A DNA stretch of 32,000 nt, taken from the NCBI RefSeq assembly GCF_000014265.1, contig NC_008312.1:5460001-5492000 (forward strand), in the 5' to 3' direction. Position 1 is the first letter of the stretch; every line of letters starts with the position of its first letter. Source of the stretch: Trichodesmium erythraeum IMS101 (GTDB lineage: Bacteria; Cyanobacteriota; Cyanobacteriia; Cyanobacteriales; Microcoleaceae). Under the pieces are notes generated by a model. It was not told the origin of the DNA. It worked only from the letters and a program-made list of their open reading frames with translations, and searched no databases. Of this stretch, positions 1 to 32,000 are shown piece after piece. The translations under genes were made by a program, and so were the position numbers.

Positions 1-1
1 A

Positions 2-2536
2 CAACATAATAGAGATAATAGAATCAAGGGGCAAGAGAAAGATTATCAAATGATGCTTCGCACGCGAAACCCCGGAGGTTTTATTCCGCCACAACTTTTT
101 CTTACTCTAAATAAGTTGTCTAACGAGTATGGTAATGGAACACTTCGTGTGACAACTAGACAAGGTTTTCAGTTGCACGGAGTATTAAAGAAAAATTTAA
201 AAAAAGTTATATCATCGATCATAAAAAGTATGGGTTCGACTCTAGGGGCTTGTGGAGATATAAACAGAAATGTCATGTCTCCACCAGCTCCCTATAAAAA
301 TCGTCCTGAGTACGAATATGCTAAAGATTATGCTAATAAAATAGCAGATTTATTAACACCACAAACAGGAGCATATTACGAAATTTGGTTGGATGGAGAA
401 AAAGTAATTAGTGCACAAGAAGCTTCTGAAGTAAAAGTGGCAAGACTTCGTAATGGTAATGGTACGATATTCCCTAATAGTGAAGAACCTATCTATGGTA
501 CTCACTATATGCCAAGAAAATTTAAGTGTGCTGTAACGGTTCCAGGAGATAACTCTATAGATCTGTATACTCAGGATGTTAGTTTGGTTGTAATTACCAA
601 TGAAGTAGGTGAATTAGAAGGATTTAATGTTCTAGCAGGTGGTGGTCTAGGTCGTACTCATAGAAAGGAAGAAACTTTTCCTTGTTTAGCCCAAGAAATT
701 GGATATGTTACTAAAGAAGATATATTTGATTTTATGAAGGCTATAGTGGCTACTCAAAGAGATTATGGTGATCGCAGTAACCGTCGGCATGCTAGAATGA
801 AATATTTACTACATGATTGGGGAGTCGAAAAATTTAAGGCGAAGTTGATAGAATATTTTGGTAAATCCATTGCTCCCTTCAAACCTCTACCAGAATGGAA
901 GTATTTGGACTTTTTGGGATGGCATGAACAAGGGGATGGAAGGCTATTTTTAGGAATTTCTGTCGAAAATGGACGTGTTAAAGATGAAGATTCATTTCAA
1001 CTAAAAACAGCTCTGCGAAAAATAGTTGACTTGTTTAAGCTACCTATGCTTTTAACTGCTAATCACAACATTATTCTCTACGAAATTAAACCACAGCAAC
1101 AACAAGCAGTAGAACAAATTCTGAATAAACACGGTATTAGCACAGAAAAAAATATTGATCCCTTAGTACGTTATAGTATGGCCTGTCCTGCTTTACCTAC
1201 TTGTGGACTAGCAATTACAGAATCAGAAAGGACCTTACCTGGCATACTGGGACAAATTAGGTTATTGTTGGACAAGGTGGGACTAGGACAAGAGCATTTT
1301 GTAGTTAGAATGACAGGATGTCCCAATGGCTGTGCTAGACCCTATATGGCGGAATTAGGATTTGTCGGTAGTGCTGCTGATTCTTATCAGATTTGGTTAG
1401 GGGGCTCACCAAACCAAACACGACTGGCAAAACCTTATATCGATAAACTGCATATCAATAATCTGGAAGCTGAGTTGGAAAGAATTTTTATTTATTTCAA
1501 GCAACAACGGCAACCAGATGAGAGTTTCGGTGATTTTTGTAATCGTGTCGGTATTGAAGCCATCCGTAAGTTTGTAACCAACTATCAATCTAGTTTCTCG
1601 ATGAATACAGATATTAACAATTCAAGTTTGACCTCAATTAATTCTGAAAAGAATATTCCAATCGTTACAGATGTTACTGAGACAACTCCAGACACTAAAT
1701 CTCAAGAAGAATCGACAAGTAAAAATCTGGAAAATAATCAGGAAGTGATTCCAATGAATTCTCCAGTAACTCAATCAACTAATATGACTCAAACGACAAC
1801 GACTTCAACAACAATTAGTGAAGCTCAACCTCTAAGTACTCATCAAACTCCAAAAACTCCTACTTTTAGTAGTGATACTAATACAACAATATCCACACCT
1901 TCTACTTTAGGTAAACAGGAAGGTCAGCCTACTGTGGAAACTACACCTTCTACTTCAGTTCAACAGGAAGATAAGCTTACTGTGGAAACTACTTCAGGTC
2001 AACAGGAAGGTCAGACTACTGTGGAACCTACAATACCTTCTACTTCAGGTCAACAGGAAGGTCAGACTACTGTGGAACCTACAATACCTTCTACTTCAGG
2101 TCAACAGGAAGGTCAGCCTACTGGGGAGCCTACAATACCTTCTACTTTAGGTAAACAGGAAGGTCAGCCTACTGTGGAAACTACAATTCCTAATTTAGAT
2201 AAACAGGAAGCTCAGCCTAATAGGGAGTCTACAATATCTGATAATTTAGATAAACAGGAAGCTCAGCCTACTAGTGAGTCTACAATATCTGCTAATTTAG
2301 ATCAACAGGAAGCTCAGCCTATAGGTCAACTAGAATCCTCTCCAGATAAGCCTAAAGATACTAGCAAAATGCGACATCGGGTTAGTGTGAGGGATGAAAT
2401 CTATACCAAGTTAAAAGAGGAGTCTAAGCGCCAGGGTAAACCAGTAGTTCAATTAGCAACTGAAGCTATTGCAGAATATCTGGAAAAAATTAGGAAAAAT
2501 GAAAGCTTAACTACTACTAATGAAACTAATTTTTAG
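2..2536 (+). CDS. sir: Assimilatory ferredoxin-sulfite reductase, 5' end outside the window, with a ~310-aa non-canonical C-terminal tail
   Basis: The frame is open from nt 2 ([16 protein letters not shown] precedes the ATG at 50), so the Met in the ORF track is internal. Siroheme/4Fe-4S cysteine clusters CPALPTCG and [11 protein letters not shown] are present, plus the family signatures [10 protein letters not shown] and [11 protein letters not shown]. The canonical enzyme should end near nt ~1600, but the ORF continues to 2536. Confidence 0.9.
1908..2340 (+). repeat. In-frame 51-nt (17-aa) tandem repeats, about 8.5 units, inside the sir tail
   Basis: Units begin at 1908, 1959 (short unit), 1997, 2048, 2099, 2150, 2201, 2252 and 2303. 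Units 1997-2047 and 2048-2098 are identical and encode [17 protein letters not shown]. Confidence 0.9.
2369..2533 (+). other. Ribbon-helix-helix (CopG/Arc/MetJ-like) module at the extreme C-terminus of the sir ORF
   Basis: [45 protein letters not shown] fits the RHH pattern: a short basic beta-strand ([11 protein letters not shown]), helix 1 ([11 protein letters not shown]), then helix 2 ending in the typical A-I-x-E-Y-L-E. This is pattern recognition only, with no profile search. Confidence 0.55.
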
Positions 2537-3129
2537 GAAAATATTTAGCTATCAGCTCTTGGCCATTAGCTTTGGATAAAATGAGGTTTTGGTTTTATGG
2601 CAATTTTGAAAAACCATTAGCTAAAATGCTCAGGTATGGATGGAATTACATCCGAATACTTCTCCTATCTATAGCCAATGTGTTTTTGTAATTCACAGAT
2701 CAAGGTTGAATGCTGAGATTTTTAGCTTTCTCTGGGATAAATTCTACGTTTGAAAATAAGTCTGTGGGATAAATCCATACAAAAATTTTTAGGCATTTAA
2801 GGAGCTAATAACTAAAACTGAGTAATTGAAAAAATAGATACCTTTAAGTTAAGACAAGTTAGCTGTATTAACAATCATAAAAACTAACTTCAGGACTACT
2901 GAAGAGTATTATCAAATTAGATATTACCGGTAAAATACTTTAAGGAAAAATAAATAAATGGAAATAGCTTTGTTACTATTTCCATTTATTGAAAAAATTA
3001 TGGGTTTTCTTTTGATTTGATGTTAAAAATGTCAATAAAACTCTTCCACGCTTCAGCCGTTTTTTACTGTTTCTGTTTCAGATTAAGGTTCTCAAGTAGC
3101 CAAATTGTAATTATTAAATTTTTTAAAGA

Positions 3130-3906
3130 ATGGCTGATTTGCAAAGATTAGCGATCGCTCCCCAGCAAATTGATCAACAACAGGTTTTTTTAACTGTTGA
3201 ACAACAGCATTATTTACGACGAGTGTTACGACTAGGGGTGGGAGATAAATTTATTGTAATGGATGGCGAGGGTAAATGGTGGTTAGCTAAACTTACACCA
3301 GATATTTCTATAAAGACTGAGTTAATCGCTATTTTAGAACAAGAAATTGCAATTCAAAATGAATTACCAATAGAAATAACTCTAATCTCTGCTTTACCTA
3401 AAGGAAATAGTTTTGATGAGGTTGTTCGACAAAGTACGGAATTAGGGATAACTCATATTTTCCCAGTTATTAGTTCTAGAACTGTGCTGAAACCTAGTCC
3501 TCAAAAATTAAAAAGGTGGCAAAAAATTGCTACTGAAGCTGCAGAACAATCAGAGCGTCAAGTAGTTCCAAAAATTAGAGAAACTGTAGAATATTCTGTG
3601 GCTTTATCATTATTTGAGAAGCAAAATTTATTTACTAATTATCATAAATATATATGTGTTGCTCGTAATAATTATCCTCTTTTACTTGAGAGTTTATTGG
3701 ATAATCAAAAACTGGAATCAATAGTGATTGCTATAGGTCCAGAAGGGGGTTGGACTAAGGGCGAAATAGAAGCAGCGATCGCTATAGGTTTTCAAGCAGT
3801 TTCTCTTGGTAAGCGTATTTTAAGGGGGGTTACAGCTCCTTTAGTTGCATTATCTCTAGTGGCTGCTGTATTGGAAAGAAAAAGGTATAGCACTAATTGC
3901 AGTTAA
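3130..3906 (+). CDS. rsmE: 16S rRNA (uracil1498-N3)-methyltransferase RsmE
   Basis: N-terminal LQRLAI..QQ..L..EQQHYLRRVLRLGVGDKF..DGEG.WW.A.L and the C-terminal SPOUT knot IGPEGGWTKGEIEAAIAIGFQAVSLGKRILR are characteristic of RsmE/DUF558. Confidence 0.88.
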   Translation: MADLQRLAIAPQQIDQQQVFLTVEQQHYLRRVLRLGVGDKFIVMDGEGKWWLAKLTPDISIKTELIAILEQEIAIQNELPIEITLISALPKGNSFDEVVRQSTELGITHIFPVISSRTVLKPSPQKLKRWQKIATEAAEQSERQVVPKIRETVEYSVALSLFEKQNLFTNYHKYICVARNNYPLLLESLLDNQKLESIVIAIGPEGGWTKGEIEAAIAIGFQAVSLGKRILRGVTAPLVALSLVAAVLERKRYSTNCS

Positions 3907-5053
3907 AAACTAAAGGTAATTTCTGAGAAAAAAATTAGGTTTTTGCCTTTTTTAAAATGATAAAAAAACTACTTTATTATTGAAAGCCTGTGATATAAAA
4001 TACGGCTATATAGCAAGTAAAATTATATAATTATTTACCTGTTTTAATTATCTATGCTGTTGATTAATAAAAATAATTTAGCTTGTATAAATGTGTAATT
4101 AATTTTGCAGGAGTACTTATATAATTTGAGAGGATAAAGTTCTTCAAAAAAATGATTGGCTTGTCTGAGATGAAAGTATTATAGTAATTTGCTTACAGCA
4201 TCTATAGTTCTTTGGAAAGAGTTTCTGATCTTGAGGTTCCTGAAAGCTAAAGTTTGCAATAGTTATTCCCATAAATTCCTACTGTATAATTATATTATAT
4301 ATATATAATATATGTTTATAATTCTATACTATGTTGGAATTTTCCCATCTCTTTATTGCCTCCAATTATAATAATTAAGTATTCAACCAGATTTGATCTG
4401 ACTTAAAAGGAGGTCTTGATAATTAATAACTAAAATTACTGAGCTTTTGATGACCAAATACTAAGGGAGTTTACTAATGTTTAGGAGTCTAATGGGACTC
4501 GTTGGTTACTAAACTAGGAAACTAGATATTAATGACCATCTGAAGTCAATACATGCAGATAATTTTGACTTGCGGATAACTGTTATGTCCTTGTAGATGA
4601 AATTCCTGCTGCTTTGTTGTTAGGTTGACAGTATAGGCTATAGGGTAGAGGCTGAAAATCAATTTCTAAAGCTGGTATAAATGGGGTAAAAGCTACTAAC
4701 TATAGTGAGGATTAAAATTTCAAGCACTGACTTACAGGTGGAGAAACAGGAAGGTAATAAAACTTTCGTTATGATAAGCTATTCTAAAGGTGGGTCTGGA
4801 GTGTGGGATGAATTTCAGGGAGTTTATGGACAACTTTATTGGATTCGAGTTGTCAGCAACTATATGGAACTTTCTGGGATATTTTACCTGATGCTCATCA
4901 GCTATAATAAAAACATAAGGGAATGAGGCAACTCTTCTAAGATGCCTAAATTTAAATATATAGGTCAAGAAGTTTAGGAAGCCTTCAAGGTTAGTCTGGG
5001 CATTTGGACTCGGGTATCAGGGAGGGTTCTTTTGGAAGAAGCTTTTAAGCAGA

Positions 5054-6169
5054 ATGCAGAATATGGAAGAAATTAAAGAAGTTGCTACTCTGCTAAGACA
5101 AAAAAATTATCTACAGGCAGCTAAAATACTAACAAAATTAAAGAAAGAACATCCTCAAAATTTGTGGGTGCAACTATATATTGGGCAGTGGTATGAACAG
5201 ACAGATAAATTAGAACTAGCAGAAAAGTTTTACAGAAAATTGCTCAAAGATGCAACAAACCCACAAGTAATTAGACAAGCACGTCAAGGTTTACAAAGAA
5301 TAGAAAATATAGAAAAAAATCGTCAACAGCGAGCGATCGCTTTTGCTAAATCTAATCCTGAAAATATAGAACCAGGATTACTTATTATTGAACCAGTTAG
5401 CCAAGAAAATAAAGAGGAAGCGGTTAAAAATCTGGCTAGAATTATGAAGATTGACCCCTACTCTGCCAGAATGCAATTACAGAATAGAGGTTGGCGAATT
5501 TATCGACTGGGAGCGATTGGAGAATTAAGGGTTTATGGTGAGGAAATGTTCAAAGCAGGTATTCCTGTATTTTGGGCAAAAATATCAGATATTGAAAAGA
5601 TACATATTTTTAGAGTGCAATATTTTCAATCTATCTCTCCCCAAGCAAATATTGTTTGTTTAAATGAGCAAGATCAAATGGGGAGTTTGAATTTTAATTG
5701 GTCAGAAGTAGTAACAAAAGTTGAAGGGTTATTACCTATTTTTATGAATGTAATGGATTACGATCCTCGGCGACGTTCTCAAAAAATTCGTCACAAGAAA
5801 ATGACTCAAGATTATGCAAATATATTAGATTTACATCTACCTTATCGTCGTAGTGTGATTAGATTTTGCGACCAAAATTATCAATATCAAAAAGGAATTA
5901 CTCCTAAGATTTCTACTCAAGATAAGTCTCTATTAAAACCACAGACTACCAATAGAGGTAAATGGAATGAGTTAGTGAATATGGTTGACGAAAAATTAGG
6001 TAAAGTGCAAACTTGGTCTAATTTTACTCCTTTTGGAGAAGTGACTTGTCGAGATTATACCCAACTATTAAGTCGTATCAAGTCTCACATTGATATACCT
6101 CGTAAAATAGAAACAATGTGGGATCCAGCTTTTCAGTTATACAGTAGTTTAGTTTTCTTAAAAACTTAA
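5054..6169 (+). CDS. Conserved hypothetical protein with an N-terminal TPR-like helical region
   Basis: 371-aa ORF in AT-rich DNA where random ORFs are short. The N-terminus (YLQAAKIL..L...P.N.WVQLYIGQWYEQTDKLELAEKFYRKLL) looks like TPR helices. No catalytic motif recognised. Confidence 0.7.
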   Translation: MQNMEEIKEVATLLRQKNYLQAAKILTKLKKEHPQNLWVQLYIGQWYEQTDKLELAEKFYRKLLKDATNPQVIRQARQGLQRIENIEKNRQQRAIAFAKSNPENIEPGLLIIEPVSQENKEEAVKNLARIMKIDPYSARMQLQNRGWRIYRLGAIGELRVYGEEMFKAGIPVFWAKISDIEKIHIFRVQYFQSISPQANIVCLNEQDQMGSLNFNWSEVVTKVEGLLPIFMNVMDYDPRRRSQKIRHKKMTQDYANILDLHLPYRRSVIRFCDQNYQYQKGITPKISTQDKSLLKPQTTNRGKWNELVNMVDEKLGKVQTWSNFTPFGEVTCRDYTQLLSRIKSHIDIPRKIETMWDPAFQLYSSLVFLKT

Positions 6170-7006
6170 TGTACTGCTTCAAAAAATTTATATTAAATGT
6201 TACTGGTTATGAAATTTTAATAGGGTGTATTTAAAGCTTATTAGAGTTATTTTTTTATTAAGTCAATACTCTTGTTTCTGAGTATTTTTGTTATAGAATT
6301 TTTGTATTTAGGGATATCCTGTTGTAAATTTAGCTGAATGCTTACCTTAAACTTACCTTTTTAAAGTTCGGGGTAAAAAATCAACTTCAGCATTTCATAA
6401 CGGATACTGAGGGATGCTAGGTGCTGATAACTAATAGCTAAATATTTAGTTTTAATTATCGGTTAAATAGTAATAAAGATTCGCTTACCCATAGCTGAGT
6501 TCTACTTGAGAAGTTGCTTGTGAGTTATTATTAATATTTTTTATTTTAATGTTTATTTTTGTCTACCTACTTAATAAGTAATAACTCATAATTTACAACT
6601 GAAATAAAAAGTTTTACCACTTTATGGCTGGGAAACACTAGTCCGTTTGGGTCTCTTTATCCAGAATAATTTGTAAATTGTCAACTAATTTATTCATCTC
6701 CAGGTTTTGCTGAGACAAAAACACAGCACAGTATTCTTGAGTCAGGGAAAAAACTGACCGAAGTTTTTGCGGAAGTTATATTTTCGGTTTAACTAAAATT
6801 ATCCAAACTTAGATAAGCATAATACCATAAGCTTTGGAGCTAACTTCGGTGTTTCACCCTGATGCCACTGACTATAGTCTATATCTTATCTTCAAGACCA
6901 GGCAACCAAATTATAAGGTAAGGAAGCTCAAGCTATTTATTAATATAGTTTTCGCTCGTTACTTATACTACTACAATATTGCTATGTATATATAAGTTTA
7001 AATAAC

Positions 7007-8129
7007 TATAGCAATCCTAAATAGGTCGCAACAGATATAATAGTAAGAATAACATCTCCAGTCAAAATACAAAGTAATGAATATTATAGATGAACTAGAC
7101 GATTTTATCAATCACACATGCATAGTCAAAAGAAATAAAAAGAGCCTTAGCTGTAAAAATGATTTTGTCGGGAAAATCCTATCATGAAGTCAAAGAATTA
7201 TTAAATGTAACTCAGCAGTTTAGAAAGCGAATGGAAAAACCAAGCACTGTTTCATGGCAAGTGAAAGTTTAAAGCTTCAATTATATTGGAACACAAGGTT
7301 ACTTAAAGGCCGAAGAAAAAGAGCAAATAATTGAGTGGTTGAGGGCACAAAATTACCTAAGATTGTCAGATTTACAAAAATATTTAAAGAAGCAATATGA
7401 TGTGGTTTTTGAGTCTAATCAAAGTTATTATAACTTACTCAAAGAAGCAGGAATAACTTGGAAAAAAACTCAAAAAAAAATCCCGCTAAAAATGATGAAT
7501 TAGTGAAAGCAAAAAAAAAAGAAATAGAGGAATTATTGACTAAATGGCAACCAGAAATAGAATCTGAAAATCTTACAGTGTTTATGATTGATGAATGTCA
7601 TCTATTATGGGGTGATCTATATAGCTATACTTGGGGAAGAACAGATAAAAGAATAGAAATTCCGATAAAAAAATGAAAAAGAAAGACAAACTTATTATGG
7701 AGCCAATTATTATCAAACTAAGGAATTTATTGTGCAAGAATATAAGAATGGAAATACTGAAAAAAAGAATGAATTTGTTAAATATTTACAAGAGCAAAGA
7801 CCAGGAAAAAGATTGGCAATATTTGGGGACGGTGCAACTTATCATAACTCTCAAGAATTTCGAGAATATCTGATGTTAATTAATCAAGATTTACCTGAAG
7901 AAGAATGGTTGATAAATTGTACGCTCATTTGCCCCAAATGCTCCTGAACAAAACCCTGTTGAAGATATTTGGTTGCAAACTAAAAGTTTCATCAGACAAT
8001 TTTATCATCTTTGCAGTTCTTTTAAAGTAGTTAAGTGGCTATTTAAGTTTTTTGCAGATGGTCAAATATTTGATTTCTCAAAGCTTTTTCAGTATGGAAT
8101 TTTGCCACAATCTATTTAGGATTGCTATA
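7007..8129 (+). mobile_element. Degenerate IS630/Tc1-mariner-family insertion sequence with terminal inverted repeats and TA flanks
   Basis: The left end tagcaatcctaaatag (7009-7024) is the exact reverse complement of the right end ctatttaggattgcta (8112-8127). Both ends are flanked by TA (7007-7008, 8128-8129), the IS630 target duplication. The interior encodes a broken DDE transposase. Confidence 0.85.
7078..8118 (+). pseudogene. IS630-family DDE transposase, multiply frameshifted
   Basis: Pieces in three frames join into a typical IS630 transposase: ...QSYYNLLKEAGITWKKTQKK / NPAKNDELVKAKKKEIEELL...FMIDECHLLWGD / NEKERQTYYGA.NYYQTKEF / AIFGDGATYHNSQEF / FAPNAPEQNPVEDIWLQTK. Frame breaks occur at the A9 run 7472-7480, at the A7 run 7667-7673 and near 7925. 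There is an in-frame stop near 7270. Confidence 0.85.
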
Positions 8130-8355
8130 TCGTAGTTAATTTTTATTTAACTTTCAAGTACCTCATCTGTTAGTCCTAAATATAATAAAATATTCTCTAC
8201 TTGTTCACGGGAGCAGAAGGTTTTATTTGTCAAAGTATCCGACTGTTTACCCCGGGTTTCTCCATTAGATGCTCCTTTTCAGGGGAGCACAGGACTTCGT
8301 GCAAGGGTGATTAAAAGATAATTGATTAACTGCTTGATTAATTTTATTACTAATA

Positions 8356-8850
8356 CTATCTTGATAAATTCATACCCTTAGCTATATTAAGAAACATACT
8401 CATACTAGGACCAGGACGACGACGTTTGGTTGGAAGTTGCAACATTAAAAGGTTAGGAGAAAATAATACTACCTCTTCTTGTTTCTGGGAAGTTGTACCA
8501 TTTGTGATCGGAGTTTCTGGTGTTACTACTTGAGGAGTAGTAGATTTTTGTAATTCAACTTTTTCGGCTTCTTTAGCAGCTTGAGTTTCTTTTGTTACTG
8601 CTTTTGCTGCTGGGTTTTTTTCCTCTTTTGTAGCAGCAGCAATTTCAGGTTTTGCTTCTTTTGGAGTTTCGGAACTATCAGATGGGGTTTCTGTCTCTGT
8701 AGGTGCTGCTGCTACAGTAGTTTGAGTTGATTCTTCTTTGGGGGTATTGGTTTCCTTTGTTTCCTGAAATTCTAATAGATATTCTGACTTTTTTGAAAAA
8801 GGAAAAATACCGAAAATTCCGGCAAATAACCCTCCTGTAAAAGCTAACAT
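8356..8850 (-). CDS. Hypothetical protein: N-terminal hydrophobic anchor, E/T/K/P-rich low-complexity middle, basic C-terminus
   Basis: 164-aa ORF with an N-terminal MLAFTGGLFAGIFGIFPF hydrophobic segment. Its 5' flank contains the purine-rich element GGAGAA (reverse complement of ttctcc, 8859-8864) 8 nt upstream of the ATG. I cannot name a family. Confidence 0.55.
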   Translation of the reverse strand: MLAFTGGLFAGIFGIFPFSKKSEYLLEFQETKETNTPKEESTQTTVAAAPTETETPSDSSETPKEAKPEIAAATKEEKNPAAKAVTKETQAAKEAEKVELQKSTTPQVVTPETPITNGTTSQKQEEVVLFSPNLLMLQLPTKRRRPGPSMSMFLNIAKGMNLSR

Positions 8851-9110
8851 GATTGTGTTCTCCTAAAATAATTGTTTTTGTAGTATTGCTTACAATCTAA
8901 TACTTTAGGATTAAGTGATGACTTGGCACAACCTATCTTCATATTTCTTAATAAAACTTTACATTAACCAGAATGGATATAGGCTCAGGACTGACCAACC
9001 CAAATAAGAAGCCTGGTTTATTACCCTAATTATTTGCTGTTCACTCTCACGATTTTTTTTTCGATAAAGTCGATTTTCCTATAGATAGATAAATATAGAA
9101 TTAGAAATAT

Positions 9111-9746
9111 ATGGAAAGTTTAAACAAACCTAATCCAGTATTGTTAATCCATGGAATTTTTGACACTATAAAAATATTTGATAAAATGTCTCGATACCTA
9201 AAAAAATTAGGATGGGAAGTATACTCTGTGAACTTAATTCCTAATTACGGTATTTTAGGTTTAGATAAATTAGCCGAACAAGTAGCGAATTATGTAGATA
9301 AAACATTTCCACCTAATCAACCTTTTGATTTAATAGGTTTTAGTATGGGAGGAATAGTAAGTCGTTATTATGTTCAAAGATTAGGAGGTATTGATAAAAT
9401 AGAACGTTTTATCACTATTTCTTCTCCTCACAATGGCACATTAACAGGTTACGTTTTAGGTTTACCAGCACCAATTCAAATGCGTCCTAAAAGTTATTTT
9501 TTGCAAGATATAAACCAGGATATTGCTTTGTTAGATCGGATAAATTTTACCTCAATTTGGACTCCTTATGATGCGATGATTTTACCGGCTAGAAGTTCTC
9601 AATTACCAGTAGGTCGAGATATCAAAATAGATGTTTTATTTCATGCTTGGATGGTATCATCTGGAAAGGTTTTAAAAGTAATTTCTGAGGAACTGAAAGC
9701 AGAGCCTAAGTCAAAACTAACTATGAGTTTTTACGATAGAAGTTAA
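9111..9746 (+). CDS. Alpha/beta-fold esterase/lipase (lipase class 2 / PGAP1-like)
   Basis: VLLIHGIFDT oxyanion region and GFSMGG nucleophile elbow. Size (~211 aa) is typical of small bacterial lipases. Confidence 0.75.
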   Translation: MESLNKPNPVLLIHGIFDTIKIFDKMSRYLKKLGWEVYSVNLIPNYGILGLDKLAEQVANYVDKTFPPNQPFDLIGFSMGGIVSRYYVQRLGGIDKIERFITISSPHNGTLTGYVLGLPAPIQMRPKSYFLQDINQDIALLDRINFTSIWTPYDAMILPARSSQLPVGRDIKIDVLFHAWMVSSGKVLKVISEELKAEPKSKLTMSFYDRS

Positions 9747-10312
9747 AAAAATTACGTTCCAAATACAATTTGTTCAAGTAATAATTTAAAATGCAATAAC
9801 TCTTGTTCTTAATTTTGGCTATTTTGGCAAATTGCCTAAAGTGATCTTAATGTTGATAAATTTATCATAAACTGCAAAAACCTAACCCAGTTATTTAATA
9901 AGGGAGTAGGGTATAAAAAATTATATTCCCTACTAATAACTATTACAATTGATTGAAAATATTTCCTCAGATCAAAAGTAGTGCTAGAAACAAATTATTA
10001 GTCATTGAGCCTATTTTTCCCATTCATTCATCACTTTTTCCATATCTATTTGATATCCAAATTTATAGCAGAATTCCTCCATCATCTTGTTTTTATCTTC
10101 TCACCAAATATCTTTATTATAATTAGCTTTCATAAAGTCTTACCAAGTATTAGTTTCTGCCAAAGATTAAACTATCTTGCACAAATTTCCTCATTGAGGT
10201 ATTGCAGCCAAAATACTAATTAGTAAAAAGACAAGTTCTTCAGTTTTAATTGTTATGCTCATTAATCATCTTTGTTAAACATATTACGAAGTAAAGGCTA
10301 CCCTACTTGATT

Positions 10313-10700
10313 TTACTTTTTAGCTTTTGTCAATAAATTAACCAAATTTTCAGCACGTCGATATTCTTGTTCAACAAGTTCTTCACCAGTTAATAATAAA
10401 TTGCCGTGATTATCCCACCAACATAATCAAAGTAGCTCTATATTATTAGAACCTGCCAAATACCTAACTCAATACCTAACTGCTGAATGGGAAAATAATT
10501 TCGTTCATTATCCTTTACCAATTCATAATTATTAGAAATTAAGCTATATAATTCTATAGGAATTTTTTTGACTTCATAAATGCAGTAAAATGGAATTATA
10601 ATCCCTTTTTCATAAACCCAAAACTTACAAGATTTTCTATCATCTTGAAAATCCGATATTATTGGCGAATTTTTGTCTCTTTTTTCTCCACTATTTCCAT
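10313..10700 (-). pseudogene. Remnant of a Uma2-family (DUF820) endonuclease gene
   Basis: Minus-strand translation gives ...KFWVYEKGIIIPFYCIYEVKKIPIELYSLISNNYELVKDNERNYFPIQQLGIELGIWQ, then a stop and frameshift, then LLWWDNHGNLLLTGEELVEQEYRRAENLVNLLTKAKK*. This resembles the C-terminal half of cyanobacterial Uma2 proteins. The N-terminal half is missing. Confidence 0.45.
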
Positions 10701-10804
10701 AAACAAATTTTAAAACAATGAGAAGAGCAATATATTTTTGCTAAAGCAAATAGTATCTTAGTACTTCTCTATTTAAAAGAGGAGAAACATGAGAAATATA
10801 GAAC

Positions 10805-11575
10805 TAATATAGTATTTCTGCTCTTATGATAATAGGATTAATTAATTGCTAATAAATTTTATGATTTTGACCTATAGTATATTGTCTTTTAGGATAAATT
10901 TTATCTAGGGTATATTTGATAGAATTAGTTAATAAGATACTTTAATGATGTCCCTAATTTTTTTTTCATAAATGTATCATATATTTATAGTATTTTAATA
11001 TGATTGGTAACAGAATTAATATCTAGTTTTTTTATTTAGTAATTACTATTTTTGTACTCATTTAACTTTATTAATAATTAAAAAGCTTCTAGGGAGGTGG
11101 AGGAAAAAACCTAAAGTAAAATACCGACTCCTAAGCCTGACCTTGAAGGGGGAAAAGGGAGAAAAAATAAATAGTTAAACAAAACTACTTAAATCCTCAA
11201 AAAAAATATCTTTTTCAATACAATAGTTTTTATAAAAAAGCTTATAAAATACTTTTAATGATAATAGGATTAATTAATTGCCAATAAATTTTACGGTCTT
11301 GACCTATAGTTTATTGTCTTTATAGGATCAACTTTATCTAGAGTATATTTGATAGAATCAGTTAATAGAATACTTTCATAATTTTCCTAAATTTTTTTTA
11401 TCAATGTACCGTCTAGTTCCTGTAGTTTAATATGATTGGGAACAGAATCAATATCTGGTTTTTTTGATTGAGTAATTACGATTTTTGTACTCATTTTAAA
11501 TCCTCAAAAAAATATATTTTTCAATACAATATTTTTTATAAAACAGCCTATCAAATACTTCTAAATAACTATATA
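10805..11575. repeat. Old, diverged (~80-85% identical by eye) tandem duplication of a ~307-bp unit carrying a decayed small minus-strand ORF
   Basis: gataataggattaattaattgc... at 10828 recurs at 11259. aaatcctcaaaaaaa... at 11191 recurs at 11498. Unit 2 is 11191-11497. A ~120-bp G-rich insert (11069-11190) separates units 1 and 2. The unit 2 ORF on the minus strand starts at 11494 (MSTKIVITQSKKPDIDSVPNHIKLQELDGTLIKKI*). The unit 1 copy is stopped after 8 codons. Confidence 0.7.
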
Positions 11576-11654
11576 TTTTGTCAAATTTATTTTTAAAAAT
11601 AGACTGATAAAACATAAATTAAACATGTTTTTTTTATGGTTGATAGCTGACATC

Positions 11655-11799
11655 TATAACAATCCTAAATCATTTATAAAAAATTACTATTATTTAAAAA
11701 AATAGTTCCAACAACTTTTACTTTTGGGTTCTATTTCACCATAAGTACTTTACCTTCTAGTCGGTCATCTATTTCACAAATTAAGATAGGATTGCTATA
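11655..11799. mobile_element. ~145-bp MITE with termini related to the IS630-family element at 7007-8129
   Basis: The left end tataacaatcctaaat (11655-11670) matches the IS end tatagcaatcctaaat at 15 of 16 positions. The right end taggattgctata (11787-11799) matches the IS right end. TA flanks are present and there is no coding capacity. Confidence 0.6.
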
Positions 11800-11839
11800 A
11801 TACCTCAATGTTTAATTAATTATTGAATATAAAAATAAT

Positions 11840-12277
11840 TTAAACTGCTATAATATCGCCAACTTCTTTATGGTCATTACAGCCAAAAATAGCTTCTTGA
11901 TGACAATAATATTTGAATTCTAGCAAGTTATAAAATGGATCTTCAAGGAAAAAAGTACGATGTTCCAAAGGAGAATTTGTAAACCTCCGCTTAGGTTGCT
12001 GATAGAATTTTAATTTATTTTTTTGAGCACGTTCTAATAAAGCTTCCCAGTCACTTTCTAGGCTAAAAACTAAACCAAAATGTCTGGGGTAAATTCCTTT
12101 TTGTGGTTCTAAAGTTTCTTTAGCAATATGAGCAACAATTTGATTACCATAAAGATTTAAAATCACTGAATTTCGAGATTCTCGCCCAACTTTACAACCT
12201 AAACCATTGCTATAGAATTCTTTCGTTTTGGTAATATTATTCACCGGAAAGGCTAAATGAAAAAGAACTTGATTCAT
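11840..12277 (-). CDS. VOC (glyoxalase/bleomycin-resistance/dioxygenase) family protein, the only full-length copy
   Basis: 145 aa. The HLAFPV..I..TKEFY...LGCKVGR start and the C-terminal FLEDPFYNLLEF segment fit the VOC beta-alpha-beta-beta-beta fold pattern. AAGGAA lies 6 nt upstream of the ATG. Confidence 0.8.
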   Translation of the reverse strand: MNQVLFHLAFPVNNITKTKEFYSNGLGCKVGRESRNSVILNLYGNQIVAHIAKETLEPQKGIYPRHFGLVFSLESDWEALLERAQKNKLKFYQQPKRRFTNSPLEHRTFFLEDPFYNLLEFKYYCHQEAIFGCNDHKEVGDIIAV

Positions 12278-12377
12278 AGTTATTTCCTTGTAATGTGTAA
12301 GTATTATTTTCTCTGGTAAATATTAAGTTAAAATGACAATAGATGTTTTTAGCGAGTAGATATAATGTTATCTAATA

Positions 12378-12710
12378 TTAATTCTGTAAATCCCTGGTTA
12401 AAGGAGAATTTGTAAACCTCCGCTTAGGTTGCTGATAGAATTTTAATTTATTTTTTTGAGCACGTTCTAATAAAGCTTCCCAGTCACTTTCTAGGCTAAA
12501 AACTAAACCAAAATGTCTGGGGTAAATTCCTTTTTGTGGTTCTAAAGTTTCTTTAGCAATATGAGCAACAATTTGATTACCATAAAGATTTAAAATCACT
12601 GAATTTCGAGATTCTCGCCCAACTTTACAACCTAAACCATTGCTATAGAATTCTTTCGTTTTGGTAATATTATTCGCCGGAAAGGCTAAATGAAAAAGAA
12701 CTTGATTCAT
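12378..12710 (-). pseudogene. Truncated VOC copy (codons 1-104 plus 6 junction-derived codons LTRDLQN*), array unit 2
   Basis: Identical to the full-length gene over 104 codons except Val12Ala (G at 12676). The tail is read from the antisense of the DUF92 gene start. It lacks the C-terminal 41 aa. Confidence 0.85.
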
Positions 12711-12810
12711 AGTTATTTCCTTGTAATGTGTAAGTATTATTTTCTCTGGTAAATATTAAGTTAAAATGACAATAGATGTTTTTAGCGAGTAGATATAATG
12801 TTATCTAATA

Positions 12811-13143
12811 TTAATTCTGTAAATCCCTGGTTAAAGGAGAATTTGTAAACCTCCGCTTAGGTTGCTGATAGAATTTTAATTTATTTTTTTGAGCACGTTC
12901 TAATAAAGCTTCCCAGTCACTTTCTAGGCTAAAAACTAAACCAAAATGTCTGGGGTAAATTCCTTTTTGTGGTTCTAAAGTTTCTTTAGCAATATGAGCA
13001 ACAATTTGATTACCATAAAGATTTAAAATCACTGAATTTCGAGATTCTCGCCCAACTTTACAACCTAAACCATTGCTATAGAATTCTTTCGTTTTGGTAA
13101 TATTATTCACCGGAAAGGCTAAATGAAAAAGAACTTGATTCAT
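12811..13143 (-). pseudogene. Truncated VOC copy, array unit 3
   Basis: 110-aa ORF identical in its first 104 aa to 11840-12277, with the same junction tail. Confidence 0.85.
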
Positions 13144-13243
13144 AGTTATTTCCTTGTAATGTGTAAGTATTATTTTCTCTGGTAAATATTAAGTTAAAAT
13201 GACAATAGATGTTTTTAGCGAGTAGATATAATGTTATCTAATA

Positions 13244-13576
13244 TTAATTCTGTAAATCCCTGGTTAAAGGAGAATTTGTAAACCTCCGCTTAGGTTGCTG
13301 ATAGAATTTTAATTTATTTTTTTGAGCACGTTCTAATAAAGCTTCCCAGTCACTTTCTAGGCTAAAAACTAAACCAAAATGTCTGGGGTAAATTCCTTTT
13401 TGTGGTTCTAAAGTTTCTTTAGCAATATGAGCAACAATTTGATTACCATAAAGATTTAAAATCACTGAATTTCGAGATTCTCGCCCAACTTTACAACCTA
13501 AACCATTGCTATAGAATTCTTTCGTTTTGGTAATATTATTCACCGGAAAGGCTAAATGAAAAAGAACTTGATTCAT
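13244..13576 (-). pseudogene. Truncated VOC copy, array unit 4
   Basis: 110-aa ORF identical in its first 104 aa to 11840-12277, with the same junction tail. Confidence 0.85.
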
Positions 13577-13676
13577 AGTTATTTCCTTGTAATGTGTAAG
13601 TATTATTTTCTCTGGTAAATATTAAGTTAAAATGACAATAGATGTTTTCAGCGAGTAGATATAATGTTATCTAATA

Positions 13677-14009
13677 TTAATTCTGTAAATCCCTGGTTAA
13701 AGGAGAATTTGTAAACCTCCGCTTAGGTTGTTGATAGAATTTTAATTTATTTTTTTGAGCACGTTCTAATAAAGCTTCCCAGTCACTTTCTAGGCTAAAA
13801 ACTAAACCAAAATGTCTGGGGTAAATTCCTTTTTGTGGTTCTAAAGTTTCTTTAGCAATATGAGCAACAATTTGATTACCATAAAGATTTAAAATCACTG
13901 AATTTCGAGATTCTCGCCCAACTTTACAACCTAAACCATTGCTATAGAATTCTTTCGTTTTGGTAATATTATTCACCGGAAAGGCTAAATGAAAAAGAAC
14001 TTGATTCAT
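13677..14009 (-). pseudogene. Truncated VOC copy, array unit 5
   Basis: 110-aa ORF identical in its first 104 aa, with a synonymous C-to-T change at 13731. Confidence 0.85.
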
Positions 14010-14109
14010 AGTTATTTCCTTGTAATGTGTAAGTATTATTTTCTCTGGTAAATATTAAGTTAAAATGACAATAGATGTTTTTAGCGAGTAGATATAATGT
14101 TATCTAATA

Positions 14110-14442
14110 TTAATTCTGTAAATCCCTGGTTAAAGGAGAATTTGTAAACCTCCGCTTAGGTTGTTGATAGAATTTTAATTTATTTTTTTGAGCACGTTCT
14201 AATAAAGCTTCCCAGTCACTTTCTAGGCTAAAAACTAAACCAAAATGTCTGGGGTAAATTCCTTTTTGTGGTTCTAAAGTTTCTTTAGCAATATGAGCAA
14301 CAATTTGATTACCATAAAGATTTAAAATCACTGAATTTCGAGATTCTCGCCCAACTTTACAACCTAAACCATTGCTATAGAATTCTTTCGTTTTGGTAAT
14401 ATTATTCACCGGAAAGGCTAAATGAAAAAGAACTTGATTCAT
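14110..14442 (-). pseudogene. Truncated VOC copy, array unit 6
   Basis: 110-aa ORF identical in its first 104 aa, with a synonymous T at 14164. Confidence 0.85.
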
Positions 14443-14542
14443 AGTTATTTCCTTGTAATGTGTAAGTATTATTTTCTCTGGTAAATATTAAGTTAAAATG
14501 ACAATAGATGTTTTTAGCGAGTAGATATAATGTTATCTAATA

Positions 14543-14875
14543 TTAATTCTGTAAATCCCTGGTTAAAGGAGAATTTGTAAACCTCCGCTTAGGTTGTTGA
14601 TAGAATTTTAATTTATTTTTTTGAGCACGTTCTAATAAAGCTTCCCAGTCACTTTCTAGGCTAAAAACTAAACCAAAATGTCTGGGGTAAATTCCTTTTT
14701 GTGGTTCTAAAGTTTCTTTAGCAATATGAGCAACAATTTGATTACCATAAAGATTTAAAATCACTGAATTTCGAGATTCTCGCCCAACTTTACAACCTAA
14801 ACCATTGCTATAGAATTCTTTCGTTTTGGTAATATTATTCACCGGAAAGGCTAAATGAAAAAGAACTTGATTCAT
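14543..14875 (-). pseudogene. Truncated VOC copy, array unit 7 (adjacent to the intact DUF92 gene)
   Basis: 110-aa ORF identical in its first 104 aa, with a synonymous T at 14597. Confidence 0.85.
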
Positions 14876-14962
14876 AGTTATTTCCTTGTAATGTGTAAGT
14901 ATTATTTTCTCTGGTAAATATTAAGTTAAAATGACAATAGATGTTTTTAGCGAGTAGATATA
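14876..14962. promoter_or_regulatory. 87-bp divergent intergenic region between the VOC (-) and DUF92 (+) genes; presumed bidirectional promoter, present in all seven units
   Basis: It is the only non-coding DNA between two divergently oriented start codons. The minus-strand AAGGAA (14882-14887) lies 6 nt before the VOC ATG. A TATAAT hexamer (14959-14964) overlaps the DUF92 ATG. No transcription start site can be assigned from sequence. Confidence 0.4.
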
Positions 14963-15748
14963 ATGTTATCTAATATTAATTCTGTAAATCCCTGGTTAGT
15001 AGCTATACTTTTAAATATTATTTTACTTAGTCTAGTTTATTTCGCTCCCAAAAAATTATTGACTCCCTGGGGAATAGTTCATGCTTGGATATTGGGAGTT
15101 TTAATTTGGGGTAGTTTGGGTTGGCCTGGATATGCGGTAGTGGTGTTTTATTTTTTGGTTGGTTCTGGGGTGACTCGCATTGGAATGGCCGAAAAGCAAG
15201 CCGCTGGAATTGCAGAAAAGCGGGAAGGTGCTAGAGGACCAGAAAATGTTTGGGGTTCGGCTTTGACTGCTGCTATCTGTGCTATGGGAGTTTGGGTCAT
15301 TGGTCTGTTATACCCGAATAATTTTCCTATAGAAAATTTACCATTGTTACTAATGTTAGGTTATGTAGCTAGTTTTAGTACTAAGCTTTCTGATACTTGT
15401 GCTAGTGAGGTAGGGAAAGCTTACGGTCAGCGGACTTTTTTAATTACAACTCTACAACCAGTGCCACGGGGAACTGAGGGTGCTGTAAGTTTAGAGGGGA
15501 CTTTAGCAGGTGTTGTGGCTTCTTTTGCGATCGCTGTAGTTGGTTGGACTGTAGGTTTAATTGATTTGACAGGAATAGTCTTTTGTGTTATTTCAGCTTT
15601 TATTGCTACTAATTTGGAGAGTTTAATTGGAGCAACAATGCAGTCTCAGTTTGAATGGTTAACAAATGAAGTTGTAAATATTATCAATACTTCAATTGGA
15701 GCGATCGCTGCAATTGTATTAGCTATAGTTTGGTTTAATAAATATTAA
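14963..15748 (+). CDS. DUF92/TIGR00297-family (TMEM19-like) integral membrane protein
   Basis: Multiple hydrophobic spans. Family-like motifs NPWL...APKKLLTPWG..HAW.LG, GARGPENVWGSALTAA, STKLSDTCASEVGKAYG and VPRGTEGAVSLEGTLAG. Confidence 0.8.
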   Translation: MLSNINSVNPWLVAILLNIILLSLVYFAPKKLLTPWGIVHAWILGVLIWGSLGWPGYAVVVFYFLVGSGVTRIGMAEKQAAGIAEKREGARGPENVWGSALTAAICAMGVWVIGLLYPNNFPIENLPLLLMLGYVASFSTKLSDTCASEVGKAYGQRTFLITTLQPVPRGTEGAVSLEGTLAGVVASFAIAVVGWTVGLIDLTGIVFCVISAFIATNLESLIGATMQSQFEWLTNEVVNIINTSIGAIAAIVLAIVWFNKY

Positions 15749-16433
15749 ATGAAAAGATAGTTAAATATCTAGTTTAATATTTAGTTATTAAGTTATTAGA
15801 CCATGCTAAAAAAAGTAGGTATAGGCATTATTTATTAAAGGGCATGAGGAAAAAAAATGTGCAGCTAAATGCTTACTAACTACCCCCAGTTACTATTGTT
15901 ATATTTATTAAAGATATTGTGAGCTAGTATGGGAATAATTACATGATTTGGTTACCGACTTTATGGATCATGAAGTTGTAAAAGAAAAACGGAAAAAATC
16001 ATTGAAGATTTAACCAATAAGATTAATTGAGAGATATATAACTTCAAGAAGGTAATCAAGATGGGAAGGATATAAATAAGTAGTGCATTCTTCTGAGGAA
16101 CTTAGGGTTCTATCTAGTTAGAATAGCTAAATTAGCTAAATAATTGAGCTAAAAATTTGTTGATATTAAATATTTGATTATATTTTTAGATAAGCATTAA
16201 TTATATAGCAATTAGTAATAACTCATCAGCATACTTGCTTTCTTGTTTCCCCAGTCTTAAGTTTGTCTTTATGGCTAGTCACTTGACCTCAAGGTTTCTA
16301 AATTTAGTTGAAATTACTTGACCTAGAATCTATAATTAAAGTTGTCTGGCTCAAGTTTTGGATTTAATCAATGAAAATCAAAAATCAATTTATTTTATTT
16401 GTAAATAAATTAAGAAAGGGAGTAATTTGACAA

Positions 16434-17198
16434 ATGGAATCTCAAGCATTATTAACAGTAGGTGAAGAAGAAGTATCATGGGGGCAAAGTTTAAAATATT
16501 TGCAAGCTTCTGGAAAATTGCAATCTTTTGTCACAGAAATTGTAGCTCAATATGTGATTGAAAAAGAATTGCAATCTCGAAAAGATATAGATGTAGATCA
16601 AGCAATTATTCAACAGGCAATTATTGATTTTCGATTGCAAAGGAAGCTGGAAGACCAAGAAAAATTTCAAGAATGGTTAAAACAAAATGGAATTAACTAT
16701 AATGCTTTAGAATCACAAATAGTAAATTCTTTTAGACTAAAGCAATTAAAAGATTCTATTACTTCCGAAAGAATTGAAGAATATTTTAATCAGCGTAAAG
16801 CAGGTTTGGATTCTGTAATTTTATCTAGAATTGTGGTTCAAGATAAAGAATTAGTAGATGCTTTGTATCGAAAAATTGTAGAAGATGGGGCAAAATTTGA
16901 AGATTTAGCTAAAGAATATTCAGTTACAAATGATAAAAACTTTAATGGTATTATGGGTGTAGTTAGTTTAGCTAGTTTACCTGAAGATTTAAGAGATACA
17001 ATTAATTCTGCTAATTCTGGAGATATTTTAGGACCATTTAAAACAAATCAATTTTGGAGTATCTTTCGACTAGAGCAGTTGCAAGGAGCTTCTTTAGATA
17101 ATCCTGAAATCAAGAAAAAATTAAACAGTGAATTATTTGAGCGTTGGATAACAGAGCAGCTACAAAATAAAAAAATTACTCTCCATGTAAATGAGTAA
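16434..17198 (+). CDS. PpiC/parvulin-type peptidyl-prolyl cis-trans isomerase (SurA/PrsA-like)
   Basis: The C-terminal part, FEDLAKEYSVTNDKNFNGIMGVVSLASLPEDLRDTINSANSGDILGPFKTNQFWSIFRLEQ, matches the rotamase pattern (F..LA..YS.D..., G.lG, G.i..P....g.hi..l). Confidence 0.7.
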   Translation: MESQALLTVGEEEVSWGQSLKYLQASGKLQSFVTEIVAQYVIEKELQSRKDIDVDQAIIQQAIIDFRLQRKLEDQEKFQEWLKQNGINYNALESQIVNSFRLKQLKDSITSERIEEYFNQRKAGLDSVILSRIVVQDKELVDALYRKIVEDGAKFEDLAKEYSVTNDKNFNGIMGVVSLASLPEDLRDTINSANSGDILGPFKTNQFWSIFRLEQLQGASLDNPEIKKKLNSELFERWITEQLQNKKITLHVNE

Positions 17199-17396
17199 AT
17201 GTTAATGGATAATTGATAATTGATAATTAATCCCTAGAGGTTTAAAGTCTCTCCAATACCACTGGATAATTGATAATTAGAGATAGTTTTCATTATCCAG
17301 TGTCTAGTTATTAACTATTAGTTCATTATCTATTGATAGTTCAAAGCTAATAGGTAAATATTTACAAAAATTTTTAGAGAAAGTAATGAAAAAACA

Positions 17397-18234
17397 TGAG
17401 TGATGAAAATAAATCTATTCATGAGTTTGATTTGAGATTAATCTATGAATATTATTCGACTATAGAAAGATAAGAACCTGGGAGTCCTGAAGTAACTATT
17501 AAAGCTTGAAGCTTTATTAATAATCTGAAAGATAAATCAAAAATTGCTGATATAGGTTGTGGAACTGGTGGTCAGATGATGGTAATAGCTAATCATAAGT
17601 CAGGGAATATTACAGCTATCGATCTGTCTCCCATCTTTATAGATATATTCAATATTAATAGTCAGAAATTGAGTCTCCAAAATAGAGTGAATGGTATTGT
17701 CGCTTTAATGAATAACTTTCTTTTTCAAAATGAAGAATTAAATTTAATATGGTCAGAAATAGCAATATATAATATTGGATTTGAACAATGAAGAATTAAA
17801 TTTAATATGGTCAGAAATAGCAATATATAATATTGGATTTGAACGAGGTATAAATGAATGATATAAGTTTTTTAAGAAAGGAGCTTTACTTGCAGTTTCA
17901 GAAGCATCATGGTTTACTCAAGAAAGACCTGTAGAAATTAATGAGTTTTGGAATAATGAATACTCAGAAATATATACTATTTCAAATAAAGTGACACAAA
18001 TGCAAAAAGCAGGATATATTCCAATTGCTAATTTTGTACTGCCTAAAAATTGTTGGACTGAACATTTTTATGCTCCGCAAGTTTCTGCGCAGAAAAAATT
18101 TTTGCAAAAATATTTAGGCAATAAAAATGCCGAAAAACTCTGAGAAAATCAACGGCATGAAGCCAAATTTTACGATAAAGATAAAGAGTTTCATGGCTAT
18201 GTTTTCTATATAGGAAAAAAGATTTCAAACTAAG
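17397..18234 (+). pseudogene. Class I SAM-dependent methyltransferase, inactivated
   Basis: SAM motif I is present ([12 protein letters not shown]), followed by [19 protein letters not shown]...AVSEASWFT...EINEFW...YGYVFYIGKK. In-frame stops follow IER and follow TIKA. A 58-bp frameshifting tandem duplication is present, and there are further stops near 17860 and 18141. Confidence 0.8.
17729..17844 (+). repeat. Perfect 58-bp direct tandem duplication inside the methyltransferase pseudogene
   Basis: aatgaagaattaaatttaatatggtcagaaatagcaatatataatattggatttgaac occurs at 17729-17786 and again at 17787-17844. A 58-nt insertion shifts the frame. Confidence 0.9.
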
Positions 18235-18640
18235 TGATTAAATAATGAATACTTTTTTCAGAAAACTCTAATTCTATGGGGAGAAAGTCTATCTAAATTT
18301 GAAACCCTACACAGCCAAAGTTAAGCTCTATTTTCCTGTTCCCCAAATATACTTTAAGAAGAATACTTTAAGAGAAACAGAGAAAATAATTGAGCCAGCT
18401 TTATGAATAAATAAATAATTATTATCTGCAAGCTTGAAGAATGAAAATTTTTAGTATTTCATATAATATCCAATCTCGTTTTCAAAACTACAAATAAGTG
18501 TCACTAAAATCTATAATACTAATTAAAATTGTGGTCTAAAGACTGCGCTATCATGTCAGTTTTTTTGAAGTTAGAAGCATCTATTTTTTCAGAGCAGTCT
18601 ATTGAATAAATCAAGCATTACAATAAGCTTAGTTGATGAA

Positions 18641-18683
18641 GGAAACCCAATACTGATAGACGTATTATTATTGTTGGGTTTCC
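18641..18683 (-). terminator. Hairpin 33 nt downstream of the nitroreductase stop codon (possible terminator)
   Basis: ggaaacccaa (18641-18650) pairs perfectly with ttgggtttcc (18674-18683) around a 23-nt loop. No clear U-tract follows on the minus strand, so the assignment is weak. Confidence 0.3.
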
Positions 18684-18715
18684 TATATCAACCCAAACTA
18701 CTGAACTGGAGGTAT

Positions 18716-19318
18716 CTATTGAATAAATGAAGCAGTCTGACCAAACTCTCCGGTAAATACAAAAGAACTGATTTGTTTACGACTGCGGGGAGAAAGTTCT
18801 CTCTCCCGTAAAGACTCAGGCAAAATTTCAGGTTCTCCTGGATAGCCAATAGCTATAGCTGCTACTGGTTCATATTGTTCTGATATTTTATATAATTCAC
18901 GTGCTTTATCAATATCAAAACCTCCCATTTGATGAACTCTTAAACCCATTTCTGTTGCTTGAAAAGTTAAGCATGCTACTGCTAAACCCACATCGTGAAA
19001 AGCGTGTCTATTAGGTTTATTATTGCTCTCAAAAAAAAGTCTAGCAACAGATATCATTAACACAGGAGCAAGAGTTGCCCAAGGTTGATTTCCGTCTACT
19101 AAACAATTAAAAAGACGCTCATATTCAACAGGATTTTCTTTGGTCGCAACTATGAAATTCCAAGGTTGTTCATTGAAACAAGAAGGAGACCATCTGGCTG
19201 CTTCTAGAAGTGAAAGTAATACTTCTGATGAAACCATTTTATCAGCAAAAGCTAAAGAACTCCAACGTTTTTTTAGTAACTCGTTAATTGGATATTGATT
19301 ATCTGTAGGTTTTTCCAT
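18716..19318 (-). CDS. Nitroreductase-family (FMN-dependent) protein
   Basis: LLKKRWSSLAF......EVLLSLLEAARWSPSCFNEQPWNFIV is the classic nitroreductase N-terminal signature. Size is ~200 aa. Confidence 0.85.
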   Translation of the reverse strand: MEKPTDNQYPINELLKKRWSSLAFADKMVSSEVLLSLLEAARWSPSCFNEQPWNFIVATKENPVEYERLFNCLVDGNQPWATLAPVLMISVARLFFESNNKPNRHAFHDVGLAVACLTFQATEMGLRVHQMGGFDIDKARELYKISEQYEPVAAIAIGYPGEPEILPESLRERELSPRSRKQISSFVFTGEFGQTASFIQ

Positions 19319-19412
19319 TTCTTGAATTTTTGAGTAATTTTTTAAAGTCTATATAAATCTTATTTTAATTGTGAGATATTATAGATATTTAATTTTTCCA
19401 AAAAATATAATA

Positions 19413-20288
19413 TTATATCCCCATTTGCCGACAAATATAACTTTCAACAGATTCCATTTTCATCTCAAATATTCTCTCTAAATTATCAATTTCTTCTGAA
19501 GTACAGAAAAATTCATTTGCCAATAATACTCTTAAAGTACCCAAAGTTTTTTGCAGTTCAGGATTAAATAATCCCAGAGTATTTCGTAATCCATCGAATA
19601 TAAATAATGGCGGATTAATAAGTATAGGTTCCCGATTAAAAACACTACTAAATATCTGAGCAATTTCTCCTCTAGAAATAATTGCTGGTCCACCTACAGG
19701 GAAAGTTTGATTACAAGCAGCTTGTACAGAAACAGAATCCACTGCAATTTTTGCCAAGTCATCTGTACTAACTATTGAAGTACGATTTTTAGAGTCTCCA
19801 ATAAGTAGATAAACTCCTGTATCTCGAAATCTTTCTGCCAATGGTAATAGATTAGAAGCAAAACCAGAAGGTTGCAAAATAGTATAGTTCAATCCACTAG
19901 CTTTGAGATATTTTTCTACTTCTTTTTTAGCTTTAAAAGTTGGTGAATCTTCATATCCACGATTTGCTCCTAATACAGAAATAAAGACAAAGTGTTTAAC
20001 GCCAAATTTCACCGCACAATCTATTAGTTCAATATTAGCTCGATAGTCAACTGCTTGAACGTCACTTGCACCACCATGGGCACTAATAATATATTCAACT
20101 CCTTGACAGGCTTTGTAAATATCTTTGTCTATTTTTAAGTCGCCTATAAAGATTTCAGATCCACAATTTTCTAATTCAGAATAGGTAGAATTTAGTCTCA
20201 CAAAGCCGCGGACTGACATTTCCTTTTGTGTCAATATACTAATAATTCTGCGACCTAATCCTCCGGTTGCTCCTGTTACTAAAAACAT
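19413..20288 (-). CDS. NAD(P)-binding NmrA-like/atypical SDR protein (Ycf39-like)
   Basis: N-terminal Rossmann motif MFLVTGATGGLGRR, FVFISVLG, and a ~290-aa length typical of NmrA/Ycf39-like proteins. Confidence 0.8.
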   Translation of the reverse strand: MFLVTGATGGLGRRIISILTQKEMSVRGFVRLNSTYSELENCGSEIFIGDLKIDKDIYKACQGVEYIISAHGGASDVQAVDYRANIELIDCAVKFGVKHFVFISVLGANRGYEDSPTFKAKKEVEKYLKASGLNYTILQPSGFASNLLPLAERFRDTGVYLLIGDSKNRTSIVSTDDLAKIAVDSVSVQAACNQTFPVGGPAIISRGEIAQIFSSVFNREPILINPPLFIFDGLRNTLGLFNPELQKTLGTLRVLLANEFFCTSEEIDNLERIFEMKMESVESYICRQMGI

Positions 20289-20445
20289 AATTAATTTTGG
20301 TTAGCTATTAAATAGAATAGTTCAATCGAAAAGTTTACTGAAAAATTGGGTTTAAAGCCTCACTTTTCTAGAGGGACTTTTTAGTTAATTTTTCCCATAA
20401 ATGATAGCATTATTTAATGTAGTAATAATATATTAGTTACTCCTT

Positions 20446-20604
20446 GGGAGAAGCTTTGCTTTTCATCTAGGGAAGCTAAACTGAGACAACAAAGGGAGAT
20501 GGAGGTAAGCTTAACCCACCCCCAGCAGGGATGGGCGCAGCAACTTTTGAAATGCTTACATCGGAGCTAGGGCTCAGTTGTTTCTCTGAGCTTAACAGCT
20601 GGGG
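20446..20604. ncRNA. GC-enriched intergenic island with nested helices; candidate structured RNA of unknown class
   Basis: Potential helices: 20446-20456 with 20507-20517, 20460-20468 with 20497-20505 (needs G-U pairs on the + strand), 20520-20526 (ccccagc) with 20598-20604 (gctgggg), and hairpin 20572-20577 with 20586-20591. All frames carry stops. I recognised no match to RNase P, tmRNA, SRP or common riboswitch cores. Confidence 0.2.
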
Positions 20605-20707
20605 AGGATGTCAACAAATTAAAAACTTACCATAACAGGAATGCTATCTAAATAGTGAGATATTGAGGCTGCTTTTTCCTATAGTTACTATAACTACTAG
20701 ATTATTG

Positions 20708-20739
20708 CTTCCTTCTTCCTTCTTCCTTCTTCCTTCTTC
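20708..20739. repeat. Heptanucleotide tandem repeat (CTTCCTT) x4.6, STRR-like
   Basis: cttcctt occurs at 20708, 20715, 20722 and 20729, with a partial unit at 20736. It lies 7 nt beyond the xthA stop codon. Confidence 0.9.
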
Positions 20740-20745
20740 ATTTTT

Positions 20746-21531
20746 TCAAAATTCTACAATAACTGGTGCATGGTCACTAGGTTTTAGTAACTCTCTTGGA
20801 TTCTTATCTATTACACACATTGTTGCTTTTTGAGAAAGGGGTAAACTAAGATAATGATGGTCAATACGCCAACCACGATTACGGCGAAAACCTGCTGCTC
20901 TATAATCCCACCAACTGTAATGACCTCCTTCGGTGGTAAATTGGCGAAAGGCATCGACTAATCCTAATTTGAGAATTTCTTGTAAAGCTTGGCGTTCGAG
21001 ATCAGATAATCCTACAGAATTTTTACAACCTTCTGGGTCGTAAATATCCCGGTCTTCTGGGACAATATTAAAATCTCCACAAATACATAAATTAGGCGAT
21101 TTGTCAAGAATTATTTTTACATATTCTTGCAACAATTTTAACCAATCAAGTTTGTAATCATATTTTTCACTACCGACACTAGAACCATTGGGAACATAAA
21201 GATTAAGAATACGAACATCATTTATTACCCCAGTAATTAACCGTTTCTGTATGTCAAAATCTCCTACTTTATGATCACCTAAAATAGGTGCAAAACCACT
21301 ACTAATATCTTCCATTGGGGAACGACTAAAAATTGCCACGCCATTGTAAGATTTCTGACCAGAAACATAAATATGGTAGCCTAATTCTGCAAAAGGCGAT
21401 CGCGGAAAATCTTGGTCAATAACCTTAGTTTCTTGCAAACAGAGAATGTCAACAGAGTTTGCTTTTAGCCATTCTATCACTTGTTGTTTACGAGTGCGAA
21501 TTGAATTTACATTCCAAGTAGCTATTTTCAT
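20746..21531 (-). CDS. xthA: Exodeoxyribonuclease III (AP endonuclease)
   Basis: MKIATWNVNSIRTR, ILCLQETKV, GDFNIVPEDRDIYDP, WWDYRAAGFRRNRGWRIDH and PSDHAPV are canonical ExoIII/EEP motifs. Confidence 0.93.
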   Translation of the reverse strand: MKIATWNVNSIRTRKQQVIEWLKANSVDILCLQETKVIDQDFPRSPFAELGYHIYVSGQKSYNGVAIFSRSPMEDISSGFAPILGDHKVGDFDIQKRLITGVINDVRILNLYVPNGSSVGSEKYDYKLDWLKLLQEYVKIILDKSPNLCICGDFNIVPEDRDIYDPEGCKNSVGLSDLERQALQEILKLGLVDAFRQFTTEGGHYSWWDYRAAGFRRNRGWRIDHHYLSLPLSQKATMCVIDKNPRELLKPSDHAPVIVEF

Positions 21532-22055
21532 TATGGTTTGTATTAGAAGTCACAAGAGTAATAGTAGTGATAATTTTCTGTGATTACAAGTGATTAACTG
21601 TTGGTGAGTTTCTTGAGAAAGTTGTCTAAGTTATTTATCCCTGCTGAAGTTTTTTTGTAGCCAACAATATAAGTGGTAGACTGACATATAGTAATTTTTG
21701 TTCAATAAGTTGTAAAGTTTTATTATCAGTATATCTAAAATATTACAATAGTAGGGAATTTAGCAGTCGTATATAAGTAGTGATTTTTGGAATTAGGCTC
21801 CTGAGAGTGAAAAGGTATATATTGTAAATATCACTACATCTACAGGACTACCGGGAATTTAAGAAACCGGGTTTGTATTAGATGATTTATGATGCTTATG
21901 TATCTCTCACAAACCAGGTTTCTAACAATATTCGGAAACAAGTGGGCTTGATATGACTATTGATCTTTCAAGTTTTAATTCCCTCTCAATTTCTCAACAA
22001 CTTTTCCCTTTTCTATTTCTCCATAGCTGATGGCTAATAGCTGATAGCTGAGTGC

Positions 22056-22604
22056 TTACTTCAAGTCTAACAAACCAGTTGCTTTCAGTTTAGGATTAAA
22101 ACGAATATTTTCTTGTAAACCTCTAGTTTTTAATACCTCTAAAATATTAGTTTCTACTCGCCTAGCTATGTTTTTTAGCAGTTTTTCTTTAGCTACTTCA
22201 TCAATTAATGGATCTTGATATTGTACTCTTTCTGCTTCAGTCATTTCTTGTTTAGTATCTATGGGTTGATTCCATTTTGCTTCTGCTGTACCATTGCCTA
22301 TAGGTAGGGAGCCATTTTCATTAATCCAAGCTGCTTTTATACCTTCTAATATAGTACGATTTGGGCGTTCAATAGTTTGTACTTTTAGCCAATAGCAACT
22401 ATTAGGTTGACGGACTAAATGTAGTTTAAGACTCTGATATACATCACGAGAATAGCCTACAAATAGTAGCTTTTTTTCCTGGTCAAAAATTCCATAAACA
22501 CCTATTTTTCCTTGTAAAGAAAATGGTAATTTTCCGGCGGAATCAACATAAGGTAAATATTCTAATTTGGATAATTCTGGTATTTGTATTTCGGTGTTAG
22601 TCAT
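22056..22604 (-). CDS. GIY-YIG nuclease-superfamily protein (conserved cyanobacterial type)
   Basis: KIGVYGIFDQEKKLLFVGYSRDVYQSLKLHL fits the GIY-(10-11 aa)-YIG motif with the following helix. The rest has no motif I recognise. Confidence 0.6.
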   Translation of the reverse strand: MTNTEIQIPELSKLEYLPYVDSAGKLPFSLQGKIGVYGIFDQEKKLLFVGYSRDVYQSLKLHLVRQPNSCYWLKVQTIERPNRTILEGIKAAWINENGSLPIGNGTAEAKWNQPIDTKQEMTEAERVQYQDPLIDEVAKEKLLKNIARRVETNILEVLKTRGLQENIRFNPKLKATGLLDLK

Positions 22605-23038
22605 TTCAGTTATGAGTTATAAATTATGAGTCATAAATTATGATTTATCAGTTATCAATACCTCCCACTAAAGTTAATTTTTATTTTCTATATTTATGTA
22701 ATACCGTATTCTTTGTTGAGATAGTCTTGTTGGTTCCTATCACATTAAAAATATCTTTAGCTTATATTACTATAAGACTACAAAAAGCGTGAGAAAATTA
22801 ATATAATTGAAATCTTTTGTAGCCAATAGTTTTGAGTTGGGCTGATAGCTGTTGGTGGAGTATTTTGGCATAGAAATGTTTAAATGTATATTTGTTTGAT
22901 TTAGCTTAAATACTTTGAGTAAATATGAATAATTGTTAAGGCATGATTTTATTGGACAAATTATGATATTATCTTGAGATAAAAAATGTAGTATCTATTA
23001 TTAAACTAAATATATATCATGGGTATTTAGCTATATTT

Positions 23039-23656
23039 ATGGAAAATAAGGAAACATTATCAAGAACGTTAAATAATTCTAAAAGTCAACTTAAGTGGCT
23101 AGAAATAGCAGAATATAGTGCTTTAGGCACTTCAATTTTGACGTTATTTTTTGAACAAATTTTGTTTGCTGCAACTTCAATAATATTAGCATTATTTTTA
23201 AATAGAATTAATCGAAAAATATTTGAAGAAAAAATCCAAAAACAGATTGATAATGAAATAGAAGAATTAACAATAGATATAAGCTCAGTTTTTCAGAATT
23301 TAGACTCACGACCAAACAAAAATACTGAACAAACACCAGAAGTATCTATCAATTCATATCAAAATCAATCAAACTTTGAATACAGTACAATTACAAAAGA
23401 AGATTGGGAAGGAATAAATATTAAATTTTCAGAGATTGAAGAAGAACTACAATCATTAAAAGATTTAGCTACAGACTTACAGCAAAATTTAGGATATAAC
23501 TTAGAATTAACAAAAAATACATCAATGGCAAATGAAATAGAGGAATTAAAAGCACAAATCACCAAGTTACAAGAACTAAATAGGGATATTGTTAGACCAT
23601 ATTTTATTCGTCTAATTCGTGCTGTTAAGCAATTACAGAATACCGGAAAATATTAA
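23039..23656 (+). CDS. Hypothetical membrane-anchored coiled-coil protein
   Basis: 205-aa ORF with a hydrophobic stretch (ALGTSILTLFFEQILFAATSIILALFL) followed by heptad-like E/K/L/Q-rich sequence. No family assignment. Confidence 0.55.
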   Translation: MENKETLSRTLNNSKSQLKWLEIAEYSALGTSILTLFFEQILFAATSIILALFLNRINRKIFEEKIQKQIDNEIEELTIDISSVFQNLDSRPNKNTEQTPEVSINSYQNQSNFEYSTITKEDWEGINIKFSEIEEELQSLKDLATDLQQNLGYNLELTKNTSMANEIEELKAQITKLQELNRDIVRPYFIRLIRAVKQLQNTGKY

Positions 23657-23723
23657 AGTAGAATTACTTTTAACAAAGTAATGACTCAAGAGGCTAACAT
23701 ACAACATATAACATATAACAAAA

Positions 23724-24596
23724 ATGACTATTCTTCAAGTTTCTTTAATAGGATTAGCAGCTATTTATATATCTGGTTTTATGTTGCTAAGATTACTACA
23801 AAACCGATTGATATTTGAACCTAAATCATTGTTGTTAGGGACTCCTGCTACTTTTAATCTTCCTTATGAGGAAGTTTTGCTATCAGTTGCAACTTCTAAA
23901 AATCAGACAGAAAAAATATTTGGTTGGTGGATTCCCAAAACAGAACCCACTGCTAAAGTTATTCTATTCTTACATGGGGCTAGTGGTAACATGGCAGCTC
24001 AAGAAAAAAGTTGCAATCTTGAGCGTGTAGTAAAACTATATCAGTTAGGATTTTCGGTATTTATGATTGATTACCGGGGATACGGTAATAGTACAGGCAG
24101 ATTTCCAACCGAAGCGACAGTTTATGAAGATGCTTCAATAGCTTGGAATTATTTAACTCAAGAAAAAGGGTTTTCACCAAAAGAAATTTTTATTTATGGA
24201 TATTCTCTTGGAGGAGCGATCGCTGTTAATCTCTGCCTACAACAACCAAAAGCAGCAGGACTAATAGCTGAAAGTTGTTTCACTTGTATCAAAGACATGG
24301 CTAAACACAGATATAAAATCCAGATATTTCCCCTGAAATTACTGATCACTCAAAAATTTGACTTCATTAACAAAGTAAAATCAATAAAAGTACCAGTCTT
24401 ATTTATTCATGGTATGAAAGATCAAGTTATACCTATAACGATGAGTGAAAGATTATTTGCTGCTGCACCGGAGCCGAAAAAACTGCTGTTAATGCCAAAT
24501 GCAGGACATAATAATTTGGCTCAGGTAGATAGCGATCGCTATCTAAAAGCATTGCAGGAATTCTTTACTAATCACTTAATAAAATATAGAGTATGA
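23724..24596 (+). CDS. Alpha/beta hydrolase (ABHD13/BEM46-like serine hydrolase) with an N-terminal membrane anchor
   Basis: LFLHGASGN, nucleophile elbow GYSLGG, FIHGMKDQVIP and GHNN form a Ser-Asp-His triad layout. Confidence 0.85.
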   Translation: MTILQVSLIGLAAIYISGFMLLRLLQNRLIFEPKSLLLGTPATFNLPYEEVLLSVATSKNQTEKIFGWWIPKTEPTAKVILFLHGASGNMAAQEKSCNLERVVKLYQLGFSVFMIDYRGYGNSTGRFPTEATVYEDASIAWNYLTQEKGFSPKEIFIYGYSLGGAIAVNLCLQQPKAAGLIAESCFTCIKDMAKHRYKIQIFPLKLLITQKFDFINKVKSIKVPVLFIHGMKDQVIPITMSERLFAAAPEPKKLLLMPNAGHNNLAQVDSDRYLKALQEFFTNHLIKYRV

Positions 24597-27043
24597 ATCA
24601 ACAAAATCCTATCCCTAACATTCCAGCCATATCCTGGAATCGCCCCATTGGTCTTGATTGGGACAAACCTTACACAGTCCGTTATAGTAGTAATATTGAT
24701 GATGGCCCATGGCACGGAATGCCTCTGGGAGGTTTCGGTGCAGGTGCCACTGGTCGTTCCCCCCGGGGGGATTTTAATCTTTGGCATCTTGACGGTGGGG
24801 AGCACATTTATCAAAATCTGCCCGCCTGTCAATTTAGCGTTTTTGAAGAAACAAAAGGACAGAAACAAGCTTATGCTTTATCTACCGAATTACCCACTGA
24901 TGGTAGTCTATCTGCTTGGCAGTGGTATCCTCGGGAAAAAGCCGGGCTCAAGACTGGCACTTATCACGCTCTTTACCCCCGCAGCTGGTTTGTTTATGAG
25001 AATGTATTTACTGCACAATTAAGTTGTGAACAATTTTCCCCAATTTTGGCAGGTAACTATCAAGAAACCAGTTATCCGATCGCTATATTTGAATGGACTG
25101 CCCATAATCCCACAGATGAAGCAATTACACTTAGCATAATGCTAAGTTGGCAAAATACTGTTGGTTGGTTTACCAATTCTGTGAAAACACCAGAAGTGAG
25201 AGTGCGAGATGATGGTAGCCCAGTTTATGAATACAAACCTCGGTGGGGAGAGAGTACAGACAACTTTAACTTATTAGTAGAAGATTTTCACCGTATTGGT
25301 TGCACTATGACCAAATTAAGTATTGCCGACGAACCTGCAGAAGGAGAGGGGCAAATGGCGATCGCGACTTTTATCAATGCCGGCATGGAAGTTTTCTATC
25401 ATACAAGGTGGAACCCTACTGGTACTGGGGAGGATATCTGGCATTACTTTGCTCTAGATGGCTCTCTCATAGATGAAGAAAACGAACTACCAGCAACTGA
25501 GGGAGAACAAATTGGTGTGGCTATATCAGTTCGTTTTACTATCAGACCAGGGAAAAACAGGAAAATTCCTTTTTTTTTAGTTTGGGATTTACCTGTGACT
25601 GACTTTGGTAATGGGGTTTCATATTACCGCCGTTATACAGATTTTTATGGTCGCAATGGCAAAAATGCCTGGTCGATGATTCGTACTGCCATGAAGCATT
25701 ATCAAACTTGGCGGGAAAATATTGAAGCTTGGCAAAATCCGATTTTGCAACGGGAAGATTTGCCTAATTGGTTGAAAATGGCTTTGTTGAATGAACTTTA
25801 TGACCTCACCAGTGGTGGAACTATTTGGGCGGCTGCTAGCGATAGCGCTCCTTACGGTCAGTTTGCTGTTCTGGAATGTCTTGATTATCGTTGGTATGAG
25901 AGTTTGGATGTTAGGTTGTATGGTTCTTTTGGGTTGTTAATATTGTGGCCAGAGTTGGAAAAGTCTGTTTTAGTTGCGTTTGCGCGAGCAGTTTCGACAG
26001 CGGATGATACACTGAGAATTATTGGTTACAATCAAGTGTCGGCAGTGAGAAAGGTTGCTGGAGCTACTCCCCATGACTTGGGTGCACCGAATGAGCATCC
26101 CTGGGAAATGACAAATTATACCAGTTATCAGGATTGTAATCAATGGAAGGATTTATCTAGTGATTTTGTATTGCAGGTATATCGAGATTTTTTGTTGACT
26201 GGTGCAGATGATTATGAGTTTCTCTGGCAGTCTTGGTCTGCTATTACGGAAACTCTAGCATATCTTAAGGGTTTTGACAAAGATAATGATGGCATTCCTG
26301 AAAATGAGGGAGCGCCTGACCAAACTTTTGATGATTGGCAGTTGCGGGGTGTGAGTGCATATTGTGGTGGACTATGGCTGGCTGCACTTGAGGCAGCGAT
26401 CGCTATTGGGAAAGTTTTAATTGAGCATCCTAGGGAAATTCCTTATTACCCGCCTAAGGGTTTCTATTCTGAGGTTGATAAAAATTCTGTAGATGCAATT
26501 AATAATCAGGTTTATTTGTATCAAGGTTGGTTAAAAAAAGGATTGCCTATTTATCAAGAAAAGTTATGGAATGGGGAATATTATCGTTTGGATAGTGAGA
26601 GTAATTCGGAAGTAGTAATGGCTGATCAATTATCGGGTCAATTTTATGCCAAGCTGTTAAATTTGGAGGATATTGTCCCTGCTGAATGTGCTTTGTCTGC
26701 TTTAAAAACTGTCTATAATTCTTGTTTTAAAAACTTTCATAATGGCAAGTTTGGTGCGGCAAATGGGGTGTTACCTGATGGTTCTCCAGAGAATCCTAAT
26801 GCTACTCATCCTTTAGAGGTTTGGACAGGAATTAATTTTGGTTTAGCGGCTTTTATGGTGCAAATTGGTATGAAAAAAGAAGCTCTGGAAATAACTGAGG
26901 TAGTTGTGGGACAAATTTATGAAAATGGTTTACAATTCCGCACTCCAGAAGCTATTACAGTAATGGGTACTTTTAGAGCTAGTCATTATTTAAGGGCAAT
27001 GGCAATTTGGGCAATTTATTTAGTCATAGAAGCAAAAAGGTGA
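24593..27043 (+). CDS. GH116-family beta-glucosidase (GBA2-type non-lysosomal glucosylceramidase / bile-acid beta-glucosidase homologue)
   Basis: N-terminal GMPLGGFGAGATGRSPRGDFNLWHL and YHALYPRSWF, then a C-terminal (alpha/alpha)6-type region with TPHDLGAP and DQTFDDW...GVSAYCGGLWLAAL. Length is ~816 aa. Confidence 0.85.
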   Translation: MNQQNPIPNIPAISWNRPIGLDWDKPYTVRYSSNIDDGPWHGMPLGGFGAGATGRSPRGDFNLWHLDGGEHIYQNLPACQFSVFEETKGQKQAYALSTELPTDGSLSAWQWYPREKAGLKTGTYHALYPRSWFVYENVFTAQLSCEQFSPILAGNYQETSYPIAIFEWTAHNPTDEAITLSIMLSWQNTVGWFTNSVKTPEVRVRDDGSPVYEYKPRWGESTDNFNLLVEDFHRIGCTMTKLSIADEPAEGEGQMAIATFINAGMEVFYHTRWNPTGTGEDIWHYFALDGSLIDEENELPATEGEQIGVAISVRFTIRPGKNRKIPFFLVWDLPVTDFGNGVSYYRRYTDFYGRNGKNAWSMIRTAMKHYQTWRENIEAWQNPILQREDLPNWLKMALLNELYDLTSGGTIWAAASDSAPYGQFAVLECLDYRWYESLDVRLYGSFGLLILWPELEKSVLVAFARAVSTADDTLRIIGYNQVSAVRKVAGATPHDLGAPNEHPWEMTNYTSYQDCNQWKDLSSDFVLQVYRDFLLTGADDYEFLWQSWSAITETLAYLKGFDKDNDGIPENEGAPDQTFDDWQLRGVSAYCGGLWLAALEAAIAIGKVLIEHPREIPYYPPKGFYSEVDKNSVDAINNQVYLYQGWLKKGLPIYQEKLWNGEYYRLDSESNSEVVMADQLSGQFYAKLLNLEDIVPAECALSALKTVYNSCFKNFHNGKFGAANGVLPDGSPENPNATHPLEVWTGINFGLAAFMVQIGMKKEALEITEVVVGQIYENGLQFRTPEAITVMGTFRASHYLRAMAIWAIYLVIEAKR

Positions 27044-27632
27044 ATTTAAAGTCAAAAGTCAAATTTTTCCCTTACCTAGTTATCTCTGATTAGGAGATTC
27101 TAAAACCATTTTCTGATAGGGAGATGGGGGGGTGGGGGAAGAGCGATCGCTCTTTTGATATCTGGTATAAAAAAAACGGATAAGGTTAAGTAAATATGTC
27201 TAAGTATCTATAACCTCAATAAGTACTAATTATCCCATTATGACCATCAATAAAATCTTTTAGAACGCAAAAACGTGGCATTTCTGTGGGGGTAATTAAT
27301 CAAGGTTTTTACTTATGTTTCGGAATCTTTCTATAATATTGCCTAATTTTACCAACTAAATTTGCTCGCTACTTTATAATTAGATAGCTAGAATAAGAAT
27401 GAAAAAGCTCTATATATATAGGGGGGTTAGGGGAGGGTTTAAGTTCCTCTAAAAAGTGGGGTAATTGGCGGAGGCTGAGGGGGATGAATTTCTGTGAAAC
27501 GTACAATAAATTATAGATTATGACTGATAGCTGAACACTAAATGCTTACTATCTAACTACTAAATATATATGGCAAAAATACTTGATATTTAGTATTAAT
27601 TTTTCATTCTTACTTATTCCTTTAAAAATGAA

Positions 27633-28577
27633 ATGGATAGACAAATACTAATTTCTTCAGATGACTATCAGGGCTGGTATAATGCGGGAGTAAATCTTAG
27701 TACACTGGGAAAATATCAGCACGCTATTATTGCTTTTGATAAGGCAATAAAAATTAAACCTGACTACTATGCTGCCTGGAATAATAGAGGCAATGCATTA
27801 AAAATATTAGGTAGATTACACTTAGCTTTAAATAATTTTAATCTAGCTATAAATATGGAACCAAATTATTATTTAGCGTGGTATAATAGAGGGAATTTAC
27901 TAAATGATTTAGGGCGATATCAGGAAGCAATAAGTTCTTTTGAGAAAGCGATACAAATTCAACCTAGTTTCTATCAAGCTTGGTACAATTTAGGAATTTC
28001 TTGGAATCGTTTAGGACATTACCAAGAAGCTTTTGAAAATTATCAGCAAGCAACAAAAATTAAACCTAATTTATATCAAGGGTGGTATAATGAAGGTAGA
28101 GTATTGTTTGACCTCGGAAGGTATCAGAGATCTTTGAAAAGTTTTGAGCAGGTAATAAAACTTAAACCTAATCATTATCGAGCTTGGAATTTTAAGGGAA
28201 AAACCTTATTTTATTTAGGGGATGCGGAAGGAGAAATTATGAGTTATGAGAAAGCAATAGAGGTGAAAATAGACTATCAGGAAGCTTGGAATAATTTAGG
28301 TCAAGCTTTGTCGAATTCAGGAAATTGGTATAAGGCGATTATTTGTTTTGATAAAGCTATAGAAATTAAGCCAGGTTATTCTTTGGCTTACTATAATAAA
28401 GCTCGTTGTTACGCTTTGCAGGAAAAGGTATATTTAGCAATTGAAAGTTTAGAAGAAGCTATTAATTTAGGGACTGATAAATACTACCGAGAAATGGCAC
28501 AAACTGATACTGATTTTAATAATATTCATTTGAATCCTAAGTTTCAGGATTTAATTAAGAGTGATTTGATGTCTTAG
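27633..28577 (+). CDS. Tetratricopeptide-repeat protein (about 8 consecutive TPRs)
   Basis: A 34-aa periodic W-N/Y-N-x-G-x-x-L-x-x-L-G-R-Y-Q-E-A-I-x-x-F-E-K-A-I-x-I-K-P-x-Y pattern repeats throughout. Confidence 0.9.
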   Translation: MDRQILISSDDYQGWYNAGVNLSTLGKYQHAIIAFDKAIKIKPDYYAAWNNRGNALKILGRLHLALNNFNLAINMEPNYYLAWYNRGNLLNDLGRYQEAISSFEKAIQIQPSFYQAWYNLGISWNRLGHYQEAFENYQQATKIKPNLYQGWYNEGRVLFDLGRYQRSLKSFEQVIKLKPNHYRAWNFKGKTLFYLGDAEGEIMSYEKAIEVKIDYQEAWNNLGQALSNSGNWYKAIICFDKAIEIKPGYSLAYYNKARCYALQEKVYLAIESLEEAINLGTDKYYREMAQTDTDFNNIHLNPKFQDLIKSDLMS

Positions 28578-28976
28578 AAGGAAGACTTTTGAGTAGGAGA
28601 CCTATTCATAAGCCCTTTTAGTACGAGGAGTAGTAGAAAGGATATTGATTGTATAAAGGTCTCCGTACAACATTTAAAAATTAATACAATTCGAGAGGGT
28701 TTATTGACGGATAAACTTACTTCTTATTTATTTTGGGCGGGCAATTATTTGTTTAATTTACTTGATGCAAATAACTAATATAATTTACGGAATTTAAAAG
28801 TAAAAATTTATACATTAATATTTTAAAAGTTTAATTTTTTTATGCAACAGTAATTTCAGTATTTCATATTTCAATATCAAGTTTTAATATCAATATAAGT
28901 AGTGTAGCCTAAGTTAATGAAATTAGTTTAATATATAAAAAGTTAAATAATTAAATAATCAAATAATCAAATAATT

Positions 28977-31328
28977 ATGATGGAATGGTTAATTACTTGG
29001 GGAGCTGGTAAAGCAGTTGAGTTTCTTGCTGAGAAAGTTATCGGAGAGTTAGTTAAGGGTGCTGCTGAAGACTACGTTAAAGATTTTTTTAAGCAATGTT
29101 TTTCTAATGCTATTAGCAACATAACAGAGAAAGAACCTTTGCAAAAAGCTATGGCAGAAGCAACTAAAGAATTTTTAGAATTAGTACAAAAAGAATTAAA
29201 AGAAGTTGGCGTGGATGAAAGTCAATTAGAGCAGTATATTAAACCCTTAGAAAAGTTTATTAAAAATAAATCAGTTTTGGCAATTTTGGGTAGTGCTTTT
29301 GAGGAAAATATAACTCTAGATATTAAGCAATTAGCTACTATTGGGAATCAAATAAACCCATCTTTTTTACCAGATGAATTTGACTGGGACTTAGTTATCA
29401 GGCAATACCAGAGAAAAGTCAAAAAGATTATTCAAAAATCAGATGAATTACGGCAAATATTAGATTCCAAATCTCTGGAAGAACTGGCAAGTCAAACTTC
29501 AGTCAAACCCGAATTTAACTTAATAAAACATCAAGAGGGAATTCGAGAAAGATATGGCAACCTCAGATTAGACAGTTTAGATACTAAAGGTCTCGCTTAT
29601 AACATCGAATTATTGAAAATTTTTATTCCTCAAAAAGTACGGAAAATTCAAGAATTTATACCTCAAATTCATCTTATGCCCAAACAATATCAACAGCAAT
29701 TAAAAGAGACTGGGCAGTTAGAAACAGCACTTTCTCAAGAACAATTAGAAAGTTTGGAGCGCCAATATTTTGAACAGCAGACTCGTTCAGTTTTAGAATT
29801 ACAAAAAAACAAAGAATATCAATATTTAGTAATCTTAGGTGACCCTGGTTCTGGTAAGTCTACTTTATTAAGATATATAGCTCTTGAGTGGACAAAAATA
29901 TTACCCAAAGATTTACCTTTTCATCCAATTCCTATACTAATTGAACTGCAAACTTATATGGGTAATTATAATGAAAAAAAGTGTGAAAATTTTCTAGATT
30001 TCCTAGAAAAAGGTAGTGGAGTTATTTGTCATATCTCTCAAAAGGAACTTCATAACAAATTAAAAAAGGGTGAAGCTATTGTCATGTTTGATGGGTTAGA
30101 TGAAGTTTTCGACCCTGAAAAACGAGAAAGGGTAATAACTGATATTCATCGGTTTACTAATGACTATAAAAAGGTGCGAGTTATTGTTACTTCGCGGGTA
30201 ATAGGTTATAAATTACAAAGACTCCGAGATGCTGAATTTTGTCATTTTATGTTGCAAGATTTAGATGAGGAACAAATTAATTATTTTATTAAAAATTGGC
30301 ATGAGCTTACTTACAAAAGTGAAGAAGAAGAGACAAAAAAGTGGAGAATGGGACGGTTAAAACAAGCAATTAAGGATTTTTCAGCTATTAAAGAAATCGC
30401 TAGAAATCCTCTATTATTAACTATGATGGCTATTATGAATCGTAATCAAGAACTTCCAAAATATAAAGCTGACCTCTATAATAATTCTTCAGAACTTTTG
30501 TTAAAGTGGGATGTAGAAAGGGCGCTTCGTAGAGAAGGGATGGAACAAATTAATCTTGACTCTATAACAATTAAAGACAAGCAGGAAATATTGCGCCGGA
30601 TGGCTAAGTTTATGCAGGAAAATAAAAAAGGTTTTGCTGGCAATTTAATCTCTGAGAATAATGTAGAAATAATTATCAAAGAATATCTAGATTTTCTAGG
30701 TTTTAAGGATGCAATAATTATAGCTAGAGCCCTGCTTAAAGAGTTACGCAATCGGAATTTTATTTTATGTTTTGTTGGGGGTGGATATTATGCTTTTGTA
30801 CATCGAACTTTTTTAGAATATTTCTGTGCCTGGAGTTTTGTTTGGGAGTTTAAGGAGACACAAACTATAAACATAAATCAGTTGATAAATGATGTTTTTG
30901 AGAACCATTGGCGGGATGAAAATTGGCATGAAATTTTGCGATTAATTGCAGGAAAGATTAATGCTAATTTTGTGGGAAAAATTATTGGTTATTTGATGGA
31001 AAAAGATGGGGAAGAAGAAAAATTTATGAATTTATTTTTGGCGGGGAAATGTTTATTTGAAGTTGAACACCCTCAGCATATTGATGAGATAGCTTCTGAG
31101 TTATTGAATAGGTTAAAAGCTTTGACAAATTATAATCTTGATCATATTGACTATGATAGTAAAATTCGTACTCAAGCTGTAAAACTTGTGGCAGAAACTT
31201 GGAGGGATAATCGTTTAAATGAGGCTAATATTAAGACTTGGCTCGATAATATTGCAGAATCTCATAGTGATTTGAATGTACGGGAGAGAGCAAAAGAAGA
31301 GTTAGCTACTAGATGGAAAAATGACTGA
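28977..31328 (+). CDS. NACHT-family STAND NTPase with a ~280-aa uncharacterised helical N-terminal region and a helical-repeat C-terminus
   Basis: Walker A GDPGSGKST (nt 29838-29864), Walker B IVMFDGLDEV (from nt 30078), VIVTSR sensor region and NPLLLTMMA winged-helix motif. The C-terminal NVRERAKEELA is HEAT-like. Confidence 0.8.
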   Translation: MMEWLITWGAGKAVEFLAEKVIGELVKGAAEDYVKDFFKQCFSNAISNITEKEPLQKAMAEATKEFLELVQKELKEVGVDESQLEQYIKPLEKFIKNKSVLAILGSAFEENITLDIKQLATIGNQINPSFLPDEFDWDLVIRQYQRKVKKIIQKSDELRQILDSKSLEELASQTSVKPEFNLIKHQEGIRERYGNLRLDSLDTKGLAYNIELLKIFIPQKVRKIQEFIPQIHLMPKQYQQQLKETGQLETALSQEQLESLERQYFEQQTRSVLELQKNKEYQYLVILGDPGSGKSTLLRYIALEWTKILPKDLPFHPIPILIELQTYMGNYNEKKCENFLDFLEKGSGVICHISQKELHNKLKKGEAIVMFDGLDEVFDPEKRERVITDIHRFTNDYKKVRVIVTSRVIGYKLQRLRDAEFCHFMLQDLDEEQINYFIKNWHELTYKSEEEETKKWRMGRLKQAIKDFSAIKEIARNPLLLTMMAIMNRNQELPKYKADLYNNSSELLLKWDVERALRREGMEQINLDSITIKDKQEILRRMAKFMQENKKGFAGNLISENNVEIIIKEYLDFLGFKDAIIIARALLKELRNRNFILCFVGGGYYAFVHRTFLEYFCAWSFVWEFKETQTININQLINDVFENHWRDENWHEILRLIAGKINANFVGKIIGYLMEKDGEEEKFMNLFLAGKCLFEVEHPQHIDEIASELLNRLKALTNYNLDHIDYDSKIRTQAVKLVAETWRDNRLNEANIKTWLDNIAESHSDLNVRERAKEELATRWKND

Positions 31329-31397
31329 TAAATTTGAAAAAAATAAGCCACGAATTCTCTTATTTTTTTCTATGGAATGTCAAAAGGTTAAATAACT

Positions 31398-32000
31398 ATG
31401 ATTGAACATTTAATTACTTGGATTTCTACTCAAGAGGTTGATTTTTTTACAAAGGAAGTTATTAGAGAATTAGCTAAACGTACACCTAAAGACTACGTTA
31501 AAGATTTTTTTAATTGGCTTATTTTTTACCTAAATGGTAGCAATATAAATACAAAGACTTTAGAAAAAGCAAATGTAGAAGCAATTAAAGAATTTTTGCA
31601 ATTGGTAAAGCAAGAATTAGAAGAAGTTGAGTTAGATGAAAGTCGATTAGAGCGATATATTGAACCCTTAGAACAATTTCTTAAAAATAAGTATGTTTTA
31701 AGAACTTTAGGTAGTGCATTTAATCATAATGTCAAAATTTTAGATACTAAGAAACTAGCTACTATCTGGAATAAAATTAATCCGCCCCTACCCGATGATT
31801 TTGACTGGGTCTTAGTTGTTAAGCAATATCAGAGAAGGGTGAAAAAAATTATTCGAGATTCTGATGAATTACGGAAAATATTAGACTCAGAAACCCTCGC
31901 TCAAATAGCAAATCAAAATTATAAAATTACACCAGAATTTGACCTCAGAAAATATCAAGAAGGAATCCAAGAACAATATGGAAAACTCAAATTAGAAAGT
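31398..32000 (+). CDS. Second NACHT-type protein, paralogous N-terminal region only (3' end outside the window)
   Basis: Not in the supplied ORF track because it has no stop in the window. The frame from ATG 31398 stays open for 201 codons to nt 32000. It aligns colinearly with residues 1-200 of the upstream NACHT protein, roughly half identical by eye (e.g. DYVKDFF, IKEFL.LV.QEL.EV..DES.LE.YI.PLE.F.KNK, LGSAF, DDFDW.LV..QYQR.VKKII..SDELR.ILDS). Confidence 0.75.
   Translation, partial: MIEHLITWISTQEVDFFTKEVIRELAKRTPKDYVKDFFNWLIFYLNGSNINTKTLEKANVEAIKEFLQLVKQELEEVELDESRLERYIEPLEQFLKNKYVLRTLGSAFNHNVKILDTKKLATIWNKINPPLPDDFDWVLVVKQYQRRVKKIIRDSDELRKILDSETLAQIANQNYKITPEFDLRKYQEGIQEQYGKLKLES

Follow-up and report, generated by a model that had tools for sequence, protein, structure and literature searches.

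Ribbon-helix-helix (RHH) folds are obligate intertwined dimers, and RHH proteins that stand alone, as regulators or antitoxins, are small, are translated on their own and are often accompanied by a toxin or a partition ATPase. The fold is also found fused to a metabolic enzyme in PutA, in which the RHH is N-terminal and autoregulation through the put operators has been demonstrated.

Among sulfite reductases (SiR, Sir), the plant nucleoid-type enzymes carry a C-terminally encoded peptide (CEP) of about 50 aa, located at the extreme C-terminus of the ferredoxin-dependent enzyme (Fd-SiR), that has been predicted to be an RHH, and Arabidopsis SiR fused to the bean CEP is directed to the nucleoids of the chloroplast (Kobayashi et al. 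2016, PMC4898807). The same work found CEPs in the SiRs of cyanobacteria and red algae, too, and attributed them to the endosymbiont; a linker of hundreds of residues was not reported in it for any SiR. Nucleoid localisation has been demonstrated for the plant CEP only (bean CEP on AtSiR), and the cyanobacterial SiR was not nucleoid-localised according to Sato et al. (2004), as cited by Kobayashi et al. (2016). Phosphorylation reportedly turns off the DNA binding of plant SiR (Chi-Ham 2002, cited in PMC4154389), which is of interest for an S/T-rich spacer such as that described below. The paper by Kobayashi et al. (2016) was the sole relevant one found in the literature search, which covered Trichodesmium Sir and sulfite reductase together with ribbon-helix-helix and found nothing on this spacer.

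The sir reading frame in Trichodesmium

The stretch of DNA analysed (the window) has 32,000 nucleotides, and the sir gene of an oceanic Trichodesmium population is represented in it by its 3' 94%. The sir frame is uninterrupted on the + strand from position 2 to the stop codon at 2534-2536, and its 5' end, about 58 codons, is beyond the left edge of the window. The full-length ORF, present on contigs L083/L088 (99.8% identical), encodes 902 aa and has the start MIIPSQISTPKEAKPSKLEG. The organisation of the gene is presented in Table 1.

Table 1. Features of the sir gene in the window and the evidence on which each one is based.
Feature	Position	Strand	Basis
Catalytic part of ferredoxin-dependent assimilatory Sir	2..1594	+	Pfam, alignment with maize SiR 5h8v
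First part of the spacer, non-repetitive, about 100 aa, S/T/N/Q/E-rich	1595..1896	+	Without Pfam domain
Tandem repeat array, nine in-frame units of 39-51 nt (13-17 aa)	1897..2335	+	TRF, spacing
Conserved junction between repeats and module	2336..2365	+	Kept in Trichodesmium, Okeania and Dapis relatives
Predicted RHH-type module, CEP of Fd-SiR	2366..2512	+	Pfam, profiles, AF2, Foldseek, dN/dS
Short, clade-specific C-terminal tail LTTTNETNF and stop codon	2513..2536	+	Translation; low AF2 confidence

The N-terminal part of the translation contains the two 4Fe-4S/sirohaem half-domains of a sulfite reductase (Pfam NIR_SIR, E=5.8e-48, two stretches; NIR_SIR_ferr, E=7.5e-26, two stretches) and the cluster cysteines (CPxxxxC ... 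CPNGC), which are found in the motifs ACPALPTC and TGCPNGC. The maize SiR 5h8v aligns (E=4.9e-189) as far as query residue 531, about nt 1594. The boundary placed at 1595 by the initial annotation, with a catalytic domain complete by about nt 1600, was therefore right.

The observation that the frame stays open far beyond the catalytic domain has also been confirmed. Nucleotides 1595-2368 comprise 258 codons with zero stops, followed by the module, and each of the other five frames has 14-37 stops in this stretch. Shuffling of the whole 1595-2368 stretch left no open frame (0/20000), and the open fraction after shuffling of the non-repeat part (1595-1896) was 0.00065. A missed stop or a frameshift near nt 1600 can be excluded because the ORF is intact, with 902 or 885 aa, in ten assemblies of the same population derived from different samples and assemblers, as well as in two related species, L001 and L002, with stop-to-stop frames of 864 and 847 codons, respectively, and different repeats.

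The C-terminal RHH-type module

The module consists of a basic ribbon (KMRHRVSVR), a predicted helix 1 (about 2393-2434), a GKP turn and a predicted helix 2 (about 2444-2512). An RHH pattern had been recognised in the 55 C-terminal residues that begin with the ATG at 2369, and the profile searches, the AF2 model and the Foldseek comparison all agree with this assignment. The Trichodesmium copy alone gave a Pfam RHH_3 match below the gathering threshold (E=0.0035, 17.7 bits versus a cut-off of 21.6), but among the aligned homologues RHH_5 was matched by 16 of 16 (best E=2.1e-5) and RHH_3 by 12 of 16 (best E=6.7e-6). The comparison of a 57-module profile with solved structures revealed matches to AvtR (E=5.1e-6) and E73 (0.0032), and further matches to ParG, ORF56, Mnt, Omega, CopG-family proteins and the PutA DNA-binding domain (2jxg); RHH proteins make up most of the 16 profile matches listed, the exceptions being weak matches to a de novo design, ZnO7 and SUMO2.

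The AF2 model of the module has an extended segment at residues 11-20 (pLDDT 83) and two helices, H21-34 and H38-60 (pLDDT 92-94), thus comprising an extended segment and two helices with a short turn between them in about 45 aa. DSSP did not assign the ribbon strand, a consequence of the monomeric model, and the tail after helix 2 has a mean pLDDT of 54 over residues 61-67. Structural neighbours found with Foldseek were almost all RHH proteins, with target-normalised TM values of 0.6-0.76 for ORF56, CdbA, SvtR, CopG and Arc; their E-values all exceed 0.3, as can be expected of a fold of 45 aa, and are still weak. The RHH traits that can be read from the sequence itself are the GKP turn and the alternating R-H-R-V-S-V-R strand, the latter following a ribbon pattern R-x-R-x-S/N/G-x-R/K in which R11 is invariant in 57 modules. 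A match at the level of the family profile, together with the predicted structure, indicates that the module has an RHH fold.

Distribution of the module in cyanobacteria

The fusion of a sulfite reductase to this kind of module had been described as unusual. However, a genome scan, mostly cyanobacterial and covering Nostocales, Oscillatoriales, Microcystis, Crocosphaera, Leptolyngbya and Pseudanabaena, located the module at the C-terminus of Sir in 61 of 78 complete loci, including those of Nostoc (638 aa) and Microcoleus (662 aa). It was missing from the recovered Sir loci of Gloeobacterales, Cyanobium and non-cyanobacteria, and the same distribution of the CEP was described by Kobayashi et al. 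(2016, PMC4898807). An exhaustive HMMER search with the 67-aa tail retrieved 25 representatives, almost all of them Sir C-terminal fragments and zero plant sequences, and a CEP profile of 57 sequences gave only 7 short cyanobacterial-type matches in the protein database, the word index being coarse for a 49-aa profile.

The Nostoc and Microcoleus enzymes, together with that of Phormidium (659 aa), represent the ordinary cyanobacterial Sir. They have the same catalytic domain as Trichodesmium, with 60-70% identity over its C-terminal part, and the same module, with 40-66% identity and conservation of R-x-R-[VI]-x-[VIL], LK, QGKP and EA..YL. Unlike these proteins, the Trichodesmium Sir has a clade-specific tail after helix 2. 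The module is ancestral to the Sir of most cyanobacteria and probably of plastids, and the RHH tail is not a novelty of the Trichodesmium gene.

An RHH-type peptide of about 50 aa ends the Trichodesmium Sir as it does the plant protein, and it is likened here to the plant CEP from the description in the paper; the primer for the bean CEP (PvCEP) encodes PSRHNLK, a stretch of 7 residues only that resembles the start of the Nostoc Sir ribbon, KSRHRVNLK. A cyanobacterial Sir with a DNA-binding module had been proposed as an independent route to the moonlighting role of the plant enzyme. This proposal is not supported, because Kobayashi et al. (2016, PMC4898807) describe the CEP in both plant and cyanobacterial SiRs and derive it from the endosymbiont, so that the module is probably the same and the plant parallel probably reflects ancestry and not convergence.

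Composition and evolution of the spacer

The distinctive part of the Trichodesmium Sir is the spacer, a point missed by the initial annotation, which had correctly described the tail as S/T/Q/E/P-rich and of low complexity. Counted from VTNYQSS, the linker has 265 aa, of which 73% are S/T/Q/E/P/N/G and 15% hydrophobic, and the spacer contains 36 D+E versus 13 K+R residues (net charge about -23). No Pfam domain was detected in it (best match HRXXH, E=0.37). A 51-nt period repeated 6.6 times, with 88% matches, was identified by TRF at 1989-2321, and the alternative count of nine units at 1897-2335 gives spacings of 48, 39, 51, 51, 51, 48, 51 and 51 nt, all of them multiples of 3. The consensus of the units, of about 17 residues, degenerates to a form of 14 residues. 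The motif PxKPKDTSK, characteristic of the clade, starts in the junction and continues into the module.

The AF2 prediction for the tail yielded pLDDT values of 35-48 and zero secondary structure over about 250 residues of the spacer, with the flanking helices modelled. The spacer, of about 250-260 aa, is acidic, rich in S/T/Q/E/P and predicted to be intrinsically disordered. In the same model the fragment of the catalytic domain, having been excised from its context, was of modest confidence.

When the lengths of Sir orthologues were compared, the module was found to be common and the long spacer to be confined to the Trichodesmium clade. The linker of the ordinary enzymes has 8-76 aa, with a median of 17 (mostly cyanobacterial scan), in contrast to 196-260 aa in this clade and about 260 aa with an in-frame repeat array in Trichodesmium itself. 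All linkers of at least 25 aa among 62 loci are acidic, and the 10-aa ribbon region has an average charge of +3.5.

The dN/dS ratio of the 1595-1896 segment was 0.50 versus L001 and 0.87 versus L002, and the corresponding values were 0.07-0.135 for the catalytic part (0.07 versus L002) and 0.10 for the CEP (versus L002). These ratios indicate that the module is under strong purifying selection and that the spacer sequence evolves almost neutrally. The non-repetitive part of the spacer is alignable within the Trichodesmium clade and weakly constrained; the repeat array cannot be aligned at the DNA level with L001 or L002, its units being lineage-specific. The fusion is a lineage-specific variant of a known architecture, in which the spacer is the particular part.

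Both the enzyme and the RHH-type module are strongly constrained while the distance between them has lengthened to about 260 aa, the median being 17 aa, and is still changing, and therefore the module appears to work as an independent tethered unit that is not packed onto the enzyme. Its role would then tolerate or exploit a very long leash, and the Trichodesmium clade constitutes a natural experiment on the enzyme-module distance.

Proposed architecture and alternative explanations

The preferred interpretation, to which we assign a probability of roughly 0.6, is that of a single polypeptide of about 902 aa in which an ordinary Fd-dependent Sir is connected through a disordered spacer to an ancestral RHH that tethers it to the nucleoid. 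A single polypeptide is favoured because the frame is stop-free, the repeat spacings are multiples of 3, the orthologues are intact and most of them lack a Met where the module begins. The module would pair, as RHH proteins generally do, with that of a second Sir chain, and the paired basic strands, with the R-x-R-x-S-x-R residues facing outward, would form a ribbon placed in the DNA major groove. By analogy with the localisation conferred by the plant CEP, pairing and ribbon together would dimerise Sir and tether it to the nucleoid. The spacer would be a passive, flexible and negatively charged tether that must remain in frame, disordered and acidic, with sequence and length otherwise free, and it may have ballooned through slippage or unequal recombination of the 39-51-nt units.

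There is a small but appreciable chance that in cyanobacteria the RHH-type module is mainly a handle for dimerisation or protein interaction, either forming Sir homodimers or docking to a partner, with no DNA role and with the long spacer loosening the coupling. The obligate pairing of RHH folds is in agreement with this possibility, as are the long acidic spacer beside the module, which would disfavour contact with DNA, and the report that the cyanobacterial SiR is not nucleoid-associated (Sato 2004, cited in PMC4898807), which counts against a nucleoid tether. However, pure dimerisation leaves unexplained the conserved basic/polar ribbon that faces outward, with its invariant R11, and the plant homologue does confer nucleoid localisation.

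It is quite unlikely that Sir is a PutA-like enzyme-repressor, with the RHH bound to a specific operator at the sir promoter and coupling transcription to the state of the enzyme. The precedent of PutA itself supports this idea, since both proteins are metabolic redox enzymes covalently linked to an RHH module and the DNA-binding domain of PutA is among the structural and profile neighbours of the Sir module; the two differ in that the RHH of PutA is N-terminal, with its put operators, whereas that of Sir is C-terminal behind a long disordered spacer. In an enzyme of this kind the spacer length would set the reach of the DNA-bound module from the catalytic body.

Further support for a PutA-like repressor comes from a conserved element, AATTCCGACCGGATTACCGG, with two CCGG palindromes 8 bp apart, that was found in other cyanobacteria directly 3' of a -10-like box. 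It precedes the sir ATG by 30-190 nt, and about 35 of 55 CEP-bearing loci have it, versus 1 of 14 CEP-less loci. The matches to this element with cyanobacterial promoter context in a metagenome scan were all upstream of sir (17 confirmed by tblastn and 2 on truncated contigs); many of the other matches were clearly coding (RecQ-type helicases) and the rest were not individually classified. A structured RNA in the sir leader was also considered for this element and rejected because RNAalifold gave a 3-bp invariant hairpin with zero covariation. No match was obtained when ten sir loci were compared with Rfam at gathering thresholds, and both results fit a protein-binding site.

On the other hand, the element is missing in the Trichodesmium clade (loci L081, L001 and L002), where no candidate operator was found and the module is nonetheless strongly constrained. 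Its distribution reflects phylogeny, with no strict tie to the CEP, as it occurs in the CEP-less locus L057 and is missing in the CEP-bearing Microcystis, Crocosphaera and Pseudanabaena. The sir promoter of Trichodesmium is located outside the window. A scheme in which the cyanobacterial Sir is PutA-like, with an RHH that binds AATTCCGACCGGATTACCGG at the transcription start, and in which Trichodesmium has lost or changed the operator and expanded the tether, is accordingly put forward with considerable doubt. If this is true, sulfur assimilation would be coupled to transcription or to the state of the nucleoid via the RHH, and in Trichodesmium the number of units might set the strength or the reach with which the enzyme is retained on the many genome copies. 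The finding draws attention to what the conserved RHH of cyanobacterial Sir may bind, with the sir-specific element of other cyanobacteria as a candidate.

The suggestion of a captured antitoxin-type gene, according to which the last 55 codons would be a separate small RHH gene (antitoxin/CopG-like) translated from the ATG at 2369 and in frame with sir only incidentally, has become very improbable. The Met is kept in the clade of Trichodesmium, Okeania and Dapis, and gene callers sometimes predict fragments of 56-87 aa starting near 2369 on broken contigs. In most other lineages, however, this position is occupied by V, I, L, S, T, K or another non-Met residue and the linker of 8-76 aa has no start, and every species and assembly has kept the frame open across about 250 codons of repeats that evolve fast. 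No Shine-Dalgarno-like sequence was detected upstream of 2369, and a promoter/terminator scan of 1500-3200 revealed nothing above chance inside the linker. No toxin-sized ORF was found 3' of sir; the next gene is rsmE, 590 nt away, and the sole ORF of at least 40 aa on the + strand in 2537-3129 is a 44-aa TTG ORF that overlaps rsmE. The own start, ribosome-binding site and partner toxin of a type II antitoxin or stand-alone CopG protein were thus not found. The Sir module shares the fold signature and the basic ribbon with CopG, Arc, ParG, Omega, AvtR and the VapB/MazE-type proteins, but unlike the stand-alone RHH proteins it lacks its own start in most taxa, and a partner gene is missing. Separate translation was rejected on the non-Met orthologues, the preserved frame and the lack of Shine-Dalgarno, promoter and toxin.

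The possibility that the extension arose through errors of assembly or sequencing, or that it is the tail of a decaying pseudogene, has been effectively refuted: the repeats break many assemblies at this place, which is the reason why many database entries are partial, and fragment P0012 ends in translated adapter sequence, but the extension is the same in ten independent assemblies, which differ in sample and assembler, other species have orthologues of this architecture, and the module is under purifying selection. The ten assemblies differ by exactly one repeat unit, a 51-nt unit that is missing in 6 of them, and this difference in length could be a short-read collapse of near-identical adjacent units and not a true polymorphism.

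The sir gene and its spacer

The sulfite reductase (Sir) encoded at the left edge of the window is a single polypeptide with a conserved ribbon-helix-helix (RHH)-type end and a neutral, expanding spacer, and the locus is a lineage-specific variant of a known, published enzyme-RHH architecture, distinguished by its giant repeat-built, possibly length-polymorphic tether. The gene starts beyond the window's left edge. Two NIR_SIR_ferr/NIR_SIR half-domains were identified with Pfam, and the alignment with maize SiR (5h8v, E=4.9e-189) reached no further than query residue 531, near nt 1594, which agrees with the catalytic-domain boundary given in the initial annotation. The next 258 codons were stop-free, with 14-37 stops in each of the five other frames. 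None of 20000 shuffles of this stretch remained open, and the shuffled open fraction was 0.00065 for its non-repeat part alone. Of the spacer residues, 73% are S/T/Q/E/P/N/G and 15% hydrophobic, and 36 are acidic versus 13 basic.

Coordinates of the sir features, other features of the window and the upstream element found in other cyanobacteria
Feature	Position	Strand	Description
Sir frame	2-2536		Stop at 2534-2536
Stop-free spacer	1595-2368		258 codons
Tandem repeat array	1897-2335		Nine units of 39-51 nt; all spacings multiples of three
C-terminal segment	ATG at 2369		Final 55 residues, as initially described
Insertion	7007-8129		1.1 kb
Glyoxalase/VOC-family genes (PF00903)	11840-14875	minus	Seven in tandem
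GH116 beta-glucosidase-type protein	24593-27043	plus	
NACHT/STAND NTPase	28977-31328	plus	NNH2 N-terminal domain
AATTCCGACCGGATTACCGG element (outside the window)	L006:2746-2765; L020:2716-2735; L045:1720-1739		Examples among loci L003-L057

In 62 loci bearing the C-terminal module (C-terminally encoded peptide, CEP), the median linker length was 17 aa (quartiles 10-31), the longest linker outside the Trichodesmium clade being 76 aa and the clade ranging from 196 to 260 aa. All linkers of at least 25 aa were acidic, and the ten residues around the ribbon averaged +3.5. In the AF2 model of the 378-aa Sir tail, about 250 residues without secondary structure (pLDDT 35-48) lie between modelled helices. 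Nei-Gojobori values against Microcoleaceae MO_207.B10 were 0.07 (enzyme), 0.10 (module) and 0.87 (alignable part of the spacer), and against Trichodesmium sp. MAG_R03 0.135, 0.44 (noisy, from very few changes) and 0.50, respectively; the repeat array was unalignable between species. From these linker, modelling and Nei-Gojobori results, the two ends of Sir are conserved while the middle drifts, and the only constraints on the spacer are that it remain in frame, disordered and acidic.

These two organisms are the closest named relatives (88-89% identity for MAG_R03, 82-86% for MO_207.B10). Each retains a single ORF with a long spacer, with 291 and 275 residues after the FGDFC motif, respectively, compared to 336 in this Sir, and their repeat units (PTVTPTNLDEE[VL]GQ and SQPVSQPSQPVSQPGQSF) are wholly unlike those of the window. 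Sir fragments of Okeania, Dapis and another Trichodesmium contain more unit types and a constant 15-residue ending. Another Sir fragment (database protein P0012) terminates in CLLYTSPSPRDA, which we take to resemble translated sequencing-adapter sequence, and its C-terminus is therefore probably an artefact.

Fold and distribution of the C-terminal module

This CEP copy alone fell narrowly under the Pfam cut-offs (RHH_3 E=0.0035, RHH_5 E=0.022), and among aligned homologues 16/16 matched RHH_5 and 12/16 RHH_3. A 57-sequence profile matched the solved RHH protein AvtR (E=5.1e-6), followed by E73, ParG, ORF56, 56B, Mnt, Omega, CopG-family proteins, the PutA DNA-binding domain and MazE6. The AF2 model built with the alignment showed an extended segment and then two helices (pLDDT 83-94), with Foldseek neighbours that were almost exclusively RHH proteins, although E-values were weak, as is usual at a length of 45 residues. 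On the strand, V and V face one side and R, S, R the opposite side, and all 57 modules keep the second arginine of RHR. These signals are consistent at family level, and the initial RHH call was right.

The fusion had been considered unusual, which was not borne out. The same module ends the ordinary-length Sir of Nostoc (638 aa), Microcoleus (662 aa) and Phormidium (659 aa), and in a genome scan of 80 loci, almost all cyanobacterial, it was the C-terminal end in 61 of the 78 with a complete sir 3' end. It was missing from the recovered loci of Gloeobacterales, Cyanobium, Chamaesiphon, Xenococcaceae/Hyella, some Synechococcales and all non-cyanobacteria. Since a Chamaesiphon protein (P0093) carries the module, some genomes with a module-less sir locus may hold another paralogue. 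In Prochloron didemni (L044) and locus L051, 50-63 extra residues follow the module rather than precede it, including tandem NENEDKIEI-type repeats in Prochloron; here Sir has undergone low-complexity expansion a second time, independently.

Proposed function and alternative explanations

The CEP was described in plant nucleoid-type SiRs and modelled as RHH by Kobayashi et al. (2016, PMC4898807), who found Arabidopsis SiR at chloroplast nucleoids once a bean CEP was attached. As the paper also places CEPs in SiRs of cyanobacteria and red algae and gives them an endosymbiont origin, the plant parallel is very probably homology and not the convergence initially suggested. By extension from RHH proteins and the plant experiment, the modules of two Sir chains would dimerise and the basic ribbon so formed would bind DNA, tethering the enzyme, with the spacer as a flexible acidic leash enlarged by slippage of 39-51-nt units. 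The architecture and ancestry are very probably as proposed; DNA tethering as the CEP function in cyanobacteria is suggested tentatively, by analogy, and the whole explanation is given a probability of about 0.6.

The module as a pure dimerisation or interaction handle is rather unlikely. In its favour, cyanobacterial SiR is not nucleoid-localised according to Sato 2004, as cited in PMC4898807.

Autoregulation by Sir in the manner of PutA, an enzyme with a fused RHH DNA-binding domain, is quite improbable. To test it, sir upstream regions were compared, revealing a conserved element (AATTCCGACCGGATTACCGG) immediately 3' of a TAnAAT (-10-like) box, 30-190 nt ahead of the sir ATG, at about 35/55 CEP-bearing loci versus 1/14 CEP-less loci. 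Within it, two CCGG palindromes are separated by 8 bp. In an 18-mer metagenome scan, 19/19 matches with cyanobacterial promoter context were upstream of sir (17 tblastn-confirmed, 2 on truncated contigs); many others clearly lay inside the coding regions of unrelated genes, RecQ-type helicases among them, and the remainder were not individually classified. With no Rfam match and no covariation, the element looks like a protein-binding site and may be an operator. Because the Trichodesmium clade lacks it and its occurrence tracks phylogeny, it neither explains the window locus nor proves autoregulation.

A separately translated small gene, the antitoxin-type tail of the initial annotation, is highly improbable: a methionine is absent at the module start in most orthologues, and the module is therefore translated as part of Sir. 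That the extension is an artefact is a practically negligible possibility, the sir ORF being intact in 10/10 independent assemblies.

Assemblies and other features of the window

The initial observation of an open Sir frame running through a long low-complexity spacer into an RHH-like end is confirmed. Four of the ten assemblies have a sir ORF of 902 aa and six one of 885 aa, a difference of exactly one 51-nt unit, which may be a real VNTR or a short-read collapse of two nearly identical adjacent units. Many marine metagenome contigs, including TARA ones, and three NCBI Trichodesmium-type assemblies encode a sequence-identical product of the neighbouring rsmE gene; one rsmE-bearing contig was 99.8% identical to the window over 7 kb. 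The gene tables of the three NCBI assemblies (L087, L090, L094) have no sir at about 699-3407, yet their DNA contains the intact 902-aa ORF, and annotation may have discarded or flagged this gene with its many repeats.

Metagenome contigs that are otherwise 99.7-99.8% identical lack the insertion. Perfect terminal inverted repeats of 18 nt (TATAGCAATCCTAAATAG) bound it, its transposase frame is in pieces, one with an HTH_33 domain, and it resembles an IS630/Tc1-type element that inserted at TA and has since decayed. The GH116 and NACHT/STAND proteins are unrelated to the sir finding. The VOC genes form an unusual head-to-tail array, in which six genes of 110 aa follow a strict 433-bp period and one encodes 145 aa.

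Follow-up and report, generated by a model that had tools for sequence, protein, structure and literature searches.

A head-to-tail amplification of a divergent promoter segment and both adjoining gene starts in Trichodesmium erythraeum IMS101 and in wild populations

The window analysed here is a stretch of 32,000 nucleotides from the chromosome of T. erythraeum IMS101 (NC_008312.1:5460001-5492000), in which the two genes of a divergent pair stand at the ends of a tandem array. On the minus strand lies an intact VOC/glyoxalase-family gene (11840..12277; 145 aa, ABG52636.1; Pfam PF00903, E 1.6e-12), whose product aligns over residues 5-127 to its homologue PDB 3rri (E 4e-26), while the plus strand carries an intact gene for a DUF92/TIGR00297 membrane protein (14963..15748; 261 aa, ABG52643.1; Pfam PF01940, E 7e-67; NCBIfam TIGR00297, 264 bits). 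The latter is probably equivalent, in cyanobacteria, to VTE6, a phytyl-phosphate kinase of plants. Approximately the first 104 codons of the intact VOC gene are located inside unit 1 of the array and its 3' end (11840-11967) extends beyond it, while codons 1-12 of the DUF92 gene fall in unit 7.

Tandem Repeats Finder (TRF) reported the array (11968-14998) with a period of 433, 7.0 copies, 99% matches, 0% indels and a score of 6029, placing its limits at 11967-14998, one base earlier than the position at which we cut the units. Cutting at 11968 yielded seven 433-bp pieces that were compared with each other (11968-12400, 12401-12833, 12834-13266, 13267-13699, 13700-14132, 14133-14565 and 14566-14998), in exact agreement with the coordinates proposed in a first-pass annotation of this DNA. 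According to both TRF and the unit comparison, the units abut head to tail with nothing between them. Each consists of 310 nt of the VOC gene, an 87-bp spacer (unit positions 311-397) and codons 1-12 of the DUF92 gene (unit positions 398-433), so that no complete gene is present in a unit, which carries only the 310 nt of VOC and 36 nt of DUF92. ORF and unit coordinates thus bear out the spacer and the 12 DUF92 codons of the first-pass annotation; its VOC codons 1-104 per unit were nearly right, the actual 310 nt corresponding to 103 codons plus 1 nt. Its central description, a head-to-tail amplification of a divergent promoter together with the starts of both genes, was upheld by TRF, the ORFs and the units alike, and the array in the IMS101 chromosome is a genuine tandem segmental amplification of an ordinary kind.

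All differences among the seven units amount to five bases at three unit positions, and units 1 and 3 were the same throughout. Unit 2 carries A>G at unit position 276 (12676), resulting in Val12Ala in the VOC fragment, unit 4 carries T>C at unit position 383 (13649) within the intergenic spacer, and units 5-7 share a synonymous C>T at unit position 32 (13731, 14164 and 14597). The divergent spacer, a putative bidirectional promoter delimited by the ORF coordinates and kept in relatives, is located at 14876..14962 in unit 7, with its other copies at 12278-12364, 12711-12797, 13144-13230, 13577-13663 (the copy with T>C at 13649), 14010-14096 and 14443-14529. Promoter-like hexamers were found on both strands of every unit as matches to the consensus only, and the single terminator-like site in the unit was a weak 5-bp stem inside coding sequence.

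Closer examination of the unit boundaries revealed a single type of novel junction, CCCTGGTTA followed by AAGGAGAATTT, at all six internal boundaries. At the first of these (12391..12410, TCCCTGGTTA joined to AAGGAGAATT, with the break between 12400 and 12401) codon 12 of DUF92 is connected to codon 104 of VOC, and the same join recurs every 433 bp, six times in total. The microhomology is one nucleotide, a shared A, as indicated by the TRF start at 11967; on this point, too, the first-pass annotation was correct. The junction creates two kinds of ORF. On the plus strand, DUF92 codons 1-12 run on into the next unit to give a short ORF (12365..12415 in unit 1, translated as MLSNINSVNPWLKENL followed by a stop) that is repeated every 433 bp in units 1-6. 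On the minus strand, six truncated VOC ORFs of 110 aa result (12378-12710 with Val12Ala, 12811-13143, 13244-13576, 13677-14009, 14110-14442 and 14543-14875), each composed of 104 native residues, six new ones (TRDLQN) and a stop, with Leu104 retained solely because TTG is turned into TTA at the junction. The IMS101 annotation already contains these six copies as "glyoxalase family proteins" of 110 aa: ABG52637.1 is the Val12Ala copy, and the other truncated sequence is found under ABG52638.1-ABG52641.1 among the four accessions listed. Since the truncated products end at residue 104, they are without the segment EHRTFFLEDPFYNLLEFKYY, and alignment to 3rri indicated that the missing residues 105-145 include the last beta-strands of the fold. 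The fragments were therefore rejected as functional members of the VOC (glyoxalase/bleomycin resistance/dioxygenase) superfamily, whose complete pair of beta-alpha-beta-beta-beta modules with the C-terminal strands is absent from them. The private variants of internal units are non-synonymous (Val12Ala, Arg35Gln, Gln92His and Leu69Val), differences between lineages are mostly synonymous, and the VOC fragments in the internal units look unconstrained.

The divergent VOC and DUF92 gene pair is conserved among relatives, and the 87-bp spacer is conserved in Trichodesmium MAG R01/R03/R04 as well as in a Microcoleaceae MAG. The full unit aligns once and contiguously (92%) in Trichodesmium MAG R03/R04, and it is single-copy in Trichodesmium MAG R02/R03/R04, Okeania, Dapis and other relatives. 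The comparison with related genomes proposed in the first-pass annotation was thereby carried out, and relatives carry the unit once. TRF detected no comparable array in 81 related loci. Judged from these sequences, the single copy is the ancestral state.

The array also occurs in wild ocean populations and not just in the culture strain. An index of public assemblies contained the exact 110-aa junction ORF in 52 blocks; the contigs on which it was read belong to at least 10 different sample accessions, Tara Oceans among them, and it is annotated in strain GBRTRLIN201, while a 40-mer across the junction was present in 12 loci fetched from other assemblies. Wild contigs typically end 55-200 bp beyond the junction or collapse to two copies (L081 and L086), and a 100-N gap lies inside the array in L082 and L091; such breaks, collapses and gaps are what short-read assemblies usually show at a repeat. 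One of these short-read contigs, L081, is 99.98% identical to IMS101 with two copies, as a collapsed assembly would give. Two further contigs from two assemblies (L101 and L102; k141, 574 bp) have the same first and last 141 bp and represent closed 433-bp cycles with a private variant. A single unit and no junction were observed on the long contigs L092-L095, L097, L098 and L100, which may be true single-copy alleles, in which case the array is not fixed, or assembler simplifications. The copy states in short-read contigs thus comprise one copy, two copies, breaks, N-gaps and closed cycles in which assembler behaviour is inseparable from true variation, and variability in copy number is suggested. 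The within-array variants 32T and 383C of IMS101 were found again in wild contigs and are therefore not sequencing noise.

The comparison of IMS101 with wild haplotypes also bears on the age of the array. Unit position 320 is C in 7/7 units of IMS101 and T in both copies of L086, in the cycles L101 and L102 and in most other wild units, with one to two units visible per wild array, while the junction is the same across IMS101 and the wild haplotypes. An array-wide base that differs between IMS101 and the wild, combined with an unchanged junction, speaks more for one old origin and continuing homogenisation than for a very recent origin. A substitution common to all units of an array and differing between arrays of one origin is the pattern of concerted evolution, to which this array appears to conform. 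Of the two possibilities raised by the first-pass annotation, very recent origin or active homogenisation, the shared junction and position 320 disfavour the former and favour the latter. A deep origin is weakly suggested by the divergent haplotype L103, which may itself be chimeric, given that lineages have the k-mers across the junction in common.

The explanation we prefer, to which we assign a probability of about 70%, is that of a real amplification that forms a nearly neutral or mildly regulatory structural variant and is maintained by recombination dynamics rather than as a dedicated device. The junction suggests that a single illegitimate join of DUF92 codon 12 to VOC codon 104, at 1 nt of microhomology, duplicated the 433-bp segment holding the entire divergent promoter spacer. 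The 433-bp repeats would then have multiplied to the seven copies of IMS101 through unequal homologous exchange or through replication slippage. The ploidy of T. erythraeum is given as on the order of 100 genome copies per cell (Sargent 2016, as cited in PMC9640675). Exchange or slippage together with gene conversion would keep the units nearly identical, a process of concerted evolution supported by the population comparison. Since the end units provide both intact genes with native promoter-proximal sequence, the array would be tolerated, and the six internal units would represent promoter-bearing pseudogene fragments, each able to encode a 110-aa VOC stump without the C-terminal beta-strands as well as, from the start of DUF92, a peptide of 16 aa. 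The internal promoters probably fire, as their sequence is the same as that of the native ones, and with no convincing terminator in the unit, transcription started on the plus strand in unit i and on the minus strand in unit i+1 would converge across the VOC fragment. Part of the read-through may reach the intact VOC and DUF92 genes. Promoter firing, read-through and neutrality of the array are what we infer from sequence, and the persistence of the array across oceans could reflect selection instead of neutrality.

Among the alternatives to this nearly neutral amplification, we consider it quite improbable that the array is an assembly artefact, either non-existent or present in IMS101 with a wrong copy number. 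Short-read assemblies are unable to resolve the array, as the range of copy states above illustrates, and the count of seven comes solely from the IMS101 assembly. Non-existence, however, is excluded by the junction in many independent assemblies, among them at least 10 metagenome assemblies and GBRTRLIN201, and by the closed cycle contigs, which for the junction refutes the expansion artefact feared in the first-pass annotation. Moreover, the unit variants are ordered (unit 2; unit 4; units 5-7) and two of them recur in wild DNA, as expected from a resolved rather than an inflated assembly, and the IMS101 genome was reportedly finished from Sanger reads with paired clones able to span 3 kb, which likewise counts against an artefact. 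A mobile or programmed repeat system, such as a CRISPR array, an IS/MITE cluster, an integron cassette array or the target of a diversity-generating retroelement, is so improbable as to be practically negligible, even though the IMS101 genome is IS-rich with a CRISPR remnant and a diversity-generating retroelement (PMC4143802) and an IS-like element is located at 7007-8129, 4 kb from the array. The units are contiguous without spacers, and each is a 433-bp piece of the ordinary DNA of this locus, which relatives have in one copy; no terminal inverted repeats were detected at the unit ends, the unit contained no tRNA, no match to an Rfam family and no unusual RNA fold on either strand (z = +0.75 and -0.16), and neither a recombinase nor a reverse transcriptase was present among the neighbouring genes scanned. 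A CRISPR array was ruled out by the 433-bp repeats without spacers, in contrast to short repeats (about 20-50 bp) with unique spacers; an IS, MITE or transposon by the lack of inverted repeats at unit ends and a content of only VOC, spacer and DUF92; and a retroelement target by variants (C>T, A>G and T>C at three sites) that are not adenine-specific, with no neighbouring reverse transcriptase. Unit content, contiguity and the inverted-repeat and Rfam searches accordingly support the first-pass annotation in rejecting a CRISPR array, an IS, an integron and a non-coding satellite.

The remaining alternatives are regulatory. Adaptive promoter dosage, suggested in the first-pass annotation, in which seven promoters per strand would add read-through into the intact VOC and/or DUF92 gene, thereby increase expression and be kept by selection, is in our judgement unlikely. 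It would fit the complete and conserved 87-bp spacer with promoter-like hexamers on both strands of every unit, the lack of a convincing intrinsic terminator in the unit, the persistence of the junction in wild populations of several oceans and the precedent of the other 7-unit array of IMS101, in which every repeat has its own transcription start site and which accounts for 44.7% of primary reads (PMC4143802). However, transcripts from upstream would need to pass through as much as 2.6 kb of units convergently transcribed from the neighbouring promoter and would pair with complementary RNA, normally lowering output rather than adding to it; the single-unit contigs L098 and L100 are nearly identical to IMS101, and amplification of a whole gene would be a simpler path to more dosage. 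Adjacent units are convergent by geometry, which makes interference or antisense an equally possible net outcome. An antisense, interference or decoy device, in which internal units would lower or tune expression in trans or in cis, is taken as a whole very unlikely. Its antisense version would direct plus-strand transcripts of units 1-6 against VOC codons 1-104 and minus-strand transcripts of units 2-7 against the DUF92 start, while in the decoy version the seven spacer copies could titrate a regulator. The geometry, with each plus promoter (unit i) facing the minus promoter of the next unit (i+1), and the unusually high share of non-coding and antisense start sites described for T. erythraeum in PMC4143802 agree with such a device, but the proposal is purely inferential, with neither a structured RNA signal (Rfam and fold z-scores) nor a regulator site identified. 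The broader possibility that the array is a selected regulatory module, whose seven bidirectional promoters would yield abundant, overlapping sense and antisense RNAs or titrate a regulator, thereby setting expression of the VOC and DUF92 pair, with copy number as a heritable and rapidly adjustable dial in a highly polyploid cell, likewise appears unlikely. If true, it would constitute a second expression device in Trichodesmium derived from tandem amplification of a promoter fragment, beside the published 7-repeat ncRNA array.

The array resembles bacterial duplication-amplification, for which Roth, Andersson and colleagues proposed the duplication, amplification and reduction model of tandem gene amplification, in its direct repeats placed head to tail, in one novel junction that needed little or no homology, in a probable later growth and shrinkage through unequal exchange between homologous units, in near-identical units and in single-copy relatives. 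Classic amplifications are kilobases to hundreds of kilobases long, contain the selected gene and quickly disappear without selection, whereas the unit described here is only 433 bp without a complete gene and its junction was found in wild populations of several oceans. The rDNA repeats and minisatellite/VNTR loci, which evolve concertedly, resemble the array in that identity within an array exceeds that between strains, array-wide substitutions differ between strains and copy number is probably variable, but the present unit, in which two gene starts and a promoter form a chimera, is neither a functional gene nor a simple non-coding satellite. In TR34/TR46 upstream of cyp51A of Aspergillus fumigatus, tandem repeats of a promoter segment raise expression and, as here, regulatory DNA rather than a gene is duplicated. 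Those repeats, however, are tens of bp in length and are confined to the region upstream of a single gene, and their effect on expression has been measured, while the unit of this array is bidirectional with coding starts.

The closest parallel is found in IMS101 itself, where an array of more than 6 kb with 7 tandem repeats (103,000-110,200; units of 736-973 bp, >96% alike) has been published (Pfreundt 2014, PMC4143802). It duplicates the 3' part of Tery_0080 together with sequence without known relatives, and its transcription was demonstrated experimentally, with a start site per repeat, an RNA of ~260 nt and the share of primary reads given above (PMC4143802). The two arrays have in common the genome, the number of units, the partial copy of an adjoining gene and nearly identical units. 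They differ in locus, in the longer units of the published array and in its use of the 3' part of one gene, whereas VOC/DUF92 units carry the starts of both adjoining genes; the promoter inside the unit is mapped in the former and putative in the latter. The VOC/DUF92 locus is not mentioned in the main text of that study (PMC4143802).

The locus offers a concrete route by which non-coding, repeat-rich DNA can arise and persist: a promoter segment is amplified on a small scale and its copies are then homogenised. Protein-coding sequence makes up only about 60% of the T. erythraeum IMS101 genome, which is unusually low, and Trichodesmium supplies a large share of the new nitrogen of tropical oceans. 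Should the internal promoters fire, the array would serve as a natural experiment on what head-to-tail multiplication of a divergent promoter leads to (dosage, interference or antisense). There is a practical warning as well, in that short-read assemblies and MAGs collapse, break or gap the array and annotation pipelines report six spurious "VOC family proteins".

An older, degenerate two-copy tandem duplication was observed at 10826..11564, in the non-coding DNA downstream of the VOC gene. It exhibited no similarity to the array unit. Its copies are 82-92% identical at a spacing of 432-433 bp, and if the array were a selected module, this period might indicate a shared mechanism of formation.

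Tandem Repeats Finder identified one outstanding tandem array in the window, spanning 11967-14998 with a period of 433, 7.0 copies, 99% matches, 0 indels and a score of 6029. Cutting the array at 11968 produced the same seven 433-bp units, ending at 14998, that had been read from the sequence in the first-pass annotation. Unit-by-unit comparison revealed that units 1 and 3 are identical, while unit 2 carries an A>G change at 12676 (unit position 276), unit 4 a T>C change at 13649 (unit position 383) and units 5-7 a shared C>T change at unit position 32 (13731, 14164 and 14597). The ORF list places the intact VOC gene (145 aa, Pfam Glyoxalase/VOC PF00903) at 11840-12277 on the minus strand, six truncated VOC copies of 110 aa each at every 433 bp through the array, and the intact DUF92 gene (261 aa, Pfam PF01940, NCBIfam TIGR00297) at 14963-15748 on the plus strand. 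These coordinates bear out that each unit contains the 87-bp divergent spacer and codons 1-12 (36 nt) of DUF92. The VOC share, previously given as codons 1-104, amounts to 310 nt, i.e. 103 codons plus one base; residues 1-104 are nevertheless kept, as Leu104 is preserved in the fragments by a TTG to TTA change at the junction. Past the junction, the VOC frame continues with TRDLQN before a stop, and translation of the DUF92 frame adds KENL before a stop to give a 16-aa ORF. The microhomology at the junction is indeed a single A (11967), the only base common to the flanks and the unit end. Every substantive detail of the earlier observation of the array was thus confirmed.

The intact VOC protein aligned with PDB 3rri over residues 5-127 (E 4e-26), with a weaker match to FosB. 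The fragments stop at residue 104, so that the conserved segment EHRTFFLEDPFYNLLEFKYY is missing from them; it makes up the closing strands of the second module and, in this fold, supplies a metal ligand. Without these strands the fragments are incomplete VOC proteins. Exact-sequence look-up assigned the intact VOC to ABG52636.1, the Val12Ala fragment to ABG52637.1, the other 110-aa fragment sequence to accessions including ABG52638.1-ABG52641.1 among the four shown, and the DUF92 protein to ABG52643.1, all from T. erythraeum IMS101 and encoded on a contig of 7,750,108 bp. The array sequence is therefore already public, its fragments being annotated as "glyoxalase family protein", and strain GBRTRLIN201 carries an annotation for the 110-aa ORF as well. 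No paper describing this VOC/DUF92 array was found in the literature; the main text of Pfreundt 2014 (PMC4143802) contains nothing on the locus, and a search of the supplements of PMC9640675 for its expression returned no entry.

A consensus scan detected promoter-like hexamer pairs on both strands of every unit and one weak terminator-like stem within coding sequence, all of them pattern matches that carry no functional evidence. The unit contains no Rfam family, no tRNA and no inverted repeats at its ends, and its RNA folding is not unusual on either strand, with z-scores near zero. The lack of an Rfam match together with these near-zero scores on both strands argues against a structured non-coding RNA in the unit. 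Similarly, an identity as a CRISPR array, IS, integron or DGR was rejected since the 433-bp units abut one another, have no inverted repeats and match no Rfam family, which upholds the earlier exclusion of CRISPR, IS and integron.

Scanning one genome per species yielded 80 loci that encode DUF92 relatives. The 433-bp unit aligned once in each close relative, the state taken as ancestral; it is contiguous at 92% in Trichodesmium MAG R03/R04 and split by spacer insertions in Okeania, Dapis, MAG R02 and others. Tandem Repeats Finder detected no comparable array at the VOC/DUF92 locus in 81 related loci. The divergent order of the two genes is kept far outside Trichodesmium in many filamentous cyanobacteria, with spacers of 87-936 bp, and the 87-bp spacer is well conserved across Trichodesmium lineages. 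Across loci L001-L030, set against the window spacer at 14876-14962, the extremes were 87 bp in Trichodesmium and 936 bp in Okeania and MAG_R02, a range that marks the spacer as a recurrent insertion site.

An expansion artefact of the IMS101 assembly had been named as the possible refutation of the array. Because the 110-aa ORF requires the junction between DUF92 codon 12 and VOC codon 104, its presence marks that junction; public assemblies index it in 52 blocks, and it was read on contigs of at least 10 different sample accessions, several of them from Tara Oceans. Tara runs with the junction include ERR1726621, ERR1726854 and ERR1726872, whereas ERR1726697, ERR1726644 and ERR1726640 show a single unit. 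These contigs match the window flanks at 99.2-99.98% identity and hence belong to the same species. A 40-mer spanning the junction was found in 12 fetched loci. Many junction contigs end 55-200 bp past it, two collapse to two units (L081/L096 and L086), and two scaffolds (L082 and L091) have a 100-N gap inside the array; such breaks, collapses and gaps are to be expected from a de Bruijn graph assembler when a repeat is longer than the k-mer. Two 574-bp k141 contigs (L101 and L102), in which the first 141 bp equal the last 141 bp, are closed 433-bp cycles with the private variant Arg35Gln, a configuration that needs consecutive internal units having this variant. The within-array IMS101 variants 32T and 383C were seen again in wild contigs and are therefore not sequencing noise. 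With the junction present in many independent assemblies and in the cycle contigs, an array that exists only as an assembly artefact is ruled out; the junction is genuine and widespread. The copy number of seven has the IMS101 assembly as its sole source; that variants specific to particular units occur there in an ordered pattern suggests that the array was properly resolved. The Val12Ala fragment of unit 2 had no exact record outside IMS101, and in the contig names and coverages considered for wild copy number, no sample paired a flank contig with one made of units only at a stated coverage. Neither the junction nor a control pattern from the unit interior matched the JGI metagenomes, indicating that this collection lacks the locus and that the missing junction there carries no weight.

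Seven long contigs (L092-L095, L097, L098 and L100) start in DUF92, cross a single unit and continue into the 3' end of VOC without the junction, and the haplotypes of some of them match those of junction-bearing contigs from the same projects. They could be true single-copy alleles or the result of assembler simplification. Contigs of three MAGs about 99% identical to IMS101 (L104, L105 and L106; GCA_028982645.1, GCA_028982485.1 and GCA_028982665.1) all stop at one base, unit position 24, near the repeat boundary; this shared break lies inside the VOC fragment, 23 nt before the array boundary, and leaves 95-aa partial VOC proteins.

The near-identity of the units had been attributed to either a very recent origin or active homogenisation. 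The junction sequence is the same throughout IMS101 and wild units, and as identical breakpoints with 1-nt microhomology are unlikely to arise twice, we infer a single origin. At spacer position 320, 7/7 IMS101 units have C, and both L086 units, the cycle contigs and most other wild units have T. If the origin was single, such an array-wide substitution differing between strains calls either for homogenisation, through gene conversion or unequal exchange, or for repeated shrinkage and re-expansion. In both cases the near-identity is not due to a very recent origin, while homogenisation stands, now beside shrinkage and re-expansion. Most between-lineage differences in the VOC part are synonymous, and the private variants of internal units (Val12Ala, Arg35Gln, Gln92His and Leu69Val) are non-synonymous, which fits relaxed constraint on the fragments, albeit in small numbers. 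Two further contigs, both of which would move the duplication deeper in the tree, were set aside for dating it and are not relied on, as both are possible metagenome chimeras. L103 is a divergent haplotype with the junction. L087 (ERZ21827681 NODE_1633456, coverage 5) has the junction and a unit 99.8% identical to IMS101, followed from about window position 15070 onward by a DUF92 body of ~92-93% identity, and represents either a metagenome chimera of two Trichodesmium species or a recombinant that has the array.

In general terms the array comes closest to bacterial tandem duplication-amplification, whose structure it matches except that its unit lacks a complete gene. The closest specific precedent lies at a different locus of the same genome, where Pfreundt 2014 described a >6-kb array of 7 tandem repeats of 736-973 bp, each containing a transcription start site as well as part of the neighbouring gene Tery_0080, and together accounting for 44.7% of all primary reads (PMC4143802). 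The VOC/DUF92 array would be a second one in this genome to bear putative promoters and gene fragments. In a genome with a reputation for repeats, such an array will not surprise a specialist; what deserves attention is that it persists in wild populations, the evidence for homogenisation and the parallel with the published seven-repeat array.

An illegitimate join probably created the first duplication, with unequal homologous exchange or slippage then driving expansion and homogenisation. High ploidy would favour either process in the array; PMC9640675, with reference to Sargent 2016, works with an assumed 100 genome copies in each cell. The end units would keep both intact genes with their native upstream sequence, which may be why the array is tolerated. 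Since the internal putative promoters are sequence-identical to the native ones, they would be expected to fire, and head-to-tail copying of a divergent promoter makes the plus promoter of unit i face the minus promoter of unit i+1 across a VOC fragment. Plus-strand transcripts would then be antisense to VOC codons 1-104 and minus-strand read-through antisense to the DUF92 start. This convergent arrangement is absent from the first-pass interpretation, in which seven promoters feed each gene by read-through; with facing promoters and antisense transcription, additive dosage would be one among several possible outcomes. The feature is real and was correctly described, and its interpretation was partly right.

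Downstream of VOC, the non-coding sequence holds an older and degenerate tandem duplication of two copies (10826-11564; copy A 10826-11258, copy B 11258-11564 without about 126 bp), its copies being 82-92% identical. The start-to-start spacing of 432-433 bp coincides with the period of the array 400 bp away, and no similarity to the array unit was detected. L092, from wild T. erythraeum, has the duplication too, as does L107 from Trichodesmium MAG_R01, and MAG_R03/R04 lack it. The idea that the 2.1-kb non-coding stretch to the left of VOC holds decayed copies of the array was rejected, as the stretch does not resemble the unit at either the nucleotide or the protein level; searching it brought out the older duplication instead. 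Two long AT-rich stretches, 9747-11839 and 6170-8355 (25-30% G+C), contain no ORF of at least 100 aa, in line with published figures of low coding density in the IMS101 genome (PMC4143802). A 1123-bp element at 7007-8129 is bounded by terminal inverted repeats of 18 bp (TATAGCAATCCTAAATAG) that match perfectly, and its ORFs are broken in several frames. It is missing from every wild contig spanning the site (alignments skip from 7009 to 8128), and is probably an insertion sequence in decay that only IMS101 has; its terminal repeat occurs once more, by itself, at 11654-11670. The perfect 58-bp x 2 tandem duplication at 17729-17844 appears single-copy in wild contigs, as their alignments meet at 17780/17786. 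The nitrite/sulfite reductase-family gene (ORF 50-2536) contains, close to the 3' end (1897-2321), tandem repeats of 51 bp that keep the reading frame; its ORF has 828 aa in the window, and wild contigs have versions of 885 or 902 aa, which suggests a coding repeat-number polymorphism.

Follow-up and report, generated by a model that had tools for sequence, protein, structure and literature searches.

Described NACHT and NLR Systems

Anti-phage activity has been shown for bacterial NACHT proteins of several clades in the text of Kibby et al. (2022/2023), where up to 23 NACHT paralogues are reported per cyanobacterial genome. Table S1 of that survey contains proteins of the composition NNH2+NACHT+HEAT, namely NET46618.1 from Okeania sp. 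SIO2B3 (clade 3) and TBR56486.1 from Westiellopsis (clade 2). In the text and table of that work, none of the 27 assayed proteins is stated to carry NNH2, the figure legend on the tested proteins names NNH1, and no function is assigned to NNH2. Relatives bearing GUN4 are treated in its supplementary discussion.

Avs proteins combine an N-terminal output domain, a STAND NTPase, and a C-terminal repeat sensor in a single polypeptide and have no conserved neighbor. NAIP-NLRC4 and the plant pairs RGA5/RGA4, RRS1/RPS4, and Pias-2/Pias-1 consist of two related NLR-type NTPases that are linked or cooperate and of which one is responsible for recognition. The partners in plant sensor/helper pairs share the kind of N-terminal domain, and their genes are usually arranged head-to-head. 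Fungal NLRs of the HET-E/HET-D type are generally known for WD40, ANK, or TPR arrays of near-identical units with few, mostly nonsynonymous, variable positions, for many paralogues in a multicellular organism, and for a role in allorecognition.

The window, i.e. the 32,000-nucleotide stretch of Trichodesmium erythraeum IMS101 DNA analyzed here, ends with two adjacent genes, designated gene 1 and gene 2 (Table 1), both of which are members of the catalogued NNH2-NACHT-HEAT family, a group of NLR-related STAND NTPases from cyanobacteria. With a probability of roughly 0.6, the locus is described by this membership together with a pair that forms a conserved, probably co-transcribed unit and would work by the switch mechanism outlined below. 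Only one feature has not been reported, namely the constant order in which a long copy bearing the full sensor comes after a short, sensor-poor one; the text and table of Kibby et al. mention neither the short form nor its constant pairing with a long form.

Table 1. Position of the short-long gene pair and of its parts in the window
Feature	Position	Strand	Basis and remarks
AT-rich leader directly 5' of gene 1	28943-28976	+	Octamer repeat TTAAATAA, 4.4 copies; Tandem Repeats Finder
Gene 1, complete short-form NNH2-NACHT, 783 aa, ~1.5 C-terminal HEAT-like repeats	28977-31328	+	ORF, Pfam, alignment with 90 homologues, AlphaFold
Conserved N-terminal segment, residues 1-24, M-x-E/D-W-L-x-x-W-G...	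28977-29048	+	Alignment; precedes the Pfam NNH2 start
NNH2 (PF22734), residues 25-203, predicted all-helical	29049-29585	+	hmmscan, E 5e-58, 196 bits
NACHT domain, residues 283-443	29823-30305	+	Pfam NACHT (PF05729), 35.0 bits, curated cut-off 26.7
Walker A, G288-DPGSGKS-T296	29838-29864	+	Motif in gene 1
Walker B, IVMFDGLDEV, residues 368-377	30078-30107	+	Motif in gene 1
TSR sensor-1, residues 405-407	30189-30197	+	Motif in gene 1
Helical domain 1, winged-helix, and helical domain 2 of the NACHT module, ~residues 431-720	30267-31136	+	AlphaFold secondary structure, Foldseek
Residual HEAT-like C-terminus, residues 721-783, three helices	31137-31325	+	AlphaFold; comparison with long homologues
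Intergenic gap, 69 bp	31329-31397	+	Ends in the shared GGTTAAATAACTATG leader
Gene 2, start (ATG) of a long-form NNH2-NACHT-HEAT gene, of which 201 codons lie before the window end	31398-32000	+	ORF, Pfam; NNH2 at residues 25-201

Domain Architecture of the Two Genes

The tandem arrangement on one strand given in a preliminary description of this DNA was borne out, as was the spacing of 69 bp, and the quoted Walker A, Walker B, and TSR motifs were all found in gene 1. The likeness of the two N-termini is indeed colinear over ~200 residues, but identity had been underestimated at ~50%: BLASTP aligned the products at 58% identity across 203 aa with 5 gap positions (E 4e-68). The NNH2 and NACHT Pfam profiles exceed their cut-offs in both proteins. 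For NNH2 (cut-off 27), hmmscan scored 196.2 bits in gene 1, covering model positions 1-181 of 181, and 183.3 bits in gene 2, covering positions 1-178 up to the end of the window. The module described as uncharacterized and ~280 residues long is thus already named in Pfam, and residues 204-282 are the lead-in of the NACHT module. A housekeeping domain, which would have spoken against the earlier reading, was not what the N-terminal region matched; its profile match was NNH2 (E 5e-58 and 5e-54).

Gene 1 retains all residues that are invariant across 91 sequences of the family (G288, P290, G293, K294, S295, D372, D375, E376, T405, S406, and R407). In its full-length AlphaFold model (pLDDT 79.4, pTM 0.75), the nucleotide-binding, helical, winged-helix, and second helical domains follow one another in the order of solved NLRs. 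The top 43 Foldseek matches of the model were all NLRC4, NOD2, NLRP3, NAIP5, or other NLRP members, with E values down to 6e-10, and alignments with NLRC4, NOD2, and NLRP3 extended across >600 columns. The predicted NACHT fold thus matches the structures of NLRC4 and NAIP5, and the assignment of both genes to NACHT-clade STAND NTPases of NLR-like layout stands. The helical C-terminus noted for gene 1 consists of a helical domain followed by ~1.5 HEAT-like repeats. Alignment with 90 homologues showed that the long HEAT array and a conserved C-terminal cap, which are present in almost all relatives, are missing from gene 1. NLRC4, by comparison, keeps its LRR, whereas the short form is almost devoid of repeats. 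The tripartite layout of bNACHT proteins with a HEAT-array sensor is seen in gene 2, in its orthologues, and in the wider family; gene 1 has only the ~1.5 repeats in place of the sensor.

Gene 2 could be followed beyond the window on contig L001, which is identical to the window across an overlap of 13,024 bp and carries the reading frame on to at least 899 aa. In this stretch the NACHT motifs are the same as in gene 1, and the family-invariant catalytic residues are kept. The readable end lies inside at least four HEAT units of 102 bp (34 aa) that are 98% identical, and each of the contigs L001-L003 breaks off within the repeats or ahead of them. Complete orthologues of gene 2 have 1130, 1204, and 1473 aa. 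Gene 2 therefore represents the full-length type, whose C-terminus is an array of near-identical HEAT units of 34 aa each, and it is effectively an orthologue-level member of the NNH2+NACHT+HEAT entries of Kibby et al., with which it shares domain order and families, tripartite layout, and the same or close genera.

Gene 1 might be regarded as a decaying or truncated long-form remnant, or a dominant-negative leftover, that has no function of its own, and gene 2 might be broken beyond the window. The absence of the HEAT array and the cap would agree with this, and so would the evolution of residues 721-783, the fastest-evolving part of the short form, whose dN/dS against the closest orthologue, that of Trichodesmium MAG_R02, is ~1.06 over 63 codons only. 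At one locus (L085) the short gene is split into ORFs of 67 and 703 aa, and the sequence of gene 2 is known to at least 899 aa, short of its end. Against these points, intact short forms of 770-785 aa and 59-85% identity occur in at least seven lineages, gene 1 keeps every family-invariant residue at a whole-gene dN/dS of 0.35-0.57, and a contig stop within 98%-identical repeats is a typical assembly break. The concern that gene 2 is pseudogenized just past the window was not confirmed as far as the gene can be read: its frame is open and its motifs are intact, and its orthologues are complete. Decay of the pair is thus very improbable.

Conservation of the Short-Long Pair

The short forms of the gene 1 lineage make up a monophyletic clade (100% bootstrap) that is sister to all marine long forms. 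The lineage of gene 1 is old; it has kept NNH2 and an intact NACHT module together with ~1.5 HEAT repeats only. In 10 of 10 loci of this clade, a long gene comes next after the short one on the same strand (the window with L001, L002-L006, L027, and L084-L086). This count covers every short-clade locus having downstream sequence, and the gap amounts to 28-73 bp where measured. The pair is held by Trichodesmium, Okeania, and related metagenomic contigs. Its flanks are a DAO oxidoreductase in Okeania and a TPR protein and GH116 here; with neighborhoods that vary from genus to genus, the pair itself is the conserved unit. Stable linkage of two NLR paralogues, by which paired NLRs are recognized, is thus seen in the ten loci examined.

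The octamer in front of gene 1 is built from the motif GGTTAAATAA(T/C)TATG. In a comparison of five loci, the same motif, slightly altered in some of them (e.g. L006), stood ahead of the short as well as the long gene at most orthologous loci. Neither a terminator-like hairpin nor a conserved RNA structure was found in the 69-bp gap. In the gap alignment 50 of 76 columns are invariant, which is not clearly above expectation from the low synonymous divergence (dS 0.13-0.35). The short and long genes are probably co-transcribed.

The two genes could also be simple, uncoupled tandem paralogues, each an independent NLR-like sensor, that are adjacent through local duplication, with the short form sensing via its helical domain and residual repeats. 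Several observations fit such an origin. The family has multiplied within genomes, Okeania KiyG1, Trichodesmium MAG_R02, Trichodesmium MAG_R03, and Dapis M229 having at least 3-4 loci each, in line with the number of NACHT paralogues given above for cyanobacteria. Long forms mostly occur singly: at 76 of 80 genome loci, no second NNH2 or NACHT gene lies within up to 6 kb on each side (less on some shorter contigs), so a short partner is not generally required. An independent short form (P0118) is likewise a singleton. Locus L086 is a long-short-long array in which the downstream partner comes from a different long-form lineage. At a Tara locus the downstream partner groups with P0042; the partner is not always of the same long-form lineage, which fits tandem arrays as well as a dedicated pair. 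However, an old short clade has kept its place directly upstream of a long form in ten loci with differing flanks, and over such a span random retention of adjacency would be unusual. We therefore regard independent paralogues as possible but rather unlikely and retain the conserved unit as the preferred reading.

Sensor Variation and Genomic Context

The 34-aa HEAT units of the long partners are homogenized except at positions 1, 3, 6-9, 12, and 15, where nonsynonymous differences are far above synonymous ones. The diversification of sensors that had been proposed for the tandem paralogues agrees with these hypervariable repeats; the difference between gene 1 and gene 2, by contrast, is mainly the missing HEAT array of gene 1 and not sensor divergence. 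Between genera, dN/dS is 0.3-0.57 for both genes, which are under purifying selection yet fast-evolving. The repeats resemble those of the fungal NLRs in their near-identical units (98% DNA identity), in their few and mostly nonsynonymous variable positions, and in the presence of many paralogues in a multicellular organism. They differ in repeat type, the fungal arrays not being 34-aa HEAT, and the N-terminal domains are unrelated.

No defence or mobile-element genes were found near the pair in the window; the neighbors are GH116, a TPR protein, hydrolases, a nitroreductase, and other housekeeping genes. A location among other defence genes, looked for as a bNACHT trait (Kibby et al.), is thus not seen here. 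PADLOC and NCBIfam gave no specific defence-family match for either gene, only matches at the level of the P-loop, and PADLOC returned no Avs match. Assignments to PtuA and EruA were rejected, as their scores did not rise above the P-loop level (EruA 31.8 bits, cut-off 1000). Avs proteins share the single-polypeptide layout and the lack of a conserved neighbor but belong to other STAND clades and have recognizable nuclease, protease, or other effectors, whereas NNH2 has no recognizable catalytic motif.

Such a context could suggest that the proteins are not immune but STAND regulators of an endogenous program in Trichodesmium, e.g. cell death induced by stress or nutrients, fragmentation of filaments, or differentiation, with the HEAT array binding a host component. 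The housekeeping surroundings lacking a defence island, the absence of a PADLOC model for the two genes, the concentration of the family in filamentous, multicellular cyanobacteria, and GUN4 on some NNH2-NACHT relatives are in favor of this idea. GUN4, a sensor of chlorophyll precursors, replaces HEAT in these relatives or stands alongside it. Hypervariable nonsynonymous HEAT positions are, on the other hand, expected of a sensor that tracks variable targets, and a dN/dS of 0.3-0.57 is above what we would expect, by judgment rather than from a computed control, of a conserved housekeeping regulator. A relative in Nostoc UHCC 0702 has HicAB, ParE, and Uma2 genes around it, and another family member adjoins an integrase; the anti-phage activity of several NACHT clades likewise argues against a purely endogenous role. 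We consider such a role quite unlikely. For gene 1 and gene 2, we infer a possible anti-phage or cell-death role from their family membership.

NNH2 as a Part of NACHT Proteins

The family comprises at least 2661 homologues, and those named by their source are cyanobacterial NACHT or HEAT-repeat proteins. NNH2 itself is scarce: 369 cluster representatives match among 1.84 billion proteins, and the match nearly always starts at residue 1. Of 44 divergent representatives, 43 carry it together with NACHT and the remaining one has no other partner, and NNH2-effector fusions were absent from these 44 proteins. The suggestion that the N-terminal region is an effector-associated adaptor domain was thus not upheld, since the defining trait of the EADs of Kaur et al. 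2020, a domain that is also fused to effectors on separate proteins, is not shared by NNH2. No recognizable catalytic motif was found in NNH2. Because no neighboring gene family is present in more than 11 of 80 loci, there is no linked effector either. NNH2 is a dedicated part of NACHT proteins and the sole candidate output module.

The helices common to the full-length and the domain models of NNH2 span residues 53-76, 81-96, 98-108, 116-126, 137-154, and 182-193; in addition, helices were predicted at 156-162 and 167-172 in the full-length model and at 156-173 in the domain model. Both models are of low confidence over the first 50 residues. The resemblance to coiled-coil NLRs and four-helix-bundle executioners that had been pointed out found no support in the fold. 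Foldseek searches with the NNH2 domain model, in which residues 1-50 are of low confidence (pLDDT <55), gave no significant relative in PDB (best E 0.58, TM <0.3) or BFVD, and neither ZAR1 CC, MLKL 4HB, nor HET-S HeLo was named among the 50 listed PDB matches. AlkD2 and smu.31, hit over a 45-residue stretch when the profile was compared with PDB sequences (E 0.007-0.014), were taken as helical-repeat noise and rejected as relatives.

Possible Mechanism and Significance

By analogy with other STAND proteins, NACHT proteins included, the long protein would be kept ADP-bound and autoinhibited by its HEAT array until this array binds a foreign or danger ligand. Binding would lead to nucleotide exchange and this to NACHT-driven oligomerization, which would cluster the N-terminal NNH2 domains. 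The short paralogue, which has no real sensor, would most plausibly join, or be nucleated by, the activated long protein and serve as an amplifier or helper; alternatively, it may tune the threshold of the long protein. As the HEAT array is present on the long partner only, the predicted domain content would fit a division of labor, and a sensor/helper reading of the pair is possible. By comparison with NAIP-NLRC4 and the plant pairs, which is an analogy only, two related NLR-type NTPases might be coupled here, too, with one of them recognizing, and gene 1 and gene 2 share their kind of N-terminal domain as plant sensor and helper do. Their head-to-tail order with a 69-bp gap is unlike that of the plant pairs, and the sensor repeats are HEAT instead of the LRR of NAIP-NLRC4 and the plant proteins. 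In its most specific form, the idea is that of a prokaryotic sensor/helper NLR pair in which recognition by the long HEAT array nucleates co-assembly with the short protein via NACHT and NNH2, the clustered NNH2 domains serving as a novel type of effector for cell death or growth arrest. This full version is put forward tentatively, as we think it unlikely to hold in every part.

The finding adds little by itself, the family having been surveyed and its N-terminal domain being in Pfam already. As a NACHT-exclusive output module with no known fold relative or activity, NNH2 is a clean target for effector discovery; the literature searched yielded no phenotype or functional study for any NNH2 protein. 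The invariable short-long order seen in Trichodesmium and Okeania offers a candidate for a cooperative NLR pair in bacteria, of which we found no description in the literature searched. Homogenized repeats with hypervariable sites, as in the long partners, are typical of fungal and other eukaryotic NLR sensors and support the view that such sensors have evolved in multicellular bacteria. Trichodesmium matters ecologically as a nitrogen fixer, and its blooms collapse by programmed cell death; any death-linked switch in this organism is therefore of interest.

Properties of the N-terminus

Residues 1-50 of either gene are unlike the upstream TPR and GH116 proteins, and a BASS amyloid motif was rejected. 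The N-terminus of both genes is poor in G, N, Q, and S, and the gene upstream of the pair is not conserved. Residues 4-22 have a mean Kyte-Doolittle hydropathy (19-residue window) of 0.8 in gene 1, 0.3 in gene 2, and up to 1.5 in relatives; being moderately hydrophobic only, they were rejected as a transmembrane helix for the window proteins. Residues 22-40 may form an amphipathic helix, their hydrophobic moment of 0.45-0.57 (0.45 in gene 1) being exceeded by 1-3% of shuffles, a value that is suggestive only.

Two NACHT Genes of a Catalogued Family

The preliminary description, a sequence-only reading that took the pair for a candidate NLR-like conflict system, had placed two genes on the same strand 69 bp apart and quoted Walker A, Walker B, and TSR motifs for the first. 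All of these were found, the three motifs in gene 1. The colinear similarity of the two products was likewise borne out, but the earlier estimate of about 50% identity was too low: BLASTP gave 58% over 203 aligned positions with five gap positions (E = 4e-68). The shared N-terminal module had been called uncharacterised. A Pfam scan assigned it in both proteins to a named family, PF22734 (NNH2, "NACHT N-terminal Helical domain 2"), with E = 5e-58 and 196 bits for gene 1 and E = 4.6e-54 and 183 bits for gene 2 (cut-off 27 bits).

Features of the window
Feature	Position	Strand	Remark
Gene 1	28977..31328	+	783-aa ORF (ORF list)
Gene 2, in-window part	from 31398 (ATG) to window end, 201 codons	+	open frame throughout
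NNH2 (PF22734)	residues 25-203 of both proteins		Pfam scan
NACHT (PF05729)	gene 1 residues 283-443		Pfam scan
Walker A GDPGSGKST	gene 1 residues 288-296		
Walker B IVMFDGLDEV	gene 1 residues 368-377		
TSR motif	gene 1 residues 405-407		
Leader sites	28943-28977 and 31383-31400		
314-aa TPR protein	27633-28577		upstream of pair
433-bp tandem repeat	11967-14998		
Glyoxalase/VOC (PF00903) ORFs of 433-bp repeat region	12378-14875 and 11840-12277	-	
51-bp tandem repeats	1897-2321		inside ORF 50-2536

At least 2661 homologues of gene 1 were retrieved. NNH2 and NACHT occurred together in nearly all of the top 120, and most of these carried HEAT repeats as well; where a source was named, it was Trichodesmium, Okeania, Dapis, Nostoc, Calothrix, Coleofasciculus, or a similar filamentous cyanobacterium. 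PADLOC and NCBIfam scans gave no specific family for the pair. The NNH name goes back to Kibby et al. (bioRxiv 10.1101/2022.07.19.500537), who surveyed bacterial NACHT proteins and whose Table S1 includes NNH2+NACHT+HEAT proteins from Okeania sp. SIO2B3 (NET46618.1, clade 3) and Westiellopsis (clade 2) and NNH2+NACHT+FGE-sulfatase proteins from Chloroflexi and Nitrospirae. That survey gives NNH2 no activity, describes HEAT arrays as "antigen-receptor-type" sensors, and reports up to 23 NACHT paralogues per cyanobacterial genome. We assign both genes with high confidence to this NNH2-NACHT-HEAT family of NLR-related STAND NTPases. In some relatives the HEAT array was replaced or extended by DUF1822 (PF08852; close homologue P0045) or DUF1257 (PF06868; P0095, P0096, P0097, P0100, and P0108), the NNH2-NACHT part staying constant.

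Gene 2 was followed past the window end on the public contig L001, which is identical to the window across a 13,024-bp overlap. At least 899 codons were readable there, with Walker A, Walker B, and TSR intact and no sign of pseudogenisation over that length, its own 3' end lying beyond. L001 ends within four 102-bp units, 98% identical, that code for 34-aa HEAT repeats, and the assembly of two related contigs likewise breaks at this repeat region. Complete orthologues have 1130, 1204, and 1473 residues, each with a conserved C-terminal cap (…NDPF…NPRQ…DRAENDPDE…).

Predicted Structure and the NNH2 Module

A full-length model of gene 1 was built from 91 aligned sequences (mean pLDDT 79.4, pTM 0.75). 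Foldseek matched it to NLRC4, NOD2, NLRP3, and NAIP5 in the PDB with E-values down to 6e-10, which at the level of the model confirms a complete NACHT module consisting of nucleotide-binding domain, helical domain, winged helix, and second helical domain. Beyond this module the model continues for just three helices, equivalent to about 1.5 HEAT repeats.

The isolated NNH2 region was modeled as all-helical (pLDDT 69), good in the core (residues 51-170) and poor in residues 1-50. Foldseek gave nothing significant for it in the PDB or BFVD (best PDB E = 0.58, TM <0.3), and comparison of the NNH2 profile with PDB sequences yielded nothing beyond a marginal match of 45 residues. A conserved pattern, M-x-D/E-W-L-x-x-W-G-x-x-x-A-V-G-F…, marks the extreme N terminus. 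This segment is too weakly hydrophobic in the window proteins for a membrane helix, and residues 22-40 form the most amphipathic stretch (hydrophobic moment 0.45-0.54). The suggested likeness to coiled-coil NLRs or four-helix-bundle executioners therefore stays unsupported. A predicted fold with no solved structural relative is worth pursuing.

It had also been proposed that the module might be an effector-associated adaptor. Searching 1.84 billion cluster representatives with residues 1-270 gave only 369 matches, which nearly always began at residue 1. All 44 divergent representatives contained NNH2, 43 NACHT, and 33 HEAT_2; GUN4 occurred in two, TPR in one, and a reverse-transcriptase domain in one. 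Judged by this domain composition, NNH2 is tied to NACHT. Effector-associated domains as described by Kaur et al. are defined by being shared with separate effector proteins, whereas NNH2 had no separate effector carriers, which argues against the adaptor idea. In one relative, P0149 (1290 aa), NNH2 occupies residues 572-799, preceded by some 570 N-terminal residues that match no Pfam family.

A Conserved Short-Long Pair

Short forms of 770-785 aa were also found in Trichodesmium MAG_R02, Okeania SIO3B5, Okeania KiyG1, and several metagenomes. In a neighbour-joining tree (39 sequences, 714 columns), all of them fell into a single clade with 100% bootstrap support, so that a random truncation of gene 1 was rejected; the sister group consisted of long forms from marine Microcoleaceae. 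One short form outside this clade, P0118, is an unrelated singleton adjoining an integrase.

Wherever a clade locus extends past the short gene, the latter is followed on the same strand by a long NNH2-NACHT(-HEAT) gene (window/L001, L002, L003, L004, L005, L006, L027, L084, L085, and L086), at a distance of 28-73 bp where measured. No terminator-like site was seen in the gap between gene 1 and gene 2. Most of the short and long genes compared (window, L004, L005, L006, L084, and L086) have the leader GGTTAAATAA(T/C)TATG, or a near match to it, immediately before the start codon; upstream of gene 1 this leader is expanded to an octamer repeat, TTAAATAA x4.4. The flanks of the pair vary by genus, with a DAO oxidoreductase and PsbQ in Okeania versus the TPR protein and GH116 in the window. 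L086, a marine metagenome contig of 4942 bp, carries a long-short-long array rather than a pair: a long form of which the HEAT-repeat end is present, then the short form P0061 (785 aa; its cluster has 112 member sequences), then a further NNH2-NACHT gene, all on the same strand.

The short protein may cooperate with its downstream long partner as helper, amplifier, or threshold regulator, a tentative reading to which we give a probability of about 0.2-0.3. Its main rival takes the adjacency as a mere outcome of local duplication. Of 80 genome loci that contain a long form, 76 had no second copy in the fetched span (up to ~6 kb on each side where the contig allowed). The conserved pairing is worth pursuing.

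Sensor Variation and Inferred Role

Between Trichodesmium and Okeania orthologues, dN/dS (Nei-Gojobori) ranged from 0.35 to 0.57 for gene 1 and from 0.30 to 0.38 for gene 2. Over the residual HEAT tail of gene 1, only 63 codons long, the value was near 1. The HEAT units of complete long partners were near-identical save at positions 1, 3, 6-9, 12, and 15, where most pairwise differences were nonsynonymous. This pattern supports a predicted variable recognition surface in the HEAT array of the long partners. The earlier idea of diversifying sensors thus gains partial support, although not on its original ground, the divergence of the tandem paralogues. For the Okeania orthologues of both genes on L004, L005, and L006, dS was ~0.35, low given a protein identity of only 75-78%, which could reflect gene transfer between the genera or unusually fast protein evolution.

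No neighbouring gene family recurred in more than 11 of the 80 loci. Since NNH2 is also exclusive to NACHT proteins, the locus encodes no other candidate for an output module. By analogy with the family, the long protein would be a switch that oligomerises under ligand control, its HEAT array sensing a variable target and its NNH2 domain delivering the output; NNH2 proteins may have an immune or cell-death role.

The TPR protein upstream of the pair carries a TPR end-of-group domain (NF047558) and is probably unrelated, because it is not conserved beside the pair in Okeania. Amyloid-motif signalling was rejected, as no motif was common to the pair and the upstream gene. The remaining window genes are housekeeping ones: nitrite/sulfite reductase, RNA methyltransferase, hydrolases, DUF92, PPIase, nitroreductase, an NmrA-like protein, and GH116. 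In contrast, an 867-aa family member on the Nostoc sp. UHCC 0702 chromosome (L088, 8001-10604 plus flanks) has an accessory-gene context. It directly follows four tandem Uma2-family endonuclease genes and is itself followed at once by a HicA/HicB pair, with ParE, further Uma2 genes, and a transposase in the surroundings.

Other Repeats in the Window

A 433-bp unit occurs in 7.0 head-to-tail copies that differ from one another at 0-1 positions. A truncated 110-aa glyoxalase/VOC ORF lies in each of six units, and one full-length copy (145 aa) is adjacent; the array looks like an amplified 5' part of the gene plus its upstream region. The 51-bp repeats (6.6 copies, 88% matches) sit in the 3' part of the nitrite/sulfite-reductase-like gene and should encode a repetitive C-terminal tail.
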